Shown here: positions 1-64,000 of the stretch, piece by piece | Layout of the letters: each line of letters starts with the position of its first letter | Position numbering within the stretch: position 1 is the first letter of the stretch | Assembly (NCBI GenBank): GCA_963749655.1 | Contig: CAVVOB010000038.1 | Location: 32,001 to 96,000 of the forward strand | Reading direction: 5' to 3' | Length of the DNA: 64,000 nucleotides | Source of the DNA: Nitrospirota bacterium | GTDB lineage: Bacteria > Nitrospirota > UBA9217 | Notes under the pieces: generated by a model | What the model was told of the DNA's origin: nothing | Database searches by the model: none | The model's input: only the letters and a program-made list of their open reading frames with translations | Program-made: the position numbers and the translations under genes

Positions 1-252
1 GATCAGAAGGGATTTGCGGGCGGCCCGGCTTTGTTGTTTTGAGGGGAGTCCCCGTGCTGGTCGCGGCGCCGAGGCCGGGTTCGTGAGTGAAAAACCTCGC
101 AGAGTGCTGGTGAGAGAGCGGAGCGCGGAAATTTCTCCCGGGGAGAAAAACCGGCAAACGGGACCAGGGCCGGAGGAACGGCTCCATACCGGCTTTCGGC
201 CTCTTCCGGATGCCGGTTTGATTTTTGAATGGAAGTCTCAAGGAGGTGGGTC

Positions 253-702
253 ATGCCTGATCCGAGAAATACGGGAATATCGAGCATCACAGGAAAGCTC
301 GTGGCCATCCGGCACGCAACGGACCTCGACCGCGTCATCGTCGGGGAGTATCTCAAGCAGAACCATGACGATTCCGACCTCAACAGCTCGGAGCTTGTTG
401 TCGCCGTCGAGGACGACCGGATCATCGGGTTCGCGGTCCTGAAGCAGGCGGACGGGACCGGATGCCTGTCCGTGTTCGAGGACAGCAGAAGAAAGGGCAT
501 CGGAACGTCGATCGTAAGGCACCTTTCGGAATTCGCGCATACCGAGCGCATTTATGCAACGCGCTATGCGAGCTACTTCACCCATGCAGGCGTGGCGCAG
601 CTTCGCAAGGTCCGCGCATCGCGCCAGCGGGAGGCGGGGAAACCGTGCCGCCTGCCGTTGATGGAGAGGCTTTCCATTCCGGCTTATCAGAAGGCCTCAT
701 GA
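253..702 (+). CDS. GNAT-like acetyltransferase-fold protein
   Basis: AGGAGG RBS before ATG 253; motifs VVAVEDDRIIGF and RRKGIGTSIV (acetyl-CoA-binding R/QxxGxG-like). Confidence 0.6.
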   Translation: MPDPRNTGISSITGKLVAIRHATDLDRVIVGEYLKQNHDDSDLNSSELVVAVEDDRIIGFAVLKQADGTGCLSVFEDSRRKGIGTSIVRHLSEFAHTERIYATRYASYFTHAGVAQLRKVRASRQREAGKPCRLPLMERLSIPAYQKAS

Positions 703-712
703 GGATGCACCC

Positions 713-1642
713 ATGAAACGACGCTACGATGCCGTCATCATCGGCGCAGGACCGGGCGGTTTGCAGGCCGCCATTTATCTCGGACGCTATAACCGGGACG
801 TGCTGCTTCTGGACAGGAGCGGCGGGCGGACGTGGCATGCGAACCGGATCGAGAACGTCCTGGCGCACCGCACCATTGCGGGCAGCGAGATCATCGAACG
901 GGGCATGGAACAGGCGCGGCGGTTCCATGTTGCGGTCGAACGGCAGAGGGTGATTTCGGTCAGGAAGGGCGAACGTTTCATCGTAACAACGGCGGAGGGT
1001 TCCTACGACGCCCGTTACGTGATCGTCTCGTCGGGCATATACGATATCATGCCTCCCCTGGAAAATGTGTTCAAGTTTCTCGGGAAGGGATACTACACGT
1101 GCATCGACTGCGATGGATATGAGATGACGGGCAAGCAGGTGGTCGTGACGGGGGATGCGCTCGAGACCGTCAACATCGCCCTTGCAGTAAAGCAGATGTT
1201 TACAACGGACATCACCTACGTTCCCTGGGGGTTCAGCCTCCCGGACACGGCGGAGGAGGTCCTTGAAGAGGAAGGGATCAGCATCGTGACCGGCGAGCCG
1301 ATAACGATCATCGGCGAACAGGAAGTGGAGGGCCTTGAGTTAAGGAACGGCGAGCGGGTGCCCTGCCGGGCGATCATGGGCTCCTTCGGCGTCAGGCTGA
1401 ATGATGATTTCCTTGACGGGCTCGGCCTGAAGAAGGACGCTCTCGGGTTCAAGTATGTTGTAAACAGTGTGTACGAGTCGTCGGCGCGCGGCCTCTATAT
1501 CGTGGGCCCGCTCAACACAGGACAGGACCAGGTCGTGATCGCCGCGGGCGAGGGGGCTGTCGCGGCCATAGACATCAACAAGCGTCTGCTGGAGGAGAAG
1601 GACGTGCGGGCCGAAGAGTACGCAGGCGCCGGGCACGCATGA
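713..1642 (+). CDS. Thioredoxin-reductase-like NAD(P)/FAD-dependent oxidoreductase
   Basis: IIGAGPGG FAD motif; CIDCDG redox motif equivalent to TrxB CATCDG; C-terminal AAGEGAVAA. Confidence 0.85.
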   Translation: MKRRYDAVIIGAGPGGLQAAIYLGRYNRDVLLLDRSGGRTWHANRIENVLAHRTIAGSEIIERGMEQARRFHVAVERQRVISVRKGERFIVTTAEGSYDARYVIVSSGIYDIMPPLENVFKFLGKGYYTCIDCDGYEMTGKQVVVTGDALETVNIALAVKQMFTTDITYVPWGFSLPDTAEEVLEEEGISIVTGEPITIIGEQEVEGLELRNGERVPCRAIMGSFGVRLNDDFLDGLGLKKDALGFKYVVNSVYESSARGLYIVGPLNTGQDQVVIAAGEGAVAAIDINKRLLEEKDVRAEEYAGAGHA

Positions 1643-1655
1643 GTAGGACAGGATT

Positions 1656-2663
1656 TCACTCCCACTTGAAGATCAATGATCCGATCGCGAGAAATACCGC
1701 GCTCATTATGCTCAGAATCAGGAGCTGGGGCGCAATGTCGGCAAGTCCCGCCCCTTCGGTCATGACCGCGCGGGCGCTGTCCACGATGTGGGTAAGGGGA
1801 AAGAAGGGGGCGATCTTCCGGACCAGGGGATTGGTGCCTTCGAGGGAGAACCACACGCCCGACAGCAGCATCATCGGCCAGGTGATCAGATTCAGGATGC
1901 CGCCGGCAAGCTCCTCGCTGGCAAGCCGTGATGAAATGAGGAGCCCCAGTGATATGAGGCAAACCGCGCCGAGCAGCGAAACGAAAAACAGGTTTATGTA
2001 CGAACCCCGCATCTGGAAGTGGATGAAGACGTTGCACCCTGCGTACACGAAGACGGTGATGAACTGGATCAGGATGAGGCGCGACACCATCTGGGCCGAG
2101 AGAAATTCGAAAGGGTTCAGGGGCGTTGCCTTGAGCCTCTTGAGGAAGCCGTTCTTGCGGTACCGGACGATGACGTAGCCCACGCCGAAGAGGCAGCTGA
2201 ACATCATGTTCACGGCGAGGATGCCCGGCACGACCCAGTCCACATAGCGGATCTCACGGCCCCGCAGCACGATCCGCTCGTACTTCGCCCCTCCGCTCCC
2301 CCGCAGCATCCGCTCCAGCACATAACCGTTGGGAGAATTCTCGTTGATCCAGTAGCGCATGCCCGAACGGACGTCGATCAGCATGTCGAGCTGGAAGTGA
2401 TCGACTTTCGAGACGGCCCTGTCCCGGTCTTCGACGCTGATGAACTGCACGTACCGCGTGTCGAAGAACTCCCGCTCGGGGCCGCGAAGCATCGCCGTGT
2501 CGCCCATCACACCGACCTTGAACAGGGGCTTCGGTTCGCCGGAGAACAGGGCGGCAAAACCGAAGACCAGGAGGAGGGGGAACAGGATATTCCAGCCCAG
2601 GGCCGACGAGTCGCGGATGAACTCCATGTTCCGGGCGTGGAGGATGGCGAGAAATTTTTTCAT
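1656..2663 (-). CDS. ABC-2 type exporter permease
   Basis: Multiple TM segments; LKRLKATPL motif; MLLSGVWFS and FPLTH typical of ABC-2 permeases. Start set at MKKFLAIL (ATG 2663). Confidence 0.88.
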   Translation of the reverse strand: MKKFLAILHARNMEFIRDSSALGWNILFPLLLVFGFAALFSGEPKPLFKVGVMGDTAMLRGPEREFFDTRYVQFISVEDRDRAVSKVDHFQLDMLIDVRSGMRYWINENSPNGYVLERMLRGSGGAKYERIVLRGREIRYVDWVVPGILAVNMMFSCLFGVGYVIVRYRKNGFLKRLKATPLNPFEFLSAQMVSRLILIQFITVFVYAGCNVFIHFQMRGSYINLFFVSLLGAVCLISLGLLISSRLASEELAGGILNLITWPMMLLSGVWFSLEGTNPLVRKIAPFFPLTHIVDSARAVMTEGAGLADIAPQLLILSIMSAVFLAIGSLIFKWE

Positions 2664-2686
2664 GTGAGACCTGCAAGCCTTTCTTG

Positions 2687-2801
2687 GCCACGAATTGACA
2701 CGAATTTTCACGAATTAAAAACAAGACAAACAAGAACTCTTGACTCGTTAAAGAATTTCAGGTGTTTCTTAAATTCGTGTTAATTCGTGTCAATTCGTGG
2801 C
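2687..2801. repeat. Palindromic intergenic element, family A (GCCACGAATT...AATTCGTGGC), copy 1
   Basis: Three CACGAAT units, an AT-rich spacer, then three ATTCGTG units; long imperfect inverted repeat. Confidence 0.9.
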
Positions 2802-2851
2802 AAAATCCAAAGAGGTTCTGAAGTGATGTTTATGAGTCAAAGCCTTGGTTC

Positions 2852-2965
2852 AGCCACGAATTTCACGAATTTTCACGAATTAAAAACAAGACAAACAAGA
2901 AGCTCTTGAAGTTAAAGAATCTCAGGTGTTTCCCAAATTCGTGCAATTGGTGTCAATTCGCGGCT
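2852..2965. repeat. Palindromic intergenic element, family A, copy 2
   Basis: Near-identical to 2687-2801, including the spacer TAAAAACAAGACAAACAAG. Confidence 0.9.
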
Positions 2966-2973
2966 AAAACAAC

Positions 2974-3858
2974 TTAGCCTCTCAGATCTTTTCCCGTCAG
3001 CGCGATGAACAGGTCTTCGAGGCTCCAGGAGCGCATGTTCATCCGGTTGAGCGACACGCCCCGCTCCAGGAGCATCCTGATGGTGCCGTCGACGTCATGG
3101 GCCTGGATCTCGCACCAGCCCGGCTGCTTCGATACGCAAAGGCCCAGGCCGTCGAGCCTGCCCGCCACATCCTCTTCGGGGAACTGCAGGATGACGTTGC
3201 CGAAGTGCTCCTTGAGCAGGTGGGCCGGCGTGCCCCGGGAGATGATTTTGCCGCGGTCCATGATGGCGATCTCGTCGCAGAGCGCATAGGCTTCGTCCAT
3301 GTAGTGCGTGGTCAGGACCACGGTCTTGCCCTGCGAGCGAAGCAGGGCTATGAGGTCCCAGAAATTGCGCCGCGACTGCGGATCGAGACCGGTCGTGGGC
3401 TCGTCGAGGAAGAGTACCTCGGGGTCGTTGATCAGCGCCAGGGCCATCAGCAGCCGCTGCCGCTGGCCGCCTGACAGCTTGCGCGCGTCCCGGTCGAGAA
3501 ACTCGTCGAGGCTGCACAGCCGTATGACTTCCTGCAGGTTGAGGGTCCGTGGATAGAGGTTCTTGAAAAGCCTGAGCGTCTCGCGGACGGTCAGGAATTC
3601 CTGGAGCGAGGTGACCTGAAACTGGATGCCGGCCTCTTTGCGGAACCGGTCCCCCGCAGGAGCGCCCTTGTACAGGGTGCTCCCGGAATCGGGCTGCTGA
3701 ATGCCCTCCACGATTTCGATGAGCGTGGTCTTGCCCGCCCCATTCGGGCCGAGCAGGCCGAAGCAGATCCCCTGCTCGATGGAAAGGCTGATGCCGTCGA
3801 CGGCCCTGATGCCGGGATAGGTCTTTACGAGGTTGTGTATTTCGATGATCGGCGCCAT
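2974..3858 (-). CDS. ABC transporter ATP-binding protein
   Basis: Walker A GPNGAGKT, signature LSGGQ, Walker [13 protein letters not shown]-loop TTHYM. Confidence 0.95.
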   Translation of the reverse strand: MAPIIEIHNLVKTYPGIRAVDGISLSIEQGICFGLLGPNGAGKTTLIEIVEGIQQPDSGSTLYKGAPAGDRFRKEAGIQFQVTSLQEFLTVRETLRLFKNLYPRTLNLQEVIRLCSLDEFLDRDARKLSGGQRQRLLMALALINDPEVLFLDEPTTGLDPQSRRNFWDLIALLRSQGKTVVLTTHYMDEAYALCDEIAIMDRGKIISRGTPAHLLKEHFGNVILQFPEEDVAGRLDGLGLCVSKQPGWCEIQAHDVDGTIRMLLERGVSLNRMNMRSWSLEDLFIALTGKDLRG

Positions 3859-3990
3859 AACTCTTCCGCATGATTCGCAGCTGTTCTTTCGAAAACAGTA
3901 GCACGCGGTCCGGGCGCTGTCAAGGCTGCGCAGGCGCAGCGTAACTGAAAGTGATATAATTTTGATTATTCCCTATAAAAGCGGAATTTT

Positions 3991-4067
3991 TACCGCAGAG
4001 CCACAGAGGCGCGGAGGAGAACCCCGGTTCTTACAGGTTTTCTCTGTGTCTTCGCGTCTCAGCGGTA
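3991..4067. repeat. Palindromic intergenic element, family B (ACCGCAGAG...CTCAGCGGT)
   Basis: Imperfect inverted repeat of 9-mer units; relatives at 28690-28757 and 29044-29134. Confidence 0.7.
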
Positions 4068-4148
4068 GATCAGAATTTTCTGACTGTATTATTTTTAACA
4101 GGTGTGAAAAGACTGCGTGAAAAGAGTCATCACGAAAGGGAGGCCCTC

Positions 4149-4946
4149 ATGACCGAAAAAATGCCCGTTCTCTTCATCGGACACGGCTCCCCCATGAACA
4201 TCATCCTGGACAACAGCTATACGAGGAGCCTTGCTGCGCTGGGGAAGAACCTGCCCAGGCCCCGGGCGATCATGGTCGTCTCAGCGCACTGGCTCACGAA
4301 GGGGACCTCCGTGACGTGCATGGATAAGCCGGGCACCATTCATGACTTTTACGGATTTCCCGAAGAGCTGTACGCGCTCCGCTATCCCAGCCCCGGCGCT
4401 CCCGACGAGGCGCAGCTGGTGACGGAGCTCGTGAAGAACGTCAAGGTGGGGTGCAGCAGGGAGTGGGGACTCGATCACGCGTCATGGGCCGTCCTGAAGC
4501 ACCTCTATCCCCGGGCGGACGTCCCCGTGTTCGAAATGAGCCTGGCGTATACGTACAACGAATGGCATCCCAAACCGTTGAACTACCATTACGACCTGGC
4601 CCGGGAGCTTGGGGAGCTGCGCAACCGCGGCGTTCTCATCATCGGGAGCGGCAATATCGTCCATAACCTGGGTATGCTCGATTTCGAGAACATCGATGCG
4701 CCGGTTTTCGACTGGGCCGGAGAGTTCGACGAGAAAGTGAAGTCCAGCCTCCTTAACAGGAACCACGACGATCTGATACATTATCAGGACCTGGGCCGTT
4801 CGGCGCTTCTGGCAGTTCCCACCCTCGACCATTATCTGCCCATGATCTATGCCCTTGCCCTGCAGGAAAAGAACGAGCCCCTCGCCTTCACCCACGAAGG
4901 GTTCCAGTACGGCTCCATCTCGATGCGCTGCTTCAGGATCGGATGA
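4149..4946 (+). CDS. ygiD: 4,5-DOPA extradiol dioxygenase (LigB/YgiD family)
   Basis: Motifs FIGHGSPMN, SAHW, HDFYGFP, GLDH, GSGNIVHNL, PTLDHYLP; RBS GGGAGG. Confidence 0.88.
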   Translation: MTEKMPVLFIGHGSPMNIILDNSYTRSLAALGKNLPRPRAIMVVSAHWLTKGTSVTCMDKPGTIHDFYGFPEELYALRYPSPGAPDEAQLVTELVKNVKVGCSREWGLDHASWAVLKHLYPRADVPVFEMSLAYTYNEWHPKPLNYHYDLARELGELRNRGVLIIGSGNIVHNLGMLDFENIDAPVFDWAGEFDEKVKSSLLNRNHDDLIHYQDLGRSALLAVPTLDHYLPMIYALALQEKNEPLAFTHEGFQYGSISMRCFRIG

Positions 4947-4965
4947 AAAGGCAAAAAAAATTTTT

Positions 4966-5070
4966 GCCACGAATTTACGAATTTCACGAATTAAAAACAA
5001 AAAGCTTCTAACGATTCGAAGAATCTTTGGTTTTTTTAAAAATTCGTGTAAATTCGTGTCAATTCGTGGC
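4966..5070. repeat. Palindromic intergenic element, family A, copy 3 (partial further half-copy at ~5120-5151)
   Basis: GCCACGAATTTACGAATTTCACGAATT...AATTCGTGTAAATTCGTGTCAATTCGTGGC, between convergent genes. Confidence 0.88.
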
Positions 5071-5163
5071 TAAAGCTGTAATTCTTTTTAATCGTTAAAG
5101 CTTTTTGCTTGTTCTAACTTTAATTCATGACCAGTCGTGAAATTCGTGGCTGAACTAAATCCT

Positions 5164-6319
5164 TTAAAAGTGTCCCACATCCCGACGCTTGCCGTGCGCC
5201 ACCGGCCGCCGGAAGCCCGTGCTTGTTCCCCAGGCGCTGGTCTGCCAGTTGTCGTTCCGGTCCATATCGGGGATCCAGGGCGGAAGAGGCAGCCGCAGCC
5301 TGACGGACAGTGCGTGCACATAAGGTTCGTACATGCGACGCAGCTCCGTCAGCCGCCCTGCAGCGTCGGCTTGGGGTTGCAGCTGCACTTCTTCGGAGTT
5401 CAGAAAAGCGCGCAGCGTGGCAAGGTCCTCAGACGGCAGGCGGTCGGTATCCGGCTCCCGCGGAGGCCTGCGAAGGACGAGCGCAAGATCGACGATGGCA
5501 TGTCTTGCCATTGCAAAAGTAAGCTGGGCCTGGCGAACGGCTTCTCCCTCCAAGTGAGTGATCACGAAGGCACTGGTATCGAGGATGGCCGTGAGCGCGG
5601 CAAGCCAGGACTGGTTATCGTGCTGAGACCGGAAATAGACGAGCACCGGGTAGGACAGGTGGCTTTCGAGCAGCTCCGCAGACCACCGCTCCCATTCATG
5701 CAGGAGCGCGACAAGGGAATTTGCTTTTTCACGGCCGTGGTCGCGGATGTGCCGGCGCAGGATCTCGAGCGCAGAGGGAGGGGAGCCCGCGCGTGCGTCA
5801 AGGAGTGATATATTGACCTCCCTCCGGGAGAAGGACTGGTTCAGGGCCGGGAGGTAACTGATCACGATCGCAAGGAATCCGAATCCCATCCCTGCTTCGA
5901 GCACCATGAGCATCCTTACGCGCATGGGTGCGGGGTACGATGTCGCCCAGTCCGAGGGTGAAGAACGTGGTCCCGCTGAAATAGAGACACGCGCCGAAGG
6001 TCACGGTCCCTTCGGGGGTCCTGATGGCGTTGCCCGGCGCCCAGTACAGGAGCGCATACCCGAAAATGAGCACCGCGGCCCAGATGCTCAGCAGGGCAGG
6101 CAGGGAAAGGGGGCCGAAATAGCTCAGAAAGTTTTCCTGGACTTTCGGGCTCGAAAAGAGCCGGGAAGCTTTCGACCATATCGGCCAGGTAGAGCGATAG
6201 AAGAGGCGAGCGAGCCGGAGTTTTCTCGTCACCCGCCGCGGCAGCACAACGGTCTCGAAGGCGTCCACGAGGACCGTGATGATGAGGCCTATTCCCACAA
6301 GGAATGCGATGATCGACAT
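5164..6319 (-). CDS. Potassium-channel family protein (frameshift near 5930)
   Basis: ORFs 5798-6334 and 5164-5925 join into one protein; pore helix/filter YFSGTTFFTLGLGD; C-terminal ESHLSYPVLVYFRS motif. Confidence 0.8.
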
Positions 6320-6571
6320 AGTGCTCTCCCGCACCTTTTGATATTGTCATTATATCACTGCGGTTTTCGGCAGGCGTTCCGCCGGAATCGAGCACCGCAG
6401 GTTCCCGCAGAGGTGCTACTTTCTACCGAACCGCTCTCTCCGGTCGATTCCGTGCGCAGGGGGAAGAAGCTCAGGTCCGGAAGGGACGGTTTTTCGTTGT
6501 ACTGCAGCCTTTGGTCGGGTACAATGGATTCTGTTCTCATATCTATGACCGCCATCACGCAGAGGTGCACT

Positions 6572-7159
6572 GTGCAATCAGTCGGAAAAACGCTCGAAAA
6601 AGCACTCGCTCATTACGAAAAAAAGGAATATGCACCGGCTGAGAAGGCGGTAGACGAGCTTCTCAAGGCCCAGCCGGGCTTTCACCGGGGAGAATTTCTC
6701 AAGGCCGTGATCCTCGAGGAGACGGGGAGGGCATCGGAAGCGGAGAAACATTATGAGCTGGCCGGCAATCGCTTCACGCTCTGGTCCCGCCTGGCCCTGC
6801 AGCTTCATGATATCGATCCTGACCGGGCGATCGTCTATTACAAGCGGGTGACCGCGATGGACCCGCAGAACAATTTACTCTGGTTCAAGCTGGGGAGCTT
6901 GTATGAAACCCTGGGCCGGATTGATGAGGCCCGTACCTGCTTCAGGAACCTTGCGCCGGGAAAGGAAGTCCTTGCCCGGATACTCATTCCCCTGGGATTC
7001 ATGATCTTTTTGATCAGCGGGGCGGTCGCGATGCTCCAGCGGAAGGAAACGGGTCTTGTCGCGGTCGTCATTGCTTCGGCAATCTTCTGTCTGTTCTGGC
7101 TCAAGCGGGACGGAGGGCGCGCGCTGCAGATGCTCGGAAAGAAACGCAAGTATGCATGA
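6572..7159 (+). CDS. TPR-repeat membrane protein
   Basis: GTG start after GAGGT; TPR-like helices (AIVYYKRV...WFKLGSLYETLGRIDEA); two C-terminal TM segments. Confidence 0.7.
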   Translation: MQSVGKTLEKALAHYEKKEYAPAEKAVDELLKAQPGFHRGEFLKAVILEETGRASEAEKHYELAGNRFTLWSRLALQLHDIDPDRAIVYYKRVTAMDPQNNLLWFKLGSLYETLGRIDEARTCFRNLAPGKEVLARILIPLGFMIFLISGAVAMLQRKETGLVAVVIASAIFCLFWLKRDGGRALQMLGKKRKYA

Positions 7160-7449
7160 GGCGGAAGCCGTCCCTTTCTCCTCCTGCTGAGGGCCGTCCG
7201 CCGGCGTGCAGGATCCTGCGCCGGCCCGGCGCAGCGGGATTCCCTTCGCCAAGCTGCGGGTATCCGTCGACCCCGACGCGTTACAAGTCTCTTCCTGTTA
7301 TTGTTCTTCTCTCACGAACTACCGGTGTCCCTCATCCCTTTCCGGGCAGATTCCGAAGCAGGCGTTTTTCCGCAAAGTCATTTCAGAGGACTTTTTGTCG
7401 CAGCCATATGCTATAATATTTTATCGCGTATTCGGGAGGATAGATCGAG

Positions 7450-9378
7450 ATGGGAAAAACCAAGAGTGGAAAAGCCCCTGTTGTGCACGGCATCAGCCGC
7501 CTCACGGACCACGATATCTATCTCTTCAAGCAGGGGAACCACTTCGGCCTCTACGAAAAGCTGGGCTCCCATCTCATGACCGTCGAAGGCGAGGAGGGCG
7601 TCCTCTTCGCGGTCTGGGCCCCGAACGCGTCAACGGTATCGGTGATCGGCGACTTCAACGGGTGGAACAACGACACCCATCGCCTGAGCGTCCGCAAAGA
7701 CGGATCGGGAATCTGGGAAGGGTTCGTTCCGGGGATAGGCAACGGCGCGCTGTACAAATACCATATCGTTTCACGGCACGGACATTACAAGGCCGACAAG
7801 GGCGATCCCTTCGCTTTCTCCTGGGAAACGCCGCCGCGGACCTCGTCCCTGGTCTGGGACCTGGCCTACGACTGGAACGACGCGGCGTGGATGAAGGACC
7901 GGCACGGACGGAACTCGCTGCAGTCGCCGATCTCGGTATACGAGCTCCATTGCGGGTCCTGGCGCAGGGTCCCCGAGCAGAACAACCGATCGATCACCTA
8001 CCGCGAAATGGCCGCCTACCTTCCCGAGTACCTCAAGGACCTGGGCTTCACCCACGTGGAATTCATGCCCGTGATGGAGCACCCCTTCTACGGGTCCTGG
8101 GGCTACCAGATCACCGGATTTTTCGCGCCCACCAGCCGCTACGGCACGCCCCAGGACTTCATGGAGCTCGTCGAGCGCCTGCACCAGGAGGGGATCGGCG
8201 TGATCCTCGACTGGGTGCCGTCCCATTTTCCGAGCGACGCCCACGGGCTCGTCTATTACGACGGCACGCACCTCTACGAGCACGAAGACCCGAAGAAGGG
8301 CTTTCATCCCGAGTGGACGAGCTACATCTTCAACTATGGCCGCTACGAGGTGCGGAACTTCCTGATCTCGAGCGCCCTGTTCTGGCTCGACAAGTACCAC
8401 GCCGACGGGCTCAGAATCGACGGCGTGGCATCGATGCTTTACCTCGACTACGCGCGCAAAGAAGGCGAGTGGATCCCGAACCAGTACGGCGGACGGGAGA
8501 ACATCGATGCCATCGACTTTCTCCGGAGCTTGAACCAGGAAGTATACCGGGCCTTCCCCGACGTGCAGACCATTGCCGAGGAATCCACGGCCTGGCCCAT
8601 GGTTTCGCGCCCGACGCACGTGGGCGGCCTCGGTTTCGGATTGAAGTGGAACATGGGCTGGATGCACGACACCCTCGATTACTTCGCGCAGGACCCCGTC
8701 TTCCGCAAATACCACCACAACAACATCACCTTCAGCATCTGGTACGCTTTTTACGAAAACTTCATGCTGCCCCTGTCCCATGACGAGGTGGTCCACGGCA
8801 AGGGGGCGCTGGCAGGCAAGATGCCGGGCAGCGGCCTGCAGAAGATGGCGAACCTGCGGCTGCTCTTCGGTTATCTCTTCACCCATCCGGGCAAGAAGCT
8901 CTTGTTCATGGGCGGCGAGCTCGGCCAGTGGGCGGAGTGGAACCACGAGTCGAGCATCGAGTGGCACCTTCTGCAGTTCAAGGGCCATTACGGCGTGTGG
9001 GCGTGGGTGCGCGATCTCAACCGGCTCTACCGGAGCGAACCGGCCCTCCATGAGCTCGATTTCGTGAACGAGGGGTTCGAGTGGGTGGACTTCAGCGACT
9101 GGGAATCGAGCGTGATCAGCTACCTGAGGAAGTCCCGCTCCGGCGGCGCGGTGCTGGTCGTCTTCAACTTCACGCCGGTGCTGCGCCACAACTACCGCAT
9201 CGGCGTGCCCGAAGGCGGGTTCTGGCGCGAGATGCTGAACAGCGACGCCCAGGAATACGGCGGCGAGGGCTTCGGAAATCTCGGGGGCATCGAGGCGGCC
9301 GCGGAACCATGCCACAACCGCAGCCATTCGCTGCTCGCGACGCTTCCGCCGCTCGGGATGGTTGTGTTCAGGAAGTGA
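7450..9378 (+). CDS. glgB: 1,4-alpha-glucan branching enzyme
   Basis: FAVWAPNA, SWGYQ, ILDWVPSHF, DGLRIDGVASM, AEEST, LSHDEVVHGK. Confidence 0.97.
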   Translation: MGKTKSGKAPVVHGISRLTDHDIYLFKQGNHFGLYEKLGSHLMTVEGEEGVLFAVWAPNASTVSVIGDFNGWNNDTHRLSVRKDGSGIWEGFVPGIGNGALYKYHIVSRHGHYKADKGDPFAFSWETPPRTSSLVWDLAYDWNDAAWMKDRHGRNSLQSPISVYELHCGSWRRVPEQNNRSITYREMAAYLPEYLKDLGFTHVEFMPVMEHPFYGSWGYQITGFFAPTSRYGTPQDFMELVERLHQEGIGVILDWVPSHFPSDAHGLVYYDGTHLYEHEDPKKGFHPEWTSYIFNYGRYEVRNFLISSALFWLDKYHADGLRIDGVASMLYLDYARKEGEWIPNQYGGRENIDAIDFLRSLNQEVYRAFPDVQTIAEESTAWPMVSRPTHVGGLGFGLKWNMGWMHDTLDYFAQDPVFRKYHHNNITFSIWYAFYENFMLPLSHDEVVHGKGALAGKMPGSGLQKMANLRLLFGYLFTHPGKKLLFMGGELGQWAEWNHESSIEWHLLQFKGHYGVWAWVRDLNRLYRSEPALHELDFVNEGFEWVDFSDWESSVISYLRKSRSGGAVLVVFNFTPVLRHNYRIGVPEGGFWREMLNSDAQEYGGEGFGNLGGIEAAAEPCHNRSHSLLATLPPLGMVVFRK

Positions 9379-9409
9379 CGGCCGCAGGGCGCGAGGAAAC
9401 TCGTCGACC

Positions 9410-10003
9410 ATGGACACTAATGAATTTGCACATGCAGGGTTCCTGCGGGAAGTGTTCGATGCGATTCCCGCCATGCTGCTGATCGTCGACGACGACGTCC
9501 GGATCCTGCATCTGAACGCCACGGCCTCGTCGGGGCTCGGCCTCGACCTCAGGAATGTCCGTAACAAACGGGGAGGAGAGGCGCTTCACTGCGTGCATTC
9601 CACGGAGGACCCGAAAGGCTGCGGACACGCACAAGCCTGCAGAGACTGCGTTATACGAAATTCCGTCGCGAACGCGATCAGGGGAGGAAAAACCTACCGG
9701 AAAGCCACCAGGATGGAGTTCGTGACGGGAGAGACGAAAATGGAGTTGCACCTCCTCGTTACCGCATCGCCGTTCAAACACGGGGAAAAGGCCTATGTCC
9801 TGCTGACCCTGGAGAACGTGAGCGATCTGGTGCAGCTCCATAGCCTGCTGCCGATCTGCATGCACTGCAAGAGGATCCGCAACAGCGAAGGGTACTGGAA
9901 TGACGTCGCTGTCTATCTCAACCAACACCTGGACGTCGACTTTTCCCACGGCCTTTGCGAAGAGTGCCGCGTTAAGTTCTATCCCGACCTGGAAAAGCGG
10001 TAG
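9410..10003 (+). CDS. PAS-domain protein with C-terminal Cys/His-cluster tail
   Basis: PAS with Cys-rich insert (HCVHS...CGHAQACRDC); tail LLPICMHCKRIR...FSHGLCEEC; no catalytic output domain. Confidence 0.75.
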   Translation: MDTNEFAHAGFLREVFDAIPAMLLIVDDDVRILHLNATASSGLGLDLRNVRNKRGGEALHCVHSTEDPKGCGHAQACRDCVIRNSVANAIRGGKTYRKATRMEFVTGETKMELHLLVTASPFKHGEKAYVLLTLENVSDLVQLHSLLPICMHCKRIRNSEGYWNDVAVYLNQHLDVDFSHGLCEECRVKFYPDLEKR

Positions 10004-10113
10004 CATTCCGCTGTGATATCCAGCTCCCGAAAAGAGGACGTGCCCGGCTTTTCCGAACGATCCCGATTGCAGCGCTCCCGTCAGGCGTTTCCGCCCCTCT
10101 CAGCGTTTCAACC

Positions 10114-11209
10114 TCAGTTATCTATCGATATTCCGGCTTCCCCCGCATCTACCGTTAAAGCCAGATAGTTCACCCCATCGAACCCATACAGGTTTATCAC
10201 GGCTTCTGTCCCGCTCGCGAGCGCGCCGGCCGTGCCGGCATTGCTGTAATCAACGGAGAGTGTCCTGCCGCCTTTATCGGTAATGGTAAAGGTATGGGCC
10301 GTCGTGTCCAGGTTGGAGACCGTTCCCTCGAGCTTCACGTATACGGCAGTGGCCGTGATGATCGTTGTGGACAGGTCCATGGCCGCGGTCTTGACCTTGA
10401 CGCGCAAACCGTCGATCACGGCGCCCTGGAGCAGGCTGTCGAGGCCCGGCTGCTGCGTCACCGTGATTCCGGAGTAGAGTACGCTGAACGTGGAAGACCC
10501 TTTCGTGAGCGTGAAGGTTTTTTCCGGTCGTGGAGAGGCCGGAGACGAGGCCCGTTATGCTCTCGGGTTCTCCGAGTGCTTCCACTTCTCCGGCATGGAG
10601 CGGCGACACCTTCATGGTCACCGTACAGGTTGTGGGCGTGCCGAATCCGACCACATCGAATTCCTTGAGATTGAAATCAAGAGCTAGTTTGCTCTGCTGA
10701 TTGGCGAGCACGTTCACCGCGCCGGTGATGTCCAGCGAACAGTTTGTTCCGCTGCAGCTCAGGGTATTCGGCGCGTTCCCCGCATCCTTGTAGGACACGA
10801 AGGAGCAGAGCGAGGTCGTTCCCGGGACCGTGCCGGTGGCCGCGGTCGCCAGGACCACGTTCTTCTCGAACTCTATCCGGATGCGGTTGTACGATGCAGC
10901 GGGACATCGGACGATGCTCGCGAGATGCATTACGTTCGCGAGCCCGGCGATATTCACGGCCAGGGGCGTCGTCAGCATGTCACAGGAGTCACCCGAGCCG
11001 GTGTTCAGGACCTGCACACTGTTGATCGTAGCAGTCACCCGGGTAAAGAGGGACATGTCATCGGTGATGTAAAGTCCCACGACACCCGGGGCAACACCGC
11101 CAGTTCCGCTGCCGTTGTTGCCGGAGCAGGAATAAAGAAGGAACGCTGAAAAGCATGCAATCAAAGCAGCCGCAATAAAGCCTACTAATACTTTCTTCTT
11201 ATTTTTCAT
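10114..11209 (-). CDS. Lipoprotein, DUF4382-like (frameshift near 10520)
   Basis: Signal peptide with lipobox LYSC; 'LYITDD' and 'LALDFNL' motifs; frame change at a T-run joins ORFs 10274-11263 and 10114-10461. Confidence 0.6.
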
Positions 11210-11513
11210 TATGCGCCTCCTGAACGCGGTACTTATACAAGCCGTGATGGTCACCGTGAACATGATACTAAGAAGCTATCACTGATCCGCAGGTTGTCAA
11301 GCACCGCGACGCGCGTGCCATCCGCACCCCCCGATTAGAATTCGATGATATACTCTAAATGCTGCATTATGCAGTTCCCTATTTCATCGTGTTTGCTGCG
11401 AATACGCTGTCCCTTGTCTGCCCAGGCTGATCGGACGAGATAGCCTGCCCGTGAGAAAAGAGCGATAAAAATGGCGGTACTGACAAAGAGTCGGGAGTGT
11501 TGATTTCAACAGT

Positions 11514-14500
11514 ATGAAGAACAGCGAGACCCATAGGGACGATTTCCGGACAGTGAGTGCCTGGGACCGCACCGTGTACCTGCTTGCTTTTCTTGCGCTC
11601 CTTACAGGACTCTCTATTACGAGCTTGTACAGCTACCCTCTGTTTCACAGCCTTGCCGAATTATTCAGCATCGTTATAGCGTTCGGCATATTCGTCATCG
11701 CCTGGAACTCCCGGCCTTTTCTGAACAACAACTACCTGCTGTTCCTCGGCATAGCCTACCTCTTCGTCGGAGGCCTGGATCTCATTCATACCCTTGCTTA
11801 TAAAGGCATGGGCGTGTTCAAAGTCAACGACGCCGATCACCCGACCCAGTTATGGATCGCAGCCCGTTATCTGCAGAGCCTGTCGCTGCTGGCCGCCCCC
11901 TTTTTCATCGGACGAAGGCTCAATGCCGGCGCCGTGCTGGCCGGATATGCCGGCATCTTTGCTCTGCTGCTGTGGACCATCTTCGGCAGCGATAGTTTCC
12001 CCGTGTGCTACGTTGACGGCACGGGGTTGACGCCGTTCAAGAAGAACAGCGAGTACGTGATCAGTCTCGTGCTGCTGCTGTCCGGAGCAGCGCTGCTTCG
12101 GAGGAAAAGCGTGTTTGAGGGGAAGGTCCTCCGTCTTCTTCTCCTTTCCCTGGCGGCGACCATCGTTTCGGAGCTTGCCTTTACCTTTTATATCGGCGTC
12201 TATGATCTGTCCAACCTGGTAGGGCACCTGTTCAAGATCATAGCGTTCTCTTTTGTCTATCTGGCTATCATCAAAACGGGCATCAAGGACCCCTTTGACA
12301 TCATATTTAGAAGCCTGAAACAGCGCGAGGAGGAGCTGCAGAAAACAAAGACAGGGCTGGAGGTGCGCGTTGCAGAGCGCACCGAGGATCTGAACGCGTC
12401 GAAGCAAATGCTCGAACGGGAGATTGATGAACACAAGCGCACTGAAGAGATGCTGAAGGGACAGTACTCGACCCTGAGCAGCATTCTCGAGGGCGCGAAT
12501 GCACTGATCTTCTCGGTGGACCGGCAGTACCGGTACACCAGCTTCAACTCAGCCCACGCAGCGGTAATGAAGGCCATATACGGCACGGAGATCAGAAACG
12601 GCTGGAGCATACTGGATTTCATGACTGTTCCCGAAGACCGTGAAAAGGCGAAACAGAACCTCGACCGTGCTTTGGGGGGTGAGCGCCATATGGAATCGGC
12701 CTATTCCGGCGAGGACGCGAGGTCCCGGCGGTACTTCGAAGTGTCCCACAGCCCGGTCGTTGCCGACGACGGATCGGTGATCGGCGTGGCGGTGCTGTCG
12801 CAGGATATCACCGACCGCAGACAGGCGGAAGAGGCCCGGCGCAGATACAGCGAGGAGATCGAAGGCCTTTATAATTTCGCCCCCTGCGGCTATCATTCAC
12901 TGGACTCTGAAGGAGTCATTATCCGGATCAACGATACCGAACTCCAGTGGCTTGGTTATGCGCGGGACGAGATCGTGAAAAAATGAGGTTCTCCGATATC
13001 GTAACAGAGAAGAGTCTGCAGGTCTTTCAAGCGAACTTCCCTCTGTTCAAGAAACAGGGCTGGGCGAGAGACCTGGAATTGCGAAATGATACGCAAAGAC
13101 GGGACGCTCCTGCCGGTGCTCCTGAGCGCCACGGCGATCTACGACGAGGACGGCAATTTCGCGATGAGCAGGTCGACCGTCTACGACATCACCAGGCGCA
13201 AACAGGCCGAGGATGCTCTGCGAGAAAGCGAGCAAAAGTACCGCGATATATTCGATAGTGTTCTCGACGGACTGTACCTTCTCCGTGCAGGTCCGGGACA
13301 AACCGCGGTCTCTACGGTACATGGGCCGGGTTGCGCTTCAGTGACCGGCTATGCACCGGAGGACTATGCGGGCGACCCGGGTCTCGGTATCGAATGGTGT
13401 ACAACCGGACCGGCGGAGGTGATCGGGAAGACGTCAGGATCCTGGCAGGCGAAGCGGCATCGCCGCTGGAACACCGGATTATCCACCGGGACGGCTCCCT
13501 GCGCTGGGTGCGGAATACGTCCGTAGCCAGTGACCAGAAACGGCGGCAAATCGGCTACGATGGTCTGATCGCAAAGTATCGCCGGGCGCAAGCGGGCGGA
13601 GGAGCAACTGCGCCCCATCGAAGAGAGATACGGACTCTGGAATCCTTTGACGTCTTTTTATCACCTCACGGGACGGGAAAATCCTCGACATGAACAAAAA
13701 AGGCATTGCGCTATTCGGGTACGACACGAAAGAGGAAGTTTGTCGCCTTGATCTGGAACGGGACGTCTATGCTTATCCGCTGGACGGGAGCAGATCCTTG
13801 CACTCGTTGGGGCGCTGGGCACGGCCGAATATGAAATCATCGTCAAGAAAAAGAGCGGTGAAAGAATAACAGCTCATTGCGCATTGACAGCCGTACAAGG
13901 AGACGACGGTGAGATTACCAGTTACCGGGGAATCATTCAGCGCATCACGGAGCAAAAGCTGGCAGAGGAGGCCTTGCGCCGGCTGAACCGCGAACTGCGC
14001 GCCATCAGCAACTGCAACCAGACCTTGATGCGTGCGACGGACGAGCAGACGCTCCTGAACGACGTCTGCCGCATAATCTGCGATGAGGCCGGCTACCGCA
14101 TGGCGTGGGTCGGCTATGCCGGAGAACGACGAGCAAAGAAGCGTCCGTCCCGTGGCCTGGGCCGGGGTAGAGGATGGATATCTGGCCACCGCCGAGATCA
14201 CCTGGGCAGACTGCGAACGCGGGCGCGGGCCCACGGGAACGGCCATCAGAACCGGAGAGAGCGCCTGCATCACGGATTTTATGACCGATCCGCAGGCCGC
14301 CCCCTGGCGCGAGAATGCCCTGAAGCGCGGATACCGTTCCAGCATCTCCATGCCCCTCAAGGATGAAAGCGGACAAACCTTCGGCGCCCTCACAATCTAT
14401 TCCACTGATTCGAATACCTTCACGCCCGGCGAGCGACGGCTCCTGGAGGAACTGGCTGGCAATCTCGCCTTCGGCATCACGATCCTGCGCGCCCGGATCG

Positions 14501-15252
14501 AGCGCAGCCGGACCGAGGAGGCGTTGCGCGAGCGGGAAAGACACGCACAGTCGCTGCTTCGCCTTTCCCGCAGGCTGGAACGCGCCCAGACGTACGATGA
14601 AGTCCTGAACGCCGCGCGGGACGAAGTCAGGACCAGCATCGGCTACAACAACCTGTGGGTTTACCTTCTTGACGAAGACAACCAGCATGCCAAAGCGCTG
14701 ATTGCCGGAGGACCGATGGCCGATGTCGTGATGTCGGAGGAGGGCGCGGCAATCCTGACCATCCGGGGCGACCGCATGCTCGAGGAGATCGTCGGAACGA
14801 AAGATATCGTGGTAGTCGAGGATGCGCGAATCGACGATCGAACCGACAAGAAGATCGTGGCTGTGCTGGGAAACCGCACCATCGTCAACGTTCCGATCTT
14901 CCTGATGGACAAGCGCCTCGGATCGGTGGGGATGGGGACGTTCGGCGACGAGGGTGTGCGCGTCCCCACGAAGTCCGAGCTGGAATACCTGTCCGCGCTG
15001 GCGAGTCACATGGCGGTCACGCTCGACTGGATCCAGCTGCTCATTCGTCGCAAGAATGCTGAGGAGGATCTGCGCAAGCTGAACCAGGAACTCGAACAGC
15101 GGGTGAAGCAGCGAACCGCGGAGCTGGAGCAGAAAAACGAGGAGCTGGAACGGATAAACAGGCTCTTCGTCGGCCGGGAGCTTCGCATGGTGGAGCTGAA
15201 GGACAGAATAAGGGAGATGGAAGAGATCATCGCAGGGAGGGAAAAGAAATGA
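11514..15252 (+). CDS. MASE3-PAS(n)-GAF-GAF membrane sensor without kinase domain, ending in RELRM tail (several frameshifts)
   Basis: MASE3 motifs (LFHSLAELFS, DLIHTLAYKGM, TQLWIAAR, SELAFT); PAS and GAF segments across ORFs 11514-12986, 13086-, 13884- and 14083-15252; ends LFVGRELRMVELKDRIREME. Confidence 0.8.
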
Positions 15253-16121
15253 ACAGGAGCCGAAGACCTGCTGTGATGTCCCTGGCGCTCTGCTTCGCCA
15301 TGCTGGCGTTCTCTCTGCCCTCATGTTCTGCCGTGTCCAGCGCCGGCGCTGCCGAACGGTACGCGTTCGGCGTGGTGCCCCAGTTCGAACAGCGAAAGCT
15401 GCACGGCATATGGACACCGATCATCAGGGAACTGGAAAAGCGGACCGGACTGAACTTCGACGCTGGTGACCACGCTCACTATCAACGACTTTGAAAAGGA
15501 GCTGGCAAACGGCAAGCTTTGATTTCGTATACACGAATCCTTACCACATCCTCAGGGAAAGCCGGAACCAGGGCTATATGCCTCTGGTGACGGGACCTGG
15601 CCCCGCTCAAAGGAATTCTTGTCGTCAGGAAAGACAGCCCGCTGCAAAAACCCGCCGACGTCGCAGGCAAGGTCGTCGCCTTTCCCTCGCCCAATGCCAT
15701 CGGCGCTTCGCTCCTGATGCGCGCAGATCTCGAAAGACTGCATGGGACTGTCGTCAAACCACTGTACGTGAAGACGCACAGTTCCGTGTATCTGCACGTG
15801 GTCAAGGGGCTGGCGGATGCCGGGGGCGGCGTCGAGAAGACGCTTCAGGAGCAGGACCCGGCGGTTCGCGAAGCGCTGCGGATCATTTATACGACGCGTT
15901 CCATCCCGTCGCATCCCATAGCAGCGCATCCGAGGGTGCCGAAGAAACACCGGGAAGAAGTGCGCCGCGCCTTGCTCGCTCTGGCGGAAACCGCCGAGGG
16001 CAGGGAACTGCTTTCGAAGGTGCCGATAAAACAACTGGTGTCCACGTCCATGGAGGATTATCGGGATATGCTCTGGTGGGGCCTCGAATCCTACTGGGAC
16101 GCGGCATGGAAAGAGGAGTGA
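15249..16121 (+). CDS. PhnD/SsuA-like periplasmic substrate-binding protein (frameshifted)
   Basis: Signal peptide; FGVVPQ...WTPIIRELEKRTG; DFVYTNPY; THSSVYLHV; PSHPIAAHPRV, spread over three frames. Confidence 0.8.
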
Positions 16122-16125
16122 CCAA

Positions 16126-17778
16126 GTGAGCCTCCGGGCAAAAGTATTATTGCCGCTGGCGGCGTTCAGCATCGTCCTCGTTGCGTATCTTTACGCATAC
16201 TGGATGCCGCTGTCCCTTGCGAACATCGAAGCGGGGTTTCAACAGTCCATCGAGAAGCACCTGGACAGCGTCGACGAAGGGCTCGTCCCGCTCCTGCTGG
16301 GGCGCCAGCTGGATGCCGTCTACGAAAACCTGGACAGGCTGATGGCTAAAAACAAGGATTGGATCGATCTCAGTCTGACGGATCCGGAAGGCAGAATACT
16401 GTATCCGCTGATTCCCCGTACGTCGACAAAGGCGGCCGCCGGGAACGATGTTCATTTCGTCGAGCGGCGCATCAAATATCTCGACCGTGACCTCGGCAGC
16501 CTGGCGCTGCAGGTGGATTTCGGTCCGCGGCTGTCGGAGTTGAGGAAAAGGCACTGGGAACTCACGCTGGTCTTGCTGGGAGTCGTTCTGGTATTTGTCG
16601 TGACAACAGGCGTCTTCCTGGACCGGCTTGTGGTGCGGCCCGTTAAGCTGCTGTCTCACGCTTCCCGGAAACTGGCCGAAAACGATTTCAATGTGCCGGT
16701 CGAAAAAGTCGGCGAGGACGAGGTCGGTGTCCTGGTGGACGATTTCGACGGCATGCGGTCCGCGCTGCGGGAGTATCGTTTTCATTTGCAGAATATCCAT
16801 GAGCAACTGCAGCTCGAACTCGCCGAGCGCAGGAAGGCGGAACAGGAGCTGAGGGAGGCGCATAAAAGGCTCCTCACAGTTTTGAACAGTCTGGATGCCA
16901 TCGTGTATGTCGCCGACATGAACACCTATGAGACGCTGTTCATTAATAAATACCTCGAGGATATTTGCGGGGATGTCATCGGCAAGCAGTGCTGGCAAAG
17001 CCTGCAGTCCGGACAATCGGGGCCCTGCGGTTATTGCACGAACAAATATCTCCTTGCGCCGGGCGGCGAGCCCGCGGGTGTCTACCAATGGGAGTTTCGG
17101 AACACCAGGGACGGGCGCTGGTACGATAATCGGGACAGGGCCATTCAGTGGGTCGACGGCCGGTACGTGCGACTGGAGATCGCTACGGACATTACCAGGC
17201 GGAAGGAAACGGAAGAAGCTCTCCTGAAAAGCAGGGAAGTGGTCGAGCGCATCTTTTCCATGACAACGACCTGCATCGCTTACCTGGACCGCGATTTCAA
17301 TTTTATCAGAGTGAACAAGGAGTATGCCGAAGCCGACGGCAAGACCCCTGAATATTTCACCGGCAAGAACCATTTTGCGCTCTTTCCGAACGCTGAAAAC
17401 GAAGCGATCTTCAGAAACGTCGTGCAGACGGGAGAGCAGTACCGGGTCCATGCAAAGCCATTTGAATACAGGAACCATCCGGAACGCGGGGTCACCCATT
17501 GGGACTGGAGCCTTACCCCGGTCAGGGACGCGGCGGGCGAAGTCGAGGCGCTCATATTATCGTTGATAAACGTGACCGAACGCGTAATGGCCCAGGAGGG
17601 CCTCGCCAGACTCAACGACGAGCTGGAAGAGCGCATACGGGGCAGGACGCGAGAGCTCGAGGAAAAGAACAGGGAACTGGAACGCCTGAATAAAATTTTC
17701 GTCAACAGAGAACTCCGCATGGTGGAGCTCAAGGACAGGATAAGGGAACTGGAAGAAGGTCTGAGGAGGACTTCATGA
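16126..17778 (+). CDS. Membrane sensor (periplasmic domain-HAMP-PAS-PAS) without kinase domain, ending in RELRM tail
   Basis: Two TMs; HAMP (RPVKLL...DEVGVL); two PAS domains; ends KIFVNRELRMVELKDRIRELEE. Intact ORF. Confidence 0.85.
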   Translation: MSLRAKVLLPLAAFSIVLVAYLYAYWMPLSLANIEAGFQQSIEKHLDSVDEGLVPLLLGRQLDAVYENLDRLMAKNKDWIDLSLTDPEGRILYPLIPRTSTKAAAGNDVHFVERRIKYLDRDLGSLALQVDFGPRLSELRKRHWELTLVLLGVVLVFVVTTGVFLDRLVVRPVKLLSHASRKLAENDFNVPVEKVGEDEVGVLVDDFDGMRSALREYRFHLQNIHEQLQLELAERRKAEQELREAHKRLLTVLNSLDAIVYVADMNTYETLFINKYLEDICGDVIGKQCWQSLQSGQSGPCGYCTNKYLLAPGGEPAGVYQWEFRNTRDGRWYDNRDRAIQWVDGRYVRLEIATDITRRKETEEALLKSREVVERIFSMTTTCIAYLDRDFNFIRVNKEYAEADGKTPEYFTGKNHFALFPNAENEAIFRNVVQTGEQYRVHAKPFEYRNHPERGVTHWDWSLTPVRDAAGEVEALILSLINVTERVMAQEGLARLNDELEERIRGRTRELEEKNRELERLNKIFVNRELRMVELKDRIRELEEGLRRTS

Positions 17779-18647
17779 AATCGACTTCACTATCGTTCGC
17801 GATCAACGTCATAAAGGCGGGAATTAGGATTGCGCTGCTTGCGGCGATCGTCCCCGGCGCTTTCCCGCATGCATCGGCGGAGCAGCAGGTCGTCTATACT
17901 CTTGCCGTCCTTCCTTCCGCTCCGCCTGTAGTCATGCACACACAATGGACGCCGTTCCTGGAGCGCCTCTCCCGCGAAACAGGCCTTGAGTTCCGCCTTA
18001 AAGTTTACGAAAAAATGTCTGATTTCGAACAGGATATCTGGAGCGGTGCGCCTGACTTCATCTTTGCCTCGCCGATCCAGACCGTAGTGGCCCACACGCG
18101 GAACGGCTACATACCGCTCGTGCGCGGCGGCAATCCCGTTTCGGTCAGGCTCTTCGTCCGCAATGATTCCACGGTCAAAACCATTGACGATCTTTCCGGG
18201 AAAACGATCGCCTTTGTCGGAAACAAGAACCTCTGCAGCGTGTTTGTCAGGCATTTGCTTGACAACCGGCAGATGAAAGTTGCCTACCTGTCGGAGTATA
18301 CCGGTTCAACCAAGAATGTGATCAAAAGCGTTCTGTTGGGCAAGAACGACGCCGGAGCGGTTTTCGTACCCGAGTTGGAACGGGAGACGGCAGAAACCCG
18401 CAGTCTGATGCGGCCGCTCCTTGATACGCCGAAAATCGCCCCCCATCCGCTTAGCGCACAACCGCGCGTGCCGAAGAACGTTCAGAAAAAGGTGGCAAAG
18501 GCGGTGCTTGACATAGCCGGGACGCCGGAGGGCGCGGAACTTGTCAAAACGCTCAGGCTGCCGTCGCCGGTTGCGGCCGACTATGAACGGGATTATAAGA
18601 TGCTCGAGGAAGTGGACGTGATCGGGCTGACGGATTGGGGGCATTGA
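17775..18647 (+). CDS. PhnD/SsuA-like periplasmic substrate-binding protein
   Basis: Signal peptide; WTPFLERLSRETG; DLSGKTIAF; NVIKSVLLG; APHPLSAQPRV. Confidence 0.85.
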   Translation: MKSTSLSFAINVIKAGIRIALLAAIVPGAFPHASAEQQVVYTLAVLPSAPPVVMHTQWTPFLERLSRETGLEFRLKVYEKMSDFEQDIWSGAPDFIFASPIQTVVAHTRNGYIPLVRGGNPVSVRLFVRNDSTVKTIDDLSGKTIAFVGNKNLCSVFVRHLLDNRQMKVAYLSEYTGSTKNVIKSVLLGKNDAGAVFVPELERETAETRSLMRPLLDTPKIAPHPLSAQPRVPKNVQKKVAKAVLDIAGTPEGAELVKTLRLPSPVAADYERDYKMLEEVDVIGLTDWGH

Positions 18648-18649
18648 CA

Positions 18650-20839
18650 ATGTCTTTCGTTCCCCATCGATTGAACTCGCGATTGGTACTGCTGGTCTGT
18701 GTCACGCTGGTTGCGAGCGGCGCGCTGTCCGGCTGGGTGACCGCAAAGAATCAGTCCCGCATGCTGATCGCGGCGATGCGCTCCGAATCGTCGGTCATGG
18801 CCAGGAATTTCGCGGAGAGCGGCGCCTACTACCTGGTGCTGAACGACTACGCCGGCCTGGAGTCCTTCCTGCTCAAGTCCGCGGAGCTGCCGGACATCAC
18901 GGCGCTCCAGGTATGCGAACCGAACGGTGCGCCGCTCGTGCAAATTGAACGAAACCCGGGCGCCAGGCCTGTCGCAAAGGCCGCTGTGGCCCCGATGACG
19001 CCTCCGTCGTCCGCATCCACGGAAATCGGCACTGAGGAAGAACGCATGATCATCTGGCAGCCGATCGTGGCCGGCAAGCTGCTCGGATGGCTCAAGGTAA
19101 CCTACAGCCTGTCGGACATCCGGAAAACGCAGACCGAGACCCTGATAAACAGCCTGGTTCTTGCGTTCGTCTGGGTGGCCGGAAGCTCGATCGTTCTGCT
19201 GCTGGTCATGCGGACGACTGTGCGATTGTTTAGCGAGCTCACCTCCTTCGCCAGGCAGCTTGATGAGCACAAGGGGACGGAGATATCCGTCAATACGCAG
19301 ATCAGCGAGATCTCGGAGCTTGCGGCGTCGCTGAACTATGCCTCGAAGAAGCTCCACTCCTCGGAGCAGCAGCTCGTCCTCGACCGTGAACGGCTGCGGA
19401 AGAGCGAAGAAAATTACCGGTATCTGCTGAACACGGTCCATGAGGGCATATGGGTCATCGACAAGGATGCGGTCACCACGTTCGTGAACCCGCGCATGGC
19501 CGAGATTCTGGGATATGCTCCCGAGGAGATGACCGGGAAGCCCCTTTTCTCTTTCATGGACGACGGGGGCAGAGCGCTCGCCGAGCGCAACGTGGAGCGG
19601 AGGAAGCAGGGCATCAAGGAGCAGCACGATTTCGAATTCATCCGGAAGGACGGGACGCGGATCTATACGAGCCTGGAAACCGGTCCGATACAGGACGACA
19701 ACGGACAGTATGCCGGCGCTATCGCCGCCATCTCCGACATCACCGGGAGCAGGAAACTGGAGGACGAGCGGCAGGCGAATTTTAAATTCTTCGAAAGTAT
19801 GGACAAGATCAACCGGGCTATTCAGGGCGCCCCGGATGTCGACGGCATGATGAACGATGTGCTTACGGCCACGCTTTCTCTCTTCGATTGCGATCGGGCG
19901 TGGCTCTTCTATCCGTGCGAGCCCGATGCCCCTCTGTTTCGAGTCCCGATGGAGGTTGCCAAAAGTGAATACCCGGGCGCGGGAGCACTGAATGTGGATA
20001 TACCGATGCCCCCGGACATGGCCCTGAATCTGCGGGAGGCACTGGCAGCCGCGGGTCCGGTGACATACACCGAAGGGACGGAAAAACCCGTTAACAAACT
20101 AAGCGCCGAGCAATTCAGCGTCCGGTCCATGATGCTGACCGCCCTGTATCCCAAGTCGGGCAAGCCCTGGGCCTTCGGCCTCCACCAGTGTTCCTACCCG
20201 CGTGTCTGGTTGCCGGAAGAGGAGCGGCTGTTTCAGGAGATCAGCAGGCGAATGGCCGACGCCGTGAGCAGTCTGCTGTCTCAGCACGACCTGCGGGAAA
20301 GCGAGACGCGGTATCGCCAGCTGGTAGACATGTCGCGCGATATGATCACGATCCATCTCTACGCGCAGGGAACGGTTGTTTTCGTAAACGAGGCCTGTGT
20401 AAGAATGACGGGGGCCTCAAGTCCCGATCAGCTTATCGGGAGATCTGTGCTCGAGTTTGTGCCCGCCGGCAGCAAAGAAATGGCCCGGGAGAGAATGCAG
20501 AACACGGTGAAGGGTGCGTCCAAGTCACCTCTCGATGAGCAAAAACTGCTCAGGCTCGACGGGACGGAGCTGGATATTGAAGTGTGGAGAGTCCCCTTCA
20601 ATTATCAGGGCCAGGCAGCCGTACAGCTCGTCGCGCGCGACATTACCGAGCGAAAGCGGGCCGAGGAAGAGCTGCAGAAACTGAACGAACAGCTCGAGCA
20701 GAGGGTCAAGGACCGGACAACCGAACTGGAAGCGAAGAACAGGGAGTTGGAGCGGCTGAACAAGGTATTCGTGGGCAGGGAGCTGCGCATGGCGGAGCTG
20801 AAGAAGCGCATTAAGGAGCTGGAGAGAAAACCGTCGTGA
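18650..20839 (+). CDS. Membrane sensor (periplasmic domain-HAMP-like-PAS-GAF-PAS) without kinase domain, ending in RELRM tail
   Basis: Two TMs; PAS (FVNPRMAEILGY); GAF (GLHQCSYPRVW); PAS; ends KVFVGRELRMAELKKRIKELE. Intact ORF. Confidence 0.85.
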   Translation: MSFVPHRLNSRLVLLVCVTLVASGALSGWVTAKNQSRMLIAAMRSESSVMARNFAESGAYYLVLNDYAGLESFLLKSAELPDITALQVCEPNGAPLVQIERNPGARPVAKAAVAPMTPPSSASTEIGTEEERMIIWQPIVAGKLLGWLKVTYSLSDIRKTQTETLINSLVLAFVWVAGSSIVLLLVMRTTVRLFSELTSFARQLDEHKGTEISVNTQISEISELAASLNYASKKLHSSEQQLVLDRERLRKSEENYRYLLNTVHEGIWVIDKDAVTTFVNPRMAEILGYAPEEMTGKPLFSFMDDGGRALAERNVERRKQGIKEQHDFEFIRKDGTRIYTSLETGPIQDDNGQYAGAIAAISDITGSRKLEDERQANFKFFESMDKINRAIQGAPDVDGMMNDVLTATLSLFDCDRAWLFYPCEPDAPLFRVPMEVAKSEYPGAGALNVDIPMPPDMALNLREALAAAGPVTYTEGTEKPVNKLSAEQFSVRSMMLTALYPKSGKPWAFGLHQCSYPRVWLPEEERLFQEISRRMADAVSSLLSQHDLRESETRYRQLVDMSRDMITIHLYAQGTVVFVNEACVRMTGASSPDQLIGRSVLEFVPAGSKEMARERMQNTVKGASKSPLDEQKLLRLDGTELDIEVWRVPFNYQGQAAVQLVARDITERKRAEEELQKLNEQLEQRVKDRTTELEAKNRELERLNKVFVGRELRMAELKKRIKELERKPS

Positions 20840-20858
20840 TTTTTGAAACGGACTTGCT

Positions 20859-23858
20859 ATGAAGAAATCAAAGGTGTCATCGGGCCGCTCAATACGCACC
20901 GTCCTGCTGACCGTCTTGCTCGTGCTCGGCGGTTGGGGATTCATTGCGTCGCTTCTGCAGATCGGCGGCAGCGTGCAGGCCTATCACGAGAGCCGCGATC
21001 TGGTCGACGGGGCCCGCGTCGCCGTTCGACTGCTGACCGCGGCCCAGCATCTTGCCTACGAACGCGGCCGCGCGGCCGTGGTCCTTCAGGCAGAAGGGAC
21101 TGTCTCGTCCAGAGACCGGTCGTTCCTCGATGAACGCAGACGGCTGGCCGACGCCTCCCTGGAGTCGGTCTTCGCCGCAGGAAGGAAACTGCCGGATGCC
21201 GGCTCTTCCGATGTTCTCGAAGAATGGCGGGCGGTACGGCAGTTACGGAGCGAGATCGACCGTGTTTTCGTCCTGCCCCGCGCCTCTCGCGATCCGGCGC
21301 TTGCATCCCGTTGGTTCGACGCCGCAAGCCGCATCATCAACACCATCCAGCGAACGACGGTGCGGCTCGTCGGATATTTTCCGCCCGGGGATATGACCAC
21401 GCGCCTGATGCTTCTGTCCTCGGCTGCGCTGGAATTGCGCATAACAGCAGACGCCGAAGCGTCTTATATCGCGCAGGCCTTATCAGCCGCACAGGCGCCG
21501 TCCGAAGAACGCCTGCTTTTCATTCATGAGTTGCGGGGGAGGGAAGACCGTCTTTGGCAGGAAGTAGACCGGCTGGCCGACTATACGAGGATCGAGTCGC
21601 TGAAAAGCGCAGCTGACGAGGTCAAGAAGCACCACTATGCGGTGTTTCGTCCTTTGCAGGACAAGACCCTGTCGGATCTGACATCCCGCAAACGATTTAT
21701 CGTTCCGCTCGCAAAACTTACCGCGGAATCGCTGCCGACGCTGGACGGAATATCGGACCTGATGACGCGGGCTGCAGAAGGAGCAGTGCGCCTCGCCGAC
21801 GAGGGCGTGCTGAAAACACGCCGGCTTCTGATCGAATTAATGGTATGGTCCGCATCCCTTCTTTTTGTGCTCCTCCTTTCCCTCCGGTATGTGGTGCGCC
21901 GCGTCGTCCAGCCCTTGGAGCAGGTGGACGGGGAGCTGCGCCGTCTGGGAGCGAGGCCTCTTGCCGGACCTGCCGGAAACGAGATCGACCGCCTCAAGGC
22001 CAGCGCCGAGGAGCTGAAGGTCAGCATGGCGGCCCGCGCCGAGGCCGAGGCAGGACTGAAAAGAGCCAACGACGACATGAGCACCCTCAATAAGGAGCTC
22101 GAAGCGCGCGTGGCCGACCGGACGGTCATGCTGCAGCAAGCCAACGACCGGCACCTCGTCGAATTGGCCGACCGGAAAAACGTCGAAGAAGCCTTGCGCA
22201 AGCGGGAGGCGGAACTGAACGAGTCCCAGCGGCTGGCGCACATCGGGAGCTGGGACTGGGACGCGGACAAGGACGTCATCTGGTGGTCCGACGAGTATTA
22301 CCGCATCTACGACATTGATACGGCGAAGCCGACGCCGAACTACGAGGAACACAAGCAGGCCTATACCGGGGAAAGCATTGCCCGGCTTGATGCCGCGGTG
22401 AAGCGAGCCATGGAGACCGGCGAGCCCTATGAACTCGATCTCGAGCTGGCGCACCCGACCGAAACGACGCGGTGGATCGTGGCCCGGGCGGAAGCAAAGC
22501 GCGATGAGAGCGGAAAGATTTGGGGACTGCGCGGCACTGCCCAGAACATAACCGAACGGAAGCGTACGGAAGCGGAACTGCGCGCTTCGGAACAGCGGCT
22601 CGCGCTGCATTTCATGCAGACGCCCCTCGGAGTCATAGAGTGGAATCTGAACTTTGAAGCCATGAAGTGGAACCCTGCTGCGGAAAAGATCTTCGGTTAT
22701 CGCCGGGACGAAGCGCTCGGTCGCCATGCGTCCCTGATCGTTCCAACGATCGCAAAAGAACACGTAGACCGGATCTGGAACGATCTTATTCGAACAGAAG
22801 GAGGCGCCCGCAGCACAAATGAGAATGTAACAAAAGAGGGGAAGCGTATTTTTTGCGAATGGTACAACACTCCGCTGGTCGACGAGGCCGGAAAGGTGAT
22901 AGGCGTCGCATCACTGGTTCAGGACGTCACCGATCGCAAGCAGGCGGAAGAAGAGATCGGAAAACTCAATGAACGCCTTGAGAAGCGCGTCGCCGAGCGC
23001 ACGTCCGAGCTTCAGAAAAAAAGCGACGAGCTGCGGGACAGCCAGATGGCGCTCACGAACATCGTGGAAGACCTGAACGATAAGACTGCGGAGCTGGAGC
23101 AGGCCAACGCAAAGCTCCAGGAGCTGGACCGCCTGAAGTCCCTGTTCATCGCCTCCATGAGCCATGAGCTCAGGACGCCGCTCAACTCCATCATCGGGTT
23201 CTCGAGCATCATGCTGAACGAATGGACCGGTCCGGTGACGGTTGAACAAAAGGAAAACCTCGGCGCGATCCTGCGGTCGGGAAAACACCTGCTGGCCCTT
23301 ATCAACGACGTGATCGACGTATCGAAGATCGAGGCCGGCAAGCTGGAGTCGGTCGCCGAAGCGTTCGATATCTGCGCGGTCGTATCGGAGACAGCCCAGG
23401 CTTTTAACCAGGATATCGAGAGCAAGAAGCTTGTGCTGAACGTTCGGGTTCCTCATCAACCGATGCGCACCGACCGCAGAAGGCTCCTTCAGTGCCTGCT
23501 GAACCTCGTGAGCAACGCCGTAAAGTTCACCGAGCAGGGAACGATCTCTGTCCGCGGCGCGGTGTCCGCCGACGGCCGGTGCATGGAACTCTCCGTCGAG
23601 GACACCGGGATCGGCATCAATGACGAAGACTTGAACAAATTGTTCGCGCCTTTTGTGCGGCTCGTTTCCTCACAAAGGACTGTGGTCCCGGGCACGGGCC
23701 TGGGCCTGTACCTTACGCGAAAGCTGGTCCGTGAAGTGCTGAAGGGAGACATCGTCGCAGCGAGCGTCCCGGGGAAAGGGAGCACCTTTTCTCTGATCGT
23801 GCCACTAGCAACGGAAGGAGGATATGATGCGCAAAGTGCTCGTGATCGAGGACAATGA
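20859..23858 (+). CDS. Sensor histidine kinase (NIT-like periplasmic domain, HAMP, 2 PAS, HisKA, HATPase)
   Basis: H-box SMSHELRTPLN; N-box NLVSNAVKFT; G1 DTGIGI; G2 GTGLGL. Periplasmic 'HLAYERG' resembles NIT domains (less certain). Confidence 0.92.
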   Translation: MKKSKVSSGRSIRTVLLTVLLVLGGWGFIASLLQIGGSVQAYHESRDLVDGARVAVRLLTAAQHLAYERGRAAVVLQAEGTVSSRDRSFLDERRRLADASLESVFAAGRKLPDAGSSDVLEEWRAVRQLRSEIDRVFVLPRASRDPALASRWFDAASRIINTIQRTTVRLVGYFPPGDMTTRLMLLSSAALELRITADAEASYIAQALSAAQAPSEERLLFIHELRGREDRLWQEVDRLADYTRIESLKSAADEVKKHHYAVFRPLQDKTLSDLTSRKRFIVPLAKLTAESLPTLDGISDLMTRAAEGAVRLADEGVLKTRRLLIELMVWSASLLFVLLLSLRYVVRRVVQPLEQVDGELRRLGARPLAGPAGNEIDRLKASAEELKVSMAARAEAEAGLKRANDDMSTLNKELEARVADRTVMLQQANDRHLVELADRKNVEEALRKREAELNESQRLAHIGSWDWDADKDVIWWSDEYYRIYDIDTAKPTPNYEEHKQAYTGESIARLDAAVKRAMETGEPYELDLELAHPTETTRWIVARAEAKRDESGKIWGLRGTAQNITERKRTEAELRASEQRLALHFMQTPLGVIEWNLNFEAMKWNPAAEKIFGYRRDEALGRHASLIVPTIAKEHVDRIWNDLIRTEGGARSTNENVTKEGKRIFCEWYNTPLVDEAGKVIGVASLVQDVTDRKQAEEEIGKLNERLEKRVAERTSELQKKSDELRDSQMALTNIVEDLNDKTAELEQANAKLQELDRLKSLFIASMSHELRTPLNSIIGFSSIMLNEWTGPVTVEQKENLGAILRSGKHLLALINDVIDVSKIEAGKLESVAEAFDICAVVSETAQAFNQDIESKKLVLNVRVPHQPMRTDRRRLLQCLLNLVSNAVKFTEQGTISVRGAVSADGRCMELSVEDTGIGINDEDLNKLFAPFVRLVSSQRTVVPGTGLGLYLTRKLVREVLKGDIVAASVPGKGSTFSLIVPLATEGGYDAQSARDRGQ

Positions 23859-24201
23859 GGACAATCTGAGGATCGTGACCTATGCGCTCCGGCGGGCGGG
23901 TTACGAAGTCGTTGCCGCTCAAAGCGGCGAAGCAGGGGTCGAAACGGCCTCGCGTGAAAGTCCGTCCTTCATCCTGATGGACATCAATCTGCCCGGCATC
24001 GACGGCATCGAAGCCACGAGGCGCATCCGGAGCTCGAAAGCCGACGGCGGCGTCCCGATCATCGCGATAACCTCCTACGCCATGAGCGGCGACCGGGACC
24101 GCATCATCGCGGCCGGATGCAGCGGGTACATCGAAAAACCGATTGACCCGATCAAGATCGTGGAGCAGATACACGCGATCCTGGAAAAGCCGGAGAAATG
24201 A
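23824..24201 (+). CDS. Single-domain response regulator (DivK/CheY-like)
   Basis: VLVIEDNEDN, ILMDINLPGIDG, IAITSYA, YIEKP. Confidence 0.93.
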   Translation: MMRKVLVIEDNEDNLRIVTYALRRAGYEVVAAQSGEAGVETASRESPSFILMDINLPGIDGIEATRRIRSSKADGGVPIIAITSYAMSGDRDRIIAAGCSGYIEKPIDPIKIVEQIHAILEKPEK

Positions 24202-24252
24202 CGGAGCGGGTAGGAGAGCGGAAAGGGCAGCCGCATCCCGGAGCAGATCAGT

Positions 24253-27036
24253 ATGAACATACTTATTGTTGACGACAACCGAGACGACAGAACGGTGCTC
24301 AGGTACATGGTTTCAAAGAACGGCCACCAATCGATCGAGGCGGCGGACGGCCTGGACGGCCTGAAAAAAGCGCGCAGCAGCAGGCCGGACCTGATCATTT
24401 CCGACGCCCTCATGCCCGTGATGGACGGCTTCCAGTTCCTGAGGCAGGTGAAACAGGACCCGGACCTTCGCACGATCCCGTTCATTTTCTATTCCTCCTC
24501 GTACAAGGATTACCAGGACGTTCGGCTTGCCGTTTCACTCGGCGCGGACGCCTACATCATTAAGCCGGTGGAGCCCGTCGAGTTGTGGCGGAAGATCGAA
24601 GATCTCTTGAAGGCCGGCAAGACGGCGGCGAACCCTCCCGTCCCGCTGATCAGGGAAGATGCGGAATACCTGAAGCGATACAGCGAGGTCGTGGCGACGA
24701 AGCTCGAAGAGAAGGTGCGGGAACTGGAACTGACCCTGGAAGGACGCAAGCGGGCTGAGGAGGCGCTTCGGGAAAGCGAACGGAAATACCGGCGGATCGT
24801 TGATACGGCCAGCGAAGGCATCGTGATGCTCGGCCCGGACGCCATGACCACTTTTGTGAACGCGAGGATGGCCGACCTGCTTGGCTATCGGATCGAGGAC
24901 ATGATCGGTCAACCGTTGACCGCTTTCATGTTCGATGAGGATGCTTCCGATCACCTCCGAACAATGGAGGCCCACCGCCTGGGCAAGACGGACCAATATG
25001 AACGCCGGTTCCGCTGCAGGGACGGACGGGCAGTCTGGACCCTGGTGTCGGCCGTGCCGGTCTTCGACGGCGAAAACAAGTTCAGCGGCTCCTTCGGGAT
25101 GTTCACCGACATCAGCACGCGCAAGAAAGCCGAAGAGGACCTGGAGAAAAACGAAAGATTTCTCAATAACATCGTGGAGAACATCCCAAACACGATTTTC
25201 GTCAAGGACGCCGAAACGCTGAGGTTCGTACGATTCAACAAGGCCGGCGAGCAGCTTCTGGGATACTCGCGGGACGAACTGCTCGGGAAAAGCGATTACG
25301 ACTTGTTTCCAAAGGAGATAGCGGATTTTTTTACCGCAAAGGACCGTGAAGTGCTCGGGGGAAAACTACTCGTCGATATTCCGGAAGAGTCAGTCAGGAC
25401 AAAGGACAAGGCCGAGCGCATCCTCCATACAAAAAAGATCCCGATCCTGGATGAAACCGGAAAGCCGCAATACCTCGTCGGGATATCCGAGGACATCACG
25501 GAGCGCAGGCGGGCCGAGGAGTCGATTCGCAAACTCTCCCAGGCGGTCGAACAAAGCCCGGTATCCATCATCATTACCAACGCTTCGGGCACAATCGAGT
25601 TCGTTAACTCCAAATTCACGGAGGCAACCGGCTATTCCCGCGCCGAGGCCCTGGGCCGGAATCCCCGCATGCTGAAGTCCGGCGAAACGCCGGCAGAGGA
25701 GTACCGGCGTCTCTGGAAGACCATCAGCTCGGGCGGGGTGTGGAGCGGCGAGTTCCACAATCGGAAAAAGAACGGCGAGCTGTTCTGGGAGCAGGCAACG
25801 ATCGCCCCGATCAGAAATGCCGACAACGTCATCACCCATTATGTCGCGGTCAAGGAGGACATCACCGGGCGCAAAAAACTCGAAGAACAGCTCCGCCAGG
25901 CCCAGAAGATGGAGGCCATCGGGACCCTTGCCGGCGGAGTGGCCCACGATTTCAACAACATCCTCACCGCGATCATCGGATACGGCACTCTCGTAAAGAT
26001 GAAGATGAAGCACGATGACCCGCAGCATCACCTGCTCGACCAGCTCCTGCTGTCATCGGAGCGGGCCGCAAATCTGACGCGGGGGCTCCTCGCTTTCAGC
26101 AGAAAGCAGGTCCTCAATCCGAAACCGGTCGACCTCAACGACATCGTAAAGAGCGTGGAAAGACTCCTCCGCAGGCTTATCGGCGAGGACGTCGAACTTG
26201 CTATTACGCTTGCCGATACAAATCTCATTGTAATGGCCGATGCCGGCCAGATCGAGCAGGTCCTCATGAACCTTGCTACCAATGCCCGGGACGCCATGCC
26301 GGAGGGGGGGGCGCTCTCCCTTACGACCGAGGACATCGATCTAAAGGAAGGGTTCATCGGCACCCACGGATCAGGCCGACCCCGGAAATATGCCCGGATC
26401 ACCGTTATCGACTCGGGCACCGGCATGGATGAGCAGACACGGGAAAAGATCTTCGATCCCTTTTTCACGACAAAGGAAGCGGGGAAAGGCACCGGCCTCG
26501 GGCTCGCGATCGTGTACGGGATCGTGAAACAGCACGACGGGATCATCAACGTGGAGAGCGAGGCGGGGAAGGGGACTGCGTTCAAGGTCTATCTGCCGCT
26601 CATCGCCACGACAACGGAGCAGGCGCCTGCTGAAACACTACCCCCGCCGCGGGGCGGCACGGAGACGATCCTTCTCGCCGAGGACGATCAGGACGTGCGA
26701 AATCTGACGAAACACGTGCTGCAGGATTTCGGCTACCGCGTCATCGCCGCACAGGATGGCCAGGAGGCCATAGACAGGTACACGGCGCAGGCGGACGATA
26801 TCGATCTCCTGATCCTGGACGTCATCATGCCGAAGAAAAGCGGCAGAGAGGTATACGACGCCGTCAAAGCGGTGCGCAGGGATGCGAACGTCCTTTTCGT
26901 CAGCGGGTATACCGCCGATGTCCTGCACAAGAAAGGCATGTTCGAAGAAGGGATCCAGTTCATTGCGAAGCCGGTGAGCCCCTCGGTGCTGCTGGAAAAG
27001 ATCCGCGAGGTCCTGGATAAGCACCCCTCCGGCTGA
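24253..27036 (+). CDS. Hybrid histidine kinase REC-PAS3-HisKA-HATPase-REC
   Basis: N-terminal receiver; three PAS; [19 protein letters not shown]; [10 protein letters not shown]; C-terminal receiver. Confidence 0.93.
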
Positions 27037-27139
27037 CAGGTCGGACCTGCCCGCCATCCGCCTCGCTTCATCCGTGGATGTGGAAAAATCCGTTGCCAAA
27101 ATAATCCTTCCTGAGTAAAATGGTCCCCATCTTTTCGCT

Positions 27140-27381
27140 ATCCCGCGCCCTGGCGTCTCCGGCACTGCCGGGGGTGGGACCCACCCTCATCCGGTCCTTC
27201 CCCCCGCGGGGGAAGGGCTGATGGACAAGGATAGTTCTATCCGCTTACTCGCGCGTGGCTGGAATGAGCCACGCAGACGCGAGTGTGCAGTCCCACCTGG
27301 CACTCCGTGCATCCGCACTCGTAAACGCCGGGTGCAGGCGGGAGGTCGCGTTATGATTTTGACTCCCGACAGGTCGGGATA
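27140..27381. repeat. Structured modular repeat, family C, copy 1
   Basis: 27293-27349 is identical to 38357-38413; flanking segments are similar to 38262-38445; contains a nested CCCTC...GAAGGG hairpin at 27184-27216. Confidence 0.85.
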
Positions 27382-27396
27382 CCTGAGGAGGCTCCG

Positions 27397-28017
27397 CTGG
27401 ATACGATCTTTTTTCTCAAGGGACTCATCATCGGTTTCGTCATCGCGGCGCCGGTCGGCCCTATCGGCGCTCTCTGCGCGCGCCGCACACTCATGTTCGG
27501 CAGGCGGGCCGGGTTCTTTTCCGGCATGGGCGCCGCAACGGCCGACGCGATCTACGGATTTGTGGCTGCCTTCGGCCTGACGCTCGTGTCTGACTTTCTC
27601 ATCGGCCACAATGTCCTTCTCAGGCTCCTGGGAGGCGTGCTGCTGTGCATTCTGGGAGTCAAGGCGCTGTTTGCCGATCCGAACCGGCAGCAGGACTTCC
27701 CGAAGACCTTCAGAAAATATGCAGGCATGTTCTCGTCGACGTTCTTCCTGACGTTGACCAATCCCATGACCATTTTTTCCTTTGGCGCCGTCTTTGTAGG
27801 CTTCGGGCTGGCGGGCGTCAGAGGGAGCGTTCTCTCCGCCGGGATTCTCATTCTCGGCGTCTTTCTGGGGTCGGCGCTCTGGTGGCTTTTTCTCGTGGGC
27901 CTCTTCAGTATTTACCAAAAGCGGTTTCACTCCGACCAGCTTCGCTGGGTGAACTACGTCTCCGGCGGCATCATCATCGCCTCGGGCATCCTTGCCCTCC
28001 TGAGCCTGGAGTGGTGA
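27397..28017 (+). CDS. LysE/RhtB family translocator (probable CTG start)
   Basis: The frame of ORF 27493-28017 extends upstream to (L)DTIFFLKGLIIGFVIAAPVGPIGALCARRTL, a typical LysE N-terminus; GAGGAGG precedes CTG 27397; LTLTNPMTI motif. Confidence 0.85.
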   Translation: MDTIFFLKGLIIGFVIAAPVGPIGALCARRTLMFGRRAGFFSGMGAATADAIYGFVAAFGLTLVSDFLIGHNVLLRLLGGVLLCILGVKALFADPNRQQDFPKTFRKYAGMFSSTFFLTLTNPMTIFSFGAVFVGFGLAGVRGSVLSAGILILGVFLGSALWWLFLVGLFSIYQKRFHSDQLRWVNYVSGGIIIASGILALLSLEW

Positions 28018-28200
28018 ACCATCAGGCGGCAACTCTTTTCACTCTTTTGCAGTCCCACACGATTTTCCTCAGTCCTTGCCTGACAAAGATGTAAATATTG
28101 TCTCCAAGCCCCGACATCAAACAGCTTCACATGCGGTTCGTTCTATAGTAGAATCATCGGGAACGGGGATTCACCGCAATCCGTAAAAAGGAGGGAAATC

Positions 28201-28572
28201 ATGAAGATCAGCATGGACGTAAAGAGTATAGAGTGGTGGTTCTGGGCCGTGACGTTTGCGTTCATCATCGCCGCGCTGTCCGGCTGGACGCCGGGATATG
28301 CAGCAGTCATGATCATAAGCGCTCTGCAGGTCGTCTATTTCAGCATCAGAACGGGAAGTCCGCGCTCTTTTCCCTCACAGGTGCGGATCGTCTACTTCGC
28401 CTGTACCCTACTTGGGTTCTGGGAGGTGGGAAGGATCTATTGGTATGCAGTTTTATTCTTGGGCACGGCAATGGTCGTCTTCTGCAACCGCTGCGGCATC
28501 GCGCTGGTTCTGAAATTGATGCCCTGGAACAAGGATCTGGAAAACCCGCAGTGCAAACTGCCGGGGGCATAG
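28201..28572 (+). CDS. Small integral membrane protein of unknown function
   Basis: AAGGAGG RBS; about 4 TMs; FPSQVR and CxxC-x-LMPWN motifs. Confidence 0.7.
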   Translation: MKISMDVKSIEWWFWAVTFAFIIAALSGWTPGYAAVMIISALQVVYFSIRTGSPRSFPSQVRIVYFACTLLGFWEVGRIYWYAVLFLGTAMVVFCNRCGIALVLKLMPWNKDLENPQCKLPGA

Positions 28573-28689
28573 GGAAGGACGAGAAGCCTTTTTTTTTAAT
28601 TCCGGGCTCCTGCCAAATAGTTTTGATTTCAGGATTGGGCGAGTTGAAATATTTCTATGGATGATGGTCTCGTAGAAAGAGGGATATAA

Positions 28690-28757
28690 GCCGCGGAGGG
28701 CGCGGAGGAACCATCCAATCTTCAAGTCCTTTCTCGGCGCCTCAGCGTCTCGGCGGT
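28690..28757. repeat. Palindromic intergenic element, family B
   Basis: GCCGCGGAGGGCGCGGAG...CTCGGCGCCTCAGCGTCTCGGCGG inverted arrangement. Confidence 0.65.
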
Positions 28758-28789
28758 GAATTTTTGTTTTTCTACGAATGCATCAAGCA

Positions 28790-28996
28790 TCAAGGATACT
28801 TCAGTTTTGAAGAAAGAGTGGACTCGTTGAAATGGGAATGGAGGACAGAGACTGGTACCGGGACAAACGGATCGACTGGGAGCGGGGAGGGCTGAAGGAT
28901 AGAAATGCGAAGAGACGCCGTTTTCCCTCGTTCCTCTGGTGGATCGCGGCTGCCGGTATTCTTCTCATGATCGCCGCTGTATTGCTCCGTTGGCAT
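28790..28996 (-). CDS. Small hypothetical protein (uncertain)
   Basis: 68-aa ORF between two repeats; no recognisable motif. Confidence 0.3.
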   Translation of the reverse strand: MPTEQYSGDHEKNTGSRDPPEERGKTASLRISILQPSPLPVDPFVPVPVSVLHSHFNESTLSSKLKYP

Positions 28997-29043
28997 TAGT
29001 CAGTTACGAGTGAAATTCTTCTCAAGGCGGCAAGAATATTCTT

Positions 29044-29166
29044 ACCGCGAAGGCGCAAGGAGCGCGAGGACGTCAAATACAACCAACAATACAAAGTCTT
29101 TCAGATTTCCTCGCGTCCTTCGCGTCTTCGCGGTTCAAAGGTTGTTTCCGGCTTGTCCGGGTTAGG
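29044..29166. repeat. Family B palindrome plus TTCCGGCTTGTCCGGGTTAGG end motif
   Basis: ACCGCGAAGGCGCAAGGAGCGCGAGG...CCTCGCGTCCTTCGCGTCTTCGCGGT; the end motif recurs inverted at 49900-49920. Confidence 0.75.
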
Positions 29167-29199
29167 TCCTGTCATCGGACCTGCAATCGATAATGTCCT

Positions 29200-29227
29200 G
29201 TAGGGGCGAACGGCCGTTCGCCCCTAC
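29200..29227. repeat. GTAG-type REP, perfect 28-bp palindrome
   Basis: GTAGGGGCGAACGG|CCGTTCGCCCCTAC. Confidence 0.85.
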
Positions 29228-29251
29228 GTAATGGATTCTTATCGGGTTCGG

Positions 29252-30559
29252 TTACGCCGTTGTCGTCTTTATGGTGAGCCGCCGCATCTCCTTCCTCTTT
29301 TCCTCCTTCCGGTCGTGCATGAAGAAAATGATCACCGTTCCGGCCGCGAGCAACAGTCCGGCCGCGGCAAAGGAAGCTGCGAACGATCCGCTTGCTGCTG
29401 AAAGCGATTCCGAGACCCTGCTCATCACCAGTCCGCCGAAGCCCCATGCCGTGAACAGCACTCCGTAGTTCACCCCGAAATGCTTCATGCCCCAGAGGTC
29501 CTTGGTGTATGACGGGAACAATGCCAGGTTCGCGCCGTAGTTGAACCCGATCAGCGTGGCGAGCAGAACGATAAGGACCGGGCTTGCAGACGAAGCTCCG
29601 GTCACGGCGATGGACGCGAACATGAGCACTGCCTGGAACGCGAAGAGCACCAGGAGCGTGTTCTTCCTGCCGATCCTGTCCGAGGCCATGCCCGCTGCGA
29701 TGCGGCCCGCGGCATTGCCGATCGCCAGGATGGCCACAGCGACAAAGGCGTTCTGGCCCATGCTGGCCTTGGCCATGCCCGCCATGCTTCCGATGACCAT
29801 GAGCCCGGCGCCGGCGCCGATGAAATAGAGCGTCCAGAGCACCCAGAAGAACGGCGTCCTGATCAGGTCCCGGGGGACGGCTTCCTGGTCCTGAACCTGC
29901 TTCCGTGCGTTCGGCGGCTCCGGGGCCCTTCTGCTGGTGAACGCCGGCTGCGGCACATAGCCTTCCGGAGGATTCTTCAGGAACAGGGACAGAAGACTGA
30001 CGACGAGGAAGAAGGCGATCCCGAAGAACAGCATGGCCCCCTCGATCCCCCGCGTTCTGAGAAGATACTGGGCAAGCGGCGCGATGTAGACCGAGGCGAG
30101 GCCGAATCCCGCAACCACGATCCCGCTGATCCTGCCGGTCCGGGCGGGGTGAAACCACTTGAGCGCGGCAGGCGTTGCGGCCGCATACCCGAAGGCGATC
30201 CCTGTTCCGGCAAGGACGCCGAACCCGAGCACCCAGCTCAGATAGGCCGTGGTCTGCGAGATCCAGACGAAGCCGGCGCCGACCAGCACGCCTCCGGCAA
30301 TGGCGGTGATGCGCGGCCCGAACCGGTCCTGGATCTTTCCCGCCGCGATCATCATGCAGGCGAACACGATGCAGCAGAGGGCATAGGGGTCATTGAGCGT
30401 GGCGGGGTCCCAGTTGAACGCGCCGGGGCCGCCGGTCTGGATCGATTGCTTGATGGCGCCTTTGAAGATGCTCCAGGTGTAGAGCACACCGAGCGCCAGA
30501 TTGATGCCGGTGCCTGCTGAGGTGACGATGATTCCCTGGTAGTTCCCGCGCGCGGTCAT
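29252..30559 (-). CDS. MFS transporter, OFA (oxalate/formate antiporter)-like
   Basis: GVLYTWSIF; GKIQDRFGPR; KWF...GRISGIVVAGFG; SDRIGRKN; NYGVLFTAWG. Confidence 0.9.
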   Translation of the reverse strand: MTARGNYQGIIVTSAGTGINLALGVLYTWSIFKGAIKQSIQTGGPGAFNWDPATLNDPYALCCIVFACMMIAAGKIQDRFGPRITAIAGGVLVGAGFVWISQTTAYLSWVLGFGVLAGTGIAFGYAAATPAALKWFHPARTGRISGIVVAGFGLASVYIAPLAQYLLRTRGIEGAMLFFGIAFFLVVSLLSLFLKNPPEGYVPQPAFTSRRAPEPPNARKQVQDQEAVPRDLIRTPFFWVLWTLYFIGAGAGLMVIGSMAGMAKASMGQNAFVAVAILAIGNAAGRIAAGMASDRIGRKNTLLVLFAFQAVLMFASIAVTGASSASPVLIVLLATLIGFNYGANLALFPSYTKDLWGMKHFGVNYGVLFTAWGFGGLVMSRVSESLSAASGSFAASFAAAGLLLAAGTVIIFFMHDRKEEKRKEMRRLTIKTTTA

Positions 30560-30800
30560 AGGGCCTCCCTTCGTGCTGTTCATTCTGCAAGAGCTGTCTT
30601 GCCCTAGAGAAAATGTAGCACAAAAAGGGAAAATACGACTTCAGCTGCGCGGTCCTGCAATGTTGTGCATTGAGATGAGTGTTTTCGCATCTGTCATGAG
30701 CCGAAAGGATTCTGTTTTTTCGGGCCGGCGCCGGGTAAAACGGCTGTTCGCATTATTTGCAAAGCAGGATGATTTCAGGTAAGGTATGTGCATCCGCAAG

Positions 30801-30877
30801 GAGCAGGGAGTGAGGAGTAAGGTGTCAAGACAGAGAGCAACGATCGTTCCCCTTACTCCTCACGTTTCACTCCTCAC
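30801..30877. repeat. Heptamer-unit inverted repeat (GGAGTGA/GGAGTAA versus TTACTCC/TCACTCC)
   Basis: GGAGTGAGGAGTAAGG ... CCTTACTCCTCAC...TCACTCCTCAC directly before the radical SAM gene. Confidence 0.6.
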
Positions 30878-30889
30878 CGGCTTCAAGAC

Positions 30890-32188
30890 ATGAAACCGCG
30901 CATCCTCCTCATAAGTCCCTGGATCCACGACTTCGCTGCCTTCAATCTCTGGGCGCGGCCGCTCGGCCTGCTGAAGGTCGCGGAGTACCTGAGCGCCTTC
31001 GAGGTCGATCTTCACTTTATCGACTGCACCGATTCGTTCAGGCCCAATCCGCACGGCATCGGAAAATATCACAGCGAGAGGATCGCGAAACCCGGCCTGC
31101 TCCGGTCGATACCGCGTTATTACAAACGCTACGGCATGTCCGTTCAGGAGTTTCGGTCCCGCCTTCTGTCGCTCATGCCTTTTGATATCGTGCTCATGAC
31201 CTCGCTGATGACCCATTGGTATCCCGGGGTGCAGGAGGCAACAGGGCTCGTGCGCGAGGTCGCACCCGGCGTTCCCGTCATCCTCGGCGGCATCTATCCG
31301 ACACTCCACCCCGAACACGCACAGAAGAACAGCGGTGCGGACCGGATGTATGCGGGGCCGGTGAACAACAATCTCGACCTGCTCATGCACGATCTTGGGC
31401 TTCCGCTCCGACGAAGACAAAACCCGGCGCCCTACTATACCCTGGGCCTTTCATCGCATCGTGCATCAGCGCCCATCCTCACCTCAACAGGATGTCCCTT
31501 TCGCTGCTCCTACTGTGCGTCGAGAATATTGTTCCCCCATTATGAACGCCGGACGGCCCCGGATATTTTGGAGGAGATGGAACGGCATTTCTCTTCCGGG
31601 GTCCGTGACTTCGCATTCTACGATGATGCGCTGCTGTACGATTCCGATAATCACATCAAACCCCTTCTCGAGGCCGTTATCCGCTCCGGCCTCGCCATCA
31701 GGCTCCATGCGCCGAACGGCCTTCATGCGCGGTACGTTGATTCCGATCTGGCAAGGCTGATGAAAAAGTCCGGTTTTGCCACCGTGCGGCTGAGCCTCGA
31801 GACCACCGATCCCGCGCGACAGAAAGAAACGGGTGGAAAAGTTGCGACCCCTGATTTTGAGCGGGCGCTTGCGCATTTGCAGCGCGAGGGGTTCACCAAG
31901 AAGCAGATCGGCGTTTATCTGTTATATGGACTGCCGGGCCAGGCACTGGAGGAAGTGGAGAAGAGCGTGGAATTTCTGAAAAGGGTCGATGTGCGCATCC
32001 ATCTCGCCGAATTCTCGCCGATCAGGGGGACTGCTTCGTGGGACCATCTGGTGAAGCAGGGAGTCATTTCCGATGATCTCGACCCGCTGCTCTGCAACAA
32101 CACCGTTTTTTCGTACCTCTACTCGGGATACGACTGGAATGCCGTTGAGAAGCTGAAGATCGACGTGAAGGAGTACAACCGCAGGTAG
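30890..32188 (+). CDS. B12-binding-domain-like radical SAM protein
   Basis: CPFRCSYC motif; N-terminal PWIHDFAA...PLGLL and VILGGIYPT; FYDDALL; PNGLHAR. Confidence 0.88.
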   Translation: MKPRILLISPWIHDFAAFNLWARPLGLLKVAEYLSAFEVDLHFIDCTDSFRPNPHGIGKYHSERIAKPGLLRSIPRYYKRYGMSVQEFRSRLLSLMPFDIVLMTSLMTHWYPGVQEATGLVREVAPGVPVILGGIYPTLHPEHAQKNSGADRMYAGPVNNNLDLLMHDLGLPLRRRQNPAPYYTLGLSSHRASAPILTSTGCPFRCSYCASRILFPHYERRTAPDILEEMERHFSSGVRDFAFYDDALLYDSDNHIKPLLEAVIRSGLAIRLHAPNGLHARYVDSDLARLMKKSGFATVRLSLETTDPARQKETGGKVATPDFERALAHLQREGFTKKQIGVYLLYGLPGQALEEVEKSVEFLKRVDVRIHLAEFSPIRGTASWDHLVKQGVISDDLDPLLCNNTVFSYLYSGYDWNAVEKLKIDVKEYNRR

Positions 32189-32264
32189 CAGGAAGCCGCC
32201 GGGCCTCCTGCTTCATCACAAAGAGCGCAAAAGAGAAAGGCCCCTCGTGAGCAGGCCCTTCGGG

Positions 32265-32441
32265 TCACGCTTTGTCGCTCTTCTGCCCGCCTGCCGGGTC
32301 CCGTTCCTCCTTCATCGCTTTTTTGAAGGATTGGATGCTCTTCCCGAGCCCTTCGCCGAGCTGCGGCAGACGGCTTGCTCCGAAAAGCACAAGAACGATG
32401 ACCAGAATAACCAGCATTTCCGGCATGCCCAGACCAAACAT
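32265..32441 (-). CDS. tatA: Twin-arginine translocase TatA (58 aa, not in the ORF track)
   Basis: Translated by hand: [58 protein letters not shown]; RBS AGGAG. Confidence 0.92.
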
Positions 32442-32498
32442 GGATTCTCCTTTTCCCTCGCCATAGCGCTGCTGCGATGCTGCGGCAAGTTCTGTTTT

Positions 32499-32834
32499 TT
32501 AAGATAGCTTCGGAACGGCTGCCGCAGCTTCCGCTTCGGCATCGCCCTGTGCATGCTCCGTTTCCCCGTATTCATTTCCGGGAACGCCCCTCGGCACGAT
32601 CTGTTCCCGGCTCGCGATCTCATGGGCGGTCGGCGCAAGTTCCTCGACCCGGGCAGTTTTTTCGACTGCCTTCATTTCTTCCTTCACGGAGTCCTGAAAT
32701 TCCTGCGACGCTTTTTTGAACTCCGCCATTGCGCGACCTACCGATCTGCCGAGGTCGGGAAGCCGTTTGGGGCCGAAGACGAGCAGGGCGATCACGCCGA
32801 TGACGAGCAATTCCGGTATTCCGAGTCCGAACAT
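32499..32834 (-). CDS. tatB: Twin-arginine translocase TatA/TatB-family subunit
   Basis: MFGLGIPELLVIGVIALLVFGPKRLPDLGRSVGRAMAEFKK; longer acidic tail. TatB versus second TatA is uncertain. Confidence 0.8.
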   Translation of the reverse strand: MFGLGIPELLVIGVIALLVFGPKRLPDLGRSVGRAMAEFKKASQEFQDSVKEEMKAVEKTARVEELAPTAHEIASREQIVPRGVPGNEYGETEHAQGDAEAEAAAAVPKLS

Positions 32835-32947
32835 GGATGATTCTCCTGTTGAAGCAGCGGTCGTTCCTGCGTTTGTTCACGACGGCTGCGGCGAAAATGA
32901 CGGGCGGGCGAACTGCCCGCCCGTCGATGCGATCCCTTCCGGCAAGC

Positions 32948-33736
32948 TTACGACTTTGCAGCAGGGGGCGCCGGAACATTGGCGCCGTGGCACTCGGTGC
33001 AATTGTTCTGAGACGTTATGCCGTTGTTCAGCACATTCGCCAGGGGCTTGTTGACCGGCGTGTATTTGCCGCCCGCGGCATGCCATGTGTTGAGCATCTC
33101 GACGGTCTTGTAGGCGATCGTCGCGGCGACGCGGGCGCACCGCTCGGCCCGTTCATTCGTGAGAAACGCCACGTTCTCCGCTTTCATCCATTTGCCGACG
33201 GAAATGTGGCACACCGGGGTGTCCGCCTTGGTTGTCATTCTGATATCGGCCTTGATCGCCTTGGCGGGCTTATAGACCGGCAGCACGGTATTGGCATAGT
33301 AGGTCATGATGTCGTTGCTCATTGCCTCGGCAGTGTCGATATTGCCGGTGATGAGGCCCATTGCGATGCTGGCCCCGACCGGCGATCCGCAGACCGTGCC
33401 CCATCCCGCAATGCCGCCGTGGGCCCACCGCATGGACTCGACAGGGAACGATTTGTAGGGGTCGCCGACGCTTTTTGCGAGCGGGGTAAAGATGCCCTTC
33501 AGCACGGTGGAAGCGCACCACAGGTCGAAATAGTTCTCGTAGGCGATCTTCGCCGCCTCTTCGGGGTTGACCGGCTTGTACTGCCAGGTTTTGTATCCCT
33601 CGACCTTGGCCAGGACGATTCCGGGAACCGCCGATGAAAGCGCCGTGATGCCGGCGACACTTACCGCGCACTTGCCTGCATTGATAAGAAGACTTCTCCT
33701 CGACATCTCTGTATCAAGTATCGTATTCTCTTCCAT
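32948..33736 (-). CDS. Split-Soret cytochrome c-like (C_GCAxxG_C_C family) Tat-exported redox protein
   Basis: Tat signal SRRSLL; WCASTV; GWGTVCGSPVG; PVCHISV; ERCARV; C-terminal heme motif CTECH. Confidence 0.85.
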   Translation of the reverse strand: MEENTILDTEMSRRSLLINAGKCAVSVAGITALSSAVPGIVLAKVEGYKTWQYKPVNPEEAAKIAYENYFDLWCASTVLKGIFTPLAKSVGDPYKSFPVESMRWAHGGIAGWGTVCGSPVGASIAMGLITGNIDTAEAMSNDIMTYYANTVLPVYKPAKAIKADIRMTTKADTPVCHISVGKWMKAENVAFLTNERAERCARVAATIAYKTVEMLNTWHAAGGKYTPVNKPLANVLNNGITSQNNCTECHGANVPAPPAAKS

Positions 33737-34015
33737 GGATTATATCCTCCTGATAGGGTTAGGGGCCGACCGTCCGGTGCTGCACGGAACGGACCTGTTG
33801 CATGGGAGAAACATTCGGAGACGCGGAAAAATGACTCCGCTCCCGTCATATCATCATGTGCGGGCATGAGAATGCGGATATGCCGAAGCGGAGCCGAGCT
33901 TAAAGGGGAGGAATGCCCCTGAGGGACAGTCCGTGCGCGAACGCATGCACGCACATGCGCAGGCGCAGTTGTGATGAAAGCTCTCGACTTCGGTTTTGGG
34001 ATGAGGCGCTTGAGA

Positions 34016-34300
34016 TCAGGCTTTTGGCGGACGTTCGTCCAGAGAAACAAACAGGGAAGGCTTGAAGGGGATGACCGTGATTGCCGCTGCTGCGCTCTGC
34101 TCGAGCGGCGGGTGCATGCAGGGGCACTCATTCATGCACGGCATGTCTCCGTTCGACGAGAGGGCCGGCATTGCCGAGTGGCAGACGTCAAGGGTCCCGA
34201 GGACCGCGTGGTTCCCGTTGCCGGAGAAAGCCGGCATGACGGGCGGGATGATAATGCCGAGGACGATCGAAAAAAGGATGAGAACTGCCTGACATTTCAT
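34016..34300 (-). CDS. Small exported Cys/His-rich protein ending ERPPKA (DUF2946/leader-peptide-like)
   Basis: Hydrophobic N-terminus; LDVCH; CMNECPCMH; C-terminal ERPP. Confidence 0.55.
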   Translation of the reverse strand: MKCQAVLILFSIVLGIIIPPVMPAFSGNGNHAVLGTLDVCHSAMPALSSNGDMPCMNECPCMHPPLEQSAAAAITVIPFKPSLFVSLDERPPKA

Positions 34301-34559
34301 GGTCGCCATCATAGTGAGAACGAAATATCCTGTCAACGTAAAGTTCCAATTTGAGAATAATGGTTAGTCGCCGTTTGCGGCTTGCAAGGTCCTGCTCACG
34401 CCCTTTTTCGTTTGTCATGATCATTCGCACCGGTGATCGCACCCTGAGCCGGTCGGTTTCAAACGACAGGGCTGGTGCAGCCAACGGAGACGGACACCTG
34501 GACACCGCCGAAAGCGCACGGTATAATAGGCTTCGCTGTAACAACTTCAGGGAGGAACG

Positions 34560-34997
34560 ATGAAACATTTCTTCGGAAGCTTATTGTTTCTGACGGTGAT
34601 GGCTCTCCTGCCGTCCGGGGCCTGTGCAGACAACTGCGGGTCCGGTGCAGCGAAGATCACGGAGGCGGCGAAAAAGTTCTCCGTCATTGTACCGCGCTCG
34701 GCCGGCCTGGGCGAGCAGTCCTACGACGACATCGGCTGTGCCGTTGTTGCGAGGAACGGAGAGTGCGCGACCCGCCAAGGCATGTTCGACAGCGGAGCAA
34801 TTGTTCGCGACTATTCGACAGGCGAGGATCTTGCCACGGAAAAGGCCTTTTTCGTCCTGAGGACCGATGTACAGACGCCGCAAGGCTACGGCATCGCGGC
34901 GTTCAAGGACCGGGCCGGGGCGGAAAAGTTCTCGGCAGACCACGGAAAGGGCAGTGTGGTCAGATGGTTCGAGCTGGTCGATGAAAAGCTGAAGTAA
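34560..34997 (+). CDS. NosL-like periplasmic protein
   Basis: Signal peptide; YDDIGC; VRDY; AFFV...TPQGYGIAAFKDRAGAEKF, similar to the NosL C-terminal half. Confidence 0.7.
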   Translation: MKHFFGSLLFLTVMALLPSGACADNCGSGAAKITEAAKKFSVIVPRSAGLGEQSYDDIGCAVVARNGECATRQGMFDSGAIVRDYSTGEDLATEKAFFVLRTDVQTPQGYGIAAFKDRAGAEKFSADHGKGSVVRWFELVDEKLK

Positions 34998-35033
34998 CGA
35001 AGCGCGGCGAAAAAACGCAGAGGGGAGGAATCC

Positions 35034-35306
35034 ATGATCGACAAAAAACCATCTCGCCTGAAACGACCTCGCTATCCAATGCCTCCTTTCGTCCGGAAGG
35101 CCCTGGTCAGCGGCAACCTTATGGCCGCCTACAAAAGCCGGCCGCCCTACCAGCAGAACGATTACATCGGCTGGATCAAGCGCGCGAAGCTGAAGACCAC
35201 ACAGGACAAGAGGCTGGCCCAGATGCTCGATGAGCTGGAGCGCGGAGACCGGTACATGAAGATGGCGTACCGGCCGAAAGCGGCCAAGGGAGCGCCTTCA
35301 CAATGA
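35034..35306 (+). CDS. YdeI/OmpD-associated family protein
   Basis: PPYQQNDYIGWIKRAK...KRLAQMLDEL; RBS GGAGG. Confidence 0.8.
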   Translation: MIDKKPSRLKRPRYPMPPFVRKALVSGNLMAAYKSRPPYQQNDYIGWIKRAKLKTTQDKRLAQMLDELERGDRYMKMAYRPKAAKGAPSQ

Positions 35307-35318
35307 TATCCGCACTGC

Positions 35319-35894
35319 TCAGGGCTTCAGCTTCTCCTTGTATTTCACCCCGTCCTTCCAGGCATTCCCCACCTGTTCTCCGAGGGCCCAGAACCGGTTG
35401 TCCGGCATGGTGAGCAGGAAGGGCCGCATTTTTTTCGGGTCCGCCTTTTTGTCGGTCAGGTACCGTTCTTCCGAATAGATGTTGCTGATCTCGCCGATGA
35501 AAAAGCTGTTCGTGGGAAGTTCCACGGTCTGCACCACCCGGCATTCGATGTTCAAGGGGCAGGCGGTTATCATGGGCGCTGCCTTGAGCTCCCCGTAGAA
35601 GACCTCGAAGAGCGCGGACTTGTCCGTGCTCTTTGCCGACGTGATGCCGCAGTAATCGGTAATCGCCACCATGTCCGTTGACGGGACGTTCACGCTGAAC
35701 TCGCCGGTCTTGTGGATCGCCTCGTTCGTTACATGCCCCTTGCCCACGCAGATGCCGAGCATGGCCGGCTGGAAGTTTACCCGGGTGAGCCAGTCCAGGG
35801 CCATGAAATTGACCTTGCCTTCCACATGGCTGCCCAGCAGGGTCTGGGTCCAGGGAAGGCAGAAGAGGTTCTTGTCGACTGTGATTTTGGTCAT
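35319..35894 (-). CDS. Flavin reductase-like (flavoredoxin) protein
   Basis: NFMAL; GEFSVNVP; TDYCG; APMITACPLNIECRV; RBS AGGAGG before ATG 35894. Confidence 0.88.
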   Translation of the reverse strand: MTKITVDKNLFCLPWTQTLLGSHVEGKVNFMALDWLTRVNFQPAMLGICVGKGHVTNEAIHKTGEFSVNVPSTDMVAITDYCGITSAKSTDKSALFEVFYGELKAAPMITACPLNIECRVVQTVELPTNSFFIGEISNIYSEERYLTDKKADPKKMRPFLLTMPDNRFWALGEQVGNAWKDGVKYKEKLKP

Positions 35895-36005
35895 ACGTCC
35901 TCCTGGGATAGATTGAAGATCATAGAATGAGAATACCATAAAAAGGGTGCCTGTGTTTCTTATCGAATCGATATGGAGCAGGTTGAAAATTGCTATAATT
36001 CCTTC

Positions 36006-36452
36006 ATGGAACAGGAGCACAAAAGGAAAACCAGCTTCCAACCCTTTATGCGTCTATCCGGAGCATTCTGTCTCCTTGCAATGGCGGTCCTGCTGGGCAG
36101 CTGTTCTTCAGAACCGTCCGACAGGAGGGCCAGGGCCGATCTGCAGAAGTGGTTTGAAAACCGCTGGTCCCGCACCGTCGTGATCATGGAACACGAAGTG
36201 ATAAACAAAGCGTCGAGCAACGGGAACTACCTCGTAGAGTACCGGGCGAAGGCCCGGTTCATCAGGGACGCGAGCGGCTGCGTCCTGACGTGCTGCGGCG
36301 AAGTTTGTTTCGACAAGCTGGTCGACGGATTCAAATGGATCGAAAAGACATCAGGCGATCCCCGCGTTATCCGGAAAGGAGATACATTCGAAACGCGGGG
36401 AAAAAGGACGTATACGAAAACCGGAGGAGGATGGCAGTGCGAAGAAATGTGA
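36006..36452 (+). CDS. Cys-rich lipoprotein of unknown function
   Basis: Lipobox LLGSC; CVLTCCGEVC cluster. Confidence 0.6.
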   Translation: MEQEHKRKTSFQPFMRLSGAFCLLAMAVLLGSCSSEPSDRRARADLQKWFENRWSRTVVIMEHEVINKASSNGNYLVEYRAKARFIRDASGCVLTCCGEVCFDKLVDGFKWIEKTSGDPRVIRKGDTFETRGKRTYTKTGGGWQCEEM

Positions 36453-36468
36453 TCACGAGGGAAGCCCT

Positions 36469-38226
36469 ATGAGAGACTGGAGAGCCCTGCTCGCGCGAAT
36501 GTTGCCCGCCGCAGGCTGGTGGCCGCAGGTGAACCAGCGAACGCTGAAGAGCGACCTGATGGCGGGCCTTACCGGCGCCATCATCGTCCTGCCGCAGGGC
36601 GTGGCCTTTGCCATCATTGCCGGCCTGCCGCCGGAGTACGGTCTCTATACCGCGATCGTCCCCGCCGTCATCGCCGCGCTTTTCGGCTCGTCCCATCACC
36701 TGGTCTCCGGTCCGACCACGGCCATTTCCATCGTGCTCTTCACGACCGTGAGTCCGCTGGTGCAGACCGGCACGACCACCTACATCGAATTGATCCTGAC
36801 CATTACGTTTCTGGCGGGCCTGTTTCAGTTTGCGCTCGGACTCGCGCGGCTCGGCGCGCTCGTGAACTTCGTGTCCCATTCCGTGGTGGTGGGGTTTACG
36901 GCCGGCGCCGCGCTCCTGATCGGCACGAGCCAGCTCAGCAATTTTCTCGGCGTTCCCGGCTCCAAGCGCCATGCCTTCATCCATGTCTGGGCCGACCTGC
37001 TTCAGCATGTTTCAAGCATCAATCCCGTTGTCCTGGCAATCTCCGCGACAACGCTCGTATTCGCGCTGCTCTTTAAGCGATTTCTGCCGAGGATGCCGGG
37101 CTTGCTCTTTGCCATGGTCATCGGCAGCCTGCTGTCGCTCGTTCTGAACGGAAAAGAACACGGAGTGCGCCTCGTGGGATCGCTGCCCGCACACCTGCCG
37201 CCGCTCTCGCTGCCCGATCTCTCGACGGCGAACATCCGCAGCCTCGCTCCGCCGGCGCTGGCAGTCGCCATGCTCGGCCTGGCAGAAGCGGTTTCCATCG
37301 CCCGCGCCGTCGGCACGAAGTCGCACCAGCGCATAGACAGCAACCAGGAGTTTATCGGTCAGGGCCTGGCGAACATGATCGGCAGCTTCTTTTCGAGCTA
37401 CGCATCGTCGGGCTCCTTCACCCGCACGGGTGTGAACTACGATGCCGGCGCGAAGACGCCCCTGGCCGCCGTGTTCGCGGCGGCGGCGCTCATGCTCATC
37501 CTGCTTTTGATCGCGCCGCTCACGGCTTACCTTCCGATCCCTGCCATGGCCGGCGTTCTGCTGCTCGTGGCCTGGAACCTCGTCGATTTCCACCACATCG
37601 CCACGATCATCCGGACGAGCCGCCAGGAGGCCGCGGTGCTTGCGGTGACCTTCGTTGCCACCCTGCTGGTGGAGCTGGAGTTCGCGATCTATGTCGGGGT
37701 CATGCTCTCGCTCCTGCTGTATCTGAACCGCACCTCTCATCCCGGGTTCGTGACGCTCGTGCCCGAACACCAGGACGATCACCAGCGCTTCATCAACATC
37801 GAACGGAAAAACCTGCCTGAATGTCCGCAGCTCAAGATCCTGCGCGTAGACGGCTCTCTTTTCTTCGGCGCGGTGAACCATTTTGCAGAAGAGCTGCGCA
37901 CCATAGCGAAGGAAAGCCCTGAGCAGGCCCATATCCTGATCGTGGGCGGAGGCATCAACTTCATCGATGTGGCCGGCTGCGAGACCCTTGCCAACGAGGC
38001 GCACCGCCTGCACATGGAGGGAAGGAAGCTTTACCTCTGCTCCCTGAAAGGCGAGGTGGTCGAAATGCTCCATAACGGAGGGTACATCGACCGCATCGGC
38101 GCAGAGAACATCCTCGGCTCCAAGAAGGCCGCAATCGCTGCGCTCGTTCCCCGTCTCGATCCGGAGCGGTGCCGGGTCTGCAGCCGCCGGGTGTTCGACG
38201 AGTGCCGGTTCATGCCCGGCGCGTGA
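36469..38226 (+). CDS. sulP: SulP/SLC26 anion permease with STAS domain
   Basis: DLMAGLT...PQGVAFA..AGLPPEYGLY; NQEFIGQG; SSGSFTRT; STAS domain (DGSLFFGA, NFIDVAG). Confidence 0.93.
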   Translation: MRDWRALLARMLPAAGWWPQVNQRTLKSDLMAGLTGAIIVLPQGVAFAIIAGLPPEYGLYTAIVPAVIAALFGSSHHLVSGPTTAISIVLFTTVSPLVQTGTTTYIELILTITFLAGLFQFALGLARLGALVNFVSHSVVVGFTAGAALLIGTSQLSNFLGVPGSKRHAFIHVWADLLQHVSSINPVVLAISATTLVFALLFKRFLPRMPGLLFAMVIGSLLSLVLNGKEHGVRLVGSLPAHLPPLSLPDLSTANIRSLAPPALAVAMLGLAEAVSIARAVGTKSHQRIDSNQEFIGQGLANMIGSFFSSYASSGSFTRTGVNYDAGAKTPLAAVFAAAALMLILLLIAPLTAYLPIPAMAGVLLLVAWNLVDFHHIATIIRTSRQEAAVLAVTFVATLLVELEFAIYVGVMLSLLLYLNRTSHPGFVTLVPEHQDDHQRFINIERKNLPECPQLKILRVDGSLFFGAVNHFAEELRTIAKESPEQAHILIVGGGINFIDVAGCETLANEAHRLHMEGRKLYLCSLKGEVVEMLHNGGYIDRIGAENILGSKKAAIAALVPRLDPERCRVCSRRVFDECRFMPGA

Positions 38227-38261
38227 GCTGAAGAATGAGTCGTAGATGCCGCTGCCGGGCA

Positions 38262-38460
38262 ATCCCGCGCCTTGGCATCCCCCGACTCCTGCCGGGGGTG
38301 GAAAGCGCTCACTCGCGCGTGACACGAACGTGTCACGCATGCGCGAGTTCGCAGTTCCACCTGGCACTCCGTGCATCCGCACTCGTAAACGCCGGGTGCA
38401 GGCGGGAGGTCGCTACGATTTAGAGTCCCGACAGGTCGGGATGCTGGAGGGGGCTCCACT
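38262..38460. repeat. Structured modular repeat, family C, copy 2
   Basis: 38304-38358 is identical to 39345-39399; 38357-38413 is identical to 27293-27349. Confidence 0.88.
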
Positions 38461-38467
38461 TCAATCC

Positions 38468-39223
38468 TTATTCAGCGAAACCGAACAGCACGCTCTGAAT
38501 GATCTTCGTACCTTTGATCATCTGTCCCGCGGTTAAGTACACTCCTCGAATTCTATGAGTCCTTTTTCGGTGCTCTCTGGCATGTTCTTCCGACCGGAAG
38601 AAGACCGTCTCCTTTCAAAATGCGTTGATGATGCTCTCGTCCTGCAGGGTCAGAAGATCCACGTCCGGAATGAAGACCATAGGCGCCCGGCCCCCGTCCT
38701 TGACCGTGAAATTGAGATCGCTGTCGATCGTCAATTCCATCGGCTCCTTGCAGTGAGCGCATTCGGTGCGCACCGTGACGGTGATCGGCTGGTTTCGTAA
38801 GCGCCCTTGCACGAAGGGCGTTGCAAATGCATCCGCTGCTCAGGCCGCGTACACCTGCTCGCCGGTGCTGAAGGTAAGGTGATGGGGGGTCTTATCCACG
38901 GTGACCGGGTATGCCCAGGTAACGGCTCCCTCCTTGTTCCTGAACAGGAAGGTCATGTGTTTCTCCAGGTCTTCCAGGAGGCGCACGACCCGGTCAGGGG
39001 GCAGGGACAGTTTTTGCGAAATGAGCCCGGGGCTTAATGGCTTTCCCGTGCGCGGCAGCTCCGCAACCACGAGATGGTGCACACGGCGATGGTCCGTTGT
39101 CATGAAGCCCATGGCTGCCTCAAAGCGCATCTTCTGGCGAAGGAGCTTCTTTTCCGGGTCCACGAGAGCGGACGGGATACTCAGCATGTACTTCCATAAT
39201 CCAAGCATGATTCGGTTCTTCAT
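38468..39223 (-). CDS. merB: MerB-like organomercurial lyase, predicted selenoprotein with two Sec (UGA at 38840-38842 and 38615-38617); 251 aa
   Basis: One reading frame from ATG 39223 (RBS AAGGAGG) to TAA 38468 with two internal TGA: ...AYPVT...QVYAA-U-AADAF...TECAHC...IINAF-U-KETVFFRSEEHA... This matches the MerB motifs YAWCALD and AFCCHVHFFAS; SECIS-like hairpins follow both UGAs. Confidence 0.85.
38585..38614 (-). promoter_or_regulatory. Bacterial SECIS-like element for UGA 38615-38617
   Basis: mRNA UUCUUCC-GGUC-GGAAGAA: 7-bp stem; GGU loop begins at +20 after the UGA. Confidence 0.78.
38802..38839 (-). promoter_or_regulatory. Bacterial SECIS-like element for UGA 38840-38842
   Basis: mRNA CGCCCUU-CGUGC-AAGGGCG: 7-bp stem; loop begins at +27 after the UGA, with G at loop position 2 followed by U. 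Confidence 0.75.
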
Positions 39224-39303
39224 TTGTACCTCCTTTGTGCAATGCAATCACGAAACTCTAATATCGAAATTCTAAACAAGGACAACTGCATGAGTCAAAG
39301 GCA

Positions 39304-39452
39304 TCTCGCGCAAAGCCGCAAAGGGAATCCGGAATTGCCGTATGAGCGCTCACTCGCGCGTGACACGAACGTGTCACGCATGCGCGAGTTCGCAGTTCCG
39401 GGAGGTCGCGTTGTTCGAGGGAGCCTCCGGCTCCTGCCGGAGGGGGCTCCAC
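39304..39452. repeat. Family B half-element (39304-39323) plus family C copy 3 (internal module absent)
   Basis: TCTCGCGCAAAGCCGCAAAG is also at 49944-49963; 55-bp block identical to 38304-38358; ends GGAGGGGGCTCCACT like copy 2. Confidence 0.85.
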
Positions 39453-40007
39453 TCATCCTGTTTGAAAAACCTGCTTCTCCCACCCTCGCCGCGAATACTT
39501 CCTGATGAGCGCGATCTCCCGGGCGGGAATGCCGAGGGATTCGAGAAAGTCCTGGTGCGCGTCGGGGGCGAGCCTCTCGAATTCTGCGTGCCATTTGTTC
39601 CTGGCAGCCTCGTCCAGCCCCGCGGTCTCCAGCAGCTTTATCCAACTCTCCTTGTCCATGACCCTGATCCGTGACAGGGCGCGATCGCTCTTGAGCAGGG
39701 TCACGATGAAATGCTGCTGGGTCCGGAGCGCGCGGATCTCCCGGCTCAGCTCATCGAGCCGCTTCTCGAGGAGCGGGACGATGCCCCGGTTGCCCCTCGT
39801 TTTCATAATCCTGTTGATGTCCTCGAGGGAGAGCCCGGTCCGGCGAAAGGTGCAGATCTGTTCCAGCCTGAGGCGGTCCGCTTCGGTGTACGTACGATAA
39901 TTTGCATTGCTTCTACCGGATGGCGAAAAAAGGCCGATCGAGTCATAGTAGAGCAGCGTGCTTCGGGATAGTCCGAATTGTTTTGCCAGCCGGCCGATGG
40001 TATACAC
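39453..40007 (-). CDS. MerR-family transcriptional regulator
   Basis: YTIGRLAKQFGLSRSTLLYYDSIGL...NYRTY HTH; GTG start 40007 after GGAGG; C-terminal WHAEFE...HQDFLESLG domain. Confidence 0.92.
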   Translation of the reverse strand: MYTIGRLAKQFGLSRSTLLYYDSIGLFSPSGRSNANYRTYTEADRLRLEQICTFRRTGLSLEDINRIMKTRGNRGIVPLLEKRLDELSREIRALRTQQHFIVTLLKSDRALSRIRVMDKESWIKLLETAGLDEAARNKWHAEFERLAPDAHQDFLESLGIPAREIALIRKYSRRGWEKQVFQTG

Positions 40008-40031
40008 GGTTGCCTCCTGCACCTGGAGTCT

Positions 40032-40062
40032 AGCATAAACCATGAAGTAATAGACAGGTCAA
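40032..40062 (-). promoter_or_regulatory. MerR-type sigma70 promoter with 19-bp spacer
   Basis: TTGACC-tgtctattacttcatggtt(19)-TATGCT, with an imperfect ACC...GGT dyad over the spacer. Confidence 0.75.
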
Positions 40063-40149
40063 GTTCTTTGTTTGTGGAAAACGAAGAAGGACCGGTGGTA
40101 AGCTTAAGAAAGCTACTGAAGGATATTGGTTTCCTAGTTTCTAATCTTC

Positions 40150-40179
40150 TTGACTATGCCGTGAGCGCCGTGCTATTCT
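40150..40179 (+). promoter_or_regulatory. Putative sigma70 promoter
   Basis: TTGACT-N18-TATTCT with TGn extension, upstream of ATG 40214. Confidence 0.45.
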
Positions 40180-40213
40180 TGCCTATTCTATATATTATAG
40201 AAGGAGAAATGAA

Positions 40214-41104
40214 ATGTTCAAAAAGATCTCAGTTCTTGCGTTCTGCTTCTTCGTTCTTTCGCTGGCAGCGGTTGTTTCCTCGCCTGCCGCAGACCAGGCC
40301 TTGAAGCCCTATTTGCTCGGCTTCCGGGGACCCGCAACCATCGCAGCCAAACTGACCGATGTGAAGACGGCGCTGGCGCAGAAGGGTTTCCAGATCGTCG
40401 GCGAGTATGCGCCCTATACGGGCGCAACAGTGCTCGTGGTGACGAGTGATGCGCTCAAGGCTGCTGCGGCAAAGTCGGCATTCGGGGCCTATGGCGCAGT
40501 GATGCGCGTTTCGCTCACCAGCGTCGGCAGCGAGCTGCAGGTGGCTGCAACGAACCCGCGATACTTTGCAGCAGCATATCGGCTGAAGGAAGACCTGAAC
40601 GATGTTGCAACGGCGCTCGAACAGGCAATAGGCAAAACCGTCGAATTCGGCTCCAAGAACGGGATCACGGCAGCCCAGCTGAAGAAGTACCACTATATGG
40701 TGATGATGCCCTACTTTGACGACCAGGTAAAGCTCGCCGTGTACCCGTCCCAGGACGAGGCGCTTGCCGCCGTCGAGGCGGGGCTTGCGGCCAGGAAGGG
40801 CGGCGCGATCAAGGTATACCGCGTGGACCTGCCGGGAAAAAAGGAATCGGTCTTCGGCGCTTATTTGACCGAGGGCGCGGGTGCTGATGCCGCGATCATG
40901 AAGGTCATCGACATCGGCGAACTGAAGCATACGGCCCATTTGCCCTATGAGCTGGTCGTGTCCGACGGTACCGTGTACATGCTCCACGGCAAGTTCAGGA
41001 TCGCCCTCGATTTTCCGGACCTCACCATGGGCACGTTCATGAAGATCTCCGGAGCGCCGGCAGCCATCGAGGAGAAGCTCAAGGCGGCGGCAGGAGGGAA
41101 GTAG
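40214..41104 (+). CDS. Periplasmic protein of unknown function
   Basis: Signal peptide; YHYMVMMPYFDD and AHLPYELVV...FPDLTMGTFMKI segments; strong coding bias. Confidence 0.75.
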   Translation: MFKKISVLAFCFFVLSLAAVVSSPAADQALKPYLLGFRGPATIAAKLTDVKTALAQKGFQIVGEYAPYTGATVLVVTSDALKAAAAKSAFGAYGAVMRVSLTSVGSELQVAATNPRYFAAAYRLKEDLNDVATALEQAIGKTVEFGSKNGITAAQLKKYHYMVMMPYFDDQVKLAVYPSQDEALAAVEAGLAARKGGAIKVYRVDLPGKKESVFGAYLTEGAGADAAIMKVIDIGELKHTAHLPYELVVSDGTVYMLHGKFRIALDFPDLTMGTFMKISGAPAAIEEKLKAAAGGK

Positions 41105-41130
41105 AAAACATTGTTCATCGTAAAACAAAC

Positions 41131-41165
41131 AAAGGCCAGAGTGAACAAACACTCAGGCCTTTTCT
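41131..41165 (+). terminator. Intrinsic terminator
   Basis: AAAGGCC-AGAGTG...CACTC-AGGCC-TTTT hairpin after the stop at 41104. Confidence 0.6.
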
Positions 41166-41290
41166 TCGTGTCAAACCTGTTATGAGGAACGATTTTGAAG
41201 CAAGCCAGGCATGCCTGGAGTCGGGGAAGTCTACCTTTCAAGACCCAAATCCTTTTTCGCACGAAGACGCCGAGACGCAAAGAAAGGCGG

Positions 41291-44052
41291 TCATTTAACC
41301 ACCGCCCCCAGATACTCCCTCAAATATTTCCCCGTATACGATTCCCCGATCTCTGCCACTTCTTCCGGCGTGCCCTGCGCCACGATCCTGCCGCCTGCTT
41401 CGCCTCCCTCGGGGCCGAGGTCGATGACCCAGTCCGCGGTCTTGATCACATCGAGGTTGTGCTCCACGACGACCACGGTGTTGCCCGCGTCCACGAGCGC
41501 GTTCAGCACCTGGAGCAGCTTTTTTACGTCGTCCATGTGGAGGCCTGTCGTGGGCTCGTCGAGGATGTAAACCATGTCGTACAATTTCGCGTCGCCCAGT
41601 TCGTGGGATATCTTGAGCCGCTGGCTTTCGCCGCCCGACAGGGTCGTTGCCGGCTGGCCGAGCCGCAGATACCCGAGCCCGACCGCGGCGAGCGACTGGA
41701 GCTTGTCCTTGATAGGCGACTGCCCTTCGAAGAACGTGAGGGCCTCGTTCACCGTCATCTGGAGCACGTCGGCGATGTTTCGGCCCTTGTAGTGTATCTT
41801 CAGTACCTCGGGCTTATAGCGCCTGCCTCCGCACTGTTCGCAGGTGACGAACATGTCCTCGAAGAAGTACATCTCGATCTTCTGCACGCCTGCGCCGTCG
41901 CAGGCCGCGCACCGTCCGCCTGCAACGTTGAAGGAGAAATGGCCGGGGCCGAACTTCTTGCGCTTCGCGTCCGGCAGGCCTGCAAAGAACTTACGGATGA
42001 GGTCAAAGGCCTTTACATAGGTAACAGGGTTCGAACGCGGCGTCTTGCCGATCGGTTCCTGGTCGATGAGCCGCACGCCCTTGATGTGCTCGAGGCCCAG
42101 GAGTTCCCCGTAGGCCCCCGGTTTTCCGAATTCGACGCCCAGTTCCCGCGCGAGGGCGGGGTAGAGCGTGTCCTGGACGAGCGTGGACTTGCCCGAGCCC
42201 GACACGCCGGTAATGCAGGTCAGGGTCTGGAGCGGAATGCGGACGTTGATCTTCTTCAAGTTGTTTCCCGACGCCGCGCGGACCTCCAGGAACTTGCGTT
42301 CCTGCTTTCGCCTCCTGGCAGGGACCGGGATCGTCTCCCTGCCGGAGAGGTACTTGGCCGTAAGGCAGGAACTGCGAAGGAATTCGCGCTGTGATCCTTC
42401 GAACACGACGCGACCTCCGCGTTCGCCTGCTCCCGGCCCCATTTCCACGACATGGTCGGCAGACCGGATGAGCGCGGGATCGTGCTCGACCATGAGCACC
42501 GTATTGCCCGATGCGGAGAGCTCGCGGATGATCCCGACCAACAGGTGCGTGTCGCGCGGGTGCAAGCCGATGCTCGGCTCATCGAGTACATACAGCGTGC
42601 CCATGAGCCTGAGCGCAAGCTGGTTCGAGAGATTCACCCGCTGGGCCTCTCCTCCTGAAAGCGTGCGCGTCTGCCGGTCGATCGTGAGGTATCCGAGGCC
42701 CACGCGGAGAAAGTAGGCCAGCTTCATTTCCAGCTGCCTCAGGATCTCCTTTGCCGCCTGCTTCTCGAATTCGGTCAAATCGAGATCGTGCAGCCATTGT
42801 ACGAGGTACGCAACCGGCGTGGCTGACGCCTGCGAGATATCGATCCCGCCGACCGTGACGATGAGCGCCTCGGGCTTGAGCCGTGTTCCCCGGCACACCG
42901 GGCAGATTGCGGCGCTGCGGTATCTGCTCAGGAACACCCGCACATGGAGCTTGTAGCGTTTGCCCTGGAGATACGCGAAAAAATCATCGATGCCGTGAAA
43001 GCTCCCGGTCCCCTTGAACAGCGCTTCCCGGTCGGACTTCGGCAGGTCCTGCCACGGAACATCCACGGCGATCCCGGCCTTCTTCGCGCCTGTGAGCACC
43101 TGGCGCATCCACCATTTCGACGATGCCTTGGTCCAGGGCTCGATCGCGCCCTGTTTCAGGCTCAGGTGCTTGTCGGGGACGATGAGGTCCTCGTCGTAAC
43201 GCAGGATATTGCCGAAGCCGTTGCACTCTTTGCATGCTCCGACAGGGTGATTAAAGGAAAAAAGAACGGGCTGCGGAGCCTCGTACACGGTCCCGCAGGA
43301 AGGGCACGCGAGCGCCTGGCTGAAGCGGATGGTCTTTTCCCCCAGGACCTCGACAAGGACCTCGCCCTTGCCCTCCCGGAGCGCGGTCTCCAGGGACTCG
43401 ACAAGCCGCGCGCGGGAATCAGGCGTGACCACAAGACGATCCAGCAGCACGAGCAGTTCGGTAAGGTCCTTCTTCCCCGAATCGACTGCCGAGGTCTCGA
43501 CGATCTCCTCGTCCCAGCTTGAGCCTGCCGAAGCCCCTGCTCTGGAGCTCCATCAAAAGCGCGCCCGGGCCGTCCGCGGGAACGGGGATCCGGAACAGAA
43601 CGTAGATCCTTTTTTCCGAGGTGGTCGCGCAGAAGATCGTCGGCGATCGACGAGGGATGGGAGCGCTTTACCTCAGTCCCGTCTTTCGGACAGACGATCT
43701 TTCCGATCTTGGCGAAGAGGAGCCGAAGGTAGTCGTAGACTTCCGACACGGTGCCGACGGTGGAGCGGGACGTCCTGACCGGATTTCGCTGCTCCAGCGC
43801 AACAGCAGGACGCACGTTCCGGAGCTCGTCCACGTCAGGTCGGTCCAGCTTTTCGAGGAACATCTGTGCGTACGTGGACAGGGACTCGATGTAGCGCCAC
43901 TGCCCCTCGGCAAAGACCGTGTCAAAGGCCAGCGAGGACTTGCCCGAGCCGGACAGCCCGGTGACCACGGTCACGGCATCGTGGGGGATCGCGAGGCTCA
44001 CGTTCTTGAGGTTGTTCTGGCGGGCGCCTTGTATGATGAGTTCGGACTTCAT
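41291..44052 (-). CDS. uvrA: Excinuclease ABC subunit A (frameshifts ~43480-43620)
   Basis: [10 protein letters not shown]; [14 protein letters not shown]; zinc fingers; LSGGEAQR; second GVSGSGKS; [11 protein letters not shown]. Confidence 0.93.
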
Positions 44053-44278
44053 AGGTCAAGTCTATTATTGTAACACGGCAGGGAGAAAAAACCCACAATT
44101 CTAAAAGCACTCTTCGCCTGATCCGATACGGACGGCGGATCATTTCTCCTGCAACCATGTCTGCAGATTCCCGTCCGCCTGGCGCACCCGGCTGTTCAAA
44201 ATTGAAAAAAGGAGAGGGGCGCAATGAAGAACATCTCAAGGAGAGGTGTGCAAAGGAGAGTGTAAAACGGTCAATTTT

Positions 44279-46130
44279 TCAGGAGGAGTCACTGCGGCCT
44301 GGAGACATGTTCCCGCTGACGGGCAGGGTGAAGATAATCATGCTTCCACTGCCCCGCCTGCTCTCGGCCCATATTCTGCCGCTGTGGTGTTCGATGATCT
44401 CGCGCGCAATGGCGAGGCCGAGCCCCGAACCCTCCTCCGCGTTGGCGCTCTCGTCTCGGGAGCGCTGGAATTTTTTGAAGATCAGCTCGAGGTCCCCGGC
44501 GTCGATGCCGATCCCCGTATCGGAGATCTCCACGATGATCTCCTCCCGGGGAGAATACTGCCGACGCGCAGCGATCCGGATCGAGCCGTTGCGGGGCGTG
44601 AACTTGACGGCGTTGGAAAGGATGTTGGTCACGACCTGCACGAGCCGGTCCCGGTCGCCGGAAAGGCCGGAAAGGCGCGGCTCGAGGGAGGTCGTCACGG
44701 AGATGCTTTTACGCTCGAAAAGCGGTCCCATGACGGCGAGGGCCTTTTTTATCACATCATCGATCGACACCTCTTCGAACCGCCACCTCATCGACCCCGC
44801 TTCGATCCGGGAAAGATCGAGGACATCGGAGATGAGCCGCGAAAGGCGGTCGGTTTCGGCATTGATGATGCCCATGAACCGGGTCCGCTCCGGAGCGGGC
44901 ATGTCCGGCTTCATGACGGTCAGCTCTGCAAACGCTTTGATGGTCGCGAGGGGAGTGCGCAGTTCGTGGGACACCATGGAAACGAAGTCAGACTTCATCT
45001 TGTCGACGGTCTGGAGCTGCTCATTTGCCTTTTGGAGCTGGAGTATGAGCTCTTCCCGTTCCTGCTCGGCGCGTTTGCGGTCGCTGATGTCGCTTACGAC
45101 GCAGACAACGGCCAGCGTTTCGCCGGCGGGGTTGCGCATGATCGACGTGGACAGGCTGAGGGTGCGCAACGCGTCCTCCGGCGCCCGGAAATCCACCTCC
45201 CGGTCCCGGACCGTACCGTCCGCGAAAAAAGATTCCAGATGCCCGGCAAAAAAAGAGCTGCCGGCCGCACTTTCGCCCGGTCGCTTGCCGACCAGGTCCT
45301 GCTCCCGGCAGCCGAAGAGGGTGCACGTCGCCCGGTTGACGAGCCGGACGACCCCGTCGGAGTCGAGGACGATCAGGGCGTCGTTCATGGTGTCGATGAT
45401 CTCACGGGCGGCGAAGGCGGGCGTGATGGCCATGAACCGGTAATGGAGTATCGCCCACGACGAGATGATGAGGAAAACGAAGATCTCTCCATGGGCCAGC
45501 GGCCGCCACGGCATGCCGAGGGAAATGATGAAGTCAAAGGCGCCGAGGTATCCCACGGCAAAACCGAACAGCAGTATCCGGGCGCGCATCTTCTGGATCG
45601 AACCCGGCACGGACGCGCGGTACGCCTTCACGAAGCTCCGCAGGGTGGCGATCTCGATCGCGAGGAAATACACCACAAAGGGAATGCTCGTGATGCGCGC
45701 TTGAGGATAAAAACCCCATGCATGGCGCTGCAGGGAGGAGAACTGCAGGTTGGTGGTCAGCATGAGGGCGGCGAAACAAGCGCTCAGCAGCCAGACAGCC
45801 GAGGACGCGTTTTCTCGCGCTGTCATAATCCTTCACGATAAGGGCGTTGAAATGGTAGACCGCGGCGGGGATGACGGCGATGCCGGCATAGGCGATCTTT
45901 GCCCACCACATCGCGAGGGCCTCGTCGGCAGCGCTGTACATCCAGGAAATTCCGAAAAGCCACAGGCCCATGGCGCTTGCCAGCACGAAAAAGACAACGC
46001 TCACATGGGAGCCTTGCTCGCGGACCAATGCGAACATGCCGAGGGCGATGATGCCCAGCGCCACAATGAGCGTCTGGATCGAGAGCGGGTTCATCGCATA
46101 AAGGGTGCTGTCGTAGAGAAAAGGCATCAT
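44279..46130 (-). CDS. Sensor histidine kinase with N-terminal multi-TM domain and PAS (frameshift ~45800)
   Basis: 7TM-like N-terminus split over two ORFs; VSHELRTPL; NILSNAVKFT; DTGIGI; GSGLGL. Confidence 0.88.
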
Positions 46131-46306
46131 GGGGAAACGGTTCGTTTTGCTGAAAGCGCCGGACTGTCGGATGGTCCTGAACGTCTTAACGTTTCGTATC
46201 CTTTTGTAAATGTATAATAAAAAATCAGTCCTGGCAAGAAAAATTGTTCGTGAACCTATAGGTCTGAGTTTCTAATACAAACGCATTTAAATTCGATACT
46301 GCTTTG

Positions 46307-46355
46307 CCCCTCACCTTTGTCCTCTCCCAGAGGGGAGAGGGTTGGGCGAGGGGGG
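46307..46355. repeat. REP-like hairpin CCCTCACC...CTCTCCCAGAGGGGAGAGGG
   Basis: Related to 27184-27216. Confidence 0.6.
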
Positions 46356-46740
46356 ACTTTTCAGGATGTTACAATATTTACTTCGTTTGCATTAGTTTTG
46401 AGTTTCCAGTTTATAAAACAGGAAAAATCGTATGGAGCACAACGTGGGGGGGGGGGCATAGGGCGTAAACTGCAGTGGCGAGTTTATCAAAAGCGCGGAC
46501 AGATTCCCGGCATCAAGAAGTCATCGCTAAGCCGTATGAAGGAAAGAGCAGGAGCGGAGAATGTCAATTCAACAAAAGTACTACCTCGCACGGTATCATA
46601 AACGCAGGTGGTTTGCAGGTGGGGATTCCAAATCCCCTGTGAAAGCTTTCTGATCGGCAATATTTTTTATGCTACATGCAATAAACGAGTGTCTTTATTC
46701 GTCATAATAATAGAGACGGGAGACGCTAAATGGGTGCCCT

Positions 46741-47285
46741 ATGAGCGATGAAACCGGTAAAACCGGTCTTGCGCGGTTTTTCAGCGACAATTATGGAAAA
46801 CTGGTCAGGTACTTTCAGTTCAATTATTCCGACCTTTCGGATATGGAGGCCGAAGACATCGTGAGCGATCTGATGGCCGATCTGCTTGAGAAGGCCGACA
46901 TCACCGCTCATGTCGAAAACCTGTCCGCCTATATCTATCGTTCCATCCAGAATAAGGCGATTGATTATCTGAGAAGGAGGAAGAAGACGATCCCGTTCGT
47001 AAATACCGACGAGGAGGAAAATGGAACCGCGAAGAAACCGCCCCGGAACCGCGTTACGACATGGAAAATGCGATCGAAGCGTCGGAAATCCGGGACCGGC
47101 TGATCGAAGCGCTCGATCGGCTAGAACCGGGTCAGCGGTCGGTCTGGATCGCCACGGAGATCGAAGGATATCCGTTCCAGGAGCTTTCGAAAGCATGGGG
47201 TGTGCCTATGGGTACGCTTCTGGCCAGGAAGCATCGGGCTAATGCAGCCCTGCAGAAGGAGCTGCAGGATTTCAATAATCCGTGA
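46741..47285 (+). CDS. ECF-type RNA polymerase sigma factor (frameshift ~47020-47060)
   Basis: AEDIVSD...AYIYRSIQNKAIDYLRR (region 2) and ALDRL...ATEIEG...GVPMGTLLARKHRA (region 4) lie in adjacent frames. Confidence 0.85.
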
Positions 47286-47300
47286 AAAGGAGTCAACACT

Positions 47301-47714
47301 ATGGACAAAGAAAAACATTCGTATCACTGCGGGGGAAGAGGATCATGGACCGCACGCCGGATCGTAAAGGGAATTGTCATCGGTCTCGTATTCGCGCTGG
47401 TGTTCGGCATTTTTGTCCAATTGCTCTGGAACTGGCTGATGCCGGGAGTTTTCGGTCTGAGGGAGATCACTTATTGGCAGGCGATCGGGATGGTCGTCCT
47501 TGCGCATATTCTTTTCGGACACCGAGGGCCGCGGGAATTCGGCGGCCGGCACAGACACGGTCCCTGGGCGTGGAGCGGCCCCTGCTCCGGGGAAGGGGTT
47601 GCAAACGGTCATATCAAGGACTGGCGGCGATATGACGAATGGTGGGAAGCAGAAGGCCGGGATGCATTCAAGAAATATATCGACAGCCGGGAAATGAAAG
47701 GAGAGAGAACATGA
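47301..47714 (+). CDS. Membrane protein of unknown function
   Basis: LWNWLMPGVFGL..ITYWQAIG motif; RBS AGGAG. Confidence 0.7.
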   Translation: MDKEKHSYHCGGRGSWTARRIVKGIVIGLVFALVFGIFVQLLWNWLMPGVFGLREITYWQAIGMVVLAHILFGHRGPREFGGRHRHGPWAWSGPCSGEGVANGHIKDWRRYDEWWEAEGRDAFKKYIDSREMKGERT

Positions 47715-48146
47715 ACAGGAACAAGTATATTGTACTGACACTGCTGATGACGACCCTTCTGGCGCTTGTCGCCATCGCGTGCTATCATCGAACGCCGGAA
47801 CAGCGGGCGGAGCGCGTAGTCCAGCACCTGGTTTCAACGCTCGGGCTGAATGCCGATCAAACGGCAAAGCTCGAAAAGATCAAGGAAGAATGTATGGCCA
47901 GACGGCCGGACATGGCGAAGATGCGGGAAGAAAGCTTGAAGGACATTGTGGAGATGATGAAGAGCCCGCAGATCGACGAGGCGAAGTTAAAGGCACGTAC
48001 GGAGAAAATTCAGGCCCATGCGAACGACGTGATCAGTTTCATTTCCGCGAAGTTCGCGGAACTCCATGATATTCTGACTCCCGAGCAGAGGAAGCAAGCT
48101 TGCGGAGGAGATGGAGAAGCATGTGAAGCGGGCTCATCACTGGTAA
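47711..48146 (+). CDS. Spy/CpxP-family periplasmic chaperone lipoprotein (frameshift ~48092)
   Basis: LGLNADQ and ILTPEQR motifs; the shifted frame ends KLAEEMEKHVKRAHHW* at 48146. Confidence 0.78.
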
Positions 48147-48235
48147 GGGAAGGGCGGGTGTCATTTCTATATAAGAAGTTATTTTATTCAGTACTGTTCG
48201 TCATGACGAGCGCACTCATGCATTTGGGCGCTCGT

Positions 48236-48433
48236 CAGCGGCGTTTTTGGGAGCACCGGATACGAGATGATGCTGATCTTAATAGACATATGGATTACAT
48301 TCACTTTAATCCGGTAAAACACGGCTTCGCGGTCGCTCCTCGTGCCTGGCGGTATTCGAGTTTTCACCGATATGTGGAAGCAGGGAGATACCATCCGGAG
48401 TGGGGTTTACAGGACGGGATTCGGCTTGGTTAG
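48236..48433 (+). pseudogene. C-terminal remnant of a REP-associated tyrosine transposase (RAYT)
   Basis: QRRFWEHRIRD..D...H.DYIHFNPVKHG...WRYSSF; no N-terminal HUH part; adjacent GTAG REP. Confidence 0.85.
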
Positions 48434-48456
48434 GGTGTTGGGCATGAATAAATAAT

Positions 48457-48491
48457 GTTGGGCTTCACACGAGGAGTTCAGCCCAACCTAC
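48457..48491 (-). repeat. GTAG-type REP next to the RAYT remnant
   Basis: Minus strand GTAG-GTTGGGCT...AGCCCAAC hairpin. Confidence 0.8.
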
Positions 48492-48535
48492 CGTTTTATA
48501 ACAACGTTATTGATACTATATCCCGGAGGTACATA

Positions 48536-48985
48536 ATGAACAAATCGCACAATGCCGTCCTCGTGTCCTGTCTTTTTGTATTCCTCTTCCTTATGTATGC
48601 CGCCCCGCCTGCTTTCAGCAGCGACTACGAAGGCGTCACGGTCACGTCCCTGAAGAAAACCACGACAACGACGAACGGCCAAAAGGTGTCCTATCCCGTA
48701 ACGGATTCCCCCGAGGTCACCGCTGTCCTGGTCGAGATCCCTGCAGGAGGCGAAACAGGATGGCATCTGCACCCGATTCCGGTTTACGCCTATGTGCTTT
48801 CGGGCGCGCTTACCATTGAGATGGAAACAGGCGAGCACTATTCATTCAAAGAAGGGGACGCGATCGTCGAGGTGGTGAACGCGAAGCACAACGGCAGAAA
48901 CACCGGGAAGGTGCCGGCGAAGCTCGTGGTCTTTTATACGGGCGTGGCCGGGAGTCCGGTGGCTGTCAAGGCACCGCTTCAGTAA
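48536..48985 (+). CDS. Exported cupin-domain protein
   Basis: Signal peptide; GWHLHP...YVLSG; E....HNGRN. Confidence 0.85.
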   Translation: MNKSHNAVLVSCLFVFLFLMYAAPPAFSSDYEGVTVTSLKKTTTTTNGQKVSYPVTDSPEVTAVLVEIPAGGETGWHLHPIPVYAYVLSGALTIEMETGEHYSFKEGDAIVEVVNAKHNGRNTGKVPAKLVVFYTGVAGSPVAVKAPLQ

Positions 48986-49041
48986 AGGGACCTTAGGGAT
49001 GATCTTTATATAGGTTGTTGAGCAGGCTCGACCGATAACGA

Positions 49042-49112
49042 ACGCACCCTGAAGGGTGCGGCTACAAGAGAACCAATACGCTTTGTTTGTAGCCGCAGGC
49101 TTCAGCCTGCGT
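49042..49112. repeat. Inverted REP doublet (REPIN-like)
   Basis: ACGCACCCTGAAGGGTGCGGCTACA ... TGTAGCCGCAGGCTTCAGCCTGCGT, between convergent genes. Confidence 0.8.
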
Positions 49113-49118
49113 ACCAGC

Positions 49119-49667
49119 TCAAAACATCACCGCAACAAGCAGCTCTGGATAGAGCTCTTCGCAGTTCTTGTACACGGCCCGGTCGCAGGTGAGATGAAAC
49201 TCCTGGGCAGCGCCTGCGCCGAAATAGAAGTTTCCGCCGGTCAGGAAAAAGACTCCTGCCCGCGCGCCGATCGTGTCCTGGTCGCGGTATCCGTCGATGA
49301 AGGTGCGGCGGTAGAAGATGCCTGCGTAGGGATTGATCGGGCCGGTCGTTTTTATGACAAAACGGACCGAGGGGCTTACCTGCGTGATGCCGGGCGTGCC
49401 TGACCAGGTCTCGGCGTCGAGGCCGAGCTCAAGACCGTCGGCGACAAAGTAGCCCGCGCCGAGCCCGAAGATCGAATAGGTCTTGTCAAAAGCGTAGCCG
49501 CTTCCCAGAAAGAGCGAGATGCGCGCATTCCCCTCGTCAAAGGGGGAAGCTTTCTCCGCTGCGTTTGCTGCAGCAGGCAGCAGCAGAGCCAGAAGGAAAC
49601 ACCCTATCAACGTCCGGCGAAGCAACATCATATTCTTTCCGACCGTGTCCCTTGTCATCCTCGTCAT
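49119..49667 (-). CDS. Outer-membrane beta-barrel-like protein
   Basis: Signal peptide; alternating beta-strand pattern; C-terminal Phe. Start may instead be at ~49631. Confidence 0.7.
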   Translation of the reverse strand: MTRMTRDTVGKNMMLLRRTLIGCFLLALLLPAAANAAEKASPFDEGNARISLFLGSGYAFDKTYSIFGLGAGYFVADGLELGLDAETWSGTPGITQVSPSVRFVIKTTGPINPYAGIFYRRTFIDGYRDQDTIGARAGVFFLTGGNFYFGAGAAQEFHLTCDRAVYKNCEELYPELLVAVMF

Positions 49668-49891
49668 TATTTTGTCTCTCCTCCGGAGCATCGTCTCTTC
49701 AATCCTTCGGTCACCCACCGGGGGACCGGCTTCCCCTCGTCCCTGAGCTTCTGCTCGAGCTTCTTCAGGATGTCCGGGGAAGGGGCGAACCCTCAGAGGG
49801 ACATCTTTTTCCGGAACCCGTACCAGAACCATGCTGCCATGGCAGCGTAAAGCACAACGAGAACTCCGGCAATTGTCGCAATCATCGTCAT
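49667..49891 (-). CDS. Small membrane-anchored protein with in-frame UGA (49793-49795): 32 aa, or 74 aa if read through
   Basis: RBS GGAGG; MTMIATIAGVLVVLYAAMAAWFWYGFRKKMSL-TGA-GFAPSPDILKKLEQKLRDEGKPVPRWVTEGLKRRCSGGETK-TAA; the TAA overlaps the next ATG (TAATG). Confidence 0.55.
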
Positions 49892-50100
49892 GAGACCTCC
49901 CTAACCCGGGCAAGCGGGAATCTGAAAGGCAAAGCGTAAGGCGTCTCGCGCAAAGCCGCAAAGAACGTCAGGAAAACCTTACCATCCCTTTTCGAAAAAG
50001 ACAAGTAGTTTGCCTTTTTTACGGCCTTACGCGAAATTTTTTCCGGGAAGATATTGATTCATGAGTTTTAAAACATTATGCACCTTTGACGGACCATCGC

Positions 50101-52471
50101 TCATTTGTCCTTGAAGTAATCGGGGTACATCTTCCGAGCGCAGTCCGCGCACAGGCCGTGGCTGAACTGGGCGTCCGTATGGTCGTGGATGTAGGTTTCC
50201 AGCTGGTGCCATGCGCCTTTATCGTCGCGGATCTTCTTGCAGCTCGAGCAGATCGGCAGGATGCCATGCAGGGTTTTGATCTCGGCGATTGCCTTCTGCA
50301 GTTCAGCGATCAGCCTTTCGCGTTCTTCTTCGGCGTGTTTGCGCTCGGTGACGTCATAGCCGACGACAGCCAACGCGACGACGCTCCCTCCCGTGTCGAA
50401 TACCGGATAGAGCGCATTATCGATTATCCTGCCCATTCTCTCATCCTCGAATCGCGCCGGTTTCCCTGTGGCGATCACCTCGGTGACATGCTGTCTTCGT
50501 CTCAATCCGACCGGAGGGGGAAGAAGTTCCTCCATGGTCGACCCGACAAGTAGCCGCGGCTTTTTCCCGAGCCGTTTCGCTACCGTCTCGTTTGCCGCGA
50601 GGATCACTCCGTTCCTGTCCATGAGGAAAGCCGATTCGTCGATGGCATTCATGAACGTGCGCAGGAGGCTTGACGTTTCGATGAGTTCCTGCTCCGCCCG
50701 TTTGCGTTCGGTAATGTCAGCATGCGTGCCGGCCATGCGCAGCGGTTTGCCGTCGGCGGTCCATTCAGCGACCCTGCCCCGGTCATGGACCCATACCCAG
50801 CTTCCGTTCTTGTGTTTCATGCGGCATTCGAAGTCGTAAAGCCCCGTCTCCCCGCGAAAATGCCGCTGCAGCAGCTCGTCCGACAGGCGCAGATCATCGG
50901 GATGGCACAGTGCGATCCAGGTCTTGATGCTTGTTGGCGCGAGCTCATCGAGCGTGTATCCGACGATCCCGGCCCAGCGGTCGTTGAACACGGTCTCACC
51001 GGTCTGAACGTTCCAGTCCCAGAGGCCGATGCCGGTGCCCTGAATGACCAGATTGAGCCGCTTCTCACTCTCGCGAAGCTTTTCCTCCATTCTCTTGCGT
51101 TCGGTAATATCGCGGGATATGCCGTTGACTGCTACGGGCTTGTTCTCATCGAAGATATAGGTGGTGGAAACCTCGGTCCAGACCGTTGTCCCGTCCTTCC
51201 TTGGCTGCTCGACGCGCTGCAGTTCCATTTTTTTGTTTGATTTTCCCTCGGTAAAGCCCGCCAGCGCATTGGCGATCCACTGTTCGACGTTTTGCCGGGA
51301 CTCCGGCGTCAGGCTCGCTGAGACCGGCTGGGCCATCACTTCCTCGGGGGTATAGCCGCGCAATTGATACACCGAGGGGCTTACGTAGGTGAACCGGTTC
51401 GTCCGAAGGTCCAGTTGCCAGAAAACGTCGGTTGTGTTCTCGGCAAGAAGGCGGTAGCGCTCTTCGCTCTCCCTCAGCGCCCGCTGCGACGCCGAGGTTT
51501 CTTCGTCGGCGCGACGGACGCGGGCCTGATGGTATCGAAGCGATATGATCGTGGCCAGGACGATGAGAATGTAGACGACGCCATGAGTCATGGCTTCGGT
51601 GCGCCATTCCGCAAAGACGGCGCGAAGATCGCGGCCTATGGCCACGACAAGGGGCTTGTCCATGCCCGCGCCGGCGGGCTGGATCGATCGAATCGCCATG
51701 AGACGTTCTTCGCCGGTGGCGTAAACCGTGCCGGACATGATGGTTTCATTTCTGCCGCTCTCCCGGTGGCGGCTGAAGAACGATCCGGGCTGGGCGAGGT
51801 TCTTGCCTGCCTGGCCTTCTCGGTCCGGAACCATGAGAAACTGGATCCCGTCGCCGTGTGCGACGGCGGCCCACATGTCCGGAGCGTACTGCACAGAGGC
51901 AAGCAGCGTCTTGAAATAGTCGCGGTCAAGCGTTGCGACGACGATGCCGTCGAACCCGTTGCCGGCGTCCGGGACCATGCAGGACAGGTTCATCGCATAG
52001 GAGTTCAGGACGGTCGTGTAGGGAGGAGAGAGGTAGAGCGTGGACTGGTCGGGATGATGGAGCGCGGTCTGGAAGTATTCGCGCTGGCTCAGATCCCGGC
52101 CGATCAGCTCCTCGCGGCTCGACGCCCGGGCGATGCCGCGGGAGTCGGTAATGAGCAGGGTACGCACCCCCGGCATGGCCGCCTCTATGGTCTTCAGCAT
52201 CGTGTTGGCCAGCGGGCCGGTAAGCGTTTCCGTGCCGCCACGAAGGAAGATCGATCAGGATCCGGTGCAGGGCCCGATGGGTGGCGAGCAGCTGGCGGTT
52301 CAGGTTCTCGTCGATCACCCGCGCCTGGACGAGCAGGCGGTCATATTCAACAGCCTCAGCCGTGCTCCTTTCCTGGTAGAGGTCGCGTGCGATCGCCGCG
52401 CCAAGGGCAAGGAGAATGCCGATTGTCGCGAGCCACTGTCTGAGAAATTTCCGGTCTGTTTGCACGCTCAT
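50101..52471 (-). CDS. Cache-PAS3 membrane sensor with C-terminal Cys/His-cluster tail (frameshift ~52215)
   Basis: TM, Cache (DLSQREYF), TM, three PAS; tail LHGILPICSSCKKIRDD...FSHGLCADC. Confidence 0.82.
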
Positions 52472-52593
52472 CGATCTACCGACGAATGTTCAACCTGTTT
52501 TGAGCACCCATCGCCCTGAAACCTGTCAAGCTTAAACAGAAGGCGGGATCGCCGACGGCGTGGCGGCTCGTTTCAGCCATCGCCCGCGGTACA

Positions 52594-53827
52594 TCACTTC
52601 GTCACCACCACGATCCCCGAATCGGTGACCGTGCAGCCGCGCATCCGGTCCTCCTCGGGTCGAAGCCGATCTCCATGCCTTCGGGGATATGGAGGTTCTC
52701 GTCGATGATGGCGTTCCTGATGCGCGCGCCGCGGCCGATCTGCACGTTCTCGAAGAGGATCGAGTCTTCGACCAGGGCGTAGCTGTGCACCTTGCACGAC
52801 GGTCCCAGGATCGAGTGCCGGACCGTGGCGCCGCTGGTGATGCATCCGCCGCAGACCATGGAGTCCAGGTTCTGGCCCCGCCGGCCCTCGTCGTCGAACA
52901 CGGTCTTGGCCGGCGGGAGGTTCCCCTGGTTCGTCAGGATGGGCCAGCTGTAGTTGTAGAGGTTCAGCTGGGGGCTGACGCTGATGAGGTCCATGTTCGC
53001 CTCGTAGTAGGAGTCGATGGTCCCCACGTCCTTCCAGTAGCCGCGCTCGTTCGGGGTCCATGCCGGGACATGTTGTTGTCGAAGAAGCTGTAGGCAAGAC
53101 CTTGTCCCCCTGTTCCAGCATCATGGGGATCACGTGCTTTCCGAAATCGAGGTCGTCGTATTTGCGCTTGCCCTTCCTCAGGACCTCGATCAGCTTTTTC
53201 GTGGAGAAGATATAGTTGCCCATGGACGCGAAGCAGGTCGTCCGGCCGGGCACGGGGAAGGGGTGCTTCGGCTTTTCCAGGAACGACGTGACCCGCAGGT
53301 CCTCGTCCACGCACAGGACGCCGAACCGCTCGGCCTCTTCGCAGGACACCTCGAGGGCGGCGATGGTGATGTCCGCCTTGTTCATGCGGTGGTAGTCCAT
53401 CATCTGGGAGATGTCCATCTTGTAGATGTGGTCCCCGCCGAAGATGACCACGTATTCGGCGCCCGACGACTCGATGAAGCGGAGGTTCTGATAGATCGCA
53501 TCGGCCGTGCCCGTGTACCACTGCTCGCCCATGTTGGTCGTTTCCGGGGAGATGGTGTCGTAGAATTCGCCGAGGCCCGATCCATTTGCCCCAGGATTCC
53601 TTGATGTGCTTGTTGAGCGAATAGGCCTGGTACTGGGTCAGGATGTAGGTCTTCCGGATGCCGGAGTTGAAGAGGTTGGAGAGGACGAAGTCGATGATCT
53701 TGTACTTGCCGCCGAAGGGGACCGCCGGCTTGGGCCTGCCGATGGTGATGGGGCTGAGCCGCTCGCCCTTGCCGCCGGCCAGCACCATGGCGATGGTGTT
53801 GCGGGTGATATTGCCGAGAACATGCAT
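52594..53827 (-). CDS. glgC: Glucose-1-phosphate adenylyltransferase (several frameshifts)
   Basis: [10 protein letters not shown]; [10 protein letters not shown]; WYTGTADA; GGDHIYKMD; FLEKP; ASMGNY; DFGKHVIP. Confidence 0.93.
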
Positions 53828-53972
53828 GATGAGAAAGGACCTCCTTGGATCGTGCGAAGGACGCAGGATGCGGACGGATCGGGAATGCGGGCGGAGCTCG
53901 TACTGTTTTATTGTAGCAGAAAAATGCGGCGGGCCGGGGTGAAAATTTGCATCCCCGGCCGGTAAAAAGGCG

Positions 53973-56900
53973 CTAAGCCCCTCTGTCCAGAACGTGCCGG
54001 ATCTTTTTCAGGAGGTCCGACGGGCCGACCGGTTTCGCGATGAACTCCGTCCCTGCCTCGAAAACCCCTTTCCGCCGGATCACATCCTGGGGATGTCCGC
54101 TGGTAAAGAGAACGGGTACGCCGGGCCTGATCGCGCGGGCCGCGCTGCAGACCTCCCGGCCGCTCTTCCGGGGCAGGATGACGTCCAGGATCATCAGGTC
54201 GACTGCCGCCGCATTTTCCGTGAAGCGGTCGATGGCATCCTGTCCGTCGGCTGCGTCGATGACGCGGTACCCATAATCCTGCAACACGGTCATCATCAGA
54301 TTCCGGACCTCCTTGTCGTCTTCCGCGAGGAGAAGGGTCTCTTTGCCGCCCTGAGGAGCCGCTTCCGGGGGCGACGGGTCTTTCCAAACAGGCAGGGCGA
54401 CAAGAGGCAGGTGGACCCTGAAGGTCGCTCCTTTTCCCGGTTCGCTGGAGACGGTGATGATGCCGTTATGCTGCCTGACAATCCCGTAGACAATGGCCAG
54501 GCCCAGTCCTGTGCCTTTGCCGGGTTCCTTGGTCGTAAAGAAAGGCTCGAATATCTTTTCCCGGGTCCTTTCGTCCATGCCCGATCCGGTATCCGATACG
54601 GAGAGCACGGCGAAACGGCCGGCCTCGCTGTTTCCGTGAAGACCCTTGAATTCCTCGTCGGGATCCGCGGCAGCGGTCGAGATCTTCAGCCTGCCGCCTT
54701 CGGGCATGGCGTCTCGCGCATTGGTTGCGAGGTTCAACAGGACCTGCTCCATCTGGCCCGTATCGGCCATGACGATCAGCGCTTCCTGCGACAGCCGGGA
54801 GGTTAGTTCGATGTCTTCGCCGATAAGCCGCGCGAGCAGTTTTTCCACATTCGCGACGATCGTGTTCAGGTCGATCGGCTTCGGGTTGATGACCTGGTTC
54901 CTGCTGAAGGTCAGCAGGCTTTGGGTCAGCCGGGCCGCCCGCTCCGATGATGTCAGGATGGGATCGACCTGTCTTCGCAAGGGGTCGTCCTGCTTAGTCC
55001 GCATCTTGAGGATGTTGGCATAGCCGATAATGGCCGTCAGGATATTGTTGAAGTCATGGGCGATCCCTCCGGCCAGGGCGCCGACAGCCTCCATTTTCTG
55101 TGCCTGACGCAGCTGTTCCTCCAGTTTTCTCTTTTCCGTTATATCGCTTATGGTTTCTATTGCCGAAACGACGCGCCCCGAAGCGTCAGTGACGGGGTAG
55201 GATTTGAGTTCAACGTACTGTTTTGCGCCGGAGGCTTCCAGGTGCGTATGGGTGGTGCTGTGCATCGTTCCGGTCTCGAAGGTCCGCTTGACGACGCATT
55301 CCTCGCCCGATTCGGAGCAGGGCTTCGCGATATGGTGTGAAACCTCATAGCAGAACCGGCCGACGGGATTTGCATCAGGTGACCTGACAAGACGGCCGAA
55401 TGCCCTGTTCGCCGACAGGATCCGGTACTCCCGGTCCACAACGATGAAGCCTTCGTCGACCGATTCGAGGATGTTCTTGATGAAGGCCTGGCTGCCTCTC
55501 AGGGCGTCTTCCGCCTCCTTGCGCTCGGTGATGTTCTGGGCCGTGCCGCGCAGGCCCCGGATCGCTCCGTTCGCGTCGCGCTTTGCCTCCCCCCGCGCGA
55601 CGATCCATCGGGTCGCTTCGGTCGGCTGAGCCAGCTCAAGGTCCAGTTCGTACGGTTCCCCGGTCGCCATGGTCCGTTTCACCGCATCGTCGAGCCGTGC
55701 CGCGCTTTCCGGCGCATAGGCCTTGAGATGTTCGGCGTAGTTGGGCGTCGGCTTCTCCGGATCGATGCCGTAGATGCAATAATACTCGTCAGACCACCAG
55801 ATCGTGTCGTTGATCGCGTCCCAGTCCCAGCTGCCGATATGAGCCAGCCGCTGGGATTCGTTCAGATCGGCCTCCCGTTTGCTCAGCAGGTCTTCGGCGC
55901 GCTTGCGTTCCGTAATATCGCGGCTGACGACGATGACCTTGTCCGCCCCGTAGACACCCATCTTTGCTTCATAAAACCGGATGTCCGGCGGCATGGGTAC
56001 GGAATACCGGAACGTGATCGATTGGCCGGCTGCCAGGACCTCGCTGATATGGCTTGTTATCTCCTCCGCCAGGGCAGGATCAAAAAAATCTCGAATGTTG
56101 CCCCCAATGATCTTTTCCGACGCTGCGGCCAGATCGGATGGCGATACGGCATGATAATCGCTGAAGGTGCCGTCCCGGGTCATCACGAAAAGAAGATCGG
56201 GAATGGTTTCAATAATCTGTTTGCGCCGGCTTTCGGCACGAACCTGTTCCGTCACATCCTCCACCGTGCAGATCATTCCATCATATCGCCCCTCGTGCGT
56301 CCGCGGGATCAGCCATCCGGACAGATAGCGCTCGATGCCGCCGGGCGTCATAACGCGGAGGCTGTCGTAGCGCACCGGCTGCATCGCCTCCTTTGCCCTG
56401 AGATAGACGGGGAGAAAGGCCTCGCGGGTCGGCTCCGGGCTGTTCCGGAGGACCGGTGCCCCGATGATCTGTCTCGGCTCCAGTCCGGCCATGGCGCCTG
56501 CGGCGCGGTTGGCGTAAAAAACGACGTCCTCCCGGTCCGCGACCCATACGCCGGTCACGATGCTTTCGGCGATGTTCTCGAAGAAATCGCGGAGCCGTCT
56601 GTTCTCCCCGTCGGTCCGCTTGCGCGCGGTAATGTCGTGACCCACGCCACGGTAGCCGCGCAGGTTCCCTTGGCTGTCGAAGAACGGCACACCGCTGCTT
56701 TCGAGCACGACCTCGCGCCCCTGCTTGTGGCGGTTTACGGTTTCAAGGAACGAGAAGGGCAGACGGGCTTCGAACGCCGCCTTCATCTCAGCCGTGTGCT
56801 CCCTGTCCCCGGGCACGATCAGATCGAAGAGGGGCTTTCCCGCAACGTCTTGAGGGTCGTAGCCCAGGACGTCCCTGATCTTCGGGCTCGCATAGGAGAA

Positions 56901-57797
56901 CACGCCGTTCACGTCCGTTTCCCAGACGAAATCGTTCGTCGTCTCGATCAGGTTGCTGAAGCGCTCCCTGCTTTCCCGCACCGCCTCTTCGGTCCGCGCG
57001 CGCTCGATGACGTTCCGTTTGCTCCGGGAATATACGAAGCCGATGCCGCCGATCCCCGACAGCCAGAGCACGGCGTGGGTGGCAAGCATGTCCCGCTCGG
57101 CTTTGCGCTGTTCAGCCAGAAGGGGATCAAGCGGGAGCGTGATCCCGACGCCGCCCCTGATGTCTCCTTCCCGGTATCCCTGATGAGCATGGCATTTCAG
57201 GCAGGCCTGCTTCGTTACCATGGGACGCATAAGCCGCAGCCGCGTGCCGCTGTTTTCGGCGACGACTTCGGTGATCTCGGTGCTTCCGGTTTCAAAGGCC
57301 CGCAGGGCCCTTTCTTCCCATGCATCGGGCCGGTTGCCGGGGTTGAGCGGCAGGAGACTCGTGATGCGGCCCTGGATGCCGTAGTCCTGCTCGAAATCGT
57401 GCATCAGCTGGCGCAGCGCATAGGCAGGGTTCATCAAGGTCAGTTTTTTGCCTGACGGAAGGGTGATATCGCGGCCGGGAACATGGGAGAGATAGGGATT
57501 CGGGGGCGTGTCGGTCGTAACGGGCACGTAGAGGCCGCCGTGTTTCGCCGCCCAGAAGCGGAAGGCCTGGTCCTTGTTGAAGGTCGCGAGCGCCTCCTGC
57601 CGCGCAAGGGCCAGGGTCTGGGTCCTCTCATCGTGGATGTTCCAGGCAAGGGACCCTCCGACCACCAGGGTCCAGAGCGCCATCATTGACAGCGTGAAGT
57701 GGTACATCGCCGTGAGCTTAACACCGGCCCGGGGAAGGCTCGTCATCGACCCTATGCTCCCTTTCGCGACGGGGCGCGGGTGCAGAAAGTTGTCCAC
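53973..57797 (-). CDS. Hybrid histidine kinase with periplasmic heme-c (DUF3365-like) sensor and multiple PAS
   Basis: HGGLYVP..PNPYL...LMNPAY; CLKCH; AHDFNNILT; C-terminal receiver. Exact start uncertain. Confidence 0.92.
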
Positions 57798-57943
57798 AAT
57801 CGCTCCGCGCCCCTATTATTCCATAAGCATAGCAGATTTACCTTCCCCGGACAGGAGGGGAAACTATCCCGCAGGGGGCTCCCCTTGACAGAGCTCTCCT
57901 TATTGTGTTATTCATATCACGCTTGCCCGCGACACGAGGATCA

Positions 57944-59416
57944 ATGGCCCCCCTCATCACAAAAAAACAGGTACTTTTGCCGCTCCCGTCGGACAACGAC
58001 CGCCGCGCTCACGATCAGCGGCTGCGGGACGCGCTCGGACTCGGGCCGATCGACATTCCGCTCGCCGTTCTCAAACGGCTTCCGGCGGCCGTCGGTGCAG
58101 GCACGCCCTTTTCCTGCATCATCGGAAGAACCGGCGACAGTCACAAGCTCATCGACCTAGGGCAGGAGCACTCCTTTTCCGTCGCCCTTGACCTCGGCAC
58201 GACCAATCTCGTCGCCCTGCTCTACGATAACATCGCCCAGCAGGCGGTTTTGACCAGGAGCCTCGAAAATCCGCAGATCATGTACGGAAGCGACATCATG
58301 ACGCGCATGCACCACACCATGGCGGGCAACGGCGAGGAGGTTTACCGCGTGCTCGTGAACGGGATCGACGATCTCATCACTGACCTTTGCCGGGAAGCGC
58401 GGATCAATACCCAGGAGATCCATGCCCTGTCCGTGGCAGGCAACACGGTCATGACCCATTATTTCCTGGGGCTCGACATCAGCACGATCCCGGTCGAGCC
58501 GTTCCTTCCCGTGGTCAGGGCGCCGGGATTCCTGACGGCAGCGGAGCTGTCGGTCCATATCTGTCCCGAGGCCGTCGTCTACGTGTTTCCGAACGCGGGC
58601 AGCTACGTGGGAGGCGATATCACCGCCGGCATCATGGCATCGGGCATGGCGCTGTCGGAACAGACCTCGATCCTGATCGATGTGGGCACGAACGCCGAGG
58701 TCGTGATCGGGAACCGGGACTGGCTGCTGGTGGGAGCGGGCGCTGCCGGACCGGCGCTCGAGGAGGGGATCACCCGGATCGGGAAGCGGGCGAAGAGGGG
58801 CGTTGTCTATGATGTCGTAATTCAGGACGGGAAGATATCGTGCAAGACCTTTGACGAGTGCAGGCCCGAAGGGATTTGCGGATCCGGCATGGTGAGCCTG
58901 CTCTATGAGCTGTACCGGGCGGGGATGATCGATAAAAGCGGTACGCTTCTTGACAATGAACACGTGACGTCGCTTGACGGGGAGAGGGCGTTCTCCATCG
59001 CCTGTGACTGCCACGAAGCCCTCTTGATCACCCAGAATGAGATCCAGAGCTTCATGAAATCAAAGGCAGCCATGTTCACGCTGCTGCTCACTCTCACGCG
59101 GTCCGTCGGCATCTCGTTCGGGGACATCAGGGCCGTTTACGTATCCGGCGCCCTCGGCACCGGCATCGACGCGAAGAAGGCGGTCGGTATCGGCATGCTG
59201 CCGGACTGGCCCCCGGAGATCGTAAAGCCCCTGGGCAACTCATCCCTTGAGGGCGCCCGCATGCTGCTTGCGGACGGCGGGCTTGCTGATGCGGTCAATG
59301 CCATTGCCGCGAAACTGACATATAAGCCCATGCAGGATGATCCCGAGTTCATGCAGGAATATCTCGGCGCGGTATTCATTCCTCACACCGATCCGGCGCT
59401 GCTCAAGGCGGATTAA
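57944..59416 (+). CDS. ASKHA-domain corrinoid reductive-activator-like protein (RACo/AcsV family)
   Basis: DLGTT; ENPQ..YGSDI; AGNTVM; YVGGDI; DVGTNAE; AAGPALE; GICGSG; GNSSLEGA. Confidence 0.88.
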   Translation: MAPLITKKQVLLPLPSDNDRRAHDQRLRDALGLGPIDIPLAVLKRLPAAVGAGTPFSCIIGRTGDSHKLIDLGQEHSFSVALDLGTTNLVALLYDNIAQQAVLTRSLENPQIMYGSDIMTRMHHTMAGNGEEVYRVLVNGIDDLITDLCREARINTQEIHALSVAGNTVMTHYFLGLDISTIPVEPFLPVVRAPGFLTAAELSVHICPEAVVYVFPNAGSYVGGDITAGIMASGMALSEQTSILIDVGTNAEVVIGNRDWLLVGAGAAGPALEEGITRIGKRAKRGVVYDVVIQDGKISCKTFDECRPEGICGSGMVSLLYELYRAGMIDKSGTLLDNEHVTSLDGERAFSIACDCHEALLITQNEIQSFMKSKAAMFTLLLTLTRSVGISFGDIRAVYVSGALGTGIDAKKAVGIGMLPDWPPEIVKPLGNSSLEGARMLLADGGLADAVNAIAAKLTYKPMQDDPEFMQEYLGAVFIPHTDPALLKAD

Positions 59417-59425
59417 GATAAAAGT

Positions 59426-59470
59426 CGGAATGAGTAAAATGCGGAGTGCGGAATTCGGAATGCGGAATGG
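59426..59470. repeat. Heptamer tandem repeat (AATGCGG-like)
   Basis: AATGCGG AGTGCGG AATTCGG AATGCGG, after the stop at 59416. Confidence 0.65.
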
Positions 59471-59611
59471 GATAAGTCAAGGAGCGGCGGGCAGGGAAGA
59501 TGAACGTGCGGCTTCAGATGCCGACGGTGAGCGGTCGGGTGTGCAAAGAAGAAGCGCGCTTCCGATTGAGAAGCGCGCCCGCCTCGTAACTTCATTTTTT
59601 TCATACTGTTT

Positions 59612-59902
59612 TCACACTGCCTGACGATGTCTGTCCCGCTCCTGGATGTAGGCCATCTTGCCTGCATCAATAGCTCCTTTGATCGCCGAGGCACTGTCTT
59701 CATAGAGGGCCTTGCCCTTGTCAACGGTTTCGGCGACCGTATCGCGTGTCTTTGAAGCCGCGTCACTGATGTCCCGTCGCAGTTCCTTGCCCGACTTCGG
59801 CGCCAAGAGCAGCGCTATTCCCGCTCCTACGATCCCGCCCACGAGAAAGGGCACGAGAACGGAGCGTTCCCTGCTGATGTTTTTTTCAAGTTCCTCGTTC
59901 AT
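59612..59902 (-). CDS. YtxH-domain protein
   Basis: FLVGGIVGAGIALLLAPKSGKELR. Confidence 0.88.
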   Translation of the reverse strand: MNEELEKNISRERSVLVPFLVGGIVGAGIALLLAPKSGKELRRDISDAASKTRDTVAETVDKGKALYEDSASAIKGAIDAGKMAYIQERDRHRQAV

Positions 59903-60296
59903 GATCCTCCCTCCTTCCTTGTTGAAAATTCGTCACGAGCGTTTCAATACCGGTCGTTATCCCCGCCTTTAATCCTGCCACGTTGGCCCCGGCCGTTGAT
60001 CCGATGCTCTCCTTCACCCGGCCGAGCAACTCCCCGATGGCTTTCTCCAGGCTTGCAACGGTATGGGAGATTTGTCGTACGTCCGTCGTTACATCTCTGA
60101 CATTGCCGCTGATCTTTCTCATGTTTTCAAGAGTGCCCCTCAGCTCGGACAAAGTCTCGTTCAGATTGCCCTCCATCTTCCCGAGGAACTCCCGCATGCT
60201 GTCGCTCGTCCGCTTCATGCTCATGATGTAGACAATATTGAAGGCCGCGTAGACAATGAAAACGACGAGCCCGATGCCCAGGATGATCTCAGTCAT
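59886..60296 (-). CDS. DUF948/YoxC-like membrane-anchored coiled-coil protein
   Basis: N-terminal TM followed by a helical region; directly upstream of ytxH-like gene. Confidence 0.7.
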   Translation of the reverse strand: MTEIILGIGLVVFIVYAAFNIVYIMSMKRTSDSMREFLGKMEGNLNETLSELRGTLENMRKISGNVRDVTTDVRQISHTVASLEKAIGELLGRVKESIGSTAGANVAGLKAGITTGIETLVTNFQQGRREDHERGT

Positions 60297-60516
60297 CGAA
60301 TCACGCTCCCTTTTCTTACGTTGATTAAAGTATATCACAGCACTACTGCGGGACGTTTTCCTTCAGTCGCCATGCAACCATAGTTGCAGCGGCAGGGTCT
60401 TCCCCTCACGCCGCGGCCCCGCCGCAGCGTGTTGAATTCCGGCAGCGGCTGTGGTATTGTGCGGGACGTTTTTTATATCAACAAAAGCCAATGCAGCGCG
60501 GTTGGAAAGGTCCGGC

Positions 60517-61164
60517 ATGAAAAAGGTACAGGCGAAGAAACCGTCCGCCCTGGCGCGGCGGGCGCATTTCCCGGAGGACGAAAAGCGGCTCCCCTGGCTG
60601 CCCCTTCTCCTTGACGCCTATGCCATCGCGGACACCGGCGTCGGAGTCGCGATCCGGGATGCCGAGAAGCGGCGGAAGGTGCGGCTGGCATGCGGGAAAG
60701 GATGCGGCAACTGCTGCGTGCACCAGCGGGACATTCCCCTTTACCCCCATGAGCTGGTCGGCATCTACTGGTACGCATCGGAAAAGCTGGCGCGCCCCGT
60801 GCAGGGCGAGGTGGCGGGCCGTCTTGCCTCCCATACGCCGGACGGACCCTGTCCGTTCCTTATTGAAGGCGCCTGCTCCATTCATCCCCTCAGGCCGCTG
60901 GGGTGCAGGCAGTTCAACGTTTTTTCCACGCCCTGTGCATCCGGTGAAGATCCCTACCATACCCGCAGAAACGATGTGCTCACGCCGATACCGGAGTACA
61001 CGGACCGGGTCTTTGCCGCAGTACTGCCTTTTTACAACCTGAAGCCCGGTGCGGACACGGCGGCGGCCGTCAGGCTCATCCGGTCGCAGATCATGAATCT
61101 GCAGACCTTCGACTGGGGAAAGCTCGTTGCCCTCATGGAGAAAACAGCATCGCCGGGCCCGTAA
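60517..61164 (+). CDS. YkgJ-family cysteine-cluster protein
   Basis: CGKGCGNCC; CPFL; CSIHPLRPLGCRQF. Confidence 0.85.
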   Translation: MKKVQAKKPSALARRAHFPEDEKRLPWLPLLLDAYAIADTGVGVAIRDAEKRRKVRLACGKGCGNCCVHQRDIPLYPHELVGIYWYASEKLARPVQGEVAGRLASHTPDGPCPFLIEGACSIHPLRPLGCRQFNVFSTPCASGEDPYHTRRNDVLTPIPEYTDRVFAAVLPFYNLKPGADTAAAVRLIRSQIMNLQTFDWGKLVALMEKTASPGP

Positions 61165-61288
61165 AGGCAGGGAGGAATATCATGCTGAACAATTTTTTTT
61201 GTTCATTACCATAAAAGTCATTTGACTTTTTTTTATAGAAATGGTACACATAGAGCAGTTTTGTCGCTGCATTTTTAGGGGGGGACCT

Positions 61289-62195
61289 ATGAAACCGGCC
61301 GTGCGGATCATCCTCACGCTCATAACGCTGTCGCTCTGTTTTTCCCAGCCCGCATTCCCGCAATCCACGCAGCAGCAAAAGAAAATCCTCATCGGCATTC
61401 TTCCTGAGATGAACGTCTTCAAGCAGAAGCAGCGGTTCAGGCTTCTGGGCGAATATCTTTCCCGGAAAACAGGCACGGAAATAAACTTCACGATCCTGAG
61501 CAGATACGGCAACATCATCGACCGTTTTACCTCGGAAAAAATGGACGGCGCCTTTTTCGGCTCCTTTACCGGGGCGCTGGCCATCCAGAAACTGGGAGTG
61601 GTTCCCCTCGCCCGTCCGGTGAATCTCGACAACACCTCGACCTATCAGGGCTATATTTTCGTACGGAAGGACAGCGGGATCACGGGGGCCAAGGACAGAT
61701 GAAGGGCAAGAGAATGGCCTTCGTGGAAAAGGCAACGACCGCAGGGTACCTCTTCCCGTTGTGCCTATCTGCGGGAAAAGGGGATTTCGGATGTCGAAGG
61801 TTTCTTCAGCGAATCCTACTTCGCCGGCAGCCACGACGCGGCGATCAATGCGGTCCTGAACCGGAACGCCGAAGTCGGCGCGGCAAAGCACAGCATCTAC
61901 GATCGTGTGCGGAAGGAAGACCCCAGGATCGACCGGGAGCTGATGATCCTCGCCGAATCTCCCCGGGTGCCGTCGAACGGCCTGTGCGTGCGGAAAGACC
62001 TGGACCGGTCGCTCCAGCAGAAGCTCAGGAGCGCCCTTCTTGACCTGCATACGGACCAGGAGGGCGCGGAGCGTGCTGCGGGAGTTCGGCGCCCTGAAGT
62101 TCATCGAAACCTCGGTCCAGGACTACCAGCCGGTGTTCGAAATGGCGCGCAAGGCCGGCATCGACATCAAATCCTATGCTTACCGAAATAAATAA
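61289..62195 (+). CDS. PhnD-like periplasmic substrate-binding protein (frameshifted)
   Basis: Signal peptide; IGILPE; DGAFFGSF; KATTAGYLFP; AGSHDAAI; VPSNG; ends KAGIDIKSYAYRNK*. Confidence 0.8.
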
Positions 62196-62255
62196 CCCTA
62201 TGAGGCCGGAGGCCGCCTGCCTGGCGCGGGCGCCGCACCGCAGGGGCGGTGACCT

Positions 62256-64000
62256 GTGAAGCGCAAGATCATTCTTTCGCTTCTGACCGTCTTCATCATT
62301 TCCGCGATCGGCGCCGCCTTTGCGACCCTCTCCATCAAGAACACGACGGCAACCCTGAGCCGCCTTGTCAACCTGCACCAGATCGAAGACCTCCGGCAGC
62401 ACCTGGTCATGTCCATCCAGACCGTGCAGTCAGACCTCTATACCATCAATACCTCGCTGGGGCACAGGCTTGACCTCATCACCGACAACGTCACCAATCT
62501 CGAGCAGGCTTCGCGCAAATGCTCGGGCTGCCACCATACCCCGGAGATCGCGGCAAAGATCGAAGGCGTGCAGGCCCAGATCGATAAATATGAAGGAGCC
62601 CTGAGCTATTACATAACCGCATCGGCGAACGTGCAGCAGATCAACAAGCTGAAGCTCGACGCCGCGGCGATCGGCAACGAGCTGCTCGTCACAACCGGCG
62701 ATATGTCCCGGCAGGCGAGCAGCAAGCTCGAATCAATGACCCACGACGCCATGCGCAGGATCAGGCAGGCCTGGCTGATCCTTGCAGCGACCCTGTCTGG
62801 CGACTGTTGTTCTGGGGATCATGGTCGTCGTGAACCTCACCCGGTCGATCACCCGCCCCATCGACATCCTCGTCAACGCGACGCGGATGATCGCCGGCGG
62901 CGACCTCGGCTATACGATCCCGTACAAGGACCACACCGAGTTCGGCGAGCTCGCGCACCATTTCAATATCATGAGCGCGTCGCTGAAGAACGGCTATGCA
63001 AAGCTCGAGGAGGAGATCGGCGAGCGCAAACGGACCGAAGAGGCGCTCGTGAAGTCCGAGGCCTTTCTCAATACCATTTTCGACAGCATCCGCGATCCCT
63101 TCTGTATTCTCGACCGGGAATTACCGGATCGTGCGGGCGAATGAGGCCTATGCGCACATGAAAGGCAGGAAACTCGAAGAGCTCCTCGGAAAAGCGGTGC
63201 CATGCGGTTTTGCAGGGCAGCAACGATGTCTGCAACGACTGCATTGTCGGAAAGACGTTCGCGTCCGGGGACCCCTGCGCCAAGGAAAAGCCGGGGAACT
63301 CACTGCCGACGGGGTCAAGACGTGGAAGGCCATCTATACCTATCCCATCGTGGATATCGGGCGGCAACATCTCGCACGTCATCGAATACACCCAGGACAT
63401 CACGGAGCGGAAAAAGAACGAGGAGGCGCTGCGGGAGAGCGAGGAGCGGTACGCGCTGGCGGCGCGCGGCGCGAACGACGGGCTGTGGGACTGGGACCTG
63501 CGGGACAACAGGATCTATTTTTCCTACCGCTGGAAATCGATGCTCGGCTACGGGGAAAAAGAGATCAGCGATCATCCGGCCGAGTGGTTCAGCAGGGTCC
63601 ATCCCGAAGACCGCGACGAGCTGGAAGCGAGGATCAGGGCGCACCTGAACGGCAGGAACCCGCATTTCGAGGGCGAGTACCGCATCATGCACAAGGACGG
63701 CACGTACCGCTGGGTGCTGAACCGCGGTCTTGCCGTCCGCAGCAGCACGGCCAGGCCAACCGCATGTCGGGGTCGCAGACGGACATCACGTCGCGCAAGA
63801 AAGCGGAAGAACAGCTGGTGTACGACGCGTTCCACGACGCCCTGACGGGCCTGCCGAACCGCGCCCTCTTCCTGGACCGGCTCCAGCACGTCATCACCAC
63901 GTCGAAGCGCCGGAACGGCGCGCTCTATGCCGTTCTGTTCATAGACCTCGACCGCTTCAAGATCATCAACGACAGCCTCGGGCATACCGTCGGCGACCAG
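62256..64000 (+). CDS. Heme-c-HAMP-PAS-GGDEF diguanylate cyclase-type sensor (frameshifted, runs off window end)
   Basis: Periplasmic CSGCH; HAMP; PAS (NDGLWDWD); HDALTGLPNRALF...LFIDLDRFKIINDSLGHTVGD. Confidence 0.85.

What the first reader, a model, noticed from the sequence alone, without database searches (positions are those of the whole stretch)
38468..39223. Hidden MerB-like lyase with both catalytic cysteines recoded as selenocysteine
Seen: the ORF track splits this gene into 38840-39247 and 38615-38812 and misses the last part. It is a single frame from ATG 39223 to TAA 38468 with two in-frame TGA codons (codons 128 and 203): VYAA-U-AADAF and INAF-U-KETVFFRSEE. Each TGA is followed by its own 7-bp hairpin with a GU-containing loop starting at +27 and +20. 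Known: E. coli MerB uses Cys96 and Asp99 (YAWCALD) and Cys159 (AFCCHVHFF), and bacterial SECIS elements sit just 3' of the UGA with a G in the apical loop. Sec-containing MerB-like proteins have been reported, for example SaoL of the clostridial SAO system. Inference: this is a di-selenocysteine organometal lyase that keeps the Asp at +3 and stands alone, with no merA, merT or SAO genes in the window. Indel-type errors do not explain two stops at exactly the catalytic positions.
Basis: partly seen in the sequence, partly recalled or inferred. Interest (0 to 1): 0.93.

Follow-up and report, generated by a model that had tools for sequence, protein, structure and literature searches.

The report
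MerB-like lyase with two selenocysteines
This is a real gene for a mercury-lyase-like enzyme in which both reactive cysteines are replaced by selenocysteine, and it belongs to a large family in anaerobic bacteria that I could not find described.

Summary
Window 38468-39223 (-) is one 251-codon frame with in-frame TGA at codons 128 and 203. The product has the MerB domain (Pfam) and a MerB fold: the 11 Foldseek matches with E <= 0.001 are all MerB or MerB2. The two TGA align to MerB Cys96 and Cys159, and Asp99 is kept.

The TGA codons are not errors. All 84 of 84 homologous frames examined, from Nitrospirota, Desulfobacterota and other MAGs, have TGA at both sites. Each TGA is followed by a hairpin whose synonymous codons are frozen and which shows compensatory changes. 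The genome has selA, selB, selD and tRNA-Sec, and TGA is its usual stop.

The protein is not SaoL and not a canonical MerB, because it scores below both NCBIfam cut-offs. It has no CU motif. I found no SAO marker, MerA or MerT in the assembly. In 41 of 79 loci a MerR or MarR regulator gene lies directly upstream.

Most likely it is a Sec/Asp/Sec carbon-metal bond lyase. The substrate is unknown, and methylmercury is the leading guess. It is a new variant of a known kind.

The parts
38468..39223 (-). Complete coding frame of the di-selenocysteine MerB-like protein (251 codons plus a TAA stop)
38840..38842 (-). In-frame TGA, codon 128, read as Sec. It aligns to MerB Cys96.
   Evidence: TGA in 84 of 84 homologous frames.
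38802..38820 (-). SECIS-like hairpin 1: 7-bp stem CGCCCTT/AAGGGCG with loop CGUGC, lying inside the TPFVQGR codons
   Evidence: Codons are frozen: CCC 78/79, TTC 79/79, GTG 79/79, GGG 79/79.
38615..38617 (-). In-frame TGA, codon 203, read as Sec. It aligns to MerB Cys159.
   Evidence: TGA in 84 of 84 frames.
38580..38607 (-). SECIS-like hairpin 2: core stem TTCTTCC/GGAAGAA (38585-38602) with loop GGUC, extendable to 12 pairs, lying inside the VFF(R/W)SEEH codons
   Evidence: The loop-closing pair is UA in 65, CG in 9, UG in 3 and unpaired in 1 of 78 rows. TTC TTC and GAA are frozen in 79/79.
38831..38833 (-). Asp131 codon, the counterpart of MerB Asp99 (the proton donor)
   Evidence: alignment. 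Asp in 84 of 84 frames.
39229..39235 (-). AAGGAGG ribosome-binding site, 5 nt upstream of the ATG
   Evidence: Read directly
39269..39298 (-). Sigma-70-like promoter match (TTGACT, 18 nt, TAGAAT; 10 of 12) between the upstream repeat and the gene
   Evidence: This is a consensus match only.
39453..40043 (-). MerR-family regulator gene directly upstream on the same strand (196 aa, one Cys, no equivalog assignment)
   Evidence: A homologous regulator is upstream in 22 of 79 loci.

Best explanation
The gene encodes a 251-residue cytoplasmic enzyme with the fold of the organomercurial lyase MerB. Both active-site nucleophiles (MerB Cys96 and Cys159) are selenocysteine and the catalytic Asp is retained. 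Each UGA is decoded as Sec by SelB and tRNA-Sec, guided by its own hairpin placed in the coding sequence just downstream. By analogy with MerB, the two selenolates bind the metal atom of an organometal compound and the Asp protonates the carbon, which breaks the carbon-metal bond. The physiological substrate is not known. Methylmercury or another soft organometal(loid) is the leading candidate. Expression is probably controlled by the MerR-type (in other organisms MarR-type) regulator encoded directly upstream. Shown here: the frame, the fold, conservation of the two TGA and the Asp, the RNA-level constraint after each TGA, and the Sec machinery. Inferred: Sec insertion itself, lyase chemistry, the substrate and the regulation.
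For: The frame has two TGA. PF03243 MerB scores E 3.9e-16. The alignment to PDB MerB places U128 on C96, D131 on D99, C155 on C117 and U203 on C159. The AlphaFold2 model has pLDDT 82.5 and pTM 0.83. The 11 Foldseek PDB matches with E <= 0.001 are all MerB or MerB2, and the next match has E 0.28. TGA stands at both sites in 84 of 84 frames, which share 49-80% identity and come from several phyla. 7 of 7 strong matches in 401 genomes of the phylum have 2 TGA. Database gene calls stop exactly before site 1 (16 of 20 inspected; by my eye count about 90 of the 150 listed) or before site 2. Synonymous codons are frozen only under the two hairpins. The hairpins are paired in 93.6% and 89.5% of cells, against at most 58.8% and 61.8% when the partners are slid, and they show compensatory changes (5 and 10 cells). 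The genome has selA (518 bits), selB (367.5), selD (355.5, itself with 1 TGA) and tRNA-Sec (62.8), all over their cut-offs. The selD hairpin in the same genome also has a GGUC apex. TGA is a normal stop here: 30 of 43 long frames in the window end in TGA and 4 of 4 neighbouring genes do. TGA is also the terminal stop of 39 of 78 family genes.
Against: There is no direct evidence of Sec insertion, of expression or of activity. The single-sequence folding energies of both hairpins are ordinary (z -0.81 and -0.18). The outermost pair of hairpin 1 is unpaired in 26 of 76 rows. No MerA is present to take up Hg(II) (best 406 bits, below the cut-off of 454). A bis-selenolate should hold Hg(II) very tightly (established chemistry, my inference), so turnover with mercury is questionable. 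The upstream MerR-type protein has only one Cys, so by my recollection of the MerR metal site it is not a mercury-sensing MerR. Carriage of the gene is not associated with hgcA within the family: 4 of 7 carriers against 48 of 57 non-carriers. Some distant relatives have Ser, Glu or Gly at site 1, and one 48%-identical database protein reads Gly and Leu at the two sites (P0016).
Confidence: 0.8

Rival explanations
1. The protein is a genuine di-Sec protein but not a lyase. The Sec pair would act as a very high-affinity binding or hand-over site for Hg(II), another soft metal or selenium, or as a diselenide redox centre.
For: A bis-selenolate should bind soft metals extremely tightly (my inference). 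No MerA or MerT partner was found. Among the PDB matches are a D99S MerB mutant (5c0t) and MerB2 (5c17). The copper binding of the D99S mutant is recalled from the literature and was not read here.
Against: The proton-donor Asp is kept in 84 of 84 frames. A simple binding site would not need it. The whole MerB core is conserved.
Confidence: 0.15
2. The gene is a pseudogene, or the two stops are sequencing or assembly errors.
For: Standard gene calling splits the frame.
Against: TGA is at both sites in 84 of 84 independent assemblies. There are no frameshifts. Amino-acid conservation continues after each stop. The codons of the hairpins are frozen.
Confidence: 0.01
3. TGA is read as Trp or Gly under a different genetic code, as the W in metagenome gene calls suggests.
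For: 25 of 28 homologues in alignment A1 show W at site 1, and 24 of 28 show W at site 2.
Against: TGA ends 30 of 43 long frames in the window and 4 of 4 neighbouring genes. It is the terminal stop of 39 of 78 family genes. No TGG occurs at either site in 84 frames. The W calls come from 0.9-1.6 kb contigs, where a gene caller can pick a TGA=Trp model; that explanation is my inference. The genome has the full Sec machinery.
Confidence: 0.01
4. Termination at the first UGA is the main outcome. The 127-residue N-terminal winged-helix-like piece would be the functional product, and read-through would be conditional on selenium supply.
For: Residues 48-88 give a weak MarR_2 match (E 0.22). The secondary Foldseek matches are winged-helix regulators (E about 0.3).
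Against: The downstream 124 codons are as conserved as the upstream ones, including a second TGA with its own constrained hairpin.
Confidence: 0.03

Closest known systems
SaoL, the MerB-like organometallic lyase of the SAO system (NCBIfam NF040728; Haft and Gwadz, bioRxiv 10.1101/2022.07.06.499078, passages read)
   Same: It has the MerB fold. It is a selenoprotein truncated in databases at UGA. It has Sec at the position of MerB Cys159 and keeps the Asp. It occurs in anaerobes.
   Different: SaoL has one Sec, in a CU dipeptide, and keeps Cys at the first site. It lies in a nine-gene SAO locus. The window protein has Sec at both sites and AFU instead of CU. It scores 38.1 bits against the SaoL cut-off of 140. 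It has an extra N-terminal region of about 40 residues. No SaoP or SaoC was found in the genome.
MerB organomercurial lyase (E. coli plasmid R831b; PDB 3f0o, 3f0p, 1s6l)
   Same: The fold matches (TM-score 0.63-0.78 normalised to the target). The Cys96/Asp99/Cys159 geometry positions and Cys117 align. The Pfam domain is over its cut-off.
   Different: Sequence identity is 20-22%. The protein is below both NCBIfam MerB cut-offs (49.4 against 193 and 42.3 against 200). Both nucleophiles are Sec. There is no second Cys after site 2. There is no mer operon: no MerA over the cut-off and no MerT.
All-Cys MerB-like paralogue (about 256 aa) in related Nitrospirota genomes
   Same: It belongs to the same superfamily. 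It has the YALCATDA motif, with Cys and Asp at the first site, in 13 of 13 loci. It occurs in the same genus and family as the window's genome.
   Different: It has no TGA. It matches the family profile only at E 7e-19 to 7e-11. It was not found in the window's genome, where one search found one match only.

Membership tests
MerB superfamily (Pfam PF03243) | Domain match over Pfam's gathering score | tested here: met
   59.6 bits against a cut-off of 27, residues 109-236
MerB superfamily (Pfam PF03243) | MerB three-dimensional fold | tested here: met
   The AF2 model has pLDDT 82.5. All 11 Foldseek PDB matches with E <= 0.001 are MerB or MerB2.
Canonical organomercurial lyase MerB (NCBIfam NF009710, NF033555) | Score over the equivalog cut-off | tested here: not met
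   49.4 against 193 and 42.3 against 200
Canonical organomercurial lyase MerB (NCBIfam NF009710, NF033555) | Cys96 / Asp99 / Cys159 catalytic residues | tested here: inconclusive
   The positions align, but they are Sec / Asp / Sec. The chemistry is analogous, not identical.
Canonical organomercurial lyase MerB (NCBIfam NF009710, NF033555) | mer operon context (merA, merT/P, Hg-sensing merR) | tested here: not met
   The best MerA match is 406 bits, below the cut-off of 454. No MerT was found. The neighbouring MerR-type protein has one Cys and no equivalog match. The genome is 86.6% complete.
Canonical organomercurial lyase MerB (NCBIfam NF009710, NF033555) | Protonolysis of the C-Hg bond | not testable with these tools
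   This needs an enzyme assay.
SaoL (NCBIfam NF040728) | Score over the equivalog cut-off | tested here: not met
   38.1 against 140
SaoL (NCBIfam NF040728) | CU dipeptide at the second site, Cys at the first | tested here: not met
   The window has AFU at the second site and U at the first. The SaoL motif is taken from passages of the preprint.
SaoL (NCBIfam NF040728) | SAO gene neighbourhood | tested here: not met
   No SaoP and no SaoC match in the genome. The SaoC search rang in no control genome, so it is weak. The neighbours are MerR and SulP genes.
Bacterial selenoprotein | In-frame UGA conserved among homologues, with Cys in other homologues at the same position | tested here: met
   84 of 84 frames have TGA at both sites. 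MerB and the all-Cys paralogues have Cys. Forms with Cys at site 1 that end just before site 2 also occur.
Bacterial selenoprotein | SECIS hairpin just 3' of the UGA, with G/U in the apical loop | tested here: met
   The loops are CGUGC and GGUC, starting 27 and 20 nt after the UGA. They show frozen codons and compensatory changes. bSECISearch was not available. Single-sequence energies are unremarkable.
Bacterial selenoprotein | selA, selB, selC and selD in the genome | tested here: met
   all over the curated cut-offs
Bacterial selenoprotein | Selenium in the protein | not testable with these tools
   This needs 75Se labelling or mass spectrometry.

The most novel reading that the evidence does not exclude
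This would be the window's copy of a large, undescribed family of bis-selenocysteine MerB-fold enzymes. At least 317 loci were found among species-representative genomes, and all of the best 80 are MAGs. On this reading the family is the mer-operon-independent demethylase of methylmercury, or of another natural organometal(loid), in anaerobic mercury-methylating guilds (Nitrospirota, Syntrophales, Desulfomonilaceae, Desulfobacterales). Two selenolates in place of two thiolates would let it capture substrate at environmental trace concentrations.
Probability: 0.25. Interest if true: 0.9.

Novelty: new variant of a known kind. Interest (0 to 1): 0.75.

Why it matters
MerB is the only well-understood enzyme that breaks the carbon-mercury bond. 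The one selenoprotein relative in print, SaoL, swaps only one of the two nucleophiles. A widespread clade in which both nucleophiles are selenocysteine, each with its own decoding hairpin, raises three points.

First, it is a rare case of a two-Sec bacterial enzyme. A 2026 review counts 119 selenoprotein families, nearly all with one Sec, and lists only SaoL as MerB-like (PMC13188914, passages).

Second, the family is invisible to standard annotation. Database entries are fragments cut at the UGA or carry W at the two sites.

Third, it sits in lineages that dominate mercury methylation: hgcA is over its cut-off in 52 of 64 genomes of the window's family. How methylmercury is degraded in anoxic habitats without the mer operon is, to my recollection, an open question, and this gene is a concrete candidate to test.

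Tried and rejected
Flanking repeats. A perfect 55-nt direct repeat flanks the gene (38304-38358 and 39345-39399), which suggested a mobile cassette. Its core occurs 31 times in the genome with at most 3 mismatches, against 0 for the reversed control. It is therefore a genome-wide REP-like element and not specific to this gene.

hgcA link. hgcA is over its cut-off in 52 of 64 genomes of the family. Among the 7 carriers of the di-Sec gene it is present in 4. The 3 carriers without it are 83-87% complete, and the window's genome is one of them. It is present in 48 of 57 non-carriers. There is no association.

Conserved operon partners. Clustering the flanking ORFs of 79 loci gave only MerR-type (22) and MarR-type (19) upstream regulators, a 4HBT thioesterase in 10 loci, and scattered unrelated genes.

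Rfam. Only two chance-level matches were returned (E 0.51 and 7.1).

Single-sequence folding. The energies are not significant.

Sequencing runs. No RNA holder was listed, and the three DNA runs hold only small shares of the sampled words (0.04-0.08). Laying them showed relatives' contigs. No difference at the six TGA bases appears among the rows shown, but 134 rows were not shown, so I draw no conclusion.

Model geometry. The model's coordinates are not readable in the script box, so I could not measure the distances between Sec128, Asp131 and Sec203.

Literature. Searches for 'selenocysteine' + 'MerB', 'selenoprotein' + 'alkylmercury lyase', 'organomercurial lyase' + 'selenocysteine' and 'Novel selenoprotein neighborhoods' found only SaoL. 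I read passages, not whole texts, of:
- 10.1101/2022.07.06.499078;
- PMC13188914;
- PMC9312934;
- PMC2398784;
- PMC13326102;
- PMC5029168.
The last three do not mention MerB. Haft and Tolstoy 2025 (mSystems) is not in the library and I did not read it. Supplements are closed and could list this family.

Full report
OBSERVATION. On the minus strand, ATG 39223 opens a frame that runs to TAA 38468. It holds 251 codons and two in-frame TGA, at codon 128 (38842-38840) and codon 203 (38617-38615). Standard ORF listing breaks it into 38840-39247 and 38615-38812. An AAGGAGG site lies 5 nt before the ATG. A sigma-70-like match (10 of 12) lies at 39298-39269.

WHAT THE PROTEIN IS. The read-through matches Pfam MerB (PF03243) at E 3.9e-16, 59.6 bits against a cut-off of 27. 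A phmmer search of PDB sequences finds only MerB entries with E < 0.01. The printed alignment puts U128 on the Cys of YAWCALD, D131 on its Asp, C155 on the next conserved Cys, and U203 on the first Cys of SFCC. An AlphaFold2 model built on a 76-row alignment has mean pLDDT 82.5 and pTM 0.83, and only residues 1-21 fall below 50. Foldseek against the PDB gives 11 matches with E <= 0.001. All are MerB or MerB2 chains; the best is 3f2h_B at 3.2e-12, and TM-scores normalised to the target are 0.63-0.79. The next match has E 0.28. The protein scores below the NCBIfam cut-offs for MerB (49.4 against 193; 42.3 against 200) and for SaoL (38.1 against 140). It is therefore a member of the MerB superfamily but of neither named family.

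ARE THE TWO TGA REAL AND CONSERVED? A word-indexed protein search returned 109 relatives. I aligned 28 of them with the query. At site 1, 25 show W, 2 show C and 1 shows G. At site 2, 24 show W, 1 shows L and 3 end just before it. Of 20 shorter hits aligned, 16 end exactly after the residues preceding site 1. To see the DNA I searched genomes.
- In 401 genomes of the phylum, the 7 strong matches (E <= 2.5e-80) each contain 2 TGA, and 13 weak matches (E 7e-19 to 7e-11) contain none.
- A scan of species-representative genomes found 317 encoding loci, of which the best 80 were kept.
- From 86 loci plus the window I extracted the frame through a WAYPV anchor. Three loci lacked the anchor and were dropped.
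- TGA stands at both columns in 84 of 84 frames. Asp131 is Asp in 84 of 84. C155 is Cys in 84 of 84. C158 is Cys in 74, Ser in 9 and Thr in 1.
- Five of the loci are the same records reached by two tools, which leaves 79 distinct sequences. They share 50-80% identity with the window protein.

The W in metagenome calls is therefore almost certainly TGA translated under a TGA=Trp model on short contigs. That is my inference; I did not fetch those contigs. An exhaustive profile search of 1.84 billion representatives found 989 relatives (E <= 0.001). Among the best 150, by my count by eye about 90 end at profile position 125, the residue before site 1. Others span 128-200, which is the stretch between the sites, or end at 200.

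RNA-LEVEL EVIDENCE FOR TWO SECIS ELEMENTS. After TGA-1 lies CGCCCUU-CGUGC-AAGGGCG (38820-38802). After TGA-2 lies UUCUUCC-GGUC-GGAAGAA (38602-38585), extendable to 12 pairs.

Counted on 76 distinct rows, hairpin 1 is paired in 93.6% of cells, against at most 58.8% when the 3' partners are slid. Pair 30-46 is G-C in 63 rows, U-A in 5 and unpaired in 8. The outermost pair is unpaired in 26.

Counted on 78 distinct rows, hairpin 2 is paired in 89.5% of cells, against at most 61.8% when slid. The loop-closing pair is U-A in 65, C-G in 9, U-G in 3 and unpaired in 1. The C-G form couples a Trp-to-Arg replacement (TGG to CGG) with a silent TCA-to-TCG change. This is what a structural constraint predicts.

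The strongest signal is at synonymous sites. Conserved Pro, Gly, Val and Phe codons elsewhere in the gene have 0.9-1.9 bits of codon entropy. Under the hairpins the counts are Pro136 CCC 78/79, Phe137 TTC 79/79, Val138 GTG 79/79, Gly140 GGG 79/79, Phe208 and Phe209 TTC 79/79, and Glu212 GAA 79/79.

Against this, the window's own hairpins fold no better than shuffles (z -0.81 and -0.18), and Rfam gives nothing useful.

DECODING MACHINERY AND CODE. The genome (39 contigs, 86.6% complete) has four components, all over the curated cut-offs:
- selA, C39:55645-56742, 518 bits;
- selB next to it, C39:56936-58822, 367.5 bits;
- tRNA-Sec, C39:62953-63047, 62.8 bits;
- selD, 355.5 bits, itself with one in-frame TGA.

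The hairpin downstream of the selD TGA also has a GGUC apex. TGA is the usual stop: it ends 30 of 43 frames of at least 300 codons in the window and all 4 Pfam-supported neighbouring genes. It is the terminal stop in 39 of 78 family genes. So TGA is not reassigned, and its reading depends on context.

CONTEXT. The upstream gene on the same strand, 39453-40043, encodes a MerR-family protein. It has a single Cys and no equivalog match. Downstream on the other strand is a SulP/STAS permease gene. Across 79 loci, a MerR-type gene precedes the gene in 22, a MarR-type gene in 19, and neither in 38. No transporter or reductase is conserved next to it. The genome shows no MerA over its cut-off, and no MerT, SaoP or SaoC.

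The gene is patchy. It is found in 7 of 64 genomes of the family and in 0 of the 14 other genomes of the genus. Its nearest relatives (78-80% identity) lie in other genera. By their titles, the record names of the best 80 loci are about 64 Desulfobacterota or 'delta' MAGs and 5 Nitrospirota, plus single Abyssobacteria, Omnitrophota, Bacteroidota, Anaerolineaceae and others. All 80 are MAGs (my reading of the titles).

MECHANISM. Shown: the MerB fold, the Sec/Asp/Sec positions, two constrained hairpins and the Sec machinery. Inferred: SelB inserts Sec at both UGA; the two selenolates ligate the metal of an organometal substrate; Asp131 protonates the leaving carbon, as in MerB.

The substrate is open. 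Selenolates should raise affinity for soft metals, but they should also slow release of Hg(II), and no MerA is present. So either a thiol or selenol acceptor removes the metal, or the natural substrate is not mercury, or the protein acts nearly stoichiometrically. That last case is the binding-site rival, to which I give 0.15. hgcA is nearly universal in the window's family (52 of 64), but it does not track the gene: 4 of 7 carriers against 48 of 57 non-carriers.

COMPARISON AND NOVELTY. SaoL is the only MerB-like selenoprotein I found in print. It has one Sec in a CU motif at the second site, Cys at the first, and a nine-gene locus (passages). It is the only MerB-like row in the tables of the 2022 and 2026 reviews (passages). 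The window's family differs in five ways:
- Sec at both sites;
- no CU motif;
- its own N-terminal extension;
- no SAO locus;
- scores below the SaoL cut-off.

More distant relatives show other states. Some have Cys at site 1 and end before site 2 (6 of 18). Others have Ser at site 1 with Cys at site 2 (2), Glu at site 1 with Leu at site 2 (1 clear case), or Gly at site 1 with a gap at site 2 and a Cys seven residues later (5). Related Nitrospirota carry an all-Cys paralogue. I rate the finding a new variant of a known kind. The claim that it is not in print rests on the four searches named above and on passages only. Supplements were closed, and one relevant paper (Haft and Tolstoy 2025) was not available.

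VERDICT. Confidence is about 0.9 that this is a genuine two-Sec selenoprotein gene of the MerB superfamily, about 0.6 that it is a carbon-metal lyase, and about 0.25 that methylmercury is its natural substrate.

Noticed in passing
window 38304-38358 and 39345-39399; genome-wide: A perfect 55-nt direct repeat with a palindromic core (GTGACACG-AA-CGTGTCAC) flanks the gene. The 32-nt core occurs 31 times in the genome with at most 3 mismatches, against 0 for the reversed control. It is a REP-like intergenic element.
   Followed up: partly
G000:C21:1685-2611 (locus L126): The genome's selD has one in-frame TGA (context SSCAG-U-AAKF), followed by a hairpin with a GGUC apex. SelD is itself a selenoprotein here.
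   Followed up: partly
proteins P0048, P0049, P0053, P0056, P0057, P0072, P0077, P0080, P0089: 9 of 109 homologues carry a precomputed twin-arginine signal domain (PF10518; for example RRTFLKIAG) in front of the conserved N-terminus. Some family members may therefore be exported to the periplasm.
   Followed up: no
genomes of the window's family: hgcA, the mercury-methylation corrinoid protein gene, is over its cut-off in 52 of 64 genomes of the family and in 13 of 14 other genomes of the genus. It was not found in the window's 86.6%-complete genome.
   Followed up: partly
loci L017-L029: Related Nitrospirota carry an all-Cys MerB-like paralogue of about 256 aa (YALCATDA ... FCSxEH) without TGA. 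It was not found in the window's genome.
   Followed up: partly
protein P0016: One full-length homologue, 48% identical and from a Logan assembly, reads Gly at site 1 and Leu at site 2. No code I know gives both, so it may be a true non-Sec variant or an error.
   Followed up: no
proteins P0002-P0031: Full-length metagenome gene calls of this family show W at both Sec sites. Most likely TGA was translated under a TGA=Trp model on short contigs, which would be a systematic annotation artefact for multi-Sec genes.
   Followed up: partly
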